Below are positions 1 through 50,265 of a DNA stretch of 50,265 bases, one piece after another (position 1 is the stretch's first letter; every line of letters begins with the position of its first letter). The notes under the pieces were generated by a model that saw only the letters and a program-made list of their open reading frames with translations, ran no database searches and was not told where the DNA came from. The position numbers and the translations under genes are program-made. The stretch covers positions 1 through 50,265 of the forward strand of contig CAZNVW010000001.1 of the NCBI GenBank assembly GCA_964576595.1. The letters run 5' to 3'. The DNA comes from an uncultured Verrucomicrobiales bacterium. Lineage in GTDB: Bacteria > Verrucomicrobiota > Verrucomicrobiia > Verrucomicrobiales > Akkermansiaceae.

Positions 1-1773
1 AAGGAGCTGGATGTTTCTCTGGTGGCGATTGACGAGGCTCACTGTCTAAGCCAGTGGGGGCATGATTTCAGGCCCGATTATTTGAAGCTGGGTAAAATGC
101 TCGACGAGATCGGCCGCCCGCAGACGGTCGCCCTGACGGCTACCGCGACGCCCAAGGTTCGCGAAGATATTCTCCAGCATCTGCATCTTGACGATCCCGA
201 TGTGACGATACGGGGCTTCTCCCGCGACAATCTCCATTTCCGCATTACTCACTGCGACAAGCAGCGGGACAAGTACCGCCGTATTACGCAGCTTGTCTCC
301 GCCCACAAGACGGGGATTATTTACTGCTCGACCCGCAAGCATGTCGAGAGCGTTTATGAGGAGCTCAGGCAGACCGGAGCCAGGGTCACCGCCTACCATG
401 CGGGCATGAGCGACGCAGAGCGGGAGGCCGCACAGAATCGTTTCATGACCAGAGAGGCCGATGTGGTCGTCGCAACCAATGCGTTCGGCATGGGGATAGA
501 CCGCGGAGATGTGCGCTTTGTCATTCATTTCGAGATTCCCGGCAGTGTCGAGGCCTATTATCAGGAGGCCGGCCGTGCCGGGCGCGATGGCGAAGAGGCG
601 TGGTGCGAGCTCCTTTTCAATCACGCCGATCTCAGGACACAGGAGTTTTTCATAGACGGTACCAACCCCGGCGCTTCTTTTGTCGTTGATTTATACGAGA
701 TGCTGCGGCACTCGGCTGATGAAGAGACGCATGAGCTGAGCTGGACGATGCAGGAGATGGCGGAGAGGATGGGGCGCAAGAACGAGATGGCCATAGGCTC
801 CGCGCTGGTGATCCTGATGAAGAATAACTGCATAGAGCGGTTTGACATTCCGGGTAAACGGGCCAGGGGTACGCGCATTATTTCTCCGTCCCTGACCGGG
901 CTGACTATTCCGCTGGATGAGGAGGCCATGAAAAGCAAGGAGCAGAGAGACCGGGAAAAGCTCTCCCAGATTACTCGCTACGCCTACTCTACGGGGTGCC
1001 GCCAGATGTGGATTTTGAATTATTTCGGCGAGCAGAATTCCCGCCCCTGTGAAAAGTGCGATGTCTGCGAGGCCCGGGGAGGCGATCTGCCCGAGCCGCT
1101 GGGCGAAGAGGAGAGCCTGATTGTCAGGAAGGCTCTCAGCGGTATAGCCCGCGCGTCACGGCGGCTTCCCGACGGCTCCTGGGAGGGGATTTTCGGCCGC
1201 ACCAAGATTATTGCCATGCTCCGGGGGGCAAAGACCAAGGAGGTCATGAATACTTCTCTGTGCCGTCTTAAAACGTACGGTATTCTCAAGGATTTGAGCG
1301 AAGATATGGTCTCGCGCCTTTTCCGGGAGATGCAAAATGCCGGGCTGACTCAAACCGGCGGCGGGGAGTATCCCCTGCTGACGATCAGTTCCGCGGGTTA
1401 CGACGTAATGATGGGCCATGCAGAGGCTCTGATGGTCTGGCCCCTGAAAGGCGGGAAAGGCGGCGGCAGGACTCCCGCGCTGCAGAGGAAGGCTGCCCGG
1501 CATGCTCCGGACGGAGAGTTGACGCTGGGAGCGTTTGGCCATTTCGACGAGAATTTGTTCCAGGCGTTAAAGGATTTGAGGCGGGAAATGGCCGAGGAGG
1601 AAAAGCTCCCTCCCTTTTTCATTTTTTCCAATGCCGTTCTGGAGGCGTTTGCCCGTTTACGCCCGACGACGAGGGAGCGGGCGGAGGCCATTCATGGGGT
1701 CGGCCCCGCCAAGGCAAAAAAATACCTGACTCCTTTTCTGGATCTCATTGTGGAGTACGAGATGGGAGAGTAA
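1..1773 (+). CDS. recQ: ATP-dependent DNA helicase RecQ (5' end cut by window edge)
   Basis: Frame 1 is open from nt 1. DEAH box (AIDEAHCLSQWGHDFRPDY), helicase C motifs (TNAFGMGIDRGDVRFVIH, YYQEAGRAGRDG), Cys cluster (CRQ...CEKCDVC) and a C-terminal HRDC-like segment. Confidence 0.93.
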   Translation, partial: KELDVSLVAIDEAHCLSQWGHDFRPDYLKLGKMLDEIGRPQTVALTATATPKVREDILQHLHLDDPDVTIRGFSRDNLHFRITHCDKQRDKYRRITQLVSAHKTGIIYCSTRKHVESVYEELRQTGARVTAYHAGMSDAEREAAQNRFMTREADVVVATNAFGMGIDRGDVRFVIHFEIPGSVEAYYQEAGRAGRDGEEAWCELLFNHADLRTQEFFIDGTNPGASFVVDLYEMLRHSADEETHELSWTMQEMAERMGRKNEMAIGSALVILMKNNCIERFDIPGKRARGTRIISPSLTGLTIPLDEEAMKSKEQRDREKLSQITRYAYSTGCRQMWILNYFGEQNSRPCEKCDVCEARGGDLPEPLGEEESLIVRKALSGIARASRRLPDGSWEGIFGRTKIIAMLRGAKTKEVMNTSLCRLKTYGILKDLSEDMVSRLFREMQNAGLTQTGGGEYPLLTISSAGYDVMMGHAEALMVWPLKGGKGGGRTPALQRKAARHAPDGELTLGAFGHFDENLFQALKDLRREMAEEEKLPPFFIFSNAVLEAFARLRPTTRERAEAIHGVGPAKAKKYLTPFLDLIVEYEMGE

Positions 1774-1817
1774 AGACGCTCCGGCTCGTGTTCCGCCCAA
1801 AAGAAGGCCGGGCTGCC

Positions 1818-2747
1818 TCACAGCCCCCCCACGATCCCCTTGCAGACGGCCCCGATAAGGGAGGAGAAGAGTTCGCTCTGCATGCGAAATTCTCTCATAT
1901 ACGCCATCAAGCCTACAGAGCCGCTCAAAATCAGCGCGCCTATGACAAAGAGTAAATTGAGAAGGAAGATAAGCGTCAGGGAAAAAAACGTCCCGTTTTC
2001 ATTTAGGTCGGGCTGGTCTTTGGGGATGATCCAGACGGTCCAGTAAAAATGGAAGGCCCACCAGAACCCGAGCCCGCCAAATACGAGGGGGGCAATGGTA
2101 TCCCACGGCTGTATCAGGGATGTGAGCGTCGCCAGGAGCAGCCAGACAACCAGCCAGATCGGAAAGAAATAGGGGGCCAGCGCGATGACGAAGTTGTTCT
2201 TGTCGGTGATGACGTATCCTCCCTCGAGCGTCACTTTCAGGGTGGCGACGGAGCCGCCGCTGAGTACTGTCGCCAGGGCGTGAGACAGCTCATGGCCGAG
2301 TACATAGAGGTATAAAAAGGTGGCGCGGCATATTCCTCCCCAGCACAGGATGGACCAGACCGCTACGCCCATCAGGGAATACCATACCGGCACAGAGAGC
2401 CAGACATCGAGTGTCGGCGCAGACTCGGCCAGAGTCATGACCAGAGAGCTGAGGGCGACTCCCCCCAATGGTAAAATCAAAATCAGGGCGACAATACGGC
2501 GGAACCATTTCTGGAATCCGGCAAGCTGGTCATCCTGCCGGGGCTGGGCCTGGTCGTGACTGTCCAGCATCGGCATTCCCTCCGCCGTCGTCGCCACATC
2601 CACATGTTTGGAGTAGGACAAGGCCCGCCTGTTGCAGTCGTTCAGGACGTCGTTCAACCGAGGGCCCTTTCTGCGCACGGCACCGCGCCCTGCGGCGAGA
2701 GAGCCGGGGGAGCGACTGGGCCGGGGTTCCATTCGAGGCGTCCTCAT
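1818..2747 (-). CDS. Polytopic membrane protein with HExxH motif (M50B-like putative metallopeptidase)
   Basis: Several hydrophobic segments and the motif LGHELSHALATVLSGG. The start is uncertain: ATG at 2747, 2732 or 2576, or TTG at 2783. Third codon positions upstream of 2576 stay G/C-rich, so I favour an upstream ATG. Confidence 0.6.
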   Translation of the reverse strand: MRTPRMEPRPSRSPGSLAAGRGAVRRKGPRLNDVLNDCNRRALSYSKHVDVATTAEGMPMLDSHDQAQPRQDDQLAGFQKWFRRIVALILILPLGGVALSSLVMTLAESAPTLDVWLSVPVWYSLMGVAVWSILCWGGICRATFLYLYVLGHELSHALATVLSGGSVATLKVTLEGGYVITDKNNFVIALAPYFFPIWLVVWLLLATLTSLIQPWDTIAPLVFGGLGFWWAFHFYWTVWIIPKDQPDLNENGTFFSLTLIFLLNLLFVIGALILSGSVGLMAYMREFRMQSELFSSLIGAVCKGIVGGL

Positions 2748-2892
2748 TGATTCAACTGGTGAGCTGGAGCTTGTCCTTGCCAAAAGGACTGTTTTGATGT
2801 TTCCTGATTCACACGGACTCTTGAGGGACCGCCGGCCCCAAAGCTAGCGATTAACGCCCCTTTTTTCAAGCCCAAAACGGAAAAGCCCCCAC

Positions 2893-3594
2893 ATGTCACC
2901 TCTCTGTTCTTCCCAAGGCATTCTGTCTATTGAAACTTCCTGCGCCGATGCTTCGCTGAGTTTGATGATCGGGGGAGAGGAGTGCTTTTCTTCACGCTGG
3001 ACGGCTCTCAGGAGCCATAATTCGCGTATTTTTGACGCGCTTGCCGAGGTCAAGCCGTTTCTGGACAACGCCCCGCCCTCCTTGATACTGGTGGGAGCGG
3101 GGCCCGGCAGTTATTCGGGAATAAGGGTGGCGCTCGCCGCCGCAGACGGGCTGAGTCTTGTGTACGACGCCCCCGTCGTTGCTCTCTGCTCGTGGGAGGC
3201 TCTGCCTCATCATAAAGGAGACGCCCTGATTATTTCCGACGCGAGACGCGGAGGGTGGGCCGTTTCTCGTCTGAATGCCGGGAAATGGGACGGCAATTTG
3301 AAGATTTTGACCGCCGAGTCCGCCCGGGAAGAGATAGACCGGGCTCTTGCAAACAATATCCCCGTCCTCTCGTGCGAACCCGGGGACAAGCTTGCCGCCC
3401 AGGGCTGGACGCAGGTACGGGCCGGGCTCGCTCCCGAGGCGGTCGCCCTGGTCCGTTCCTGGCTGGATAAAACGCCGGAAGAGCAGGCTTTCCTCAAAAC
3501 CGGAGTCCCGTCCCCCCTTTATGTCAGGGAGCCCCATATCACCCCGGCAAAAAAGGCGGCCTGGGAGAAGGCGTCAGCCCACTCTTCAAATTAA
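2893..3594 (+). CDS. tsaB: tRNA threonylcarbamoyladenosine biosynthesis protein TsaB (YeaZ family)
   Basis: ILSIETSC... start and the LILVGAGPGSYSGIRVALAAADGLS motif, both typical of TsaB/YeaZ. Confidence 0.8.
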   Translation: MSPLCSSQGILSIETSCADASLSLMIGGEECFSSRWTALRSHNSRIFDALAEVKPFLDNAPPSLILVGAGPGSYSGIRVALAAADGLSLVYDAPVVALCSWEALPHHKGDALIISDARRGGWAVSRLNAGKWDGNLKILTAESAREEIDRALANNIPVLSCEPGDKLAAQGWTQVRAGLAPEAVALVRSWLDKTPEEQAFLKTGVPSPLYVREPHITPAKKAAWEKASAHSSN

Positions 3595-3727
3595 CCCTTG
3601 AAATGAGAGGCGCAATGATTCACTATCCGCCCGCAAAGCGACCCTTCGGGAAAACGGCGAGAGTTTCCTGAAAAAACGGGCTCAGCCGCCTTCGCAACAG
3701 TCCTATCCCCCCTCGTTTCCCCTACTC

Positions 3728-4879
3728 ATGAGTGAAGAAAAAGCCCCCCTCCCTTCTTATTCCCGCGGTTTGGCGGGAGTCATCGCGAACGAATCGGCCC
3801 TGAGCGACGTACGCGGAGAAGAGGGCAAACTTTTCTATCTGGGCTATGGTATTGACGACCTCGTCAATCTGTGCACCTACGAAGAAGTCTGTTATCTGCT
3901 ACTTAATAAAAAGCTCCCCAACAGAACCCAGCTTGCCGAGTTTTCCGCTCTGCTCCATTCCAGACGCGAGCTGCCCCAGTCCGTTATCGACTGGATCAAG
4001 ACCTGCCCCAAGGATGCCGCGCCCATGGACATTCTGCGTACCGGAGTTTCCATGCTCGGCATCTACGACAGTACGGCCCGCAGCAGTGAACGTACGGAAG
4101 AGGTCAACCGCGAAATCGCCATTTCCCTGATTGCCCGCGTGCCCGTTATCGTGGCCTATTTCCATGCCATGCGCCGCGGCCGCGCGCTCCTGCCTGTCCG
4201 CACAGATCTGAGCGAAGCCGCCCACTTTCTTTATCTGCTCAAGGGCAAGGAGCCGAGCAAGGCCATGGAGGAGACGCTCAACTGCGCCTACATTCTCCAT
4301 GCCGACCACGGTATGAACGCCTCCACTTTCGCCGCCCGCGTCTGCGTCGCGACGCTGAGTGACATGTACAGCGGCATCACGACCGCCGTCGGCACCCTGA
4401 AGGGAGCCCTGCACGGCGGCGCGAACGAAGGCGTCATCAAAATGCTCAAGGAGATCGGCGATGAAGGCAACGTGGACGCCTACGTTCATGAGAAACTGGC
4501 CCGCAAGGAAAAGATCATGGGGATAGGTCACCGCGTATATCGTACTCTTGACCCCCGCGCCCCCCATCTCCGCCGCATGGCCATCAAGCTCACCGAGGAG
4601 CTCGGCGAGCCCAAGTGGATTTTAATGTCCGAGCGCATCGCACAGATCATGTACGAGGAGAAGCATCTCCAGGCGAATGTGGACTTCTACTCCGCGACGG
4701 TTTATTACAGCATGGGCATCCCCAGCGACCTCTTCACTCCCATTTTCGCCATCGCCCGTACTTCCGGCTGGGCGGCCCAAATGCTTGAGCAGCTGGCAGA
4801 CAACCGCCTCTACCGCCCCCTCACCCTCTATACCGGCCCGAACGGCTACGTCCCTGTCCTGCCGATCGACATGCGCTGA
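3728..4879 (+). CDS. gltA: Citrate synthase (short, about 380 aa type)
   Basis: Citrate synthase signatures LHADHGMNASTFAARV, GALHGGANEGV and GIGHRVYRTLDPRA. Confidence 0.93.
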   Translation: MSEEKAPLPSYSRGLAGVIANESALSDVRGEEGKLFYLGYGIDDLVNLCTYEEVCYLLLNKKLPNRTQLAEFSALLHSRRELPQSVIDWIKTCPKDAAPMDILRTGVSMLGIYDSTARSSERTEEVNREIAISLIARVPVIVAYFHAMRRGRALLPVRTDLSEAAHFLYLLKGKEPSKAMEETLNCAYILHADHGMNASTFAARVCVATLSDMYSGITTAVGTLKGALHGGANEGVIKMLKEIGDEGNVDAYVHEKLARKEKIMGIGHRVYRTLDPRAPHLRRMAIKLTEELGEPKWILMSERIAQIMYEEKHLQANVDFYSATVYYSMGIPSDLFTPIFAIARTSGWAAQMLEQLADNRLYRPLTLYTGPNGYVPVLPIDMR

Positions 4880-4906
4880 CGCCGGGCTTTCAACCGTTTT
4901 TTTCAT

Positions 4907-4937
4907 GGGGAGGGCTTCACCGAGGTCCTCCCCATTT
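4907..4937 (+). terminator. Possible hairpin terminator after citrate synthase (weak U-tract)
   Basis: ggggagggcttc-acc-gaggtcctcccc forms a 12-bp stem with 2 G-U pairs. It is followed only by atttccc. Confidence 0.35.
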
Positions 4938-5094
4938 CCCAACATAGATAGTTAAGAAAATTTAAGAAAACGCTTCTTAATATTTGACCTATTATCGTCC
5001 CGGCTCTAAAATTATCGCCACTCCCGCGGCAACTCGCATTTTACAACAGGTATCCGCCCCCCCTTTCCCCCTAAATATTCTTTTTCAAAAAACC

Positions 5095-6030
5095 ATGAAA
5101 ATTGCCATTCTTGGAGCTGGCGCCATTGGCTGCTACTATGGATCTCGTCTGGCTCTTGCCGGAAACGATGTTTCCTTCATAATGCGGAGCGAGCGCGATT
5201 ATGTCGCACAGCATGGCCTCACTATCGAAAGCATTCTCGGCGACATGCGGCTGGAAAAAGTAAATGTCCCCTCTTCCTCCGAAGAGGTCGGCCCGGTCGA
5301 TCTTGTCGTCATCACCTGGAAGACTACTTCCAACGTCAACCTCAGCAAGAGTCTGCCCCCGCTCCTCGGCCCCGATACCAAAGTCCTGACACTGGAAAAC
5401 GGCATGGGCAATGCGGAAGAAATCGCCAAGGTCGTCCCCCAGGATAAAATTTTTTGCGGAGTCTGCTTCATCAGCGCCTTCCGTACCGGCCCCGGCCATG
5501 TCAAGCACATGGCGAATGGAGCCATCTCCATGACTCCCGCCTTTTCCGATCCCGCGCTCATTCCGGCGACGGAAGAGATCGCGGCTGTTTTCAAGGCGGC
5601 CGGCATCCCCGCCCGGGTTTATCCCAATGCGGAGTGCGTCATGTGGAACAAGGTTATCTGGAACGTTCCCTTCAACGGTCTCAGCATTATCAATGACGGC
5701 GCCGACGTGCTGGAGATCCTCAATGCGCCCGGCGGTGAAGATCACGTCCGCCGCATCATGCAGGAGGTCGTCAACGCCGCTCACGCCCGCGGCCATGATC
5801 TCCGTCCGGACATTATCGAAAAGCAGATCGAAGTCACTTACGCCATGGGGCACTACCGCCCCTCCAGCGGCATCGACTTCATGGCCAATCGTCCTGTCGA
5901 ATTCGAGTCCATCTGGAAAACCCCGTTCGAACTGGCCAAAAACGCCGGAGCCGACCTGCCCGAATGGGAAAAGCTGAACGCCCAACTGGCCGCCAAGCTG
6001 GCGGAAAGAGACGCCCGGAACCGGGCCTGA
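5095..6030 (+). CDS. panE: 2-dehydropantoate 2-reductase (ketopantoate reductase, ApbA/PanE family)
   Basis: Starts MKIAILGAGAIGCYYGSRLALAGNDV (Rossmann GxGxxG). Length and the C-terminal ApbA-like region fit. The ATG at 5095 is preferred over the TTG-extended ORF from 4984. Confidence 0.85.
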   Translation: MKIAILGAGAIGCYYGSRLALAGNDVSFIMRSERDYVAQHGLTIESILGDMRLEKVNVPSSSEEVGPVDLVVITWKTTSNVNLSKSLPPLLGPDTKVLTLENGMGNAEEIAKVVPQDKIFCGVCFISAFRTGPGHVKHMANGAISMTPAFSDPALIPATEEIAAVFKAAGIPARVYPNAECVMWNKVIWNVPFNGLSIINDGADVLEILNAPGGEDHVRRIMQEVVNAAHARGHDLRPDIIEKQIEVTYAMGHYRPSSGIDFMANRPVEFESIWKTPFELAKNAGADLPEWEKLNAQLAAKLAERDARNRA

Positions 6031-6062
6031 GCGGCCGTAGCCCGTGGCATCCCCGCCTGTCG

Positions 6063-6995
6063 ATGATTCGATCCCTGATCGTCGCCTGTCTTGTCCTTCT
6101 CCTGGGAGGCGTGTTCCTGCGCCCCCTTGCTGAGGATATACAAGACAGGGAGCGGCAGATGGGGCTTCTTCCCCCGGTGCTGGCCCTCGGCGACGAATCA
6201 GGCCCCAGGCTGGAGCAGCAGCTTTCTTTCGTCGCTCTGGGAGGGTTGCGCTCTCTTGTGGCGGCGTTTCTCTCCCTCAATGCGTACGAGCATTTTTCCA
6301 ACCGCAACTGGCCGGCTCTGGAAAACCGCTATCGGCAGATTACCGCTCTGGCCCCGCAGAACAATTACTATTGGGACAACGGCGGCTGGCACCTTACCTA
6401 CAACGCCTCCAGCGACTCGCTGGAAGATACGAGTCTCCGGGATACGGAGCGTAAAATCCGCTTCAAGTCCTATATTAAAAAGGGGCGCGATTTTCTCCGG
6501 GAGGGGACCAAAAACAACCCCGGCGACTGGCTTCTGCACTCCCGCCTGGCCGACGCCCTGGCCGACAACAACCGCTTGCCGGACCACGAAGCCGCCATTC
6601 TGGAATACAGAAAAGCTCGCGAACTCGGCGGCCCCCTGAGCATGGAGCGGGCCGAGCTCTACTCCATGGCCTCCCTGCCTGCCCGGGAAAAAGACGCCTA
6701 CGATCTCGCGGTCAAGCTCTTCCAAAGCGCGCCGGAGAACAAGGTTCCCTCGATAGAATGCCTGATTTTCGCTCTGCAGAAGAAGCTGGATATTCCCCTC
6801 AAGGACAAGATCCCTCCCGACAAAATATTCTTCTCACCCAAAAGTGCGGCCTGGTCTCTGAAAAATTATTACAGGAGGCCAAACAACTTCCCCAAAAAAG
6901 GCATCCAAGAGGCGCTTGAAGTTCTCAAACCCTATCAAGACACAAAATCATGGGCCGATGTCCCCAATTCCGACTTGGAAGCTCTCCAACTTTGA
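6063..6995 (+). CDS. Hypothetical protein with N-terminal TM/signal segment, helical-repeat (TPR-like) character
   Basis: ATG at 6063 gives MIRSLIVACLVLLLGGVFL. The upstream part of the listed ORF overlaps the panE end and is Arg/Gly-rich. I recognise no family motif. Confidence 0.5.
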   Translation: MIRSLIVACLVLLLGGVFLRPLAEDIQDRERQMGLLPPVLALGDESGPRLEQQLSFVALGGLRSLVAAFLSLNAYEHFSNRNWPALENRYRQITALAPQNNYYWDNGGWHLTYNASSDSLEDTSLRDTERKIRFKSYIKKGRDFLREGTKNNPGDWLLHSRLADALADNNRLPDHEAAILEYRKARELGGPLSMERAELYSMASLPAREKDAYDLAVKLFQSAPENKVPSIECLIFALQKKLDIPLKDKIPPDKIFFSPKSAAWSLKNYYRRPNNFPKKGIQEALEVLKPYQDTKSWADVPNSDLEALQL

Positions 6996-7001
6996 GCTAG
7001 T

Positions 7002-7769
7002 ATGTCCCTCATCAGTCGATCCATGAAAAAAATCGCCATATTCGGAGACATACACGCCAATCTGGAGGCCCTGCACGCAGTGCTCGAGGACGCAGGGCGG
7101 CAGGGGTGTGAAAGCAATTACGCCTGTCTCGGCGATATTGTCGGCTATAATGCCAACCCGGCAGAGTGTCTGGAACTCGTCCGCAGTCTCGACTGCCCCA
7201 CCGTCAAGGGCAATCACGATTACGAGTCCATCAGCAAGAAGGATCTTCTCGGCATGAATCCCATCGCGACCATGGCTCTCAGCTGGACGCGCGAACAGCT
7301 CAACGAGGATCAAAAGACCTGGCTCCGCCGCCTGCCCTACGTCAAGGAGAACATCGCCTCTCTGGACAATATGACGATCGTTCACGCCACCATGGACAAT
7401 CCGATGAAGTGGGAGTACATCCTGAACGCTTCCGATTCCAGTTTCAGCTTCCAGAAGCAGGCGACTCAGCTTTGTTTTCATGGGCATACGCATGTCCCCA
7501 AATTTTTTGTCAAGTACCCGTCCGGCAAAATCTCCGACATCCCCGCGGATGAGATCATCATGGAGCCGGGCATACAATACTTCATCAATCCGGGCAGCGT
7601 CGGCCAGCCCCGCGATGGAGACTGGCGGGCCAGTTACGCCATTTATACCCCAGAGCAAAACCTGATCCAGCTCCGCAGGGTGGAGTATGATGTAGCGACG
7701 ACACAACTCAAAATCCGCGAGGCAGGACTCCCGGAAAGGCTGGCGGATCGTCTCGGCTTCGGCCGCTGA
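7002..7769 (+). CDS. Metallophosphoesterase (YfcE/MJ0936-like)
   Basis: Calcineurin-like phosphoesterase motifs IAIFGDIHAN, CLGDIVGY, GNHD and FHGHTH. An alternative start is at 7023. Confidence 0.85.
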   Translation: MSLISRSMKKIAIFGDIHANLEALHAVLEDAGRQGCESNYACLGDIVGYNANPAECLELVRSLDCPTVKGNHDYESISKKDLLGMNPIATMALSWTREQLNEDQKTWLRRLPYVKENIASLDNMTIVHATMDNPMKWEYILNASDSSFSFQKQATQLCFHGHTHVPKFFVKYPSGKISDIPADEIIMEPGIQYFINPGSVGQPRDGDWRASYAIYTPEQNLIQLRRVEYDVATTQLKIREAGLPERLADRLGFGR

Positions 7770-7795
7770 CCCGCTCAAGCCGCCCTTTCGTTGTC

Positions 7796-9700
7796 ATGGC
7801 GCGTATTCCCGAAGATACTATTCGCAAAATTCTGGAGGCTACGGATATCGTCGCGCTCATTGGCTCGTATATTCCGCTTAAAAAAGCCGGTACTATTTAC
7901 AAGGGGTGCTGCCCCTTTCATAACGAAAAAACGCCGTCATTCACCGTCAGCGCAAGCCGCCAGTCCTTCAAATGTTTCGGTTGCGGCGAAGGGGGAAGCG
8001 CAATCGGCTTCGTCATGAAGTACGAGAATCTCTCTTTTGGAGATACCGTGCGCAAACTGGCTGACAAGGCCGCCATCTTCGTCGAGGAGGAGGCCTATGA
8101 TCCCCGCGCGGACCGGGAGCGGAAACGCCGCCTCCGGCTGATTGATTTGCACAAGGCCGCCGCCGAGTGGTACCACAGGCAGCTCATGACCGCCGCGGCC
8201 GCCTGTCATGCCCGCGATTATCTGAAAGGGCGGGGGTACGGCTCCGACATGGCAAAAAACTGGCAGGTGGGCTGGGCGCCCGGCGACTCGGCCGCTTTCC
8301 TCGCATGGGCAAAGGGCAAGGGGTTCACCGGGAGGGAGCTGCTTGACTCGGGACTGTGTTTCCTGAAACAGGAAAACAACCCCCGCTCGGGATTGATGTG
8401 CCGTTTCCGGGACAGGCTGATGTTTCCCATCTCCAACGATTACGGCGAAATAGTCGCCTTTTCCGGGCGTATTCTGGAGGCGAAGGCCAACACCGGGAAA
8501 TATATCAACTCGCCGGAAACGGCCCTTTTCCGCAAGGGCAATGTCGTCTTTGCCCTCAATCGCGCCCGGAGGGGCATTGCCAAGCAGCAAACCGCCCTGA
8601 TCTGCGAAGGCCAGCTTGATGTAATCGCCTGTCACGAGGCTGGGGTCGTCCATGCCGTCGCCCCTCTTGGTACCGCATTTACCAGCAGCCACGCCCGGCT
8701 CATGCGCCGCTACACGACCAGGGTCACGCTCTGCTTCGACGGCGACAGCGCGGGGATGAAGGCGGCGGACAGAGCCTTTCGCGAGCTTGCGCCGGAGGGG
8801 TTGTACATAGATCTGGCCTCTTTGCCTGCAGGCGATGACCCCGACTCGTTTTTAAAACGGGAGGGCGCGGAAGGGTTCCGCCAGTTTCTGGCCGGAGCCA
8901 GGCCTTTTTTCGAAGCCCGCCTGCAGAGGGCCCAGGCCGAGGGAGTCCTTTCCGATCCCTCCCGCCGTTCCGAATTTATCGGAGATCTCTCCGCCCTGAT
9001 CGCCCTGATCCCGGACAAGGTTTATCAGGATGGCGTTATTACAGATGTCGCCACGCTATTGAGAATAGGCCTCCCCGATCTTCGCAAGGAAGTAAAGAAC
9101 GCCGCCGGAAGTATCGCCGAGCAAAAAAAGCGGGAATCCGAGCGCAGCGTCTCCTTCGCCCGGGCAAGCCGGGAAAACCCCGCACCTTACGACGATGCTT
9201 CCTACACGGGAGAAGAACCGTCCGAAACATGGCAGCAGGACACATCCGCCCCCCTCCCCCTCCCCCCTCCCCGCCTGATTGCCCTCGACCGCCCCGTTTA
9301 CCAGCTCTGCGAGCTGTGCCTGCAATTCTCCAGTATCCAGCACATTCTTCTGCAAAGGATTGAAGATATTGTGGAGCCTCTGGAGCATCTCCGGGGCGGC
9401 CACCTACTAAGGAGGATACTCTCCTCCCAGCCCAACCCCGACAACCCGTCCGAGATCCAGGCGTTTCTGGAGTCCCTCCCTCCCTCCGAAGCCTTCACCC
9501 TGCGCCGGATGGAGTGCAGCAATCCCCAGCCAAATGATCCGGAGGCAATCGTTCTGGAGCTTATTTCCGCGCTCTCCCAGCTCTCCCTGCAAAAGCAGAG
9601 GGATTCGGTGATCGCCTCCCTGATGAAGCCGGATCTTTCCGCCGAAGAAAAGCAACGTCTCCTTGACAGGTTGAAGGCGCTGGGGGAATTACTGCCGTGA
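7796..9700 (+). CDS. dnaG: DNA primase DnaG
   Basis: CHC2 zinc finger (CCPFHNEKTPSFTV...FKCFGCGEGG), TOPRIM region (LICEGQLDVI, CFDGDSAG) and a long C-terminal helical domain. Confidence 0.93.
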   Translation: MARIPEDTIRKILEATDIVALIGSYIPLKKAGTIYKGCCPFHNEKTPSFTVSASRQSFKCFGCGEGGSAIGFVMKYENLSFGDTVRKLADKAAIFVEEEAYDPRADRERKRRLRLIDLHKAAAEWYHRQLMTAAAACHARDYLKGRGYGSDMAKNWQVGWAPGDSAAFLAWAKGKGFTGRELLDSGLCFLKQENNPRSGLMCRFRDRLMFPISNDYGEIVAFSGRILEAKANTGKYINSPETALFRKGNVVFALNRARRGIAKQQTALICEGQLDVIACHEAGVVHAVAPLGTAFTSSHARLMRRYTTRVTLCFDGDSAGMKAADRAFRELAPEGLYIDLASLPAGDDPDSFLKREGAEGFRQFLAGARPFFEARLQRAQAEGVLSDPSRRSEFIGDLSALIALIPDKVYQDGVITDVATLLRIGLPDLRKEVKNAAGSIAEQKKRESERSVSFARASRENPAPYDDASYTGEEPSETWQQDTSAPLPLPPPRLIALDRPVYQLCELCLQFSSIQHILLQRIEDIVEPLEHLRGGHLLRRILSSQPNPDNPSEIQAFLESLPPSEAFTLRRMECSNPQPNDPEAIVLELISALSQLSLQKQRDSVIASLMKPDLSAEEKQRLLDRLKALGELLP

Positions 9701-9736
9701 TTTCCCCGTTCGCGAATCTTCTTTTTTCCGGGCGGG

Positions 9737-11820
9737 CTATTTGTCGAGACTGATTTCCCGTGGAGAGTCTATGACAATACTTCTCAGTTCCCGTTTTTCT
9801 TTTGTCTCGGCCCATACTCTCAATGTACCGGGGCAGAATACTTTGATTTTCAATTGAGCCGGGGTAGAGGAGATGATTTGTACAGTGGCCGGCGAAAGAA
9901 ATTTTTCCTCTATTCCTACAACAGCCCATCCGTTGCGAATGGGGCAAAGATGAAAAAGTTCATCCGTAAAGCCAGTCAGGTTTATTTCCTTTTTTCCGGT
10001 AAGTTTTTCCGCTGTTTTTTTCTTCCAATCAAACAACAGGATGCCTTCATTCGATTGAGGCGCATTATTGCGGAATGTATCGCACAGTTTGTAATCCGAC
10101 TTGTCAATGAAGGAGCGTACCGTCTTGTGCCTGGGCGACACATTGAGATTGTAGCATATAATGGTCAGGGCCTCCTCTCCCGTCGGAGCAAAGACACGAT
10201 AGTCCCGCCCCTCCATCATGGGATTGGTCAGAATAGATTCCGGCGCGGGCACGGCTGGAGCGACAGGGCGGAACAAACGGCCTTTATCGTCAATCAGGGG
10301 CCATATATTTTCGCCGACAAAGGTAGAGGGTATATCCGACAGGTAAACCGGACCTCCCGACACCGCTTTGGAGCGAGCCATCAAAGGCCCGCAAACGGTA
10401 TCGCTGGAATGGAACATGTCATGGTCAGGCCATACGGTCGGCCCCAGCAGCAATGTATTGACATATGACTGAAACAGGTGCGACCGGGCCATATTTTCAT
10501 TGAGCTTTTTATAGTCGATGCTGACACGGGTGGCCGCACTGTATGTCGTATGGTCGGTGTTGACGACGTTTTGCGCCATACAATTCATCAATCCCATCTT
10601 GTGCCGCTGCATTTGATCCTCCAGTGCGAGATTGCAGTCTATGGCCTGACGGACAACTTTTGTCTTTCCCATGTAAAGCGGCAGGGTAAAGGCCTGGTTG
10701 TCTATTTTCAGGAAATCAAAGCCAAAGTCTTTGAGCGTCTTCACATAATATTCATAAAAAGCGTTTATTTTTTTCCCTTCCGGTCCGGGAAGCATGGTTC
10801 CGTTATGAGGATACAGCGACTGTTTTATGGATGCGGGAAAATCGTTCTCCGCCGCAATTCCTTCCCAATATCCGGAAAGAGCGTACCACAGGCCTATCCA
10901 TTTGATTTTTTTCTTCCTTTTTCATGGCCATGATATTGCGCCATTGATCGGGGAATTTCCGGGAGTCCGGCGTGAAGCTGGTCAATTTCTGCAAGGCCCG
11001 GTTGGCAATATGTCCGTCGTCAATCAAAACATACCGAACGGGGATGTTCGATTGTTCGATCTCTTTCATGTCCTTGATGATTTTGGCTTCGTCTATGTCA
11101 AAGTGATAGTGTTCCCATGTGCACCAGCCCAAATATTCAAAGGCCTCAAAATAGTTTTTCCGATTCCGATGTTTCAGGGAGGACGCCTCCCGGTCTGCCA
11201 TCAGGGATTGCGCCGCCTCTTCCATGAGTTGATAGGGGTTGGCTCCTTTTTGCAAGGCGAGGAGGGGAACCTTCCTGGCGAGACAATCTTTCCCCATAGT
11301 AGAGACAAGAAGTCTCGGCTCTCCATTCTTTTCCATCACAAACCAGCTGAGGCTGTTCTTGCCAGACACGGCCTTGAGAAACAGATACTCCCCGTTTTTC
11401 TGTTGAAGTAAAAGGGCGTCGCCCAAGACGGAGGGGGCTCCGTTGGAAGGGATGCCGGGATACCCCGGTTTTACCAGATCGGACAGTTGCTCAAAAGGCC
11501 ACGGCAACAACCGGTTGGTCACATTGGGCCATTGGTAATCGCCCTGTTTCGTATCCCGGGCAAAAAAAAGTCCGCGCACATAGGGCGGGAGTTCCAGATT
11601 GTAGGCAATGGTACTCGTATTATCCGGCGTGTTTTTCTCGTATAGGAGAGACGAGGGAAGATCCTGCGGACAAATGGCTGTTTTCATCGGAACAGCCTTT
11701 ATTTCTTCAAATGATTTTCCTTTTTTATAAAGGAAAATCATGGGGAGATTCGGTCTCTGCCGATGTCGCCGCGACAAGGGGAAGCAACGTCAGTAAAGCA
11801 GCGGAAAGAAAATATTTCAT
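9737..11820 (-). pseudogene. GH36 / raffinose-synthase (Sip1)-like glycoside hydrolase, frame-disrupted
   Basis: The N-terminal ORF 10803-11777 (YLGWCTWEHYHFD, VRYVLIDDGH) and the C-terminal ORF 9737-10795 (DFLKIDNQAF) belong to one protein. The C-terminal frame reads back through IKWIGLWYALSGYWEG into the homopolymer run at 10906-12 (T7 on + strand, A7 on the coding strand). Removing one base from that run fuses the two ORFs. A signal peptide, MKYFLSAALLTLLPLVAATSAE, starts at 11820 in a third frame. Confidence 0.7.
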
Positions 11821-11875
11821 GTCGGATTCGTGATTTTTTAAATTGATCCGCCTTGAGCAGTCGGCGCGGGCAGGT

Positions 11876-12946
11876 CTAGCGGATAAGGAGGAAGGAGACA
11901 AGCACCGCCTTGTGATCCGTAGGCCAGACTCCCAAAGGCTCCGTCACCGACTCCCGCTCATTCCCGTTAACCCGTCTGTTTCGGCACACATCGCCTCTCG
12001 GCCCGATTATCCTGGCATCCTCTACGGAGAGGCCCGGATAATCGGCATAAAATATGTAATCTATGCGGTCCCGGTCATCCGCGTCGGGGCTCCACTCCAG
12101 ACGCTCCAGCCGGGCGTCCCTGCAGTCTGCGGGATAGGTAAAGCCCGGATGTGTCACCGGGTCGGGATATTTTGCGCGGTAGCAGTCGATGAAGCCCTCC
12201 TTTTCCAGCATTACCGTACAATCCCAGGGTACGATCATTCCGTGATGATCGCGCATGTTCCGGGTTTTCTCCGTCCAGTCCAAATGGGACGGCTCGTTAA
12301 AATCCCCGCCGAGGAGAACCAGCCGCCCCGCCTCCCTGTCCTTTTGCGCGGCCTGGAGAAAGGCGCGCACGGCATCGTCCCGGCGAGACGCCCTGTTGTT
12401 GTCCAGAATTTTCTCCAAATCAGTCACGGGAGCCGGCAGTTTTTTCCAGGTGGAGCCGTCATATCCTCGCGGCAAGTATAAAGCGCAGTTTCTGTAATCC
12501 AGGTGAGCCGTATAAACGGCGATCTCCTGCCCGTCCTTCTCCGTGACAATCCGGTAAATGCTCCCCTGGTCGTTGTTGAGGGGAAATACGGTGGCGTGCT
12601 CTCGAATGGGGTGACGGCTCAAGATTCCCGAGTCCTCGGAATAGAACGAGTAATACACCTTCCCCCGTTTGGAAAGGGCCTCCACGATTCTGTCACAAAA
12701 CCGGGAGCTCCGGTAATTGCGAACTTCGCTCAATGTGACAAAATCGGCGTCTGTCCGGGCGATTTCGTCCGCTACCGCCTCAAATCCGCCCGGAACGGAC
12801 GTACCCTCCTGCCAGATATTGAACTGCATCAGGCTAAAAGAGGTTTCGCGACGGCAGGAAGAGAGCAAACATATCAGGCACAACAAAACGAGTCCCCCTA
12901 TCATTCCCGGCCGTCGGCCGCCTTTGCTTTTCTTCATCATTTTCAT
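11876..12946 (-). CDS. Endonuclease/exonuclease/phosphatase (EEP) family protein, probable lipoprotein
   Basis: MKMMKKSKGG...LLCLICLLSSC is a signal/lipobox-like N-terminus. EEP-type segments are LMQFNIWQEG, FVTLSEV, LLGGDFN and WPTDHKAV. Confidence 0.8.
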   Translation of the reverse strand: MKMMKKSKGGRRPGMIGGLVLLCLICLLSSCRRETSFSLMQFNIWQEGTSVPGGFEAVADEIARTDADFVTLSEVRNYRSSRFCDRIVEALSKRGKVYYSFYSEDSGILSRHPIREHATVFPLNNDQGSIYRIVTEKDGQEIAVYTAHLDYRNCALYLPRGYDGSTWKKLPAPVTDLEKILDNNRASRRDDAVRAFLQAAQKDREAGRLVLLGGDFNEPSHLDWTEKTRNMRDHHGMIVPWDCTVMLEKEGFIDCYRAKYPDPVTHPGFTYPADCRDARLERLEWSPDADDRDRIDYIFYADYPGLSVEDARIIGPRGDVCRNRRVNGNERESVTEPLGVWPTDHKAVLVSFLLIR

Positions 12947-13125
12947 AGCGCGTTTCTTCCCGGAGACAAAGCAGTCGTTCACTCCCAATCGTTATGACTA
13001 CGTCAAAAGGCCGATTGATCTTCCATTTATTTCAAATAACGGGAGGGAAAGACACTTTCCCCACACAAAGACTTGCAATTAAAGTGCAATCCTTCACTAT
13101 TTCCCGCCGTTCATTTGCCGTACCC

Positions 13126-14397
13126 ATGCCAGACGCACGTTTCCAACCCTTGACCGGATTCCGGGATTTCGCTCCCGAAGAATGTTCCATTCGCAATTAT
13201 ATTTTTGAAACATGGAAACGGGTCGCCCATCGTTATGGTTTTACGGAGTACGAGGCGCCCACGCTTGAGGCCACCGAGCTTTATCTAAAAAAAACCGGAG
13301 GCGAGCTTCCCACCCAGCTCTTCCGCTTTGAGGACCAGGGAGGCCGCGACGTCACCCTCCGCCCTGAGCTGACCGCCTCTCTCGGCCGTATCGCCGCCGC
13401 CTATCAGAGAGAATACGTCAAGCCTCTCAAGTGGTTTGAAATCGGCTGCTGCTTCCGCTACGAAAAGCCGCAAAAGGGACGCCTCCGCGAGTTTTATCAG
13501 TTCAATGCGGATATTCTCGGAGAGAAAAGCACCCACGCCGACGCCGAGCTGATCTCGCTCGCCATCGACTGCATGAGAGAGTTCGGCTTTCAGCCGGGCG
13601 ACTTCATTGTCCGGGTCTCCGACCGTGAAGCCTGGATCAAGTTTGCCTCGGAGCGAGGGATTGCCGAGGATCAAATCCCCACCTTCCTGGGCGTCGTGGA
13701 CAAGCTGGAGCGTGACCGGGAAGAGGATACGAACCGCAAGCTCGCGCCCTTCGGCCTTGTCCGATCGGAACTGGAGTCCTTCATCGCCGAGCCTCCCGCC
13801 GGCTCCTCCGAGCGCTACGAGGTGCTTCTTGAGGATCTGACGGCCCGCGGGCTCGAGGCCTATGCCTCGCTCGACCTCTCCATCGTCCGCGGCCTCGCCT
13901 ACTATACCGGACTGGTCTTTGAAATCTTCGATACATCCAAGAATCTCCGCGCCGTCGCCGGAGGCGGCCGCTACGACACGCTCGTCGCCGGCCTCTCCAA
14001 CAATGCGGCAGATCTCCCCGCCACCGGATTCGCCATGGGAGACGTCGTCATCCGCCACCTGATCGAGCAGACGCCCCATGCGAATGTCCTGCTGCAAAAC
14101 TACCTTGCCAGGGGCGCGTGCGACCTGTACATCGTCGTCGCCGACGAGACCCGCCGCAAGTACGCGCTCAGCCTCGCCTCCGTCCTGCGTGATCAGGGCC
14201 TGCGCATCGATCTGCCTCTCTCTCCGGCCAAATTCGGAGCACAGTTCCAGCGGGCGGAAAAACAGGGAGCCAAATACGCCATTATCGTCAACGAAGCCTC
14301 CCCCGAAACGTACGAACTGAAAAATCTCTCCACCCGGCAGGCCGAAAAATTCGATACCGAGACCCTGCTGGAAACTCTGTCCACCCTCTTTTCCTAA
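13126..14397 (+). CDS. hisS: Histidine--tRNA ligase
   Basis: ATG at 13126 gives MPDARFQPLTGFRDFAPEE. Class II motifs are RPELTASL, YQFNADILG and GGGRYDTLV. The upstream part of the listed ORF is not HisRS-like. Confidence 0.93.
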   Translation: MPDARFQPLTGFRDFAPEECSIRNYIFETWKRVAHRYGFTEYEAPTLEATELYLKKTGGELPTQLFRFEDQGGRDVTLRPELTASLGRIAAAYQREYVKPLKWFEIGCCFRYEKPQKGRLREFYQFNADILGEKSTHADAELISLAIDCMREFGFQPGDFIVRVSDREAWIKFASERGIAEDQIPTFLGVVDKLERDREEDTNRKLAPFGLVRSELESFIAEPPAGSSERYEVLLEDLTARGLEAYASLDLSIVRGLAYYTGLVFEIFDTSKNLRAVAGGGRYDTLVAGLSNNAADLPATGFAMGDVVIRHLIEQTPHANVLLQNYLARGACDLYIVVADETRRKYALSLASVLRDQGLRIDLPLSPAKFGAQFQRAEKQGAKYAIIVNEASPETYELKNLSTRQAEKFDTETLLETLSTLFS

Positions 14398-14418
14398 CCT
14401 CTTCTCAAAATTCCCGAT

Positions 14419-16218
<1,800 letters not shown>

Positions 16219-16249
16219 TCCCCTCCCCTCACGGGATTTTTACCTCAAA

Positions 16250-16277
16250 GGGCGGAACGCGCGTTCCGCCCTTTTTT
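16250..16277 (+). terminator. Rho-independent terminator after aspS
   Basis: gggcggaacg-cg-cgttccgccc is a perfect 10-nt inverted repeat, followed directly by tttttt. Confidence 0.8.
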
Positions 16278-16339
16278 CATTCCCGCCCGCGCATACTCTC
16301 CTCTTGACCGCGAGCCTGTCTTGCTCCATCCTGCCGGGC

Positions 16340-17131
16340 ATGAAAGTAGTCGCCATCGCCAACCAAAAGGGAGGAGTCGGAAAAACCACCACCGCCATCA
16401 ACCTGTCGGCGGCTCTGGCAAAACTGGGGCAAAAAATCCTGCTCATAGACCTTGATCCCCAGGCAAACGCGACCAGCGGCCTGGGCATTGAGTCCACCAT
16501 GGAGAGCTGTCTCTACCAGCCCTTGATTGGGGAAGGCTCCGCTGTCGAGCGCATCCTGCCCACGGGACGCGACAATCTCTGGATCATCCCCTCCCACATG
16601 GAGCTGGCCGGGGTGGAAATCGAACTGGCCCGCACGGGCAAGCATCTGACCAAACTGAAGGAGATCATCTCGGGCATACGCGACACGTTTGAAATAGATT
16701 TCTGCATTCTCGATACTCCCCCCTCTCTCGGCGTACTGATGACCTCGGCTCTCGCCGCCTCCGACGAGATTCTGACGCCGCTCCAGTGCGAGTGGTTCGG
16801 CCTTGAGGGGCTGGCCAAGATTATCCAGGTAGTCCGCCAGATTCAACTGTCGGGGGCCAACTCTCTCCTGCGCCACGAGGGCATTCTGATGACCATGTAC
16901 GACGGCCGCACCAACCTGTCCCGGCAAGTCGTCGATCAGGTCAAGGAGCACCTGCCCAACAGCCTTTACCAGTCAGTCATCCCCCGCTCCATCCGGCTGG
17001 GAGAGGCTCCCAGCTTCGGGCACACCATCTTCGAGCACGACGGCGGAGGCTCCGCCTCCATCGCCTATCTGGACGCCGCCCGCGAGTTTCTGAAACGCCG
17101 GGGCGTCGATGTCAAAAAGAAAAAACGCTGA
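16340..17131 (+). CDS. parA: ParA/Soj-type chromosome partitioning ATPase
   Basis: ATG at 16340 gives MKVVAIANQKGGVGKTTTAINLSAALA (deviant Walker A). Also LLIDLDPQANAT and IPRSIRLGEAPSFG. Confidence 0.9.
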   Translation: MKVVAIANQKGGVGKTTTAINLSAALAKLGQKILLIDLDPQANATSGLGIESTMESCLYQPLIGEGSAVERILPTGRDNLWIIPSHMELAGVEIELARTGKHLTKLKEIISGIRDTFEIDFCILDTPPSLGVLMTSALAASDEILTPLQCEWFGLEGLAKIIQVVRQIQLSGANSLLRHEGILMTMYDGRTNLSRQVVDQVKEHLPNSLYQSVIPRSIRLGEAPSFGHTIFEHDGGGSASIAYLDAAREFLKRRGVDVKKKKR

Positions 17132-17150
17132 ATCCCCCCCTCTCCCGGGA

Positions 17151-17178
17151 GGAGGAAATCAAACGGTTCCTCCTTTTT
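17151..17178 (+). terminator. Rho-independent terminator after parA
   Basis: ggaggaa-atcaaacgg-ttcctcc stem-loop followed by ttttt. Confidence 0.6.
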
Positions 17179-17198
17179 CCCGCACAAGCATTCTCCCG

Positions 17199-17231
17199 AA
17201 AAAAATGCGCCGCCCGATCATCAGGCGGCGC
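17199..17231 (-). terminator. Rho-independent terminator after the autotransporter gene
   Basis: On the minus strand, gcgccgcc-tgatgatcg-ggcggcgc is followed by a T7 run (A7 at 17199-17205 on the plus strand). Confidence 0.75.
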
Positions 17232-17252
17232 ACTCCGTTTTAAGGGGAATTA

Positions 17253-20102
17253 TCAGAAGATGTATCTCACACCGGCATTGGCGTTCAGATCCCGCGTATC
17301 GTCGCGGAACTCGAAGTTGATCCCGCCAAAGGTAGAAAACCGCTCCGTCACGGGCACTGTCATGCCCGCGCCGATCAACCCGCCCACGCGATTCATTGAG
17401 GCAGGGGCAAGGGTAAAGTTTTTCCCGGGAGCCCCGAGGAACGACGCCTCGACGCTTGCGCCCTGGTCGCCCACATCGGCGGTCAGCAGCGCGGAGAGCT
17501 CTACTGTCGCGGCGGGCGCGCCGTTAAACAGGAAGAGACGCTGCGTATGGCGGACGCCCATGCCCAATACGGTCGCCCATGCATCCTGTTTGGCCAGAGT
17601 CAACCCGGCATTGCCTATGGCGCCGCCCTCACTGTAGCCGTCGATCCGGTTCAAGCTGCTCTCTATCGTGAAGAGAGGCGCGATGCTGGAGGTCTCGCCA
17701 AGAGCGAACTCATAAGACAGTTCATACGACAGGTTCAGCGACAGGCCGTCCGTCCGGCCTCTGGATTCGCGGCCAAATCGGTCGCCGACCGTGACAAACC
17801 GGTCGTTGACAAAGTCGTGGAACCCGACCCCCACGCTCGCGCGGTGCTGCCATTGACCGCTCCGGAAGCTGCCGTAAAGGTCAATCGTGCAATGGTCCGA
17901 TTCATACCGCTCGCCGGTCACGGAGGTGCGCGCATGGTCGTAGCCGAGGGCCAGCCCCGCCAGCGCGTTTTGCGTCAGACGGCGTTCCAGGCCCATCAGG
18001 CCGCCCCATGAGCTCCTGCTGAAGCCGGGCGCATTGCTGTCTGAGGCCGCCCTGTTGTACCCGGTCACAGGCGAGAACCACATATCCGTATTGACGGCGG
18101 CAGGGCCGGACTCACTGCCGGCAAGCCCCACGCGATAGACATTGTCTCCCATGGAGCTGCGCAAGGTGCGCAAGTGATTGATGCCGCCCGCAATCAGGGA
18201 GCCCATTGTCGTGGTGAGGCTCACGCCGCCCGCCGAGTCGAGGGCGGCCCGGGCGTCATCGGAGCTTCTCGTAGTGTCCAGCGCATCCATCATCCCGCCC
18301 AGAGCGCCGGAGGCCGAGCCCGCCCTATCCAGAGACTGGAGCGCATCGCTCACCCGAGTCTGGTTTGCATTCTTTCCTACGCCCTTGTAATTGAGAGACA
18401 GGACAAGGTCGGCGCCCCTGTCGGTGTACTCGATGTGGGCGTTGTGCAGATAGAAGCCATGCTGCACGTCAGTCTGGAAGGTACCCGAGATTTCGCCGGC
18501 TTCCACCAGCGTGTATCTTTCATCTCCGGAGAGGGAGAGTTCCTGCTCCGCGATATCATCTCCCGTACGTATTTCCACGACGGCCTGATTCAACTCGGCC
18601 TTGCCGGCCACTACCAGCCTGTCATGGGCATTACGGGCAATATCCAGGTCAAAGATAACCTTTGTTCCGCTCCTGTTGACGCCCGATTCATCGACTCCGG
18701 CATATCTGAGGCTCAGTGAGCCCACAGTCAGTACCGCCATGCTTCCGCGGTCTCCCGCTCCGCCTATTTCGATGACGGTATCGTCGCCCAGGGCGGCCAC
18801 ATGACCGGAGGTAAATCCGTTGCCGGACAGCATCGTTCCTTTTTCCAGAACAATGGAGCTGCCTATTCTGCCGTTGAGGGCGAGACTGCCCTCGTTTACC
18901 CGGATCGCTGCGGCAAAGTCCTGGCTCTGGGCGTTGTTGATTTCGAGATTGGCCGCGCCCGTCTTGTTCATCAGGCCCCGGCGCCCTTCAAGGAGGCCGC
19001 TCCAAACGGTGTCGGACAAGGTATCTACCGTAAACTCGCGATTGCCGTCCACGGCCAGGGCGGAGTCAAAGTACACCGCGTCCCCGCCTAGCGTGCCGGA
19101 CTGGAGCGTGACGCCGGTTCCGTCAATGAGCAGGGTGGATTCGCTGCCGTAGGCGTTGGAGGACTGAACGGCCAGCGTACCTTCGGAGAGATGGAAAGTG
19201 CCCTTGTAGGAGGACGGAGTGTTGAGGATAAGAGTGCCTTCGCCTGTCTTGTAATAGTCGGTGGAGTCCTCAAGCTCTCCTTCAAATCTTACGGACTGGC
19301 CGGTATCTATCATGATCGTACCGGCGTCATCCTTTTGAAGGGAGCCTTCCTTCATGAAGTACTCATAGACACTTCTCATCCGTTCATCCGCCGGATTGAG
19401 AGGCATTTCACTGAAAATCTGCCTGTTTTCCTCAGGATTGAGGGCGGAGGGTTCGGAAAAAAGACGTTTCTTTTCTTCGGATAAATCAAACGCGCTCTCG
19501 TCTTCCCGGAGGTCTTCCCCGTCGTCTTCGGCCTCAAGAGTCAAATCCGCATCCCTGACCTGAGCCTTGCCCGAATGGGGACTGCCCGACACCGTATCCG
19601 TAAGGGGCAGCTCCTTTGGAGGGGCTGTTTCAGCAGCGGCATCTATGACAGCCCCCGTACTCAAGGCCTCCATAAAGTAATTTGTGCAGCTGATCACGAG
19701 ATCATCCGCAACAAGAGCCGCCAGAGAGGACAAACCGCCCTCGGCGAGGTTGAAAGTACTGCTCCCGGTCTTGTGGTGCAGCTCATTGGCCGCATCCAGC
19801 AATCCGGCCAGAGTCAGGTCTTCTTCACTCTGAATGACCGGGCGGCCGAAAGAAAACTCCCCGATCCCGACAATAGGGCGATCACCAGCGGAGGAGCCGG
19901 CCTCACACCCGACCGCCGCGCATTCGGAGGCATCCCCTTCGGAAGACACAAGCCACACGCCGTCATACGGCGCGATTCCCGCATTGTTTTCGCTTGAGGA
20001 CCAGTCCGCAGAGACGCCCGCCGCAGAAGCTGCCATGACTGAAGAAACAGTAAAAGCGGCCAAAAGCGCCTTACGCAGTCTAGTGGGCAGGTGAAGTTTC
20101 AT
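17253..20102 (-). CDS. Autotransporter outer-membrane protein (beta-strand-repeat passenger plus C-terminal beta-barrel)
   Basis: N-terminus MKLHLPTRLRKALLAAFTVSSVMAASAAG. Passenger repeats such as GEGTLILNTPSSYKGTFHLSEGTLAV. The C-terminal 270 aa or so have alternating beta-barrel character and end ...NANAGVRYIF. Confidence 0.85.
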   Translation of the reverse strand: MKLHLPTRLRKALLAAFTVSSVMAASAAGVSADWSSSENNAGIAPYDGVWLVSSEGDASECAAVGCEAGSSAGDRPIVGIGEFSFGRPVIQSEEDLTLAGLLDAANELHHKTGSSTFNLAEGGLSSLAALVADDLVISCTNYFMEALSTGAVIDAAAETAPPKELPLTDTVSGSPHSGKAQVRDADLTLEAEDDGEDLREDESAFDLSEEKKRLFSEPSALNPEENRQIFSEMPLNPADERMRSVYEYFMKEGSLQKDDAGTIMIDTGQSVRFEGELEDSTDYYKTGEGTLILNTPSSYKGTFHLSEGTLAVQSSNAYGSESTLLIDGTGVTLQSGTLGGDAVYFDSALAVDGNREFTVDTLSDTVWSGLLEGRRGLMNKTGAANLEINNAQSQDFAAAIRVNEGSLALNGRIGSSIVLEKGTMLSGNGFTSGHVAALGDDTVIEIGGAGDRGSMAVLTVGSLSLRYAGVDESGVNRSGTKVIFDLDIARNAHDRLVVAGKAELNQAVVEIRTGDDIAEQELSLSGDERYTLVEAGEISGTFQTDVQHGFYLHNAHIEYTDRGADLVLSLNYKGVGKNANQTRVSDALQSLDRAGSASGALGGMMDALDTTRSSDDARAALDSAGGVSLTTTMGSLIAGGINHLRTLRSSMGDNVYRVGLAGSESGPAAVNTDMWFSPVTGYNRAASDSNAPGFSRSSWGGLMGLERRLTQNALAGLALGYDHARTSVTGERYESDHCTIDLYGSFRSGQWQHRASVGVGFHDFVNDRFVTVGDRFGRESRGRTDGLSLNLSYELSYEFALGETSSIAPLFTIESSLNRIDGYSEGGAIGNAGLTLAKQDAWATVLGMGVRHTQRLFLFNGAPAATVELSALLTADVGDQGASVEASFLGAPGKNFTLAPASMNRVGGLIGAGMTVPVTERFSTFGGINFEFRDDTRDLNANAGVRYIF

Positions 20103-20356
20103 GAATTTAACGTAGAGTAATCCCTGTTCCCAAAAGGGAAATGAGTTCCGGTCAGCCCGAAAAAATCATCGCCTCAAGTATAAAGTTGAATGGGTAAATG
20201 TAAATTAAATATCTTCCCCGCCACCCAAAATAGCCTGCGTGGAAAAAGCCGTTTTCTCCCGGAAATTCCTCCTATTCGCGAAGATTTTCTTCCCGAAAAC
20301 AGTTTATGCCTCTCTTTTTATCCTCCATGCCCGGTGTCTCCCCGGGCCATATTTTT

Positions 20357-22753
20357 CTATTTGCCGCCTATGACCAAGTCATGGTTTTTCTGATTTCTCC
20401 GTACTGTAAAGCTGTTTTTTTCTCCCGAAGCCAACTTCTCTCTCAACGTGCCCACGCCATCAAGCGCTACGCCATTGATCGCCAGAATAACGTCGCCGGG
20501 AGCAATTCCGGCAAAATCAAACAAGCCTTTTTTATCCACGGAGACCACTACCAGGGCGCGCTCCAAATCTTCCGGCTTCAATCCATACACAGACAAGTCG
20601 CCGCTCCCCCGGGCGGGGCGCAGAAACGCGCCCGCTTCTCTCAAATGAACAGAAGAAGGCTGTTTCCCAGAATCGTCCTTCGTTCCAGAAATAATGGCAG
20701 GAATTTCAGGAGTTCTTACTCCCTGTTTCAAGCGGGGGGAGCGTACGCCAAAATGAGTCATCGGGATGTTTTTAAAGCCGAGGCCCAGTACCGGAGACTC
20801 CTTTTTTACCGTAAAATCGCCCTGGGCAGGGTCAACAAAAAGGGCGTCTCCTTTCAGCGAACCGGAGTCACCGCCGGACAGGGAGGCCAGCCCGGCCGCG
20901 GGCTCCGTACCTTTCGCCCCGGAAACATGGACAAAATTACGGTCCATGCACCTGCCCCAGGGAGAGAATTTCATCTCTCCGGCTTTTTCGTAGGTGTCCA
21001 GAAAAACAATATTGTTAAATACTTCGTCTCCGCTCTGTTTGAACCATACATGCGGATGAACTGTGTTGTTTACGATGATATTGTTATACACTTTTCTGAA
21101 AAAGCCTTCCCGCAATTTCAGGCCGGACCGGAGCATGACATTATTGTAGATTTCGTAATTCGAGGAGCCGTCGTCCAAATCAACGTCCCAGCCGTGATCG
21201 CAACGCCAGCGATTGTTCCTGATTACGACGGGCTGCACGACATCCAGCAGGACTATGTCCCTGTCCCGGGATAGCGCAATTTGATCCGCTTTCCAAAAGC
21301 GATCCCGCCCCCAGGAGTTGAAGGAGCCATGGTCATTTGTCTCCAGCACGGTATCAAATACATCGCAATACTCTATCACATGCCCGCCCCAGGCTCCCTC
21401 TCCGATATTGATTCCGGCACGAGGCACTTCGTAAATGGAGCAGGAGCGCACGACTATATTGCGCGCCAATGAAATTTCGACGCCCGCCGTTTGTTTCTCT
21501 ATTTGCCCCGTGCGGACAATGCGGCAATCATCTACAAGGCAGTTTGACGGGTATTCCTGCGTAAGCGGCCCGGGAGTCCTGTCCATCGTTTCCAGAGACA
21601 GGGACTTGGCTTCATCGTAATCCCTGGGCCCCCGATAGGCCGAACGTTTCCCGACAAAAGCAATGCCATTGCCGCCCACATCGTATATATCGCAGGAGAC
21701 GATCCGGACACCTGTATTTTTCCCATCGACAAAAACGGCATTGCCGCCCAGATCAAAAAAATCGCATCCGATAATATGGCAATCCTCCGTTCCCTGCATC
21801 AAAACGGCTCCACTCCTGTAAATCGTCCAGTCGCTTCTCAACAAAGGTTCCCTGTTTTCCATGAATGTCCGCCGCGTCCCGGTGAAAACAATATCCTTGA
21901 GGGTTACCCTCGAGACCTCCTTTTTCCCCTCCTGACGCAAAACGATCAATTCTTCCGGCCCGGCGGCCTCCAGACGCGCCTTTGACAAATCAACCCCCTC
22001 TTCGGGATACAGGTACAGCGTATTGCCGGCCTTGTCCAAATACCATTCTCCGGGAGCATCCAGCTCCTCAAAAATATTCTCCACAAATTTGTAACGGGCG
22101 TGAGGGGCAGAAGGACGGTTGTTCTGCCAGCCCCCCTCCCGTTTCAGCTTGTTCCCATCCTTGCCGAGGATGCGAAAATGCATTCCCCCCCACATGCGGT
22201 CATGCAGGGCGTGCAGATAGCCTCCTGCGGGATTCGTCCATCGGGCAACTCTTTCCGCGCTATCGGCGTCGGACGCCGTTCCGTGAAAAACGGCCGCATG
22301 GGAATCATAGTTGGGATAACGCGCCATATGCATGGGCCTGCCGTTGACAAACAGCACATCCAAGTCCATCCCCCGAGGGACTGGCGTCTTTTTAATGCCG
22401 TCCCGATAGTCGCTCCATTCCGCCGAAAACGGCGTTGCTCCGCTGACAACCGCCTTGCGGGGATTTTTTGAACGGATCACAATTCCCGAATCCTCTCCAT
22501 TCAAAATCAGGGGCGACTTCAAATAATACACTCCGTCCTCGAGGGTAATGAGGCGATTCTCCTGTAACGGCGACTTCCTGATTTTCTGAACGGCGGCGGC
22601 AATAGATTGCAAGGGACGATCCGCCGTCCCGGGATTCCCGTCACTCCCGTTCGGAGAGACAAACAGTTCCGCGCCCCATGAGGATGAAGCAAAGAGAAGG
22701 TAACACACAGCCAGCCCCATCATCCCGCCTCTGCCTGTTTTGAAAATAGCCAT
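20357..22753 (-). CDS. Secreted right-handed parallel beta-helix protein with C-terminal PDZ domain
   Basis: ATG at 22753 gives MAIFKTGRGGMMGLAVCYLLFASSSWGAE (signal peptide). ELFVSPNGSDGNPGTADRPLQSI is typical of pectate-lyase-fold proteins, followed by repeated N/G/V-rich beta-helix turns. The C-terminus GIAPGDVILAINGVALDG is PDZ-like. Confidence 0.7.
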   Translation of the reverse strand: MAIFKTGRGGMMGLAVCYLLFASSSWGAELFVSPNGSDGNPGTADRPLQSIAAAVQKIRKSPLQENRLITLEDGVYYLKSPLILNGEDSGIVIRSKNPRKAVVSGATPFSAEWSDYRDGIKKTPVPRGMDLDVLFVNGRPMHMARYPNYDSHAAVFHGTASDADSAERVARWTNPAGGYLHALHDRMWGGMHFRILGKDGNKLKREGGWQNNRPSAPHARYKFVENIFEELDAPGEWYLDKAGNTLYLYPEEGVDLSKARLEAAGPEELIVLRQEGKKEVSRVTLKDIVFTGTRRTFMENREPLLRSDWTIYRSGAVLMQGTEDCHIIGCDFFDLGGNAVFVDGKNTGVRIVSCDIYDVGGNGIAFVGKRSAYRGPRDYDEAKSLSLETMDRTPGPLTQEYPSNCLVDDCRIVRTGQIEKQTAGVEISLARNIVVRSCSIYEVPRAGINIGEGAWGGHVIEYCDVFDTVLETNDHGSFNSWGRDRFWKADQIALSRDRDIVLLDVVQPVVIRNNRWRCDHGWDVDLDDGSSNYEIYNNVMLRSGLKLREGFFRKVYNNIIVNNTVHPHVWFKQSGDEVFNNIVFLDTYEKAGEMKFSPWGRCMDRNFVHVSGAKGTEPAAGLASLSGGDSGSLKGDALFVDPAQGDFTVKKESPVLGLGFKNIPMTHFGVRSPRLKQGVRTPEIPAIISGTKDDSGKQPSSVHLREAGAFLRPARGSGDLSVYGLKPEDLERALVVVSVDKKGLFDFAGIAPGDVILAINGVALDGVGTLREKLASGEKNSFTVRRNQKNHDLVIGGK

Positions 22754-22850
22754 AAAATAAATCTCTTGAAACGCTTCTCTCCCCATCCCGACAAAAGAAC
22801 AGGCAGGCAAGCGCATGTTACATACGGGTTGCCATATGGCAATCTTTCTC

Positions 22851-23345
22851 CTATTGACAAAAAAGCCCCGTCACGTCTTCAAACCGCCCCTCTGCGGCCC
22901 GGCGCAGATCCTCCGGCTTCAGCTCCATCTGGCAGCCGAGACAGCCGCCGCTGACTACCATGGAAGGCAGAGAGGCCGCGCCCCCGTCAATCACGGTCGG
23001 ATATTTCTTCTTCATCCCCAGACAGGTGCAACCGCCGCGGACGTATCCGGTTACCCGGGTGATATCCTTGACGGGAATCAGGGCAAGAGACTTCTCTCCG
23101 ACCGCCCGGGCGGCTTTTTTCAGGGAAAGCTCGGCTTCTATGGGAATCACAAAGACATAATAATGCCGGGGCGTCCCCTCGGCAACGAGCGTCTTGTACA
23201 ATTTTTCGGCAGGCAGTCCCAAAGCCTCAGCGGTATGCAGCGATCCGGCAAACTCTTCACACTCATAAAAATAGTGCCGATACTCCACGCCCAGACTGTC
23301 CAGCAGGCGCATCGCGTTTGTTTTTACCTCTTTCTTCCGGCTCAT
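22851..23345 (-). CDS. ybaK: Cys-tRNA(Pro)/Cys-tRNA(Cys) deacylase YbaK
   Basis: About 160 aa. TNAMRLLDSLGVEY start and the GYVRGGCTCLGMKK motif are typical of YbaK/EbsC. Confidence 0.85.
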   Translation of the reverse strand: MSRKKEVKTNAMRLLDSLGVEYRHYFYECEEFAGSLHTAEALGLPAEKLYKTLVAEGTPRHYYVFVIPIEAELSLKKAARAVGEKSLALIPVKDITRVTGYVRGGCTCLGMKKKYPTVIDGGAASLPSMVVSGGCLGCQMELKPEDLRRAAEGRFEDVTGLFCQ

Positions 23346-23358
23346 GGCGCAGTCGCAA

Positions 23359-24432
23359 CTATTTGCCTTTCCCCAGTTTTTCCCCCTTTATCAGTGTTTC
23401 AACAGGGGGCTGCTGCTGCGATGTCTTGACGCTGTTTTGCTCCAGCCACTCCAGCACGGGAACGAGGAGCGCGTCGGGAGGCAGTTCATGCGTCCCCTTG
23501 AAGGCCTTGTAATCCACCTTGCATCCCCTTTTTTTGAGAATTTTCTCCTCATCCTTGTGCCAGTGCATATTGGGGTCGTCCTTGGGATAGACGTCCGAGC
23601 TGTAGTTATCGACAAACATCACGGCCATTTTTGTCGGGCAATTGACGGTTTTCATACCGCCCAGCCAGCCGCACATGGCGACGACTCCCTTCCAGTAGCG
23701 CGCTTCCTCTCCCGTGCCTTCACTCTTGCCGAAGGCCGTCACGGAGCCTCCGGACATCCCTCCGAGATACATCCGCTCGGGGTCGTAAAAGTAGAGCTTG
23801 TCCATGTTTTTCAACAGGGCGTTCCACTTCTTCGCCAGCTCTTCCTTGAGTTCCCCTTTATGGTTTCTGAATTCGTCAAATCCGACGGCCACCCAGCCCC
23901 GTTCCTCACACGCCCGGGCAAATTTGGAAGCCATGGAATGGCCGTTGCCGACAGGAGAAAACAGGAAAATAACGGGAGGAGGATTTTTCAAATCCAGCTT
24001 TGACGGGTAATAAACATGACTGGCGGGGTATCCCTCCCCGGCCGGAATGGAGGAAACTTTCCCCAGGCGGCCTTTTACCAGCGCAGAGGGTTCAGGGGGC
24101 CGGTTTTCCTGTTCCTTCCGCCGGAGCCATTGTCTATCCTCCTCGCTCAAAAGAGATTCTTTCAACACAACCCGCCTGCCGTTTTTCCATTTCAGGGAGA
24201 CGTTGCCGCTCCGTGAATCATACCCGGCATACTCGGCCTCGATCTTCTTCCCCTCAAGATTGGTCCAGACAGACCGCCCCTCCTCTCCGCCCAGACAAAC
24301 TGTTCCGCTCATCAACAGGGCCGCGCCGGCATACAGCCCCCGCAGTTTTCCCGGCCATGCCATTCTTCCCGTCCTGCCTAAAATTGATTGCACAAGACCA
24401 TTCATAGCGAAGAGCGCATCCCTTCTCAACAT
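23359..24432 (-). CDS. Secreted/anchored protein with SHD1-like domain and alpha/beta-hydrolase (esterase-like) domain
   Basis: WTNLEGKKIEAEYAGYDSRSGNVSLKWKNGRRVVLKESLLSEEDRQWL resembles the SLA1 homology domain 1 pattern. YLGGMSGGS is a GxSxG nucleophile elbow. The start is uncertain: 24432, or 24363 (MAWPGKLRGLYAGAALLMSG). Confidence 0.55.
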   Translation of the reverse strand: MLRRDALFAMNGLVQSILGRTGRMAWPGKLRGLYAGAALLMSGTVCLGGEEGRSVWTNLEGKKIEAEYAGYDSRSGNVSLKWKNGRRVVLKESLLSEEDRQWLRRKEQENRPPEPSALVKGRLGKVSSIPAGEGYPASHVYYPSKLDLKNPPPVIFLFSPVGNGHSMASKFARACEERGWVAVGFDEFRNHKGELKEELAKKWNALLKNMDKLYFYDPERMYLGGMSGGSVTAFGKSEGTGEEARYWKGVVAMCGWLGGMKTVNCPTKMAVMFVDNYSSDVYPKDDPNMHWHKDEEKILKKRGCKVDYKAFKGTHELPPDALLVPVLEWLEQNSVKTSQQQPPVETLIKGEKLGKGK

Positions 24433-24448
24433 GATTCGTCCCCGCCTC

Positions 24449-25189
24449 CTACAGGGCCACGCCGTCCCGGCTCCGGGCGATGGAGATAAATACATCCTCC
24501 AGCGACTCTCCGCCAAACCGCTCGAGCATCTCCGCCCCGCTTCCCATGAACAGGATGCGGCCATGATGAATGAACAGGATGCGGTTGCAGACCTCCTCGA
24601 CATCTCTCATGTTGTGGGAGGTATAAAGCATGCTGATCCCGGTCTGCTGCCGCACCTGCGTCAGCGTTGTGCGCACCTTGTCGGCAATGTCCGGGTCGAG
24701 TGAAGCGGTCGGCTCGTCCAACAGGAGCATCTTCGGCTCGTTCAGCAGGGCCTTGCACAAATTGAGACGAGTCGATTCCCCGGCAGAAAGCATCCCCGTC
24801 ACCCGCTTGTAAAGATGGGAGATTTCAAACATTTCCAGCAGGGATTCTATTTTTTCCTTCCTGTTGCGCACGCCGTAAATGCGGGCAAAGACGTCCAGAT
24901 TCTGCCATACGAGCAGATTGGCGGGCAGAGAGGTATAGGCGGAGGAAAAATTGCACAGTCCGAGGGCAGTAATGCGGTCTTTTTTCAAATCATGGCCGAA
25001 AATGGAGATTTCTCCCGCCGTCGGAGTCAGCAGACCGAGGATCATATTCATGGTGGTCGTCTTGCCCGCGCCATTCACGCCCAGCAGGCCGAGGCATTCC
25101 CCGGCCATAACGTCAAAATCCAGGTGGTCCACAGCGGTCACGGAGCCGAATACCTTGGTCAAACCGGAGACTTGAAGGGGGAGTGTCAT
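24449..25189 (-). CDS. ABC transporter ATP-binding protein (ABC-2/export type)
   Basis: Walker A GVNGAGKTTT, signature LSAGESTRL, Walker B LLLDEPTASLD and H-loop TSHNM. Confidence 0.9.
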   Translation of the reverse strand: MTLPLQVSGLTKVFGSVTAVDHLDFDVMAGECLGLLGVNGAGKTTTMNMILGLLTPTAGEISIFGHDLKKDRITALGLCNFSSAYTSLPANLLVWQNLDVFARIYGVRNRKEKIESLLEMFEISHLYKRVTGMLSAGESTRLNLCKALLNEPKMLLLDEPTASLDPDIADKVRTTLTQVRQQTGISMLYTSHNMRDVEEVCNRILFIHHGRILFMGSGAEMLERFGGESLEDVFISIARSRDGVAL

Positions 25190-25220
25190 CTTGACTTACT
25201 ATTTACCTCTTTCGCGCCGG

Positions 25221-26720
25221 TCAGGCAACTCTTTCACCAGCCAGCAGCGACCTCCCCCTCAAATACATCGCCAGCAGACCGATCAGGAAAAAGCCCGTGG
25301 AAAGGGCGGAGCCGCCCCAATGCAGCGTCGCGAAGCAGGCGGCAAATCCTGCGGCCGCCAGAAAGGAAACCAGAGCCGCGCCCCGGTCCATCCGGTACCC
25401 CATGACGTAGCGGCTGATGAGCAGATTCTGCCCATACTCGTAAAAACGCAGGATTGCGAACGCCATTCCCAGCCCCGTCAGGCCAAAACGGGGGTACAGC
25501 CAGACAATCAGCCCGATGTGCATCGCACAGCTCAACAGTTCCAGAGCAAAGGAGAGCTTGACCCATTTGTGCGCATAGCGGATCAATCCCATCGGCCAGG
25601 AAATCAGCTGGGCCATCGCGCCGCACAAAAACCAGCGAAACGCCCCGGTCGCCACGGAGAAGCTCTCACTGTAAAACAGCGGAAACAGCCACTCGGAGAA
25701 TACCAGCCCGGCCAAAAAGAAGGGCGCGGCCAACAGAACCAGTACTTCCACCTGCCGGTTGACGAGAGAGGAAAACAGGGCCGGATGCTCGCGCAGCGCC
25801 GACAGACGGGGGAAAAACTCCATGGACAGCGAGCTGGACACAAAAATAATGGCGTAGGTCGAGACGGAGAAGGCCGCCGTGTAATACCCCACTTCCATTT
25901 CCCCGCTGCGCTCCATCAAAAAGGCGCGAATCCACATCGTGGACCACATTGCCACCAGCCCGGACAGCGTAATCACCAGCCCCAGCCAGGCCATATCCCG
26001 CGCCAGATGCCAGGTGCGTCCCCAGGACAGGAGCTCCCTGCCCCCCAGAGGGACCCGGCGCGTCAGGCTCCAGCCGATCAGCACCCGGATCAGGGGATAG
26101 GCGATCAGGGACGGCACCAGCCCCTGCCGGCCCCAAAGGTACAGGAAGAGGATCATGCAGCACGCCCCGAGGATATTGCTCGTCACATCGGCGCGGGCCG
26201 CGTCTCCGGGACGGCGCACTCCCTGCAGCAGGGCCTCCTGGCCGACAAAGAGGTTGGAAAAAACAAAAATGACCGACAACCAGCGAAAGGCATTTGTCTG
26301 CGAGGCATCGCCAAACATTTCCACACTTGCATACTCCGCACAAAAGAACAGGCCGATGCTCCCCGCCACGCCCAAAATGACCAGTACCCGGCGCACGACC
26401 CGGTACATTTCTCCCGCCCGGCCGGAGTTTCCCCCGCCCCAGGCCTCCGCGATTTCCCGCACTCCGCTTGTGGACAGGCTCAGGGAAATGAAGGAAAACA
26501 GGAACCCCAGCACACTGTAATACAGCCCAAATACGCCTACTCCTCCCGGCCCGAGCAGCAGGGCCATGGCCTTCATGCGGCCCATATTCGTCAACATGTT
26601 CAGTCCCATCACTCCGCCAAAAAGAGACGTATTGCGAAAGAGACGGGTATAGGGCACTTTGCCGAACCATCCGGACGCGGGGCCTCCTCCGGGAGGGGGG
26701 GGCGGCGAAGGTTCAGTCAT
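25221..26720 (-). CDS. MOP-superfamily polysaccharide/oligosaccharide flippase (Wzx-like)
   Basis: About 500 aa and highly hydrophobic, with about 12-14 TM segments. The N-terminal region NTSLFGGVMGLNMLTNMGRMKAMALLLGPGGVGVFGLY is typical of polysaccharide biosynthesis/flippase proteins. ATG at 26720. Confidence 0.7.
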   Translation of the reverse strand: MTEPSPPPPPGGGPASGWFGKVPYTRLFRNTSLFGGVMGLNMLTNMGRMKAMALLLGPGGVGVFGLYYSVLGFLFSFISLSLSTSGVREIAEAWGGGNSGRAGEMYRVVRRVLVILGVAGSIGLFFCAEYASVEMFGDASQTNAFRWLSVIFVFSNLFVGQEALLQGVRRPGDAARADVTSNILGACCMILFLYLWGRQGLVPSLIAYPLIRVLIGWSLTRRVPLGGRELLSWGRTWHLARDMAWLGLVITLSGLVAMWSTMWIRAFLMERSGEMEVGYYTAAFSVSTYAIIFVSSSLSMEFFPRLSALREHPALFSSLVNRQVEVLVLLAAPFFLAGLVFSEWLFPLFYSESFSVATGAFRWFLCGAMAQLISWPMGLIRYAHKWVKLSFALELLSCAMHIGLIVWLYPRFGLTGLGMAFAILRFYEYGQNLLISRYVMGYRMDRGAALVSFLAAAGFAACFATLHWGGSALSTGFFLIGLLAMYLRGRSLLAGERVA

Positions 26721-26874
26721 GGAGCGGAGACTATCGCCTCCGTTCCCCCGGTACAAGAAGGAAGATTTCGTATGAAGCCGGAAGGCGGATCACCCCCCCA
26801 AAATCCTCCGCCCGGCCTTTGTCCCGTACAGATTGAGCTTGATTCCCCCGTCCCGTCCCTATAGGAATACACCC

Positions 26875-27615
26875 ATGTTCACTGGTAAAGTAGCAGTTGT
26901 GACCGGAGCCGGTCGTGGTATCGGCTATGCCATCGCCCACCGTCTCGCCTCCCGGGGCGCCCGCGTAGCCGTCGTCAGCCGCAGCCTCTCGAGCTGTTCC
27001 GCCGCCGCGGAAAAAATCAACGCCGAGTTTCCCGGCTCCTCCAAAGCCTACGCCGTTGACGTCGCCGACTTCGACGCCGTGCAGGCCATGGGAGCGGAGG
27101 TCATCGCCGACTTCGGCAAAGTGGACATCCTCGTCAACGACGCGGGCATCACCCGCGACAACCTGATGCTCCGCCTGAAGTCCGAAGACTGGGACGCCGT
27201 CATCGACACGAATCTCAAAGGAGCCTTCAATACGACCAAGGCTTTCCTCAAGCCCCTGATGAAAGCCGACGGCGCGCGCATCATCAATATCGCCTCCGTC
27301 ATCGGCCTCATGGGCAATGTCGGACAAGCCAACTACAGCGCCTCCAAGGCGGGCCTGATCGGCTTCAGCAAATCCATCGCCAAGGAACTGGCCAGCCGCA
27401 AGGTGACCTGCAACGTCGTGGCTCCCGGCTTCATCGCCACGGATATGACCGACGTTCTGTCGGAAGATCAGAAGGCCGCCATTCTCAAGACCATTCCCCT
27501 CGCCAAACTCGGCGCGCCGGAAGACATCGCGGCCTGCGTCGAGTTCCTCGCCAGCCCACAGGCCCAGTACATCACGGGCCAGGTGCTCGCCTGCGACGGC
27601 GGCATGACCATGTAA
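26875..27615 (+). CDS. fabG: 3-oxoacyl-[acyl-carrier-protein] reductase
   Basis: MFTGKVAVVTGAGRGIGYAIA, NDAGITRDN, YSASKAG (YxxxK) and the C-terminus ITGQVLACDGGMTM. Confidence 0.9.
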   Translation: MFTGKVAVVTGAGRGIGYAIAHRLASRGARVAVVSRSLSSCSAAAEKINAEFPGSSKAYAVDVADFDAVQAMGAEVIADFGKVDILVNDAGITRDNLMLRLKSEDWDAVIDTNLKGAFNTTKAFLKPLMKADGARIINIASVIGLMGNVGQANYSASKAGLIGFSKSIAKELASRKVTCNVVAPGFIATDMTDVLSEDQKAAILKTIPLAKLGAPEDIAACVEFLASPQAQYITGQVLACDGGMTM

Positions 27616-27646
27616 ACGTAACGACAGTTACCCCCCCTTTACTCCG

Positions 27647-27677
27647 CGGACGTTCCCCAGAAGGAACGTCCGTTTTT
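27647..27677 (+). terminator. Rho-independent terminator after fabG
   Basis: cggacgttcc-ccagaa-ggaacgtccg is a perfect 10-bp stem followed by ttttt. It also lies just beyond the stop of the convergent MFS gene. Confidence 0.8.
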
Positions 27678-27689
27678 ATTTAAAACGAT

Positions 27690-28880
27690 CTATATCTGAA
27701 CCGGGCGGGACGACCGCTTGCCGAATATCAGACCGACCAGACAAAAGAGCGTATAAATCAGGCAGAACATCCACGGTGAACCGCCCGGGTGGACAAAGGA
27801 ACTGCCCCCCAAAGCCAGCAGGGCTCCCAGTGTAAAGCCGAAGCCCTGGGACATCCCCGACAGCTCGACTGAGGAGACCTCGTCCTTCGCCCGCTCCACC
27901 ATCAACGCCATGCCCCGGCTGAACAGAACGCCTATGCTGAACCCGAAGACGACTCCCAGCGGAATCACATAGGCCAAAGGCGCAAACAGGAACCCCCAGC
28001 AGCAAAGGCACGACAGCAAAAAAGACACGACCACGGCCCGCCCGTGCCCGCCCATCCGGTCAGTCAGCCAATGGGCGGTCATCGCCGCAGGGATTTGAAC
28101 CAGTGTCGCCAGAGACAGTAAAAATCCCGCATCCTCCGGCCTCATCCCCCGCCCTACCATCAGGGTAGGCAGCCAGGTAAAGATGAAATACGCCCCGGCT
28201 ACGCGAAACATGTAAAACACGGTTACGTCCCAGGCATCTCCATTGGACAGCAGGCGGGAAAAGCGCGTATTCAGCGTTTTCCCGCTTACGGAAGAGTGAA
28301 CGATAAAATACGAGAGCCAGACACACGCCGCTACAAGCAAGGGCAGCGCCCAGACCGCCAGACCGTCATTCCAGTCGCCGAGCAAACGCGCCGCCGGTAT
28401 GGCTCCCGCCGCCCCCAGAGAGCTCCCCAGCCCCACCAGCGCACTGTACATCCCCATCATCAGGGACTGGTGCGCCGGGAACTCCCTCTTTACCAGGCCG
28501 GGAATGACCGCCCCGCCCACGCCCAGCCCGAGCCCCATGACGATCATCCCCCCGTACAGTCCCGCCGTCTGCCCGTAACTCCGCCACAATATCCCGGCGA
28601 CCGCCACTATCAACGCCCAGAAGACCAGCCGCCCCGGCGCTACCACGCGAGACAGCCGGGGAGCCAGCGGAGCCGCCACCCCCAGCACAAAAACCGGCAG
28701 CAGGGCAAACGCGCCCGAGCCCTCCAGCGACAAATGCAAATCCTCCTCAATCCGGCGCAGCAGGGAATCAGCCGCCGTAAAAGAGCATCTCAGATTGAGA
28801 CAGACCAGAATGAACGCAATCAGGAAAAAAACACGCCCCGCCGAGGAAGGTGCGTTTGCGGTAGAGAGCTTCACATCCAT
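27690..28880 (-). CDS. MFS transporter (CynX/NimT-like)
   Basis: About 12 predicted TM segments. The N-terminal pattern FLIAFILVCLNLRCSFTAADSLLRRIEEDLHLS resembles cyanate-permease-type MFS proteins. Confidence 0.8.
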   Translation of the reverse strand: MDVKLSTANAPSSAGRVFFLIAFILVCLNLRCSFTAADSLLRRIEEDLHLSLEGSGAFALLPVFVLGVAAPLAPRLSRVVAPGRLVFWALIVAVAGILWRSYGQTAGLYGGMIVMGLGLGVGGAVIPGLVKREFPAHQSLMMGMYSALVGLGSSLGAAGAIPAARLLGDWNDGLAVWALPLLVAACVWLSYFIVHSSVSGKTLNTRFSRLLSNGDAWDVTVFYMFRVAGAYFIFTWLPTLMVGRGMRPEDAGFLLSLATLVQIPAAMTAHWLTDRMGGHGRAVVVSFLLSCLCCWGFLFAPLAYVIPLGVVFGFSIGVLFSRGMALMVERAKDEVSSVELSGMSQGFGFTLGALLALGGSSFVHPGGSPWMFCLIYTLFCLVGLIFGKRSSRPVQI

Positions 28881-28957
28881 TAACCGGACGATGACTCAAG
28901 CCACAAAAAAGGTCAATCTAACGGGTAAGGATTTTCGCGCGCTCCCGGGCCGGTTCT

Positions 28958-29896
28958 TCAGGGGTTTTCCCCGCCGGGAAGCTCCGGTTCCTCGGGGAAA
29001 AGGGTCATCTGTATCGGTCCGCTCCCGTCCCGAGTCTCCCCGGGGTGGCGGGTATATCCGGAGGACAGCCCGTACTTCTCCCGTATCTCGCCCACCATCG
29101 CATACAGCCGGGCCTTGTACCCGGCCTCCAGACCGCCCTTTTTGTACAGCTTGCGCAACGGCTCCTCCAGGCGGGGCAGCTCCCGGGCGATAAAATCAAA
29201 AAATACGGCCCGGGTACGTCCTCTCAAGTTCAGCGTGCCGGGCAGTACATAATCCACTCCCGCCTCCCGCGCCGCCGCGTACAAGGCCTCTACATTGCTG
29301 CGCCTGTCGGTGATGTACGGAATGATCGGCATGAAATGCACCCCGGTAGAAGCCTCCGTCCGGGAAAATTCCTTCAACATGGTCAGACGGCGTCCAGACT
29401 CCACAGCGTGAGGCTCTACCATACTGCGCACCCGCTCGTCCATGCAGGTTACGGTAGCGGCGACATTCACATAAGTGAGCCGGGCCAGCTCCGCGATCAA
29501 ATCGTAATCCCGGAGGATCAAGTCCGATTTGGTCGAGATCACGCACGGCGTCCTGTACTTGATCAGCAGGCGCAGAATCTCCGGCATGAACTTGTACCTT
29601 TCCTCTATGGGCTGGTAACTGTCCGTCACACTCCCAAGATTAATCACTCCACCCTTCCATGAGCGTTTTTTGAGCTGCTCCTCCAGCTTCTCGACGACGT
29701 TTGTCTTCACATACACCTCGTCAAAAAACGCCTCATCGGAGGGGTTGCTCAAATACTGGTGCGAGTACACCGCATAACAATAGCGGCACCCGTGCTCGCA
29801 CCCCCGGTACACATTGAGTTCCCAGTCAAACGGGAGCCAGCCTTTTGACCGGGTACACGCGGAAGAGCAGGTAATTTCCCGGCAGCGCACACTCAT
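28958..29896 (-). CDS. Radical SAM protein (SPL/DNA-photolyase-like COG1533 family)
   Basis: YRGCEHGCRYCYA is a CxxxCxxC motif. The ATG at 29896 is preferred over the TTG at 29974 because third-position G/C bias is lost upstream of 29896. Confidence 0.8.
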   Translation of the reverse strand: MSVRCREITCSSACTRSKGWLPFDWELNVYRGCEHGCRYCYAVYSHQYLSNPSDEAFFDEVYVKTNVVEKLEEQLKKRSWKGGVINLGSVTDSYQPIEERYKFMPEILRLLIKYRTPCVISTKSDLILRDYDLIAELARLTYVNVAATVTCMDERVRSMVEPHAVESGRRLTMLKEFSRTEASTGVHFMPIIPYITDRRSNVEALYAAAREAGVDYVLPGTLNLRGRTRAVFFDFIARELPRLEEPLRKLYKKGGLEAGYKARLYAMVGEIREKYGLSSGYTRHPGETRDGSGPIQMTLFPEEPELPGGENP

Positions 29897-30113
29897 AAAC
29901 AGAAGATCTTTTGTCACAAAAGGCTCCGGTTTTCCAGCAAACTCTCCAGATAAAAAACGTTCCTCCCCCGACAATTTTCAAAAAAGGCATTATCCAATAA
30001 TAATGTAAAATATTTCAAATATAAATACTCATAGTTCATTTTAAATTGACAAAATACAACAAAAAATATCTTCTACACTTCAATTCTCCTTCAACATTAC
30101 AAAAAAAGAAAAA

Positions 30114-30476
30114 ATGAAACTTGGCCCGCTTTGTTTTGCCGTTCTTCTGTTTCCCCTGTTCACTCCCTCCTGTACAACCATCACAAACACGGGAAGTGGA
30201 AACGTAACTTCAACAGGACACTCGTTTCAACTCAATACCCCGTCAAATGGTATAAAAAATCCTTCTTCCAGTGCATCCGGAGCTTCTTCGACAGGTTCCT
30301 CATCGTCAGACTCTTCGGCAAAAACTCCGGCGCAAATCATGACGGAAAAAGCCGTGGCCGAGCGTAACGCAAAGTTGATTGCGGAAGGATGGACCATTGC
30401 CCCCAGCGGAAGGACTGCTACAAAGCCTGTAGATCCCGCCTATCCCAATGGAGTAAAGGAAATAAAATACTTTTAA
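30114..30476 (+). CDS. Small Ser-rich secreted protein/lipoprotein, hypothetical
   Basis: [20 protein letters not shown] is a signal peptide ending in Cys. It is followed by a Ser/Thr/Gly-rich linker and a short C-terminal domain. No family recognised. Confidence 0.5.
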
Positions 30477-30495
30477 CCACTGGATTGCGGTTTCC

Positions 30496-31260
30496 TTACA
30501 ACACCGGGCGCACGGGAATGCCGCGCCCGGCAAAGTATTGCTTCGCCTCGGGGATGCTGTGCTCGCCGAAGTGGAAGATGGAGGCGGCCAGTACGGCGTC
30601 GGCATGCCCCTCCCGGAGGACTTCGACCATATGGTCGAGATTTCCCGCGCCGCCGGAGGCGATGACAGGTATTTTGACCGACTCGCTGACTTTTCTCGTC
30701 AGCTCGATATCGTACCCGGCCTTGGTGCCGTCGGCATCCATGCTGGTAAGGAGTATTTCTCCCGCGCCCCGGCGCTCCGCCTCTTTGGCCCATTCAATGG
30801 CGTCCAGGCCAAAGGGCTTGCGGCCGCCATGGGTATAGACGCCCCATTTACCCTCTCCCTCCCGCTTGGCGTCAATGGCGACGACGATGCATTGGCAGCC
30901 GAAGGCCCTGGCCCCCTCGTTAATGAGATCGGGGTTGTGCAGGGCGGCGGTATTGAGAGAGACTTTGTCGGCTCCTGCCAGCAGCATTTCCCGCATGTCT
31001 TCGACCGTACGGATGCCGCCGCCGACGGTCAGAGGCATGAAACAGCGGTCGGCAGTGCGGCGGATGACGTCCACCATGGTGGCGCGCCCGTCCGAACTCG
31101 CCGTAATGTCGAGGAAGACAAGCTCGTCGGCCTGCTGTTTGTCGTAGGCGACGGCGCACTCGACGGGGTCTCCCGCGTCACGCAGATTGACAAAGTTCGT
31201 TCCTTTGACCACGCGGCCGTTCGTTACGTCCAGACAGGGGATGATTCTCTTGGCAAGCAC
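30496..31260 (-). CDS. hisF: Imidazole glycerol phosphate synthase cyclase subunit HisF
   Basis: (M)[40 protein letters not shown] and ASGGAG. The probable GTG start at 31260 gives the canonical N-terminus. The listed ORF extends to a TTG at 31296. Confidence 0.92.
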
Positions 31261-31339
31261 GGGGAGGATAAAGCCATGTTCCCCGTATAAAATCAATGAG
31301 AAAGGGCGTCAAACAATCCGCCCGGAGAAAACGAGGCGT

Positions 31340-31439
31340 CCCGCCCGCCTGTCCCGAAAAGAAATTCCGCCGGCCCGGCTGTGCCTGTCTTCTGACGCAA
31401 TAGGGCGGTATTTCCATTTACTTGAAAGGGCGGGCGGGA
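31340..31439 (+). promoter_or_regulatory. Candidate structured 5' leader of ribBA (long-range GC stem)
   Basis: tcccgcccgcc (31339-31349) is perfectly complementary to ggcgggcggga (31429-31439), which ends 12 nt before the ribBA ATG. An alternative partner, gggcgg, lies at 31403-31408. Confidence 0.3.
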
Positions 31440-31451
31440 TATTATCCGCGC

Positions 31452-32663
31452 ATGAGTACCTCCTCCCCCAGCGTCCGGATCAGCCCGATTGAAGAGATCA
31501 TTGAAGATATCAAGGCGGGACGCATGGTCATCATCACAGACGATCCCGACCGGGAAAACGAGGCCGATATTATTTGCGCGGCGGAGACGATTACGCCCGA
31601 CCAGATTTCTTTCATGGTCACTCACGCGAGAGGCCTGATTTGCGCGCCCCTGTCGCCGGAGCGTTGCGACGAGCTGGAGCTGCCCCTGATGACCTCGGTC
31701 AACCGGGAAAAGATGAGCACGGCCTTCACTGTTTCCGTAGATGCGGCGGAAGGCATTACAACGGGCATCAGCTCCTATGACCGGGCCAGGACGATCAAGC
31801 TGCTCGGCACCAAAGGCTGCGGCAAACACGACTTTGTCCAGCCCGGCCACCTGTTCCCCCTCCGCGCCGTCGAGGGCGGCGTCCTGCGCCGGAGCGGGCA
31901 CACGGAGGCGACAGTCGATCTCATGCGCCTCGCGGGACTGACCCAGGCCGGGGTATGCTGTGAGATCATGAAGGACGACGGCACCATGGCCCGGCTCGGC
32001 GATATGGGCGAGTACCAGCGCAAACACGGTCTCAAGGTGGGCACGATCGCCGATCTTATCGAGTACAGACGCCGCCGGGAGCAGCTCGTCCGCAAGGTCA
32101 CGACCATTCACCTCCCGACCGACTACGGCGATTTTATCTGCCACCTGTATGAATCGACCGTGGACGGGCAGACGCATCTCGCCCTCGTGCACGGGGATAT
32201 ATCCGGCGACCAGCCGACTCTTGTGCGCGTACACAGCGAGTGTCTGACCGGAGATGTCTTCGGCTCCCGCCGGTGCGACTGCGGCTCCCAGCTCCACGCC
32301 GCCATGAAGCGCGTCTCCCGGGAGGGCGGCGTCATCCTCTATCTCCGGCAGGAAGGGCGCGGCATCGGCCTCTCCGCCAAGCTCCAGGCCTACAAGCTCC
32401 AGGAGGAAGGGCTGGACACCGTGGACGCCAATCTCAAGCTCGGCTACCCCGAAGATCTCCGGGAGTACGGCATGGGCGCGCAAATGCTCCACGATCTCGG
32501 CGTACGCAAGCTCCGGCTGATGACCAACAATCCCAAGAAAGTCGTCGGGCTGCAGGGGCACGGGCTGGAAATCACGGAGCAGATCCCCATTGTCTTCGCC
32601 CCCAATGACGACAACCGCGCCTATCTGGAGACCAAACGCACCCGGATGGGACATCTTCTCTGA
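31452..32663 (+). CDS. ribBA: Bifunctional 3,4-dihydroxy-2-butanone-4-phosphate synthase / GTP cyclohydrolase II
   Basis: DHBP synthase half (DDPDRENEADIICAAE, RSGHTEATVDL) and GCH-II half (VRVHSECLTGDVFGSRRCDCG, YLRQEGRGIGL). Confidence 0.93.
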   Translation: MSTSSPSVRISPIEEIIEDIKAGRMVIITDDPDRENEADIICAAETITPDQISFMVTHARGLICAPLSPERCDELELPLMTSVNREKMSTAFTVSVDAAEGITTGISSYDRARTIKLLGTKGCGKHDFVQPGHLFPLRAVEGGVLRRSGHTEATVDLMRLAGLTQAGVCCEIMKDDGTMARLGDMGEYQRKHGLKVGTIADLIEYRRRREQLVRKVTTIHLPTDYGDFICHLYESTVDGQTHLALVHGDISGDQPTLVRVHSECLTGDVFGSRRCDCGSQLHAAMKRVSREGGVILYLRQEGRGIGLSAKLQAYKLQEEGLDTVDANLKLGYPEDLREYGMGAQMLHDLGVRKLRLMTNNPKKVVGLQGHGLEITEQIPIVFAPNDDNRAYLETKRTRMGHLL

Positions 32664-32745
32664 GCTTTCCTTCGTTCGGCCCGGGGTCTTTCCCCGGAAT
32701 CCGATGATTGACTTTTGCCTTGTTATTTCTTAAGTAATCCCCGCC

Positions 32746-33243
32746 ATGTCCTCCGCCTCGCTCCCCTGCCCGCGCCCTTTCGAATCGAAAAGCGCCATCG
32801 GCATCGTTGCCTCACGGTTCAACGAAGCGCATACGGATGCCCTGGTCGCCCGTTGTCTGGAAGAGCTGAAAGTTCTCGCGCCCCAGGCCGACGTCACCGT
32901 CATCCGCGTACCGGGAGCTTTTGAAATTCCCGTCGCCATCCGGGCCATGGCGGCCTCCGTCACGCCCCCCGACGCCATTATTTCCTTTGGCGTCATCATC
33001 CGGGGCGGTACGGAGCACGGCGACCTGATCGCTACCTCCGTAACACAGGCTCTCCAGGATCTCGCCGTCGCCCACGGCGTGCCCGTCATCAATCAGGTCC
33101 TGCTGGTCAACAACGACGAGCAGGCCGACGAACGTTGTTTCGGCGAAGAGCTGAATCGCGGCGTCGAAGGCGCGAGAGCCGCCGCCGCCATGCTGGACGT
33201 ACGTCAGCAACTCCTTTCCCATTATCCTCAAAAGCATGTCTGA
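32746..33243 (+). CDS. ribH: 6,7-dimethyl-8-ribityllumazine synthase
   Basis: IGIVASRFNEAHTDAL, VIRVPGAFEIP and GVIIRGGTEHGDLI. Confidence 0.92.
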   Translation: MSSASLPCPRPFESKSAIGIVASRFNEAHTDALVARCLEELKVLAPQADVTVIRVPGAFEIPVAIRAMAASVTPPDAIISFGVIIRGGTEHGDLIATSVTQALQDLAVAHGVPVINQVLLVNNDEQADERCFGEELNRGVEGARAAAAMLDVRQQLLSHYPQKHV

Positions 33244-34132
33244 CCGCCACCAAATACGAGAAACCGCCGTACAGCTTCTCTACAGCCTCCAACTGGAAGG
33301 CTCCGTCCCGTCGCCGTCCGACTCCTTCGAGGAGTTCTGGAGCGTTCTTCTGGAACAAGACCTGATCCGCATTCAGAATGCCAAAATCAAGCTGATCGAG
33401 CATCTCGTCCGGGACCGCGACAACAGGCTGGCCAAATTCGAAATCCGTCTGGCGGAAGCGCTGCCCGCACTCCAGGCCGAGCCCGCTACAAACGATCTGG
33501 CCGACATGCTCGTCAAGATTCAAAAGGACGAGCATACCTGGACTTCCCGTTTGCACAGTCTTTTCTCCGCCCCCAAGGCGGACCCGGACAATAAAACCGG
33601 AGAGACCGCCTCCGCGCTGAAGGAATTTTTTGCCATCAACTCCACGCTGATTCACGGGCGTACGCTGATGCTGGAACTGCAAGCCAACTATCCCGCCTTC
33701 CGTCCGCTTCTGGAGCCCCTGTCCGCCTCGGCGAAAAAACTTCAGGTAGTCGGCGAAAGCCTGATCCCCATCCAGTCGCCCCTCGGATACCCGGAAGACG
33801 CGGAAACGACCCACATCCGCAAGGCACAGCACAAAATGGATACCCTGCGCCAGGAAAGCAGCGCTCTTGTACACAAGGTCATCTCCCATCTCGACGAGAT
33901 CGACGGCGTACTCTCCCGGACTATTGAAAACTACTCTCCCGAGCGTCTCGGCCCCGTGGACCGGGCCGTCCTGCGCCTGGGCACCTACGAGCTTCTGTTC
34001 CGCCCGGACGTCCCGATGCCCGTCGCCATTTCCGAGGCTCTCGATACGGCCACCCGCTTCTCCGGCTCCGACTCCGCCCGCTTTGTCAACGGCATCCTCG
34101 ACAAGGTAGGCAAAGACGCCGCCCGCGCCTAA
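33236..34132 (+). CDS. nusB: Transcription antitermination factor NusB, unusually long (298 aa)
   Basis: NusB-like N-terminal helix (RHQIRETAVQLLYSLQL) and C-terminal core (PVDRAVLRLGTYELLF...VAISEALDTATRFSGSDSARFVNGILDKV). The ATG overlaps the ribH stop by 8 nt, and ribH-nusB synteny is conserved. Confidence 0.8.
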   Translation: MSDRHQIRETAVQLLYSLQLEGSVPSPSDSFEEFWSVLLEQDLIRIQNAKIKLIEHLVRDRDNRLAKFEIRLAEALPALQAEPATNDLADMLVKIQKDEHTWTSRLHSLFSAPKADPDNKTGETASALKEFFAINSTLIHGRTLMLELQANYPAFRPLLEPLSASAKKLQVVGESLIPIQSPLGYPEDAETTHIRKAQHKMDTLRQESSALVHKVISHLDEIDGVLSRTIENYSPERLGPVDRAVLRLGTYELLFRPDVPMPVAISEALDTATRFSGSDSARFVNGILDKVGKDAARA

Positions 34133-34171
34133 GCCGCCCGGTTTGCACATCCCCTCTTTCCTACTCCACTT

Positions 34172-35017
34172 ATGGCAGGCTTCTTTTCACGCATCTTTGA
34201 CAAATTCTCCCGCCGCAAAATCGACTGGGACGAGCTGGAAGCCGACCTCGTGTCTTCCGACATAGGCATACGTCTGGCCCTCTCCCTGGTGGACGGCCTC
34301 AGGGATCGGAGCGATGTCTCCCCCGAGGACGTCATCCTCTCCGCCAAGCGCAAAATAGGAGACATCCTCCCCCACGACGCGCTTCCCCTCCGCCCCCGTC
34401 CCGACGGCAAGCCGACAGTCATTCTCGTCGTCGGCGTCAACGGTACGGGCAAGACCACCTCTTCCGCCAAACTCGCCCATACGCTGCGCAAAGCGGGCTA
34501 CTCCACCCTGCTGGCCGCCGCCGACACCTTCCGCGCCGCGGCTGTCGAGCAACTCGAGGCCTGGGCTCACAAGCTCTCCCTGCCCCTCTACAAGGGCCGG
34601 GACAATCAGGACCCCTCCTCCGTCTGCTTCGAAGCCCACGCGCAGGCCCTGCAGGACGGCACCCAGTTTGTCATCTGCGACACGGCGGGCCGTCTCCACA
34701 CCCGCCACAATCTGATGGAGGAGCTGGCAAAAATACGGCGCACCCTCGCCAAGCAGGACGAGACCGCGCCCCACAAGACCTATCTGGTCGTCGATGCGAC
34801 CACGGGAGCCAACGCGCTCGCCCAGGCAAAAGAATTTCGCAAGGCTACGCCTTTGGACGGTCTCATCGTCACCAAACTGGACGGCTCGGGCAAGGGAGGA
34901 GTCGCCGTGGCGATCATGGACGAGTTGAACATTCCCCCGGCCTACATCGGCACGGGAGAAGGGGCGGACGATTTCTCCCTCTTCTGCAAGGAATCCTTTA
35001 TCGAAACCCTGCTCTAA
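34172..35017 (+). CDS. ftsY: Signal recognition particle receptor FtsY (NG domain only)
   Basis: VILVVGVNGTGKTTSSAKLA, LAAADTFRAAAVEQL, DTAGRLH and TKLDGSGKGG. Confidence 0.92.
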   Translation: MAGFFSRIFDKFSRRKIDWDELEADLVSSDIGIRLALSLVDGLRDRSDVSPEDVILSAKRKIGDILPHDALPLRPRPDGKPTVILVVGVNGTGKTTSSAKLAHTLRKAGYSTLLAAADTFRAAAVEQLEAWAHKLSLPLYKGRDNQDPSSVCFEAHAQALQDGTQFVICDTAGRLHTRHNLMEELAKIRRTLAKQDETAPHKTYLVVDATTGANALAQAKEFRKATPLDGLIVTKLDGSGKGGVAVAIMDELNIPPAYIGTGEGADDFSLFCKESFIETLL

Positions 35018-35023
35018 GCCGTC

Positions 35024-35977
35024 ATGCCCGCCCTGCCCGTCTTTTTCCGCCCGGTCGTGTTTCCCCGTATCTGGGGAGGCCGCGATCTGGAAAAACGCTT
35101 TCACCGCCCCCTGCCCGACGACGGACAGGCCTATGGAGAGTCGTGGGAAATCTCCGACCGCCCGGAGCTGTCAAGCGAGGTCATCTCGGGAGAGTTCTCC
35201 GGTGTGACGCTGCATGATCTCTGGACCGGAAAACGCGAGGAACTCTTTGGCCGCGGTTATGAGCGCTTTGACCGCTTCCCCCTCCTCTGCAAAATTCTGG
35301 ATGCGAAAGACAAACTCTCCATACAAGTTCACCCGCCCGCCTCTGCCGCGCCGGCTCTCGGCGGAGAGCCCAAAACGGAAATCTGGTATATCGCCGAGGC
35401 GGCTCCCGGAGCCATCCTGTACTCAGGATGGAAACAGGAAACCACCCGCGAAGAAGTGGAGCAGGCCGTCCGGTCTGGCAGCCTGGAATCCCTGATTCAC
35501 ACCATATGCCCGGCGAGAGGAGAGTCCCTGTTCATCCCCAGCGGGCGCATCCATGCCATTGGCGCGGGACTGCAAATTTTTGAGATTCAGGAAAACAGCG
35601 ACACGACCTATCGCCTGTACGACTGGAACCGGACGGACGATCAAGGGCGCCCGAGGGAGCTCCACGTCAGCCAGTCCCTGCAAAGCATCCATCTCGACGA
35701 CATCCGCCCCCAGGCCCGCCCGGCGGAACCGGGCACCCTGGCCGACACGCCCGAGTTCCGGCTGGAAGAAATTCTTCTGAAAAAAGGCGATCTCCTCACC
35801 CAGCAGGACCCGGAACATTTTGCCCTGGCCGTAGTTGCGGAAGGCACTCTGGATTTTGGCGAAGGAGTTATCGCTCAAAGCGGCGACTTCTTCCTGCTGC
35901 CCCGGCAGGCCGCCGGAGGCGTCTCCCGCGCGGGAGACAGCAAAGTCCTGTACTGCACCGTTCCCGTCCGGGACTGA
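35024..35977 (+). CDS. manA: Mannose-6-phosphate isomerase, class I
   Basis: VWGG..., GESWEIS, FPLLCKILDAKDKLSIQVHP and SGRIHAIG, consistent with type I PMI of the cupin fold. Confidence 0.85.
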   Translation: MPALPVFFRPVVFPRIWGGRDLEKRFHRPLPDDGQAYGESWEISDRPELSSEVISGEFSGVTLHDLWTGKREELFGRGYERFDRFPLLCKILDAKDKLSIQVHPPASAAPALGGEPKTEIWYIAEAAPGAILYSGWKQETTREEVEQAVRSGSLESLIHTICPARGESLFIPSGRIHAIGAGLQIFEIQENSDTTYRLYDWNRTDDQGRPRELHVSQSLQSIHLDDIRPQARPAEPGTLADTPEFRLEEILLKKGDLLTQQDPEHFALAVVAEGTLDFGEGVIAQSGDFFLLPRQAAGGVSRAGDSKVLYCTVPVRD

Positions 35978-35992
35978 CCGCCTCCCATTATT

Positions 35993-37066
35993 ATGCCGGA
36001 CTCCCTCCTATCCCTCACCCCAGAAGAGCTGACTGCCGCAGTCAAAGATCTGGGGCAGCCCGCCTTCCGGGCCAAGCAGATTCTGGAATGGGTCTGGAAA
36101 AAGCGCGTCTCCTCCTGGGACGAGATGCACAATGTCCCCGCCGCCCTGAGGAATGCCCTCGCCGAGCGTTACGTCCTCCGCACCCTGGCTCATGTCCAGA
36201 CGCAGGCGCAGGAATACGGGGGGACGCGAAAATTCCTCTACAGGCTGGATGACGGCCGCTATATCGAGTCCGTCCTGCTTCCGGCTTCCCAGGCCCTGTT
36301 TGGAGAAGACTCCGACCGCCAGACCCTGTGCGTCTCATCGCAAGTAGGCTGCGCCTTTGGCTGCCGCTTCTGCGCCTCCGGTCTGAACGGTTTTACCCGT
36401 GACCTGCGCGCGGATGAAATCGTCGAGCAAGTACTCCAGGCAGAGGCTCTCAGCGGGCAGAGGGTCAACAATCTTGTCTTCATGGGCATGGGCGAACCTC
36501 TCGCCAACTGGGACAACTTCACCCGCGCGCTGGATGCCATCAACGCGCCCTGGGGCCTTACGATCGGAGCCAGACATCTGACTCTCTCCTCCTCGGGCCA
36601 CGCTCCCCACATCCGCCGGCTGGCCGACGATCCCCGGCAAATCCGGCTCGCCATTTCCCTGCACGGAGCCACCAATGAAGTACGGGAGCAAATCATGCCC
36701 GTCAATAAAAAGTGGCCTCTGGAAACCCTGTTTGACGCGCTCGATTACTGGACGTCCCAGAAGAAGCAGATGATTACCTTTGAGTACATCCTGATCGACG
36801 GAGTCAACAACAGCCCGGAGCAAATGCGCCTGCTGGCCGCCCATGCCCGCCGCTTTCACGCCAAGGTCAACCTCATCCCCTACAATACGGTGGACGGCCT
36901 CCCCTGGAAACGCCCCTCAGAATCCGACTGCTACCAGTTCCGCGACGGTCTCATTCAGGCTGGCGTCTCCGTCACCATGCGAATGGAAAAGGGCGGCGAA
37001 ATTGACGCGGCCTGCGGCCAGCTGCGGCTCAAAAAGGAAACCGAGGAAGGTCTCATCGCCCCCTGA
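35993..37066 (+). CDS. rlmN: 23S rRNA/tRNA (adenine-C2)-methyltransferase RlmN (radical SAM)
   Basis: FRAKQILEWVW, CVSSQVGCAFGCRFCASG, NLVFMGMGEPLAN and the C-terminal AACGQL. Confidence 0.93.
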   Translation: MPDSLLSLTPEELTAAVKDLGQPAFRAKQILEWVWKKRVSSWDEMHNVPAALRNALAERYVLRTLAHVQTQAQEYGGTRKFLYRLDDGRYIESVLLPASQALFGEDSDRQTLCVSSQVGCAFGCRFCASGLNGFTRDLRADEIVEQVLQAEALSGQRVNNLVFMGMGEPLANWDNFTRALDAINAPWGLTIGARHLTLSSSGHAPHIRRLADDPRQIRLAISLHGATNEVREQIMPVNKKWPLETLFDALDYWTSQKKQMITFEYILIDGVNNSPEQMRLLAAHARRFHAKVNLIPYNTVDGLPWKRPSESDCYQFRDGLIQAGVSVTMRMEKGGEIDAACGQLRLKKETEEGLIAP

Positions 37067-37153
37067 TTTCTCAAATAAAAAAAAGATTTAAGACTTTTAA
37101 ATTCAAAATTTTTCTTGAACTTATTCAAAAATAAGTTATTTAGAAAAAATAAC

Positions 37154-37651
37154 ATGTTTCGTATTATTTTTACGTTAATCATCCTTACTCTTGTACTCAT
37201 ATGGCCCACAGTCCAAGCCCAAGAAGAAAATCAGGATCAATGCCGCATTGATTTTGTCGCTGTCATTTATGGAAGCCCACTTGGCGAAAAATCTATAGAA
37301 ATCAAAGGAGCAGAAGCCGCCTTAAAACAAGCGACTAAATTAATTGCCAATGAACTTATCAAACAAATAGTAAAAAAAGCAAGTAATATTCTTGATATGG
37401 CAGGAAACCTTTCTACCTCCAGATTTGCTCATCATGTCAATATTATCTACGCTTATCGCTTTATTCACAAAGGAAAGCCCACTAGCGAATGGCAATTACA
37501 CTCGCAAAATAAACTTTTATCTCAAGCTGGTACAGACTACTTTTTTTCTTTATCTGAATCCAAGGAAAAAGCTCTAGATAGAATCGCCAAATTAGAAGAA
37601 GAACTCAATACACAACTCGAAAGTCAGTGTGAAGAACACAATAATCCTTAA
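37154..37651 (+). CDS. Hypothetical secreted protein (about 165 aa), low-GC cassette gene 1
   Basis: ATG at 37154 gives MFRIIFTLIILTLVLIWPTVQA/QEE (signal peptide). The C-terminus is coiled-coil-like (KEKALDRIAKLEEELNTQLE). No family recognised. Confidence 0.55.
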   Translation: MFRIIFTLIILTLVLIWPTVQAQEENQDQCRIDFVAVIYGSPLGEKSIEIKGAEAALKQATKLIANELIKQIVKKASNILDMAGNLSTSRFAHHVNIIYAYRFIHKGKPTSEWQLHSQNKLLSQAGTDYFFSLSESKEKALDRIAKLEEELNTQLESQCEEHNNP

Positions 37652-37668
37652 TTAACTATATCATAAAT

Positions 37669-38094
37669 ATGAATCATACATTAATAGCAAATTCAGTTCT
37701 TGTAGCACTTTTCTTTACTTTTCCGGTAGTTTTGTCTAATGAAATTTCTACTGTAAAACGACAGAAATGTGCAGATACAGAACTTGGATTGTCCAGTACC
37801 CATCCAATAGTCATCACTGAAAAATCCATAGAAAAAGCTGAAAATTTTGCTAAAAAACACATTAAGGAAAACTATCCTGAATATAAAATTAAAGCCATAT
37901 GTATGATGGATAACATGAATAATGGACATTCCACACAAACATATACTCTACAAAAAACGGATAAAGATAATCCCGAAAACAAAAAAACAGTAAAACTTTA
38001 CTTTGATGTAGAAATTGCTATGTCTGAATTCAGAAAAAAGAACGCAAAGGAAATACAAGAACGATTAAAAAAGATAGAAATCATACAACAATAA
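37669..38094 (+). CDS. Hypothetical secreted protein (141 aa), low-GC cassette gene 2
   Basis: MNHTLIANSVLVALFFTFPVVLS/NE is a signal peptide. The gene starts 17 nt after gene 1. No family recognised. Confidence 0.55.
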   Translation: MNHTLIANSVLVALFFTFPVVLSNEISTVKRQKCADTELGLSSTHPIVITEKSIEKAENFAKKHIKENYPEYKIKAICMMDNMNNGHSTQTYTLQKTDKDNPENKKTVKLYFDVEIAMSEFRKKNAKEIQERLKKIEIIQQ

Positions 38095-38109
38095 AAATAG
38101 CAAAAAAGA

Positions 38110-39906
38110 ATGATAAAAATCTTCAGAAAAAATAGAATAAAATTCATATTTTTTTCTTTATTAATTTCTCTACTCACATTCACAGAAACTGCCAAAGCAG
38201 GCTTTGAATCAAATTTAACTTCTGTTTGTTCTACAGGAAATCCAAAAAAGATATCAGATTTCTGCTTTAAATATGTTTATCGTGATGTTCAGAAAAAAAG
38301 GCCAGACAAAAATAGTATTGAGAAATTTACCGCAGATAAAAATTTGCAGCTGGCTTGCTGGATGGGTCTTTATTTTAACTCCATCAAATGGAAGGGAATA
38401 TTTGCCGGAAGTGGATTAAAAGACAGAGAATTCATGCAATGGGTCATTGCGCACCCTGATATTTTTGAAAAGTTCTTATTCGCCAATCAACCAAATTCTA
38501 ATTCGTTTGATTTTCTCTATTTCCTCTGGTCAAAAGAAGGAAAAGAATTTCATCCTCCTTTATTGAATCTGGCTTTAGGGGCCGCACTGTGTTTAAATAT
38601 TTTATCTCAAGAAGAATGCGTAGCTCGATATAATTTTTACAAAAATTCATTCCTAGCACAAAAATTGTTTCTCCAATTCTCTACTTTAGAACCATGGGAG
38701 TATATATTGCTTCTAAAAGATACTGAATCAGTTGCAGGAGGGATCGAAACATTAGCATGGGGGCAAGCATATCTACTAGAAAAAAAGCAACATATTAATG
38801 AAATAAATGCAGCAAGCAAAGTGTGTGGGTTAATTCCCTACAGGAATATAAACGAAAGAGGCATTAGCATACATTCTGGCCTTGCTTTCTATGACAACAA
38901 ACAAACAACCCTTCAAATTTACACAACATACGGAGGTGTGTGCGGAGCTGTGTCCAAAGCTGCCTGTGGATTTTTAAAGTCCAGAGGAATTCCTTGTTAT
39001 ACTATAGGTCAGCCGGGACATTGTGCATTTATATGGAAACGAGCTGACGGAAGTTGGACTATTGGCAATAATATCTACGGATGGGCTTGGTCTAATGGTA
39101 ATCCACAGCTTCCTTGGAAAGGATCAACTTCTATTATAAAATCTATTTCGCAATTCAACGGATTGGAAGCCAAACGTTCCAACCTGTGTATGTATTTGTC
39201 AGAATTCTTACCTAATACCAACGAATCTATATTTTTTTTGGAACAGGCAATTGAATTTTACCCCAGTAACTACCGTGCTTGGAAATTATGGTTATCCACG
39301 CAAGTTAAACAAGCTAGTGAAATAAAGAAAAAAGATCTTGCCATTAAAATAAGGGGAAATTTCAAAAATGATCCCTTCATTGTTTCTGATCTTATTGATA
39401 GCCTTGTTCCTTTTAATTGGAAAAATACCAGTCCTTATGAAATTTATGCCCTTTTGTTGGATGAAAATGAATCTCCTGATTCAAACTCTCTCTACATGAA
39501 AAAAATATGGGATTTTGTTCGTGTTGATATCCCTGAACTTAAACTTTCTTATAACGAAAAAAATAAAAATATTTTTTTCAAATCCTGGAAGACTTATTAT
39601 AAAGACAATAATGTATCATTGAAAACAAAACGGCAAACTTGTTATGTTTTTCAAAAAATATTAATAGGACTTACGCAAAACGAAAAAACATATTCAAATT
39701 TTATAGAAACATATGAAGAAATTCTTAATATTTGGAATAATAAAGAACTAATGAGAGATGCCGATAAATTCATTCGATCACAATTAAACAATAACCAGCC
39801 TCTCTCTATTAGAAAAAAACTAATAAAATTCGGCATGCTCCTCACAGAAACACTCGAAGACATGAGAGGGAAAAAATTTTATATCGAAAAAAATCAGAAA
39901 ATTTAA
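38110..39906 (+). CDS. Secreted transglutaminase/PNGase-like cysteine-protease-fold protein with C-terminal helical (TPR-like) repeats
   Basis: Signal peptide MIKIFRKNRIKFIFFSLLISLLTFTETAKA. The core YGGVCGAVSKAACGFLKSRGIPCYTIGQPGHCAFIWKRADGSWTIGNN fits the G-x-C...GIP...H-x-x-x-W...W-x-x-G-D/N pattern of the transglutaminase-like core. The C-terminus includes FFLEQAIEFYPSNYRAWKLW. Confidence 0.6.
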   Translation: MIKIFRKNRIKFIFFSLLISLLTFTETAKAGFESNLTSVCSTGNPKKISDFCFKYVYRDVQKKRPDKNSIEKFTADKNLQLACWMGLYFNSIKWKGIFAGSGLKDREFMQWVIAHPDIFEKFLFANQPNSNSFDFLYFLWSKEGKEFHPPLLNLALGAALCLNILSQEECVARYNFYKNSFLAQKLFLQFSTLEPWEYILLLKDTESVAGGIETLAWGQAYLLEKKQHINEINAASKVCGLIPYRNINERGISIHSGLAFYDNKQTTLQIYTTYGGVCGAVSKAACGFLKSRGIPCYTIGQPGHCAFIWKRADGSWTIGNNIYGWAWSNGNPQLPWKGSTSIIKSISQFNGLEAKRSNLCMYLSEFLPNTNESIFFLEQAIEFYPSNYRAWKLWLSTQVKQASEIKKKDLAIKIRGNFKNDPFIVSDLIDSLVPFNWKNTSPYEIYALLLDENESPDSNSLYMKKIWDFVRVDIPELKLSYNEKNKNIFFKSWKTYYKDNNVSLKTKRQTCYVFQKILIGLTQNEKTYSNFIETYEEILNIWNNKELMRDADKFIRSQLNNNQPLSIRKKLIKFGMLLTETLEDMRGKKFYIEKNQKI

Positions 39907-40099
39907 TCTAAGAACATCTCAAACATTGAATCAAAAAATGCCTCACTGTTCCCGGTATCCTCAATAAGCCCCAATAGGCGGCATTCCGGTCAGGTTCGCC
40001 CTGTTTCCAGTCTTCCGGCTGTTTTTCCCTCCCGGAAATTATTTTTTGCAAGATTACTCCGGAAAGAGGCGTATGTTATATGTTAATTCATTTGAATCC

Positions 40100-42253
40100 A
40101 TGTCCTTTTTCTACTCCTTTCGTCCTTCAAGACATTCCACCGTTTTTTCTTCTCTGCTTTGCGGTATTGCGGGCGTTGCCCTGTCCCTTGCCCCGTCCCG
40201 GGCTGCCGCTGATGCAGTCTATCCTCCCGTTCCCAACAAGGCCCAGCTGAACTGGCAGGACATGGAGATGTATTCTTTTGTCCACTTCACGACCAATACT
40301 TTTACAGACAAGGAGTGGGGGTTTGGAGACGAGTCTCCCGACATGTTCAATCCGACGGATTACAATCCCGATCAAATTGTCAAAACGCTTGCGGACGCAG
40401 GTTTCAAGGGAGTCGTGCTGACCTGCAAACACCACGACGGCTTCTGTCTCTGGCCTACCAAAACCACCAAACACAGCGTCGCCTCGTCCTCCTGGAAAAA
40501 CGGCAAGGGCGATGTCGTCCGGGACTTCGCCAACGCCTGTAAAAAATACAATGTCAAATTCGGCGTCTACGTCTCCCCCTGGGACCGCAACCACCCCGAT
40601 TACGGTACACCGAAATATCTGGAGGTTTACAGACAGCAGCTCAAGGAGCTGCTGACCAACTACGGCCCCATATTCATGACCTGGCACGACGGAGCCAACG
40701 GCGGAGACGGCTACTATGGCGGCAAGAACGAAAAACGATCCATTGACCGGAGTACCTACTACGACTGGGCAAACACCTGGAAGGGCGTCAAGAAATACCA
40801 GCCGGGAGCCGTTATTTTTTCCGATGTCGGCCCGGATGTCCGCTGGGTAGGCAATGAGCACGGGGAGGCAGGCTACCCCTGCTGGGCCACTTACACCCCC
40901 CGCAGCAACAATCCCGCCTCTCCCACTCCCGCACCGGGGGTCGTGCATTATCAGGAGGGGCAAAACGGCACGGTTGACGGAAAATTCTGGATTCCGGCGG
41001 AGGTGGACGTCTCCATCAGACCGGGCTGGTTCTGGCACGCCTCGGAAAATGCAAAGGTCCGCACGCCGGAAAATCTTCTCAAACTCTACTTTGACAGTGT
41101 CGGCCGGGGAGCCGGACTCAATCTCAATGTGCCGCCCGACAGAAGGGGCCGAATTCATGAAGCCGACCAGGCGTCGCTAAAGGAGTTTGCCCGCCTCATC
41201 CGCGAGCTGTATTCCCGAAACTACGCGGAGGGAGCCTCCGTCACCAGCAGCGACGGGAAACAGGGGAGCAAGCCCGCCCGCATTCTCGACCGCAAACGCA
41301 CCTCCTACTGGATCGCAAAAGACGGCATGAAAAAAGCCGAGCTCCTGATTACCCTGCCGGAGAAAAGGAGTTTCGACGTGCTGCGTCTGGCGGAGCCCAC
41401 CCAGCTGGGGCAGAGAGTCCGCAAATTCTCCGTTCAATACAAGACGGACGCCGGGTGGCAGCCCTGGATCTCGGGCAGCAGCGTAGGCGCGCGCGTCATT
41501 CTGCAAGGGCCGATGATCACGACAGACCAGCTCCGCCTCTCCATTGACGAGGCCGCCGCCCCGCCCGCCCTCAGTGAGTTCTCCCTGTGGAAAAAACCGG
41601 TAATTCTTGCCGCGCCTGCCATCAGGGCCTCCCGTGAAGGCATGGTGACCCTTTCCGGCAGAGACGGGTTAAATGTCTTCTATACGCTGGACGGCTCGGA
41701 GCCGACGCAAAGCTCCACCGCCTATGCCGGAGCCTTCTCCCTGCCCCACGGAGGCACCGTCAAGGCCGTCGCCTACAGGGAAAGCTCGCCCTCGGCGGTG
41801 ACGACGGCCCAGATTCCCGTCCCGACCATCTCGTGGAAAGTCACCCGGGCGGAAGGCTCCGCCTCCGACCCCATGCGAATGATCGACGGCGATCCCTCTA
41901 CGCTCTGGCATACGCATGGGGAGCAGGAAATCGCCCCGCCCCAGACCGTTGATCTGGATATGGGCAGGGATACGCTGGTCTCCAAAGTCCTCTACACCCC
42001 CCGCAAGGACGGCAATACCAAGGGGATCGTCTCCCGGTACGAAGTTTATCTGAGCCGGAACGGGCAGGACTGGAACAAGGCCGCAGAAGGAGAATTCTCC
42101 AACATCAAGGCCAACCCGATCACGCAGGAGATCCTCCTGCCTGCGCCGCAATCCGCCCGCTATCTAAGATTTGTCGCCAAAGACGTCGTAGATGGACATC
42201 ATGTGAGTATCGCGGAGCTGGGGGTCGTCGAACCCCTGCCGGAAAAGAAATAA
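40100..42253 (+). CDS. Alpha-L-fucosidase (GH29) with C-terminal F5/8 type C (discoidin/CBM32-like) domains
   Basis: Signal peptide MSFFYSF...LAPSRAAADA. GH29 core segments are QLNWQDMEMYSFVHFTTNTF, GFKGVVLTCKHHDGFCLWPT and MTWHDGANGG. Discoidin-like segments include MRMIDGDPSTLWHT. Confidence 0.88.
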   Translation: MSFFYSFRPSRHSTVFSSLLCGIAGVALSLAPSRAAADAVYPPVPNKAQLNWQDMEMYSFVHFTTNTFTDKEWGFGDESPDMFNPTDYNPDQIVKTLADAGFKGVVLTCKHHDGFCLWPTKTTKHSVASSSWKNGKGDVVRDFANACKKYNVKFGVYVSPWDRNHPDYGTPKYLEVYRQQLKELLTNYGPIFMTWHDGANGGDGYYGGKNEKRSIDRSTYYDWANTWKGVKKYQPGAVIFSDVGPDVRWVGNEHGEAGYPCWATYTPRSNNPASPTPAPGVVHYQEGQNGTVDGKFWIPAEVDVSIRPGWFWHASENAKVRTPENLLKLYFDSVGRGAGLNLNVPPDRRGRIHEADQASLKEFARLIRELYSRNYAEGASVTSSDGKQGSKPARILDRKRTSYWIAKDGMKKAELLITLPEKRSFDVLRLAEPTQLGQRVRKFSVQYKTDAGWQPWISGSSVGARVILQGPMITTDQLRLSIDEAAAPPALSEFSLWKKPVILAAPAIRASREGMVTLSGRDGLNVFYTLDGSEPTQSSTAYAGAFSLPHGGTVKAVAYRESSPSAVTTAQIPVPTISWKVTRAEGSASDPMRMIDGDPSTLWHTHGEQEIAPPQTVDLDMGRDTLVSKVLYTPRKDGNTKGIVSRYEVYLSRNGQDWNKAAEGEFSNIKANPITQEILLPAPQSARYLRFVAKDVVDGHHVSIAELGVVEPLPEKK

Positions 42254-42275
42254 CCGCCATTCAAAGCTCCATGCG

Positions 42276-42313
42276 AACAGCCGTTTTCCCGCCGGGGAAG
42301 CGGCTGTTTTTTT
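42276..42313 (+). terminator. Rho-independent terminator after the fucosidase gene
   Basis: aacagccg...cggctgtt outer stem with partial inner pairing, followed by a run of T's. Confidence 0.65.
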
Positions 42314-42367
42314 CATCGCCCCGCCAAAAGGACTTTTTCAAAAGCGTCTCTGGGGGCGTTGCCGTCT

Positions 42368-43216
42368 CTACAAGGCGTTGCGGAATAGCTGCACCACCCC
42401 CGGCACAATCAGACAGACAAACAAAAGAAGTCTCAGCTGACTCATGGTCAATCTGAAGCGAGACCTGTTCAACACATGCATGAGTCCGGAGGAGATCGCC
42501 AGGGAATAGAAGTACCATGCCCCGGAATTTCCCCATACATACGCGAGGTACAGGCAAAAGCCGGCGAGTATCAACAGAGGCAGGGACACCCATACCATGA
42601 GGCGGGCTTCCTCCTCCTCCCAGTCCATCTCAGAGCCCAGCTCGTACTCGGCACGCTCTCTTTTCCATAATTCATTGGCCATCAGGAAGAGAAACATCAT
42701 CAACCCCAAATAGAGCGTTCTCTGGTCAACGATAAAGCCGGGAACGGAGTAAATGGCCGCACTGTACCAGACCGGAACGGCACAGCCATAGGCAAAGGCC
42801 ATCCCGCCCAGGAAGAAGGTGAAGATGGGGAGCTTGCGGGAGAAGCGGGACAAGATCTGGTTAAAGGTATAGATCACCAGCAAGACCGCCGGAAACAGGG
42901 AGAACTCGGAGATGCCAAACCCGACCACAAAAAGGGCCATCCACAAAATCGCCCCCAGAGAGGCCAGAATCACCAGGCCGGCCACCCACCAGCCGCCGGG
43001 GAAGACACGAGTCGTCTGGCCCCGGGAGCACATTCTCGTCAAAAGCACCATGATCCAGACCGTCAGGGCAAGCATGGCGTAGGGCGCCCAGGGCAGATAC
43101 ACCAGATGCATGGAATTTCCCAGTATCCAGGACCAGATCAGAGCCACGAGAGGAAACCCTGCGCCCAGCCTGTCCAGCCAATCGTACACGGCCATTGTTC
43201 TGGATTGCGCGGGCAT
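42368..43216 (-). CDS. Polytopic integral membrane protein, hypothetical
   Basis: About 8 hydrophobic segments and an acidic loop (EMDWEEEEAR). No recognisable motif. An alternative ATG is at 43195. Confidence 0.5.
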   Translation of the reverse strand: MPAQSRTMAVYDWLDRLGAGFPLVALIWSWILGNSMHLVYLPWAPYAMLALTVWIMVLLTRMCSRGQTTRVFPGGWWVAGLVILASLGAILWMALFVVGFGISEFSLFPAVLLVIYTFNQILSRFSRKLPIFTFFLGGMAFAYGCAVPVWYSAAIYSVPGFIVDQRTLYLGLMMFLFLMANELWKRERAEYELGSEMDWEEEEARLMVWVSLPLLILAGFCLYLAYVWGNSGAWYFYSLAISSGLMHVLNRSRFRLTMSQLRLLLFVCLIVPGVVQLFRNAL

Positions 43217-43354
43217 TGGACGTTATGATGACAGATTCCCGTTCAACCGCAAGCCGGAGCAACGGCATTTTTATCATTTTGCTTTATTTCCCCCTTTGAC
43301 GGACTTCGTCTTTGACTTAACCGAAAGGGGGGCTAGAATCAGCACGGACTTATC

Positions 43355-44461
43355 ATGCGCATTCTGGACAAGTACATAGGACGCCAGATTTTGACGACGA
43401 CCCTCTTTGGCGTTATCGTTCTGAGTTTCGTTCTGGTACTGGGCCAACTGTTCAGAGAAATACGCCCCCTGCTGGTGGAGAGCAACGCGCCCCTGTCCAT
43501 CTTCATTGAATTTGTCCTCCAGGTACTGCCCTTTTCCTTGATGTTCACCGTGCCGTGGGGCTTCCTGACGGCCGTTCTCCTCGTCTTCGGCCGATTGTCC
43601 GCCGACAACGAGTTCACCTCCATGCGGATGGCCGGGCTGAGTCTGTGGCGCATCAGCGCGCCCGTGTTTGTGCTCGCCGCCCTCTTTTCGGGAGTCTGCT
43701 ACTGGGTCAATATCGAAGTAGCCCCCCACGCCAAGGGCGCGATGAGCGAGCTGATTCTCAAAGCCGCGTCGCAGGACCCCAAAAAGCTGCTGCAGGAGGG
43801 GCGGCCCATCTCCAAGTTCTCCGGCATGCAGCTCCTGATAGACAAGCGGAGCCCGGAGGGCGACGTCATCCACGGGCTGCACGCCTACATAGAACCGGAT
43901 GAAGGCAAGGGGCCGCGTACTCTCCATGCCGAGCGGGCCGATGTCACCTTCAACGAGCAGACCCGCACTCTCACCCTGCTGATGCATGACGTCTTCGCCG
44001 AGGAAGAGGGGCGAGGAGACAAAACCGCAGAAGAACGACAGGCGGCGCTCGCCAAGAAAATGCCTCTCGACATCGATGTGGGCGGGATGAACAAGCCCAA
44101 GCGAAAGGCCAACCGTTTTACCAACGACGAGCTGAATGCGGAGTTGAGCCGCCCCGATCTCCCCATAGAGGAACGGGCGCAATTCTCCACCGAGCTGACC
44201 CGGCGCATTACCTTCGCCATGGCCTGTCTTGTCTTCGCCTTTATCGGCGTCCCCCTGGCCATACAGACCCGGCGCAAGGACACCTCCAGCGGGTTCGCCT
44301 ACGGCATTGCCATTGCCGCCCTTTACTTCGTCGCCCTCATTTTTGCCGACCTGTCGCGCAAAAATATCAGCATGCTGCCTCATATCCTGCTCTGGATGCC
44401 CAATGTCCTCGGGATCATCGTCGGCCTCTACTTCTTCCGCAAAGCAAGACTACAATCCTGA
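43355..44461 (+). CDS. LPS export ABC transporter permease, LptF/LptG (YjgP/YjgQ) family
   Basis: MRILDKYIGRQILTTTLFGVIVLSFVLVLG is the typical family N-terminus. Architecture is 3+3 TM with a large periplasmic loop. Confidence 0.85.
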   Translation: MRILDKYIGRQILTTTLFGVIVLSFVLVLGQLFREIRPLLVESNAPLSIFIEFVLQVLPFSLMFTVPWGFLTAVLLVFGRLSADNEFTSMRMAGLSLWRISAPVFVLAALFSGVCYWVNIEVAPHAKGAMSELILKAASQDPKKLLQEGRPISKFSGMQLLIDKRSPEGDVIHGLHAYIEPDEGKGPRTLHAERADVTFNEQTRTLTLLMHDVFAEEEGRGDKTAEERQAALAKKMPLDIDVGGMNKPKRKANRFTNDELNAELSRPDLPIEERAQFSTELTRRITFAMACLVFAFIGVPLAIQTRRKDTSSGFAYGIAIAALYFVALIFADLSRKNISMLPHILLWMPNVLGIIVGLYFFRKARLQS

Positions 44462-44470
44462 TCCCCTCCC

Positions 44471-46354
44471 ATGAGACACCGGCGCAGAGTCTTACAGTCA
44501 TGGCTTGGAAACATCAGGAGCTTTTTCTCTGACGGCAAAATAGATCCCCTGCCCGTCCGCCGCTCCTTCCGCGGCTACCGCGCCCCGCTCGCGCGGCGTG
44601 ATCTGAAAGCCGCCGCAGACGTCGCCCTCGTCGGTCTGCCGCAGGGTATGGCCTTTGCCGCGCTCGCCGGGCTGCCCATCATCTACGGCATCATGTGCGC
44701 GACCATAGGCACGATCGTCGCCCCGCTGTTCAGCAAATCGCGGTTGACCGTCGCCGGGCCGTCGAATGCGACCTCCTTCATGCTGGCGGGCTTCTTCCTC
44801 GCGCATCCGGCCCTGACCGCCGTCGAGCGTACGCAGATTGTCCCGGTCATTGTCTTCCTGGTCGGCCTCGTGTGTCTGATCGCCGCCTTTATCAAAGTGA
44901 CCGAGCTCATGCAGTTCGTCAGCAAAAGCGTTCTGGTAGGGTACATCTCGGGAGCCGCCATGCTGATCATCGTCAGCCAGATCAGATATATTCTGGGGCT
45001 GGAGATGCCCATGCGCGAGTTCTTCCTGGAGCAGGGCGGGGGGCGCACCCTGTTCTCCATGCTCGAGGGGCTCCTCTCCACCATCCGGCAGACAGATCCC
45101 AGGCCCCTGCTCCTGGGGGGCAGTACGCTCGCTCTCTTCTACCTGCTCAAACGCCGTTTCAAGGCCCTGCCCAACTTCGCCATCACGCTGACGGCGATGT
45201 CTCTTGTCTGCCTCCTGCTGTCGCAGCCCTGGACGGGAGGCTTTTTCCGGGGCACGGCGATGCTCGAGGGCTTCTCTCCCGAGAATCTGGGGCTCAGGCT
45301 CCCCCATCTCTTCTCCCCCAATATCTTCAACCAGCTGTACGACATCATCTCCGTCGTCTTCGGTATTTCCTTCCTGTGCATTCTGGAGCAAACCCTGATG
45401 ACCAAGACCCTCTCGGCCCGCACCGGGGAAAAGGTCAATCTGAATCAGGACACCTTCTCCGTCGGCATGACCAATCTGGCCCTGTCCTTTTGTCACAGTC
45501 TCCCCTCCTCCGCCTCCCTGACCCGCTCGATGCTCAACTACGCGAGCGGAGCCGCGACCCGGTTCGCCAGTATCTACTGCGGCGCGATCTGTCTCGGCGT
45601 TACCCTGCTGCTGGCCTATTATCCGGTTACGTCCTACATCCCCGCCAGCGTCCTGGCGGCGCTGGTCGTCGGCAATGCCCTCAGTCTCTTTGACCGGAAA
45701 GCCATGAGAATCTGCATGCGCTCGACCCGGGGAGACGCCGCCGTCCTGTGGATCACGTTTTTCGCCGCCCTGCTGGCCCCCCTGCACACCGCCATCTTCC
45801 TCGGAGTCGGGTTGTCGATCACTCTTTTCCTCAGGCAGGCGGCCCGCCCCGACCTGGTGGAATACACCATGAGCGAGGAAGGCCAGCTCAAGGAGCTGAG
45901 GGATGTCAGCGAACGGGCCATCCCGTCCATCTCCATCGTCCATGTCGAGGGGAGCCTGTTTTTCGGCGCCGCGGAGCTTTTCCGGGCGCAGGTACAGCGC
46001 ATGACCGAGGACGAGCGGCTCAAGGTCATCATTCTGCGCCTGAAAAATGCGCATAATCTGGACGCCACCTCCGTTTTCGCACTGGATGAGCTCATTCGCT
46101 TCACACGCGAAAAAAATCGCCATCTGCTCATCTCCGGAGCCAGCAAAAGCGTTTACCGCATTTTGAAAAACTCCGGCGTGCTGAAAAATCTCCAGCAGGA
46201 CTGCAAACCGGGAGAAAAAAACATTTTCCTCTACTCTCCCCGCAATCCCAATTATTCTACAAGGCTCGCCCTGATTCGGGCGCAACAGCTTCTCGGCACA
46301 AAAAACGCCGACATCCGCATCTTTTTCAACCCAGCCGCCGACAAAAAATCATAA
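44471..46354 (+). CDS. SulP family inorganic anion transporter with C-terminal STAS domain
   Basis: LVGLPQGMAFAALAGLP, the polytopic core, and a STAS-like tail (ISIVHVEGSLFFGAAELF...ILRLKNAHNLDATSVFALDEL). Confidence 0.9.
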   Translation: MRHRRRVLQSWLGNIRSFFSDGKIDPLPVRRSFRGYRAPLARRDLKAAADVALVGLPQGMAFAALAGLPIIYGIMCATIGTIVAPLFSKSRLTVAGPSNATSFMLAGFFLAHPALTAVERTQIVPVIVFLVGLVCLIAAFIKVTELMQFVSKSVLVGYISGAAMLIIVSQIRYILGLEMPMREFFLEQGGGRTLFSMLEGLLSTIRQTDPRPLLLGGSTLALFYLLKRRFKALPNFAITLTAMSLVCLLLSQPWTGGFFRGTAMLEGFSPENLGLRLPHLFSPNIFNQLYDIISVVFGISFLCILEQTLMTKTLSARTGEKVNLNQDTFSVGMTNLALSFCHSLPSSASLTRSMLNYASGAATRFASIYCGAICLGVTLLLAYYPVTSYIPASVLAALVVGNALSLFDRKAMRICMRSTRGDAAVLWITFFAALLAPLHTAIFLGVGLSITLFLRQAARPDLVEYTMSEEGQLKELRDVSERAIPSISIVHVEGSLFFGAAELFRAQVQRMTEDERLKVIILRLKNAHNLDATSVFALDELIRFTREKNRHLLISGASKSVYRILKNSGVLKNLQQDCKPGEKNIFLYSPRNPNYSTRLALIRAQQLLGTKNADIRIFFNPAADKKS

Positions 46355-46368
46355 CTTCCAGACATTCC

Positions 46369-47907
46369 ATGAAAATAGGACTCATCCAGCACAATCCCAC
46401 TCCCGGAGACTTCCCCCGCAATGTGCGCTCCCTGATTGACGGTTACCGCGAAGCTGCGGAAGCCGGAGCAGGCGTCGTTTTCACCCCCGCCCTGGCCCTC
46501 CCCGGAACGGGCTGCCGGGACCTGCTGAACCGCTCCCGCTTCGCCCTCCAGCTAAAAGACGCGCTGGCCTATATGGCGACGGAGGTCGGCCCCGTCCCCC
46601 TCTGCGTCGGAACGCTCACCCAAAACTACTATGGGGAATGGGAAGAGGCCTACGCCGTCCTCCAGCAGGGGGAAATCGTGGAGATCATCTCCTACGGCGA
46701 CGGGAGCGAATATGAACCGGCCCTGCTGGAAGTGGACGGCCTCGGCGTCCTCCTGCTCCCGGAAGGAACGGACTGCGCCCTTGAAACAAATGTCGATCTC
46801 ATCCTTTGCCCGTCCGCCACGCCCTGGTATCTCGGCAAGGAGGAAGAAGATTTGCAGGAGCAGCAGCTCCGCGCCCGCGAGCTCGCCCGCCCGCTCCTTT
46901 GGTGCGCTCCCGCCGGAGCAAGCGACCATGCCCTGTATAACGGGCAATCCTTCGCCCTGGATGCGGAAGGGACTTTGACGGGCCGCCTCGCCGCCTTTGC
47001 CGAAGGCACTCTGATTTTTGACACGGAGACCATGGAGTCCTCCGAAATCGCCTCTCCCCTCTGCGATGAAGAGGCCCTGTACACCGCCCTCGTCACCGCG
47101 CTCAAGGACTACTGCCGCAAGACGGGTCTCTCCTCCCTCTGTCTCGGACTGAGCGGCGGTATCGACTCCGCGCTCGCCGCCGTGATCGCGGCGGACGCCG
47201 TCGGAGCGGAGAACGTGCTGGGCCTCACCATGCCCAGCCCCTACTCCTCACAGGGCAGTGTGGATGACTCCCTCCAACTGGCAAAGAATCTCGGCATCCG
47301 CTGCGAAACGATTGCCGTGACGCCTGTCTTCGACGCCGTGAGGGAGAGTCTCGCGCCTCTCTTCGGCAACTTGCCGGAAGATGTCACCGAGGAGAACATG
47401 CAGTCCCGCATCCGCGGCCTTTTCCTGATGTCTGCGGCCAACAAGTTCGGACACATGCTTCTGAGCACCGGAAACAAGAGCGAAATCGCCGTCGGCTACT
47501 GCACCCTGTACGGCGACACCTGCGGCGGCATGGCTCCGCTCGGAGATCTCTACAAGGGGCAGGTGTACGCCCTCTCGCGCTGGATCAACCGGGACGGGGA
47601 AGTCATCCCCGCCGCCACGATAGAGAAGGCGCCCAGCGCGGAACTCCGCCCCGACCAGAAGGATCAGGACACCCTGCCCCCCTACGATATACTCGACGCC
47701 CTGCTCAAATTGATGGTCGAGGAGGAGCTCTCCCCGTCGGACATCATCGAACAGTACGACTTCGACGAGTCCACCGTCCGCTGGGTTCAGAGACGTCTTG
47801 CCCTGAATGAATGGAAACGGGGCCAGGCGCCCCTTGTTCCGCAAGTCTCCCGCAAGGCTTTCGGCCCGGGCCGCGACATGCCCATCGTCCAAAATTTCCG
47901 GGATTGA
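46369..47907 (+). CDS. nadE: NAD+ synthase (two-domain NadE: CN-hydrolase-like N-domain plus synthetase domain)
   Basis: PP-loop LGLSGGIDSALAAVIA, GNKSEIAVGYCTLYGD and SAELRPDQKDQDTLPPY. The N-terminal 230 aa or so resemble the nitrilase-like domain, but the catalytic residues are not apparent. Confidence 0.9.
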   Translation: MKIGLIQHNPTPGDFPRNVRSLIDGYREAAEAGAGVVFTPALALPGTGCRDLLNRSRFALQLKDALAYMATEVGPVPLCVGTLTQNYYGEWEEAYAVLQQGEIVEIISYGDGSEYEPALLEVDGLGVLLLPEGTDCALETNVDLILCPSATPWYLGKEEEDLQEQQLRARELARPLLWCAPAGASDHALYNGQSFALDAEGTLTGRLAAFAEGTLIFDTETMESSEIASPLCDEEALYTALVTALKDYCRKTGLSSLCLGLSGGIDSALAAVIAADAVGAENVLGLTMPSPYSSQGSVDDSLQLAKNLGIRCETIAVTPVFDAVRESLAPLFGNLPEDVTEENMQSRIRGLFLMSAANKFGHMLLSTGNKSEIAVGYCTLYGDTCGGMAPLGDLYKGQVYALSRWINRDGEVIPAATIEKAPSAELRPDQKDQDTLPPYDILDALLKLMVEEELSPSDIIEQYDFDESTVRWVQRRLALNEWKRGQAPLVPQVSRKAFGPGRDMPIVQNFRD

Positions 47908-48009
47908 ACTCTTTTTTCAAAATTCAGGCCTTTTAAACACCCTCGTAACAATCTTTTGTTTGATCTTGCCCTTTCAAAATGATAGCTGAGAGGCTCGAAC
48001 TTTACTTAC

Positions 48010-50244
<2,235 letters not shown>

Positions 50245-50265
50245 TTACCAAGAGACTTCTCTCTC

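Follow-up and report, generated by a model that had tools for sequence, protein, structure and literature searches.

An AT-rich cassette of three predicted exported proteins, one a putative cysteine hydrolase, in a member of the Akkermansiaceae

The window studied here, a stretch of 50,265 nucleotides from an uncultured bacterium of the Verrucomicrobiales (family Akkermansiaceae; GenBank assembly GCA_964576595.1, contig CAZNVW010000001.1), contains an AT-rich cassette of three closely spaced genes, ORF1, ORF2 and ORF3, whose products are all predicted to be exported. Read jointly, the evidence would be accounted for by a laterally exchanged operon in which ORF3 is a glycoprotein-directed cysteine hydrolase and ORF1 and ORF2 are two accessory proteins, an explanation to which we give about an even chance.

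A compositional break downstream of rlmN

The cassette occupies positions 37067-39940 (approximately 2.9 kb), between the stop codon of rlmN (37066) and the region upstream of a GH29 fucosidase gene. An earlier note, made from the sequence alone, had described a sharp change in GC content at both edges, and the computed GC, GC3 and tetranucleotide profiles bear this out. The GC content is 0.323 within the cassette and 0.582 in the remaining window, where no other 2.9-kb stretch lies below 0.51. Measured over 200 nt at a time, it drops from 0.54-0.63 to 0.33 between 36900 and 37100, varies between 0.24 and 0.44 up to 39900, and reaches 0.52-0.53 by 40100-40500 and 0.55-0.63 later on. GC3 values for ORF1, ORF2 and ORF3 are 0.28, 0.22 and 0.28, respectively, whereas nine other window genes have values of 0.70-0.80, and the tetranucleotide L1 distance of the cassette is 0.836 compared with 0.197 ± 0.031 for other 2.9-kb stretches, some 20 standard deviations over background.

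At the 5' junction, which includes an AT-rich leader or promoter region (37067-37153), GC falls within approximately 10 nt of the rlmN stop; this leader contains an A8 tract (37077-37084), and the one sigma-70-like match, at 37139-37167, does not exceed the number expected by chance. At the 3' junction, a short AT-rich tail follows the ORF3 stop (39907-39950), with GC rising to host values by about 40100. A terminator-like hairpin followed by a T-run (40008-40030, forward strand) lies in DNA of host composition and matches the consensus, the number of such matches not being above shuffle expectation; it could end the cassette transcript, or could be the original rlmN terminator displaced by an insertion.

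The absence of visible mobility features, remarked on earlier, held up in dedicated checks. No integrase, transposase or other mobility gene was found with the cassette, the window contains no tRNA, and no direct or inverted repeats flank the cassette edges beyond low-complexity AT matches. ORF1, ORF2 and ORF3 gave no match to phage (PHROGs) or defense (PADLOC) families, and the viral contigs searched contained no relatives of the cassette proteins.

ORF1 and ORF2 are small and restricted in distribution

All three genes lie on the forward strand, separated by gaps of only 17 and 15 nt, in the operon-like layout first noticed by eye. Inspection of the n/h/c layout likewise agrees with the Sec-type N-termini and the cleavage motifs proposed for them (TVQA/Q, VVLS/N and TAKA/G for ORF1, ORF2 and ORF3), and the hydrophobic N-termini are kept among homologs of each protein. 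The earlier note had failed to place two of the three proteins in any family; curated Pfam, NCBIfam, PADLOC and PHROGs models placed none of them, ORF3 being assignable only remotely, as described below.

ORF1 (gene call at 37154-37651, forward strand; 165 residues, GC 0.36) is predicted to be exported and has no recognizable fold. The longest frame runs from a TTG start at 37115 to 37651; the homologs and the gene call in another contig of the species (L084) favor the ATG at 37154. Only four homologs were found among 5.8 billion proteins, and searches against Pfam, NCBIfam and the PDB gave no match. In the alignment, His105 never varies, nor do two cysteines, Cys30 and Cys159, which lie close to opposite ends of the mature protein and are probably joined by a disulfide.

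ORF2 (37669-38094, forward strand; 141 residues, GC 0.30), also predicted to be exported, is possibly PepSY-like. The profile of its alignment matched one PDB entry weakly, 3due (E=0.039 over approximately 40 residues), a putative periplasmic protein that we take to be of the DUF2874/PepSY-like type; Pfam PepSY matched none of 10 ORF2 family members. Some relatives have a tandem two-domain version of ORF2. The HMMs of both small proteins match Akkermansia-type loci only, which for ORF2 include orphan copies in three contigs (L009, L011 and L015).

ORF3 contains a putative Cys-His-Asn core

ORF3 (38110-39906, forward strand; 598 residues, GC 0.33) has more than 170 homologs, nearly all of them from Akkermansia, and consists of a signal peptide, an N-terminal helical domain, an alpha/beta core bearing Cys, His and Asn, and a C-terminal TPR/HAT-like helical solenoid. 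The predicted Sec signal peptide (residues 1-30, 38110-38199, forward strand), with cleavage after TAKA as read from the sequence, appears in the AlphaFold2 model (pLDDT 85.8, pTM 0.81) as a lone N-terminal helix (residues 2-27) with a low-confidence linker (24-29).

The putative catalytic core comprises residues 240-335 (38827-39114, forward strand), with Cys278 encoded at 38941-38943, His304 at 39019-39021 and Asn320 at 39067-39069. In an alignment with 61 relatives, which are 17-24% identical to ORF3, the residues Y244, G275, C278, G293, Q301, H304 and A306 do not vary, and conservation of N320 is at least 90%, with Asp often following it in relatives. The model places C278 at the start of a helix (278-291), H304 at the start of a strand (304-310) and N320 just past another strand (316-319). 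Model and alignment together thus show the layout of the transglutaminase-like superfamily, in which a conserved Cys at a helix N-terminus is followed by a conserved His and Asp/Asn on successive strands.

Profile searches point in the same direction at low scores. ORF3 matches Pfam Transglut_core (PF01841) over residues 263-300 with 12.7 bits (E=0.16), below the cutoff of 23 bits; 17 of the 61 distant relatives match at E<=1, the best at E 6.9e-6, and two of ten family members inspected singly score 15-16 bits over profile positions 42-81. With the full model as query, Foldseek found nothing in the PDB at E<=0.001, returning only helical-repeat/TPR proteins and menin at E 0.1-0.3; a model of the core on its own was poor (pLDDT 56) and its structure matches are meaningless, and profile searches of the PDB found no match for the core. 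Helical repeat makes up some two thirds of the model; TPR, PPTA and HAT repeat matches are weak. The alignment and the Transglut_core matches of the relatives allow ORF3 to be assigned, if remotely, to the transglutaminase-like/papain-like superfamily.

The 5' end of ORF3 includes an A6 tract in codons 6-8 (38127-38132, forward strand). In a 99.66%-identical strain (L168) this tract is A7, leading to a TAG at codon 9, and the ORF3 call there (P0001) is 514 residues long and lacks the signal peptide. The A8 tract of the leader is likewise A7 in that strain, and positions 37116-37117 are altered.

Relatives of ORF3 and their domain fusions

The wider ORF3 family is large (764 cluster representatives) and carries no annotation; the portion conserved across it is the core and not the C-terminal solenoid. 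Two to three paralogs are present per sampled Akkermansia genome, and the public collection lists the copy of A. biwaensis/muciniphila in 2652 blocks, from more than 1000 contigs. Distant relatives are found in Planctomycetota, Verrucomicrobiota, Bacillus and Clostridium, where the protein is fused to CBM32, CBM51, mucin-binding, galectin and cell-wall-anchor modules. F5/8 type C domains are present in 19 of the 61 relatives, and longer relatives bear NPCBM, Mucin_bdg, galectin, ricin, SLH, CWB2 or choline-binding modules. For relatives on Bacillus cereus-group plasmids, the annotation names the carbohydrate-binding modules only.

ORF3 of the window has no carbohydrate-binding module of its own, and ORF1-3 gave no Pfam or NCBIfam match to the known mucinase and CAZyme families of Akkermansia (M60-like, OgpA-type, GH). 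A GH29 fucosidase gene adjoins an ORF3-family member both in the window and in one other contig (L016). Identity with MUL1 (Mul1A), presumably extending over Amuc_0543-0550, was considered and set aside: compared by position only, the A. muciniphila/biwaensis homolog lies elsewhere, between hisG and a block of HK, RR and ilvD genes. The gene mul1A is Amuc_0544 (PMC12570417), and Amuc_0540 and Amuc_0546 near MUL1 encode MreB and a biopolymer transporter, respectively (PMC11480725).

Recurrence of the trio and exchange of partners

The trio, or the order ORF3-ORF1-ORF2, is present at 11 loci besides the window, and ORF1 and ORF2 were seen in Akkermansiaceae-type contigs only. Rather than being universal at the rlmN locus and made up of characterized families, the trio occupies five different chromosomal positions across six other contigs. 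The earlier note had asked whether it co-occurs elsewhere, especially in low-GC gut taxa; it does recur, in Akkermansia-type contigs, and low-GC gut taxa of the Firmicutes type are not a likely source. Because the ORF3 family is multicopy in Akkermansia and ORF1 and ORF2 are confined to Akkermansia-type contigs, the source is more likely an AT-rich pool within the Akkermansiaceae, and, seen across the whole lineage, the cassette genes are not foreign.

Within this pool, the small proteins and ORF3 do not share one pattern of relatedness. The closest group to the window ORF3 comprises L003, L086 and L085 (51-60% identity), whereas ORF1 and ORF2 of the window group with L004 and L018 (57-59% and 48-49%) and not with L003 or L086 (29-31% and 18-27%). 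Such conflicting groupings of ORF1/2 and ORF3 amount to phylogenetic incongruence as judged from identity matrices only. Two loci (L008 and L006) encode ORF3 proteins that are 96% identical, alongside ORF1 and ORF2 proteins with only 34% and 31% identity that are located on opposite sides of ORF3. The neighbors of ORF3 also vary at the conserved HK/RR/ilvD block (ilvD identity 96-100%): some loci have RegProp-489-469 there, others ORF1-ORF2 on the upstream side, and still others ORF1-ORF2 on the downstream side. ORF1 and ORF2 travel as an exchangeable module.

Across hosts, GC content is 0.29-0.45 for ORF1 and ORF2 everywhere, 0.33-0.51 for ORF3 and 0.50-0.59 for the flanks, a gradient consistent with amelioration. 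Two other contigs of the species were found (L084 and L168), both with the cassette. Synteny with gut Akkermansia-like contigs stops at rlmN, and no window gene downstream of it was matched; since these more distant contigs carry other genes downstream of rlmN and no GH29 gene, an empty site cannot be defined from them, and no empty rlmN-GH29 site, donor genome or vector was found among the contigs compared. Composition, variable position and module incongruence together suggest that the cassette was acquired, in line with the earlier note, which saw in it the best candidate of the window for an acquired, uncharacterized extracytoplasmic system.

Discussion

We suggest that the cassette would be an operon whose three genes encode exported proteins and come from an AT-rich pool of accessory genes exchanged among the Akkermansiaceae. 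ORF3 would act as a transglutaminase-like (papain-like) cysteine hydrolase, with Cys278 as the nucleophile, His304 on the next strand as the general base and Asn320 orienting the His, while the two helical domains flanking the core would hold a polypeptide or glycopeptide substrate. The likeliest chemistry would be cleavage of a peptide or amide bond. In other phyla this core is found joined to CBM32, CBM51, mucin-binding, galectin or ricin modules and to anchors in the cell wall, which makes extracellular glycoprotein the likeliest class of substrate; for this bacterium, that would be mucin. For ORF1 and ORF2, the linkage to ORF3 and the one weak match to 3due suggest an exchangeable module that might regulate, inhibit or chaperone ORF3 or set its specificity.

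The features described above could also arise with no acquisition at all, in an old, vertically inherited Akkermansiaceae family with intrinsic AT-richness (arising, for example, from selection acting on regulation or expression, or from a mutation bias in secreted genes that evolve fast) and positions that reflect ordinary rearrangement. ORF3 homologs occur across the sampled Akkermansia genomes, often in multiple copies, all family members in all hosts are AT-shifted relative to their own flanks, ORF1 and ORF2 have no relatives outside the Akkermansiaceae, and mobility genes, tRNAs and repeats are absent; since the family is endemic to the lineage, AT-richness could be intrinsic and not a sign of transfer. 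We nonetheless regard this explanation as unlikely, given that GC3 values of 0.22-0.28 beside 0.70-0.80, with edges sharp to tens of bases, would be hard to maintain in place, and that the orders of similarity of ORF1/2 and of ORF3 contradict each other. Unrelated partner modules beside a near-identical ORF3 at one site require replacement events, and the GC content of the window ORF3 clade spans 0.33-0.50, as expected from different residence times.

Two further explanations concern what the proteins do. One treats the cassette as an interbacterial toxin-immunity locus, with ORF3 as a secreted toxin (a papain-like amidase or peptidase resembling the Tae/Tse1-type cell-wall amidases) and with ORF1 and ORF2 as immunity proteins of the periplasm, orphan copies of which would lie elsewhere in the genome. 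Small, exported and hypervariable proteins tightly linked to a Cys-His enzyme on either side, orphan ORF2-like copies, low GC content, multiple paralogs within a genome and module swapping would all suit such a locus, which we hold to be distinctly unlikely: enzyme and small proteins do not co-vary (96% identity in ORF3 with 31-34% in ORF1 and ORF2), the opposite of cognate pairs, Rhs, PAAR, LXG, CdiA or other delivery domains were not detected in ORF1-3 with Pfam, NCBIfam and PADLOC, and ORF3 has an ordinary Sec signal. Its relatives, moreover, are fused to modules binding host glycans or mucin and not to peptidoglycan-binding or toxin-delivery domains. Alternatively, ORF3 could lack catalytic activity and serve as a scaffold or adhesin in the periplasm or at the surface, a protein-interaction platform of the TPR type in which Cys and His are structural and ORF1 and ORF2 are ligands or cargo. 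The large share of helical repeat in the model and the weak TPR, PPTA and HAT matches fit this proposal, as does the fact that the sole structural matches are to TPR proteins and to menin, a scaffold without catalytic activity in which TPRs come after a transglutaminase-like domain. We consider it very unlikely, however, since across hundreds of relatives less than 25% identical Cys278 and His304 never vary and Asn320 hardly does, a conservation typical of an active site; the three residues occupy the canonical nucleophile, base and orienting positions, and conservation across the wider family follows the core and not the solenoid.

Returning to the proposed operon with a glycoprotein-directed hydrolase, a broader proposal can be made, which we hold only tentatively. 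The ORF3 family may constitute unrecognized extracellular cysteine hydrolases (peptidases, glycoamidases or transglutaminases) targeting glycoproteins or mucin in Planctomycetota, Verrucomicrobiota and Firmicutes, including Bacillus cereus-group plasmids and Clostridium perfringens. In the Akkermansiaceae, hypervariable and swapped ORF1 and ORF2 might tune or gate this activity, and ORF3 may be switched by slippage at the 5' poly-A tract, the whole forming a diversifying system for interaction with host mucus.

Akkermansia is a model gut mucin specialist, and its mucin-degrading enzymes have been catalogued in detail. The ORF3 family has a conserved, catalytic-looking triad, is multicopy and elsewhere is joined to the kinds of glycan-binding module that known mucinases also carry, yet its members are annotated only as "hypothetical" or by their carbohydrate-binding modules. 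If these proteins are enzymes, they would add a missing catalytic class to models of mucin breakdown and may bear on host-interaction factors of Bacillus and Clostridium. The swapping of partners beside a conserved putative enzyme, always in AT-rich DNA, provides a natural experiment in strain-level diversification of a gut symbiont.

Relation to characterized systems

Among enzymes of similar layout, the bacterial transglutaminase-like cysteine proteinases (BTLCP, e.g., LapG) and Transglut_core proteins (PF01841) share with ORF3 the order Cys, His and Asn/Asp, the Cys at a helix N-terminus, the His and Asn on strands after it, and Sec export, predicted in the case of ORF3. Several ORF3 family members match PF01841 at sub-threshold to moderate levels, although ORF3 itself falls below the Pfam cutoff and solved transglutaminase-like structures were not recovered. 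Enzymes of the LapG type are small, consist of a single domain and function together with LapD and LapA, whereas the core of ORF3 is embedded between large helical domains and linked to ORF1 and ORF2. PNGase (Png1), a cytosolic eukaryotic enzyme, is like the putative ORF3 core in that its Cys-His-Asp triad belongs to the same superfamily and its substrate is a glycoprotein, the class suggested for ORF3 by the CBM fusions of its relatives; no sequence or structure match between PNGase and ORF3 was obtained.

In accessory modules and niche, the closest parallels are the M60-like/enhancin-type mucinases and the CBM32- and CBM51-containing glycoside hydrolases of Clostridium perfringens and the Bacillus cereus group. 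ORF3 relatives share with these F5/8 type C, NPCBM, Mucin_bdg and FIVAR domains and anchors, and they occur in the same niches, C. perfringens and plasmids of B. thuringiensis/cereus. The catalytic core differs: ORF3 has a Cys-His core in place of a zinc metalloprotease or glycoside hydrolase fold, and it matched none of the peptidase or GH families in Pfam.

The arrangement of one or more small proteins in one operon with a papain-like enzyme recalls the staphopain-staphostatin and streptopain-Spi pairs of cysteine protease and inhibitor, and the weak 3due match of ORF2 recalls inhibitory domains of the PepSY type. The analogy would be purely functional: no homology between staphostatins or Spi and ORF1 or ORF2 was found, and the latter are predicted to be exported and do not co-vary with the enzyme. 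With horizontally acquired genomic islets, finally, the cassette shares the sharp compositional break, variable position, module incongruence and accessory secreted functions. It differs from them in having no integrase, transposase, tRNA target or direct repeats and in consisting of families confined to, or expanded in, the recipient's own family, which points to exchange by homologous recombination within the Akkermansiaceae rather than to a distant donor.

Composition and layout of the cassette

The abrupt change in GC content claimed by the earlier note at both edges of the cassette (37067-39940) proved to be real and extreme once GC, GC3 and tetranucleotide distance were computed. Between 36900 and 37100, GC measured in 200-nt windows drops to 0.33 from 0.54-0.63; it remains at 0.24-0.44 as far as 39900, and recovers 3' of the cassette to 0.52-0.53 by 40100-40500 and then to 0.55-0.63. 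Overall, the cassette has 32.3% GC against 58.2% in the remaining window, where no other 2.9-kb stretch lies under 51%. GC3 is 0.28, 0.22 and 0.28 in ORF1, ORF2 and ORF3, respectively, compared with 0.70-0.80 in nine other window genes, and the tetranucleotide distance of the cassette to the rest is 0.836, other stretches of the same length giving 0.197 ± 0.031. Taken alone, a low-GC islet with genes for hypothetical secreted proteins is nothing unusual.

The three ORFs (ORF1, 37154-37651; ORF2, 37669-38094, 141 aa; ORF3, 38110-39906, 598 aa) all lie on the + strand, separated by 17 and 15 nt, the operon-like layout noted before; for ORF1 the ATG at 37154 (165 aa) is preferred to the TTG at 37115, based on homologs and an independent gene call. 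The signal peptides ascribed to all three agree with their N-termini, which by inspection have the n/h/c layout of the Sec type and no lipobox, and the products are thus probably exported. Nor did a route of mobilization, said to be invisible, come to light: there is no tRNA in the window, no convincing flanking repeat at the cassette edges and no match to a phage family. No Rfam family was matched, the sole sub-threshold match being put down to chance, and promoter and terminator consensus matches were not above chance or shuffles. A phage origin was considered separately and rejected, as a scan of IMG/VR viral contigs, for which the ORF1 alignment was too variable, gave no relatives.

ORF3 and its putative active site

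None of the three proteins matches a curated family in Pfam, NCBIfam, PADLOC or PHROGs significantly, and the remark that two of them could not be placed in a family holds against these collections. Among 5.8 billion proteins, ORF3 has more than 170 homologs; every named one bears an Akkermansia label (A. muciniphila, A. biwaensis or Akkermansia sp.), with about 42% identity and a hypothetical annotation. The homolog alignment contains the invariant block YGGVCGAVS...GQPGHCA..W...IGN. An AlphaFold2 model of ORF3 (pLDDT 85.8, pTM 0.81) begins with a signal helix and an N-terminal helical domain, continues into a small alpha/beta core and ends in a C-terminal helical solenoid. Within the core Cys278 sits at a helix N-terminus, His304 opens the next strand pair and Asn320 lies just past the following strand; this modeled arrangement is canonical for the papain/transglutaminase-like type.

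When 1.84 billion cluster representatives were searched exhaustively with an HMM, 764 relatives were recovered, most of which have only profile positions ~100-420 in common. Across 61 of them (17-24% identical to ORF3), there is no variation at Y244, G275, C278, G293, Q301, H304 or A306, and conservation of N320 reaches 90% or more. Pfam Transglut_core is matched by 17 of the 61 (best E 6.9e-6); ORF3 itself scores 12.7 bits, the cutoff being 23. Foldseek with the full model returned only TPR-type proteins and menin, mostly helical repeats and all at E > 0.01, and a core-only model (residues 225-348, 15 sequences) reached a pLDDT of 56 with meaningless structure matches. Profile searches of the PDB gave no match for the core, while PDB sequence and profile searches with alignments A1-A5, which include those of ORF1-3 and of the 61 distant relatives, gave just TPR/prenyltransferase-repeat noise and a weak match for ORF2 (see below). 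Because structural confirmation failed, we count ORF3 among the remote members of the transglutaminase-like superfamily, as yet unconfirmed. No relevant characterized transglutaminase-like, CBM32 or mucin enzyme was found in the literature.

Distribution of the ORF3 family and its glycan context

According to a genome scan, six Akkermansia-type assemblies have two to three ORF3-family paralogs each, and distant members of the family occur in Planctomycetota, other Verrucomicrobiota, Bacillus and Clostridium; no relative more than 43% identical was present among the GTDB species representatives. In the distant relatives the ORF3-type core is repeatedly fused with glycan-binding or surface-anchoring modules, among them an F5/8 type C domain (19 of the 61), NPCBM, Mucin_bdg, galectin, ricin and CBM5/12, and SLH, CWB2 and choline-binding repeats. 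Plasmid relatives occur in Enterococcus and on conjugative megaplasmids of the Bacillus cereus group, with "discoidin domain-containing" or "putative mucin/carbohydrate-binding domain-containing" as their sole annotation. Since these annotations name the carbohydrate-binding modules only, the catalytic-looking core of the family is unannotated everywhere. Judged by domain content, the probable targets indicated by the fused modules are extracellular glycoproteins or mucins.

Individual loci illustrate this range. A distant relative of the core is encoded on the B. thuringiensis plasmid NZ_CP097258.1 (locus L167, 5728-7989), and the B. cereus-group megaplasmid relatives lie next to a Tn3 transposase and to another protein with a mucin-binding domain. 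On a C. perfringens contig (L067, 7635-10136) the core relative lies within an 833-aa CBM32 protein annotated by its carbohydrate-binding module only. In an uncultured Akkermansia sp. (L016, 5409-9647) a GH29 fucosidase, 59% identical to that of the window, is directly upstream of an ORF3-family gene. The family therefore has a fucosidase neighbor in no fewer than two lineages, which is consistent with glycoprotein or mucin targeting.

ORF1 and ORF2

In the 5.8-billion-protein collection, four homologs of ORF1 turned up and none of ORF2 besides itself; in pairwise and HMM comparisons of the fetched loci, both families were recovered in Akkermansia-type contigs only. Invariant in ORF1 are a single histidine and two cysteines, which lie close to either end of the mature protein. 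ORF2 shows a conserved helix-then-strands pattern, tandemly duplicated in some members, and its profile gave one weak PDB match (3due, a putative periplasmic protein, E=0.039), which we take to be a DUF2874 member of a PepSY-like family. The pair keeps the constant order ORF1-ORF2 and directly precedes or follows an ORF3-family gene, and orphan ORF2-like copies also occur. The ORF2-like domains found as tandem two-domain proteins, or in additional or orphan copies that lack ORF1 (L006, 10380-11057; L008, 6978-7685; L009, 7414-7842; L011, 13379-15133; L015, 3916-4389), all lie in AT-rich dips.

Exchange of modules between loci

The chromosomal position of the trio differs among contigs. It occupies the rlmN/GH29 interval in the window, the NrdR/LepA interval in L086, an aldolase/ABC transporter interval in L085, and in L008 the interval between hisG and the HK/RR/ilvD block, a conserved Akkermansia neighborhood; in L004 and L018 it is directly upstream of this block, and in L003 it has a TPR protein upstream and FtsK beyond one 277-aa gene. 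The identity matrices for ORF3 and for ORF1/2 are incongruent. While ORF3 of the window is nearest to L003, L086 and L085 (51-60%), its ORF1 and ORF2 group with L004 and L018 (57-59% and 48-49%) and are only 29-31% and 18-27% identical to those of L003/L086. Swapping is also evident between L008 and L006, where ORF3 is 96% identical, but ORF1 and ORF2 only 34% and 31%, and the pair is on opposite sides of ORF3. At the HK/RR/ilvD site (ilvD 96-100% identical), ORF3 has one of three partner sets: a RegProp-like 785-824-aa protein with 489- and 469-aa proteins, ORF1-ORF2 upstream, or ORF1-ORF2 downstream.

In many Akkermansia genomes the partner of the ORF3-family gene is not ORF1/2 but a large 785-844-aa exported protein bearing a faint two-component-regulator-propeller (Reg_prop) signature (L001/L002, 2609-7952; also L007, L011, L013, L016, L017 and L020). 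In A. biwaensis the 489- and 469-aa proteins are also present beside it, the former with its own C...H...D-like motif close to the C-terminus.

The family genes are AT-shifted in every host, with GC of 0.29-0.45 for ORF1/2 and 0.33-0.51 for ORF3 against flanks of 0.50-0.59. Within the ORF3 clade of the window GC runs from 0.33 (window) up to 0.50 (L085), so that the window copy appears the least ameliorated, and the spread fits differing residence times.

A comparison of the rlmN-fucosidase junction in relatives, as proposed in the earlier note, found no such junction elsewhere in the data, metagenome RlmN scan included, and therefore an empty site could not be demonstrated. Synteny with gut Akkermansia-like contigs (RlmN 58-59% identical, gene order shared) extends through ftsY and rlmN; 3' of rlmN no window gene was matched. 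The best proteins of the JGI metagenome scan were at most 63% identical and came apparently from mostly environmental (marine, freshwater) contigs. By the RlmN matches and the GTDB scan, the host lineage is poorly sampled. Between ftsY and rlmN (35993-37066) the window has a gene resembling type I phosphomannose isomerase (35024-35977), its GC normal; ftsY and rlmN are directly adjacent in four gut Akkermansia-like contigs (L155, L161, L162, L164).

A-tract indels within the species

A contig of the same species, L168 (SRR26056155), is 99.66% identical over 11 kb, with three indels, all within the cassette. An A6 to A7 change at 38127-38132 (ORF3 codons 6-8) places TAG at codon 9, resulting in a 514-aa ORF3 gene call without the signal peptide; the others are A8 to A7 at 37077-37084 in the leader region and a 2-nt insertion at 37116-37117. 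These could be phase variation, pseudogenization or assembly error, and the 5' frameshift is a possible on/off switch of ORF3. Conserved 5' homopolymers were rejected as a sign of phase variation, as A6/T7 tracts, although often present close to the start of these AT-rich genes, are not conserved in position among homologs.

Discussion

In the best-supported reading, the cassette is a laterally exchanged islet that would encode a secreted hydrolase of the papain/transglutaminase-like kind together with accessory proteins. Directly observed are the composition and operon layout, the conserved triad and where it falls on the secondary structure, the fusions seen in relatives, the confinement of ORF1/2 to the lineage and the swapped modules; export, catalysis, substrate, what ORF1/2 do and the transfer are inferred. 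In this scenario, to which we give about an even chance, ORF3 would be an exported cysteine hydrolase acting on glycoproteins, ORF1 and ORF2 would form an exchangeable accessory module of two proteins, and the operon would derive from an AT-rich accessory gene pool recombining among Akkermansiaceae, placed directly after rlmN in the lineage of the window. Vertical inheritance of genes that are intrinsically AT-rich is favored by the ubiquity of the family in the lineage and by the lack of mobility genes, but with so extreme a gap in GC3, and with modules that are incongruent, we consider it unlikely.

Two further readings concern function rather than origin. Hypervariable small proteins linked to a larger one, with orphan copies, are what a toxin-immunity locus might look like; the lack of co-variation and of delivery domains, together with the host-glycan modules of the relatives, makes this improbable. 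Slightly less probable again is a non-catalytic TPR scaffold, against which the invariant Cys and His of ORF3 argue.

What distinguishes the cassette from other such islets is that ORF3 belongs to an unannotated, widely distributed, catalytic-looking family that is tied to mucin- and glycan-binding modules and expanded in the model mucin degrader, with partner modules swapped beside a conserved putative enzyme and possibly a 5' A-tract frameshift as a switch in one strain. A link to MUL1, the Akkermansia mucin utilization locus, and to Mul1A, a TPR protein, was rejected because the neighborhoods differ.

Follow-up and report, generated by a model that had tools for sequence, protein, structure and literature searches.

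The window, the whole 50,265-nucleotide stretch of DNA that was analysed, contains a low-GC island (37070..40000) lying between rlmN and a GH29 fucosidase gene, with a GC content in the GC profile of 0.27-0.41 against approximately 0.6 in the flanks. The island carries three genes, all on the + strand. ORFA (37154..37651) and ORFB (37669..38094) were called as small exported proteins of 165 and 141 aa and locus comparison showed that both accompany TGL genes at several loci in Akkermansia. The third gene, TGL (38110..39906), is a complete open reading frame of 598 codons plus stop encoding a candidate Cys-His enzyme, as given in a preliminary description of this DNA, and an identical gene is present in a Logan contig. 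ORFA and ORFB have no family match in Pfam, NCBIfam or PADLOC and no relative in the PDB. Since none of the three island genes has a match in NCBIfam or PADLOC, their assignment to a known defence system is unsupported. A search for mobile-element signatures at the island borders turned up no tRNA, IS feature or flanking repeat beyond AT-rich chance repeats, and promoter and terminator scans of the region gave background levels.

The GH29 fucosidase that adjoins TGL here has a counterpart in L015, where such a gene likewise adjoins a TGL paralogue. Whole-protein homologues of TGL carry the name Akkermansia and this, together with the fucosidase next door, makes the earlier suggestion of a mucin-degrading organism a reasonable one. 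Gene neighbourhoods in Enterococcus, Lactobacillus iners and a Clostridium-like contig showed no conserved operon, and a regular-expression search of the fetched loci found no canonical transglutaminase genes. Several TGL paralogues occur per Akkermansia genome and these lie in lower-GC islands, which suggests an acquired, strain-variable trait. Such a trait would bear on how Akkermansia species and phylogroups differ from one another.

The first 30 residues of TGL (38110..38199, + strand), MIKIFRKNRIKFIFFSLLISLLTFTETAKA followed by G, resemble a signal peptide. Sequence and hydropathy show five basic residues and a hydrophobic stretch of 12 residues, with A-K-A preceding Gly31, which fits a Sec signal and agrees with the signal peptide proposed earlier. 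A lipobox Cys is absent from this region, and similar N-termini are found in C. perfringens and Bacillus relatives. TGL is therefore predicted to be exported by the Sec route, which would place it at least in the periplasm, and it is possibly released.

An AlphaFold2 model of TGL (mean pLDDT 86.3, pTM 0.82) shows helices throughout residues 2-261 and 340-597, in agreement with the helical flanks described previously on both sides of the core, with three strands within residues 296-318. The N-terminal all-alpha domain (residues 31-227; 38200..38790, + strand) was delimited from the model, tblastn and conserved alignment columns; distant members keep the part from about residue 81/106 onwards, and tblastn matches of distant relatives begin at query residues 81-173. 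The conserved core (residues 228-350; 38791..39159, + strand) was defined from family alignments and contains Y244, N248, Y261, GGVCGAVS, GIP, GQPGHCA, W309, W316, N320 and GW. It is followed by a C-terminal alpha-solenoid (residues 351-598; 39160..39903, + strand), assigned from the model, repeat-family matches and tblastn. The first solenoid repeats (approximately residues 370-430, including an NYRAW motif) are conserved family-wide and the rest among Akkermansia homologues only. The C-terminal part had been described as TPR-like and does have weak TPR, HAT and PPTA resemblance, HAT_Syf1 being matched by 17 of 29 homologues, but its PPTA, HAT and TPR_14 matches all fall below cut-offs. When the whole model was compared with the PDB and BFVD by Foldseek, only weak TPR/Sel1-type matches were returned, the best being TPR proteins at E ≥0.018 with TM-scores of about 0.14, and no papain or transglutaminase fold was among them.

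The peptide quoted in the preliminary description corresponds to residues 274-321 and its landmarks were found where they had been placed. The proposed nucleophile is Cys278 (codon TGC; 38941..38943, + strand) and the proposed general base is His304 (codon CAT; 39019..39021, + strand), one of five His in the protein; the Asn-Asn pair at the third position is Asn320-Asn321 (AAT AAT; 39067..39072, + strand). The spacings given for the motif hold in part. W316-T-I-G-N320 is present as described, but Cys278 is separated from Gly293-Ile-Pro by 15 residues and not by about 20, and His304 to Trp309 reads H-x4-W and not H-x3-W. In the AlphaFold2 model a helix (residues 277-291) begins at V277/C278, immediately after a stretch of pLDDT below 50 (residues 262-276), and is followed by strands at 296-301, 304-310, of which His304 is the first residue, and 316-318, and then by Asn320.

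Conservation was counted on 145 representatives obtained by clustering at 50% identity. Cys278 is retained by 144/145 of them, and His304 and Gln301 by 142/143 each, down to approximately 20% overall identity, so that the Cys-His motif is no chance pattern. Position 320 is Asn in 115/136, whereas position 321 is more varied (D in 69, N in 27 and G in 8), and roughly half of the family has Asp there. This conservation, together with a low-confidence extended hhalign alignment, makes Asn320 the likelier third residue of a triad. About 10% of members have another residue at Cys305, which lies next to His304, while Cys278 is unchanged. A purely structural Cys278-Cys305 disulfide was rejected for this reason and Cys278 is more than a disulfide partner.

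The family defined by the TGL core comprises at least 550 clusters at 50% identity, this being a lower bound, and no Pfam or NCBIfam model covers it. Its hosts include Akkermansia, Planctomycetota, the Bacillus cereus group, Clostridium perfringens, Lactobacillus iners, Enterococcus and a ctenophore. Members are at present labelled 'hypothetical' or named by their accessory domains, and literature searches for the family found no paper. The size of the family, its link to carbohydrate-binding modules and the low-GC cassette all go beyond the preliminary description.

That description had proposed a transglutaminase/PNGase-like core. Transglut_core (PF01841) was the sole Pfam family to recur among 54 diverse family cores, matching 23 of them (best E 7e-4); Transglut_core2 matched three (best E 2e-4) and other Pfam families once each. 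The family consensus matched Transglut_core at E=0.007. Against the Transglut_core model the whole protein scored 12.7 bits, the core 15.2 and the family consensus 17.0, all of them short of the gathering threshold of 23 bits. Comparison by hhalign with 100 genuine PF01841 proteins gave P=4.3e-4 and a probability of 34% over 30 columns, with Cys aligned on Cys. This alignment spans the Cys-helix and the following strand only, and global or relaxed hhalign did not reliably extend it to the His. Searching the PDB by sequence and by profile returned noise or E ≥0.5, whether the query was the whole protein, an alignment of the Akkermansia homologues, that of the core or the consensus of the family; in a profile search the GVC cysteine was aligned with the catalytic-motif region of 3ISR (E 0.9). 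The 3ISR entry is deposited as a 'transglutaminase-like putative cysteine protease'. Cys is thus placed on Cys in three independent comparisons, namely the 3ISR profile search and hhalign against PF01841 and against PNGase. A structural match to papain or transglutaminase folds, which had been suggested as a check, was found by Foldseek neither for the whole model nor for the isolated core, no clan member appearing at E below 1, although the latter was modelled poorly (pLDDT 52) and its matches are therefore meaningless. The proposed core is favoured in part, by the recurrence of Transglut_core, the hhalign result (P=4e-4) and the order of helix and strands, with no curated threshold reached.

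As all of this clan evidence is sub-threshold, with the Foldseek search on the core returning no match, it may be asked whether TGL is a Cys-His enzyme of unrelated fold with a convergent motif, for example a thiol-dependent esterase or acyltransferase that modifies glycans. A transglutaminase core is far smaller than the conserved module, whose many invariant aromatics (Y244, Y261, W309, W316 and W325) are typical of sugar-binding sites. Such an origin is nevertheless unlikely, given that Transglut_core is found in 23/54 members with no competing family, that the three comparisons agree on the Cys and that the predicted order of a helix and then three strands matches the clan.

Evidence for the kind of substrate comes from the domains to which the core is fused. 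About a third of long family members have lectin or carbohydrate-binding modules. Among 115 longer representatives, F5/8-type-C (CBM32-like) domains occur in approximately 35, Mucin_bdg in nine and NPCBM in five, with further fusions to galectin, ricin-B and CBM5/12 domains; a second catalytic domain does not recur among them. The 39 representatives sampled first were picked from long proteins, which tilts them towards fusions; in a second, less biased sample of 76 representatives about 20-25% have carbohydrate-binding or lectin modules. The plasmid pAM65-52-1-360K of B. thuringiensis israelensis encodes an M60 enhancin-like peptidase of mucinase type (WP_057187505.1) and, 84 nt downstream of it, a family member (WP_000822719.1), and the two proteins have in common a 287-aa Mucin_bdg-Fn3-CBM5/12 tail that is 89% identical. 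Akkermansia, C. perfringens, L. iners and Enterococcus are mucin or mucosa specialists among the hosts. The Akkermansia members themselves have no carbohydrate-binding module, and a glycoprotein target for TGL is therefore borrowed from distant relatives.

The sugar-binding fusions elsewhere in the family make it probable that TGL represents a novel type of enzyme whose substrates are mucin-like glycoproteins. Taken with the core evidence, the reading we favour, and consider somewhat better than evenly supported, is that of an exported thiol hydrolase of papain/transglutaminase type whose substrates are glycoproteins. The catalytic centre would be a minimal unit of this type in which a helix would bear Cys278 at its N-terminus, a short three-stranded sheet would have His304 at the start of its second strand and Asn320, just past the third strand, would orient His304, giving a papain-style Cys-His-Asn triad. 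This unit would be set between the N-terminal all-alpha domain and a TPR/HAT-like alpha-solenoid, with residues of approximately 100-430 together forming the conserved module of a large unnamed family. The Cys278 thiolate would attack an amide carbonyl of the glycoprotein, either a peptide bond near glycans or the glycan-asparagine amide, to form a thioester acyl-enzyme that is then hydrolysed by water. In other lineages the lectin and carbohydrate-binding modules would carry the catalytic module to its substrate; in Akkermansia, ORFA and ORFB are often encoded beside TGL and may be partners or inhibitors. A broader proposal is offered tentatively. The family could constitute a hitherto unrecognised class of extracellular thiol 'cysteine mucinases', or bacterial glycoamidases of transglutaminase fold, that would break down or deglycosylate mucin-type glycoproteins and parallel the M60 metallopeptidases in gut and mucosal bacteria (Akkermansia, C. 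perfringens, L. iners and Enterococcus), in insect pathogens (B. thuringiensis plasmids) and in some eukaryotes, with ORFA and ORFB as dedicated partners or inhibitors.

The choice of amide raises the question of whether TGL is a glycoamidase of PNGase type, whose Cys-His-Asn centre would cut the Asn-GlcNAc amide and free whole N-glycans from host glycoproteins. PNGase is, to our knowledge, the sole transglutaminase-fold enzyme that acts on glycans. Like TGL, yeast Png1 and mammalian NGLY1 (PDB 1X3W, 2F4M) have a minimal strand-turn-His hairpin and a link to glycans, and the spacings are near-identical, Cys-His and His-Asn being 26 and 16 in TGL against 27 and 17 between the presumed catalytic residues of PNGase core sequences. 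In the low-confidence extended hhalign alignment with PNGase the His falls on the His and N320 lies opposite the residue that we take to be the catalytic Asp. Fusions to galactose-type lectins (CBM32-like, galectin) would also suit complex N-glycans. This reading is all the same quite unlikely. The hhalign comparison with 91 PNGase-family sequences gave P=0.042 and a probability of 1.2%, weaker than that with bacterial TgpA-like proteins, and a comparison with a two-sequence PNGase profile (probability 7%) used a profile too thin to inform. PNGase has a zinc-binding Cys cluster with CxxC pairs by the core; a scan of the TGL protein for CxxC found none. The fusions to Mucin_bdg and CBM5/12, like the association with an M60 peptidase, point to mucin or chitin matrices and not to N-glycans. 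PNGase is, moreover, cytosolic and eukaryotic with PUB/PAW domains, whereas TGL is bacterial and predicted to be exported, with Asn in place of Asp.

The same chemistry could in principle serve a true transglutaminase or protein-glutamine deamidase that cross-links or deamidates surface or host proteins and degrades nothing, as a Cys-His-(Asp/Asn) centre allows either an amine or water to accept the acyl group, transglutaminase-like families give the best profile matches and TGL is predicted to be exported. No sequence feature separates transfer from hydrolysis. Most bacterial transglutaminase-like proteins are, however, thought to be hydrolases (review PMC10318531). A tail shared with a degradative M60 peptidase, together with catabolic hosts, fits breakdown better and this role for TGL is improbable. 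Least probable is a non-catalytic binding or scaffold protein in which a transglutaminase-like remnant and helical repeats bind ligands, as in the known inactive domains of the Rad4/XPC kind: the third position is Asn, not Asp, and the protein is mostly helical repeat, but Asn is the normal third catalytic residue of papain, the near-absolute retention of Cys278, His304, Gln301 and the glycines around them in members from different phyla, at 20% overall identity, would be difficult to account for if there were no catalysis, and this is the sole candidate catalytic module attached to lectin domains in multidomain members.

We know of no bacterial mucin-cleaving protease that is other than a metallo- or serine enzyme. 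If TGL is a glycoprotein-directed thiol hydrolase, a thiol catalytic module mounted on mucin-, galactose- and chitin-binding modules would add an enzyme class, with a bearing on host-mucus turnover, on vaginal and gut colonisation and on attack of the insect peritrophic matrix. It would also provide a name and a candidate active site for at least 550 sequence clusters.

Among known systems, the transglutaminase-like putative proteases (PF01841; 3ISR, TgpA-type) have a G-x-C where a helix begins and after it a G-[IV]-P-A strand, as does the modelled TGL, and would also share with it a later His and acidic or amide residue on successive strands. In TGL the loop between the first strand and the His is shrunk to Q-P-G, H-A-W is replaced by H-C-A and Asp by Asn, and the core sits within a conserved helical module of approximately 330 aa in a protein predicted to be exported. 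The modelled TGL would resemble papain (clan CA) in the placing of Cys at the start of a helix and of His on a strand, and in the use of Asn for the third residue. TGL has no detectable sequence similarity to C1 peptidases and is without a propeptide or the papain L/R-domain layout, and its Gln is beside the His and not before the Cys; an oxyanion-hole-type role for Gln301 as in papain is speculative. SirB1/YchA-type proteins have a transglutaminase-like unit (Transglut_core2) directly followed by TPR-like repeats, as is proposed for TGL, although the window protein itself has no significant match. SirB1 proteins reside in the cytoplasm and mostly have no catalytic Cys. TGL has no Peptidase_M60 match and no HExxH motif, and its catalytic module, in which thiol would replace zinc chemistry, is unrelated to that of the M60-like/enhancin metallopeptidases. 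Yet the TGL family has, in relatives only, the same accessory modules as these enzymes (Mucin_bdg, CBM32-like, NPCBM and CBM5/12) and a similar spread of host-associated organisms, so that the relationship between the two is one of parallel and not of membership.

The gene at 38110-39906 (+) encodes the 598-residue candidate Cys-His enzyme TGL. The reading frame, its length and the peptide quoted from it in the preliminary description were all verified in the sequence, as were the codons for two proposed catalytic residues, Cys278 (TGC, 38941-38943) and His304 (CAT, 39019-39021). The codons for Asn320-Asn321 lie at 39067-39072 on the same strand. Two of the spacings described for the motif needed small corrections, with 15 residues rather than about 20 from the Cys to G-I-P and H-x4-W rather than H-x3-W. 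A signal peptide had also been proposed, and the N-terminus (five basic residues, a hydrophobic stretch and A-K-A preceding Gly31, without a lipobox) looks Sec-signal-like from its sequence features. In an AlphaFold2 model based on 29 homologues (mean pLDDT 86.3, pTM 0.82) residues 2-261 and 340-597 are helical, as had been suggested for the flanks. A helix (277-291) begins at Cys278 and is followed by strands at 296-301, 304-310 and 316-318; residues 262-276 are unreliable in this model. One public assembly, SRR10912416, carries these genes in an identical arrangement.

Word-indexed matches that carry a name all come from Akkermansia (172/172) and are called 'hypothetical', bar one spurious 'pre-mRNA 3'-end processing factor'. 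Identity to TGL is 61% for the closest full-length relative and about 40% for most others, and several Akkermansia genomes have two or three paralogues. Invariant among the 29 homologues are, among others, Y274-GGVCGAVS, G300-QPGHCA, W309, W316, I318-G-N320 and G324-W325. A far larger family emerged when a profile of the core (residues 228-350) was run against 1.84 billion cluster representatives: 550 proteins matched at E<=1e-3, 182 of them at E<=1e-10, and the longest has 2361 aa. Among the 145 best representatives Cys278 is kept in 144/145, His304 and Gln301 each in 142/143, Gly293 in 144/144, Pro295 and Ala306 each in 141/143 and Tyr244 in 127/128. That Cys278 is merely half of a structural disulfide is ruled out because Cys305 varies (129/143) and Cys278 does not. 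Asn320 is found in 115/136, being otherwise Tyr or Gln, and position 321 is Asp in 69, Asn in 27 and Gly in 8; of the two, Asn320 is therefore the likelier third triad residue. The Asn-Asn previously noted here is present, and is the form that a family-wide 'G-N-D' takes in Akkermansia. Distant relatives align with TGL from residues ~81-110 to ~430, indicating that the conserved module is more than the core and takes in the N-terminal helical domain as well as the first helical hairpins.

Named hosts include Akkermansia, Puniceicoccales and other Verrucomicrobiota, many Planctomycetota, Bacillus cereus-group strains (on large plasmids), Clostridium perfringens, C. sardiniense, Eubacterium multiforme, Lactobacillus iners, Enterococcus and the ctenophore Mnemiopsis leidyi (proteins P0174/P0307, KAL5252589.1). 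The Mnemiopsis protein represents a eukaryotic branch in which a galectin domain, the core and F5/8-type-C domains are combined, and several unnamed members come from contigs of 0.4-4 Mb, which may belong to eukaryotic assemblies. Neither Pfam nor NCBIfam has a model for the conserved module, members being publicly named for their accessory domains only (e.g. 'putative mucin/carbohydrate-binding domain-containing protein', 'NPCBM/NEW2 domain-containing protein'), and the literature searched yielded no paper on the family.

The transglutaminase/PNGase-like (peptide:N-glycanase-like) reading of the core was supported in part. Transglut_core (PF01841) was the sole recurrent Pfam family, matched by 23/54 diverse family cores (best E 7e-4); Transglut_core2 was matched by 3/54 (best E 2e-4) and every other family occurred once. 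The family consensus matched Transglut_core at E=0.007 (17 bits). None of the matches reached the Pfam cut-off for Transglut_core (23 bits). A profile search of PDB sequences aligned the GVC motif to ERAGVC...IPAR of 3ISR, whose deposited name is 'transglutaminase-like putative cysteine protease', and to a comparable stretch of 4XZ7 (E 0.5-0.9). Comparison of the family by hhalign with genuine PF01841 proteins, of which 120 were retrieved, placed Cys on Cys (P=4.3e-4, probability 34%) across the helix and the G-[IV]-P-A strand, the alignment ending short of the His. With 91 PNGase-family sequences P was only 0.042; a relaxed alignment set His opposite His and Asn320 opposite what we take to be the PNGase Asp. 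The order of secondary structure in the predicted core is the classical transglutaminase-like one. Against this, Foldseek found no member of the papain/transglutaminase clan, either with the whole model, where TPR-like matches dominate, or with the isolated core, which is poorly modelled (pLDDT 52). Taken together, the evidence for and against makes a transglutaminase-type fold probable, with odds clearly in its favour, but not established.

TGL ends a run of three genes, all on one strand, that lie in a sharp low-GC island (about 37070-40000; GC 0.27-0.41 against ~0.6 in the flanks), the sole such dip within the 50-kb window. On one side the island is bordered by rlmN (35993-37066), on the other by a GH29 alpha-L-fucosidase gene with F5/8-type-C domains (40046-42253) that directly adjoins TGL. 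Repeats, tRNA and IS features were sought at its borders and none were found. The two small genes 5' of TGL, ORFA (37154-37651, 165 aa) and ORFB (37669-38094, 141 aa), encode proteins that begin with signal-like sequences, and neither gave a match in family or PDB searches. The cassette of all three, likewise low in GC, recurs at another chromosomal site in a relative (locus L003, TGL 61% identical). Five other Akkermansia loci have ORFA- or ORFB-like genes beside more distant TGL paralogues, in varying order; the loci at which homologues of the two adjoin TGL paralogues are L003, L004, L005, L007, L011, L014 and L017. The two products may be exported partners or inhibitors, the observation itself being one of genetic linkage alone. 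TGL genes of Akkermansia generally lie below the surrounding GC. At locus L015 a GH29 gene (2409-4499) 59% identical to that of the window adjoins a 31%-identical TGL paralogue. In Akkermansia biwaensis (AP025943.1, L002) a 489-aa reading frame (3065-4534) upstream of the TGL paralogue has no Pfam match and ends ...IICIEAAGLMEYAAG...WWDGHAYCIFESHVHDP..., again a Cys...His...Asp-Pro arrangement that resembles a transglutaminase core; GC is below the flanks throughout this four-gene block. Elsewhere in the window, in a high-GC part, a long reading frame at 13285-16200 (-) overlaps others at 12994-14397 and 14419-16218 (+), and similar opposite-strand overlaps occur at several other places.

Domain scans of 115 longer representatives were made in two batches, one of 39 chosen from long proteins and biased towards fusions and a less biased one of 76. 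F5/8-type-C (CBM32-like) domains were found in about 35/115, Mucin_bdg in 9/115 and NPCBM in 5/115, with galectin, ricin-B, CBM5/12, SPRY and cell-wall and choline-binding anchors as further modules; no second catalytic domain was recurrent. The C. perfringens member consists of signal peptide, module and F5/8-type-C, and a Bacillus member of signal peptide, module, Mucin_bdg, Fn3 and CBM5/12. On plasmid pAM65-52-1-360K of B. thuringiensis israelensis (NZ_CP013276.1; L089, 3710-8280) the gene of an M60 enhancin-like metallopeptidase is followed after 84 nt by that of a TGL-family member. The proteins have a 287-aa Mucin_bdg-Fn3-CBM5/12 tail in common (89% identical) and unrelated N-terminal modules, as though catalytic heads had recently been exchanged on a single targeting cassette. 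This arrangement argues that the TGL module is enzymatic and works on the same glycoprotein or chitin matrix. The fusions, the M60 pairing and the GH29 neighbours support a glycoconjugate substrate. The point of attack could be a peptide bond, the amide between glycan and asparagine, the side chain of a glutamine or an ester, among which this evidence does not distinguish. A Clostridium-like TGL-family member has, two genes upstream, a gene of the Asparaginase_2 family (L087, 1115-2077), to which glycosylasparaginases belong; its proximity is probably coincidence.

The original observation is thus confirmed and its transglutaminase-like interpretation partly supported. TGL is neither ordinary nor an artefact, and belongs to a large unannotated Cys-His family, probably of transglutaminase fold, for which the tie to glycoprotein degradation is strong but circumstantial. 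In the mechanism we propose, TGL would first be exported by the Sec route; Cys278 as thiolate, His304 as base and Asn320 as orienting residue would then attack an amide of a glycoprotein, giving a thioester intermediate to be resolved by water. More speculatively, the invariant aromatics surrounding the core (Y244, Y261, W309, W316 and W325) may line a sugar-binding cleft. Asn is the normal third triad residue in papain. Variation of the third residue has been documented across the clan (PMC10318531).
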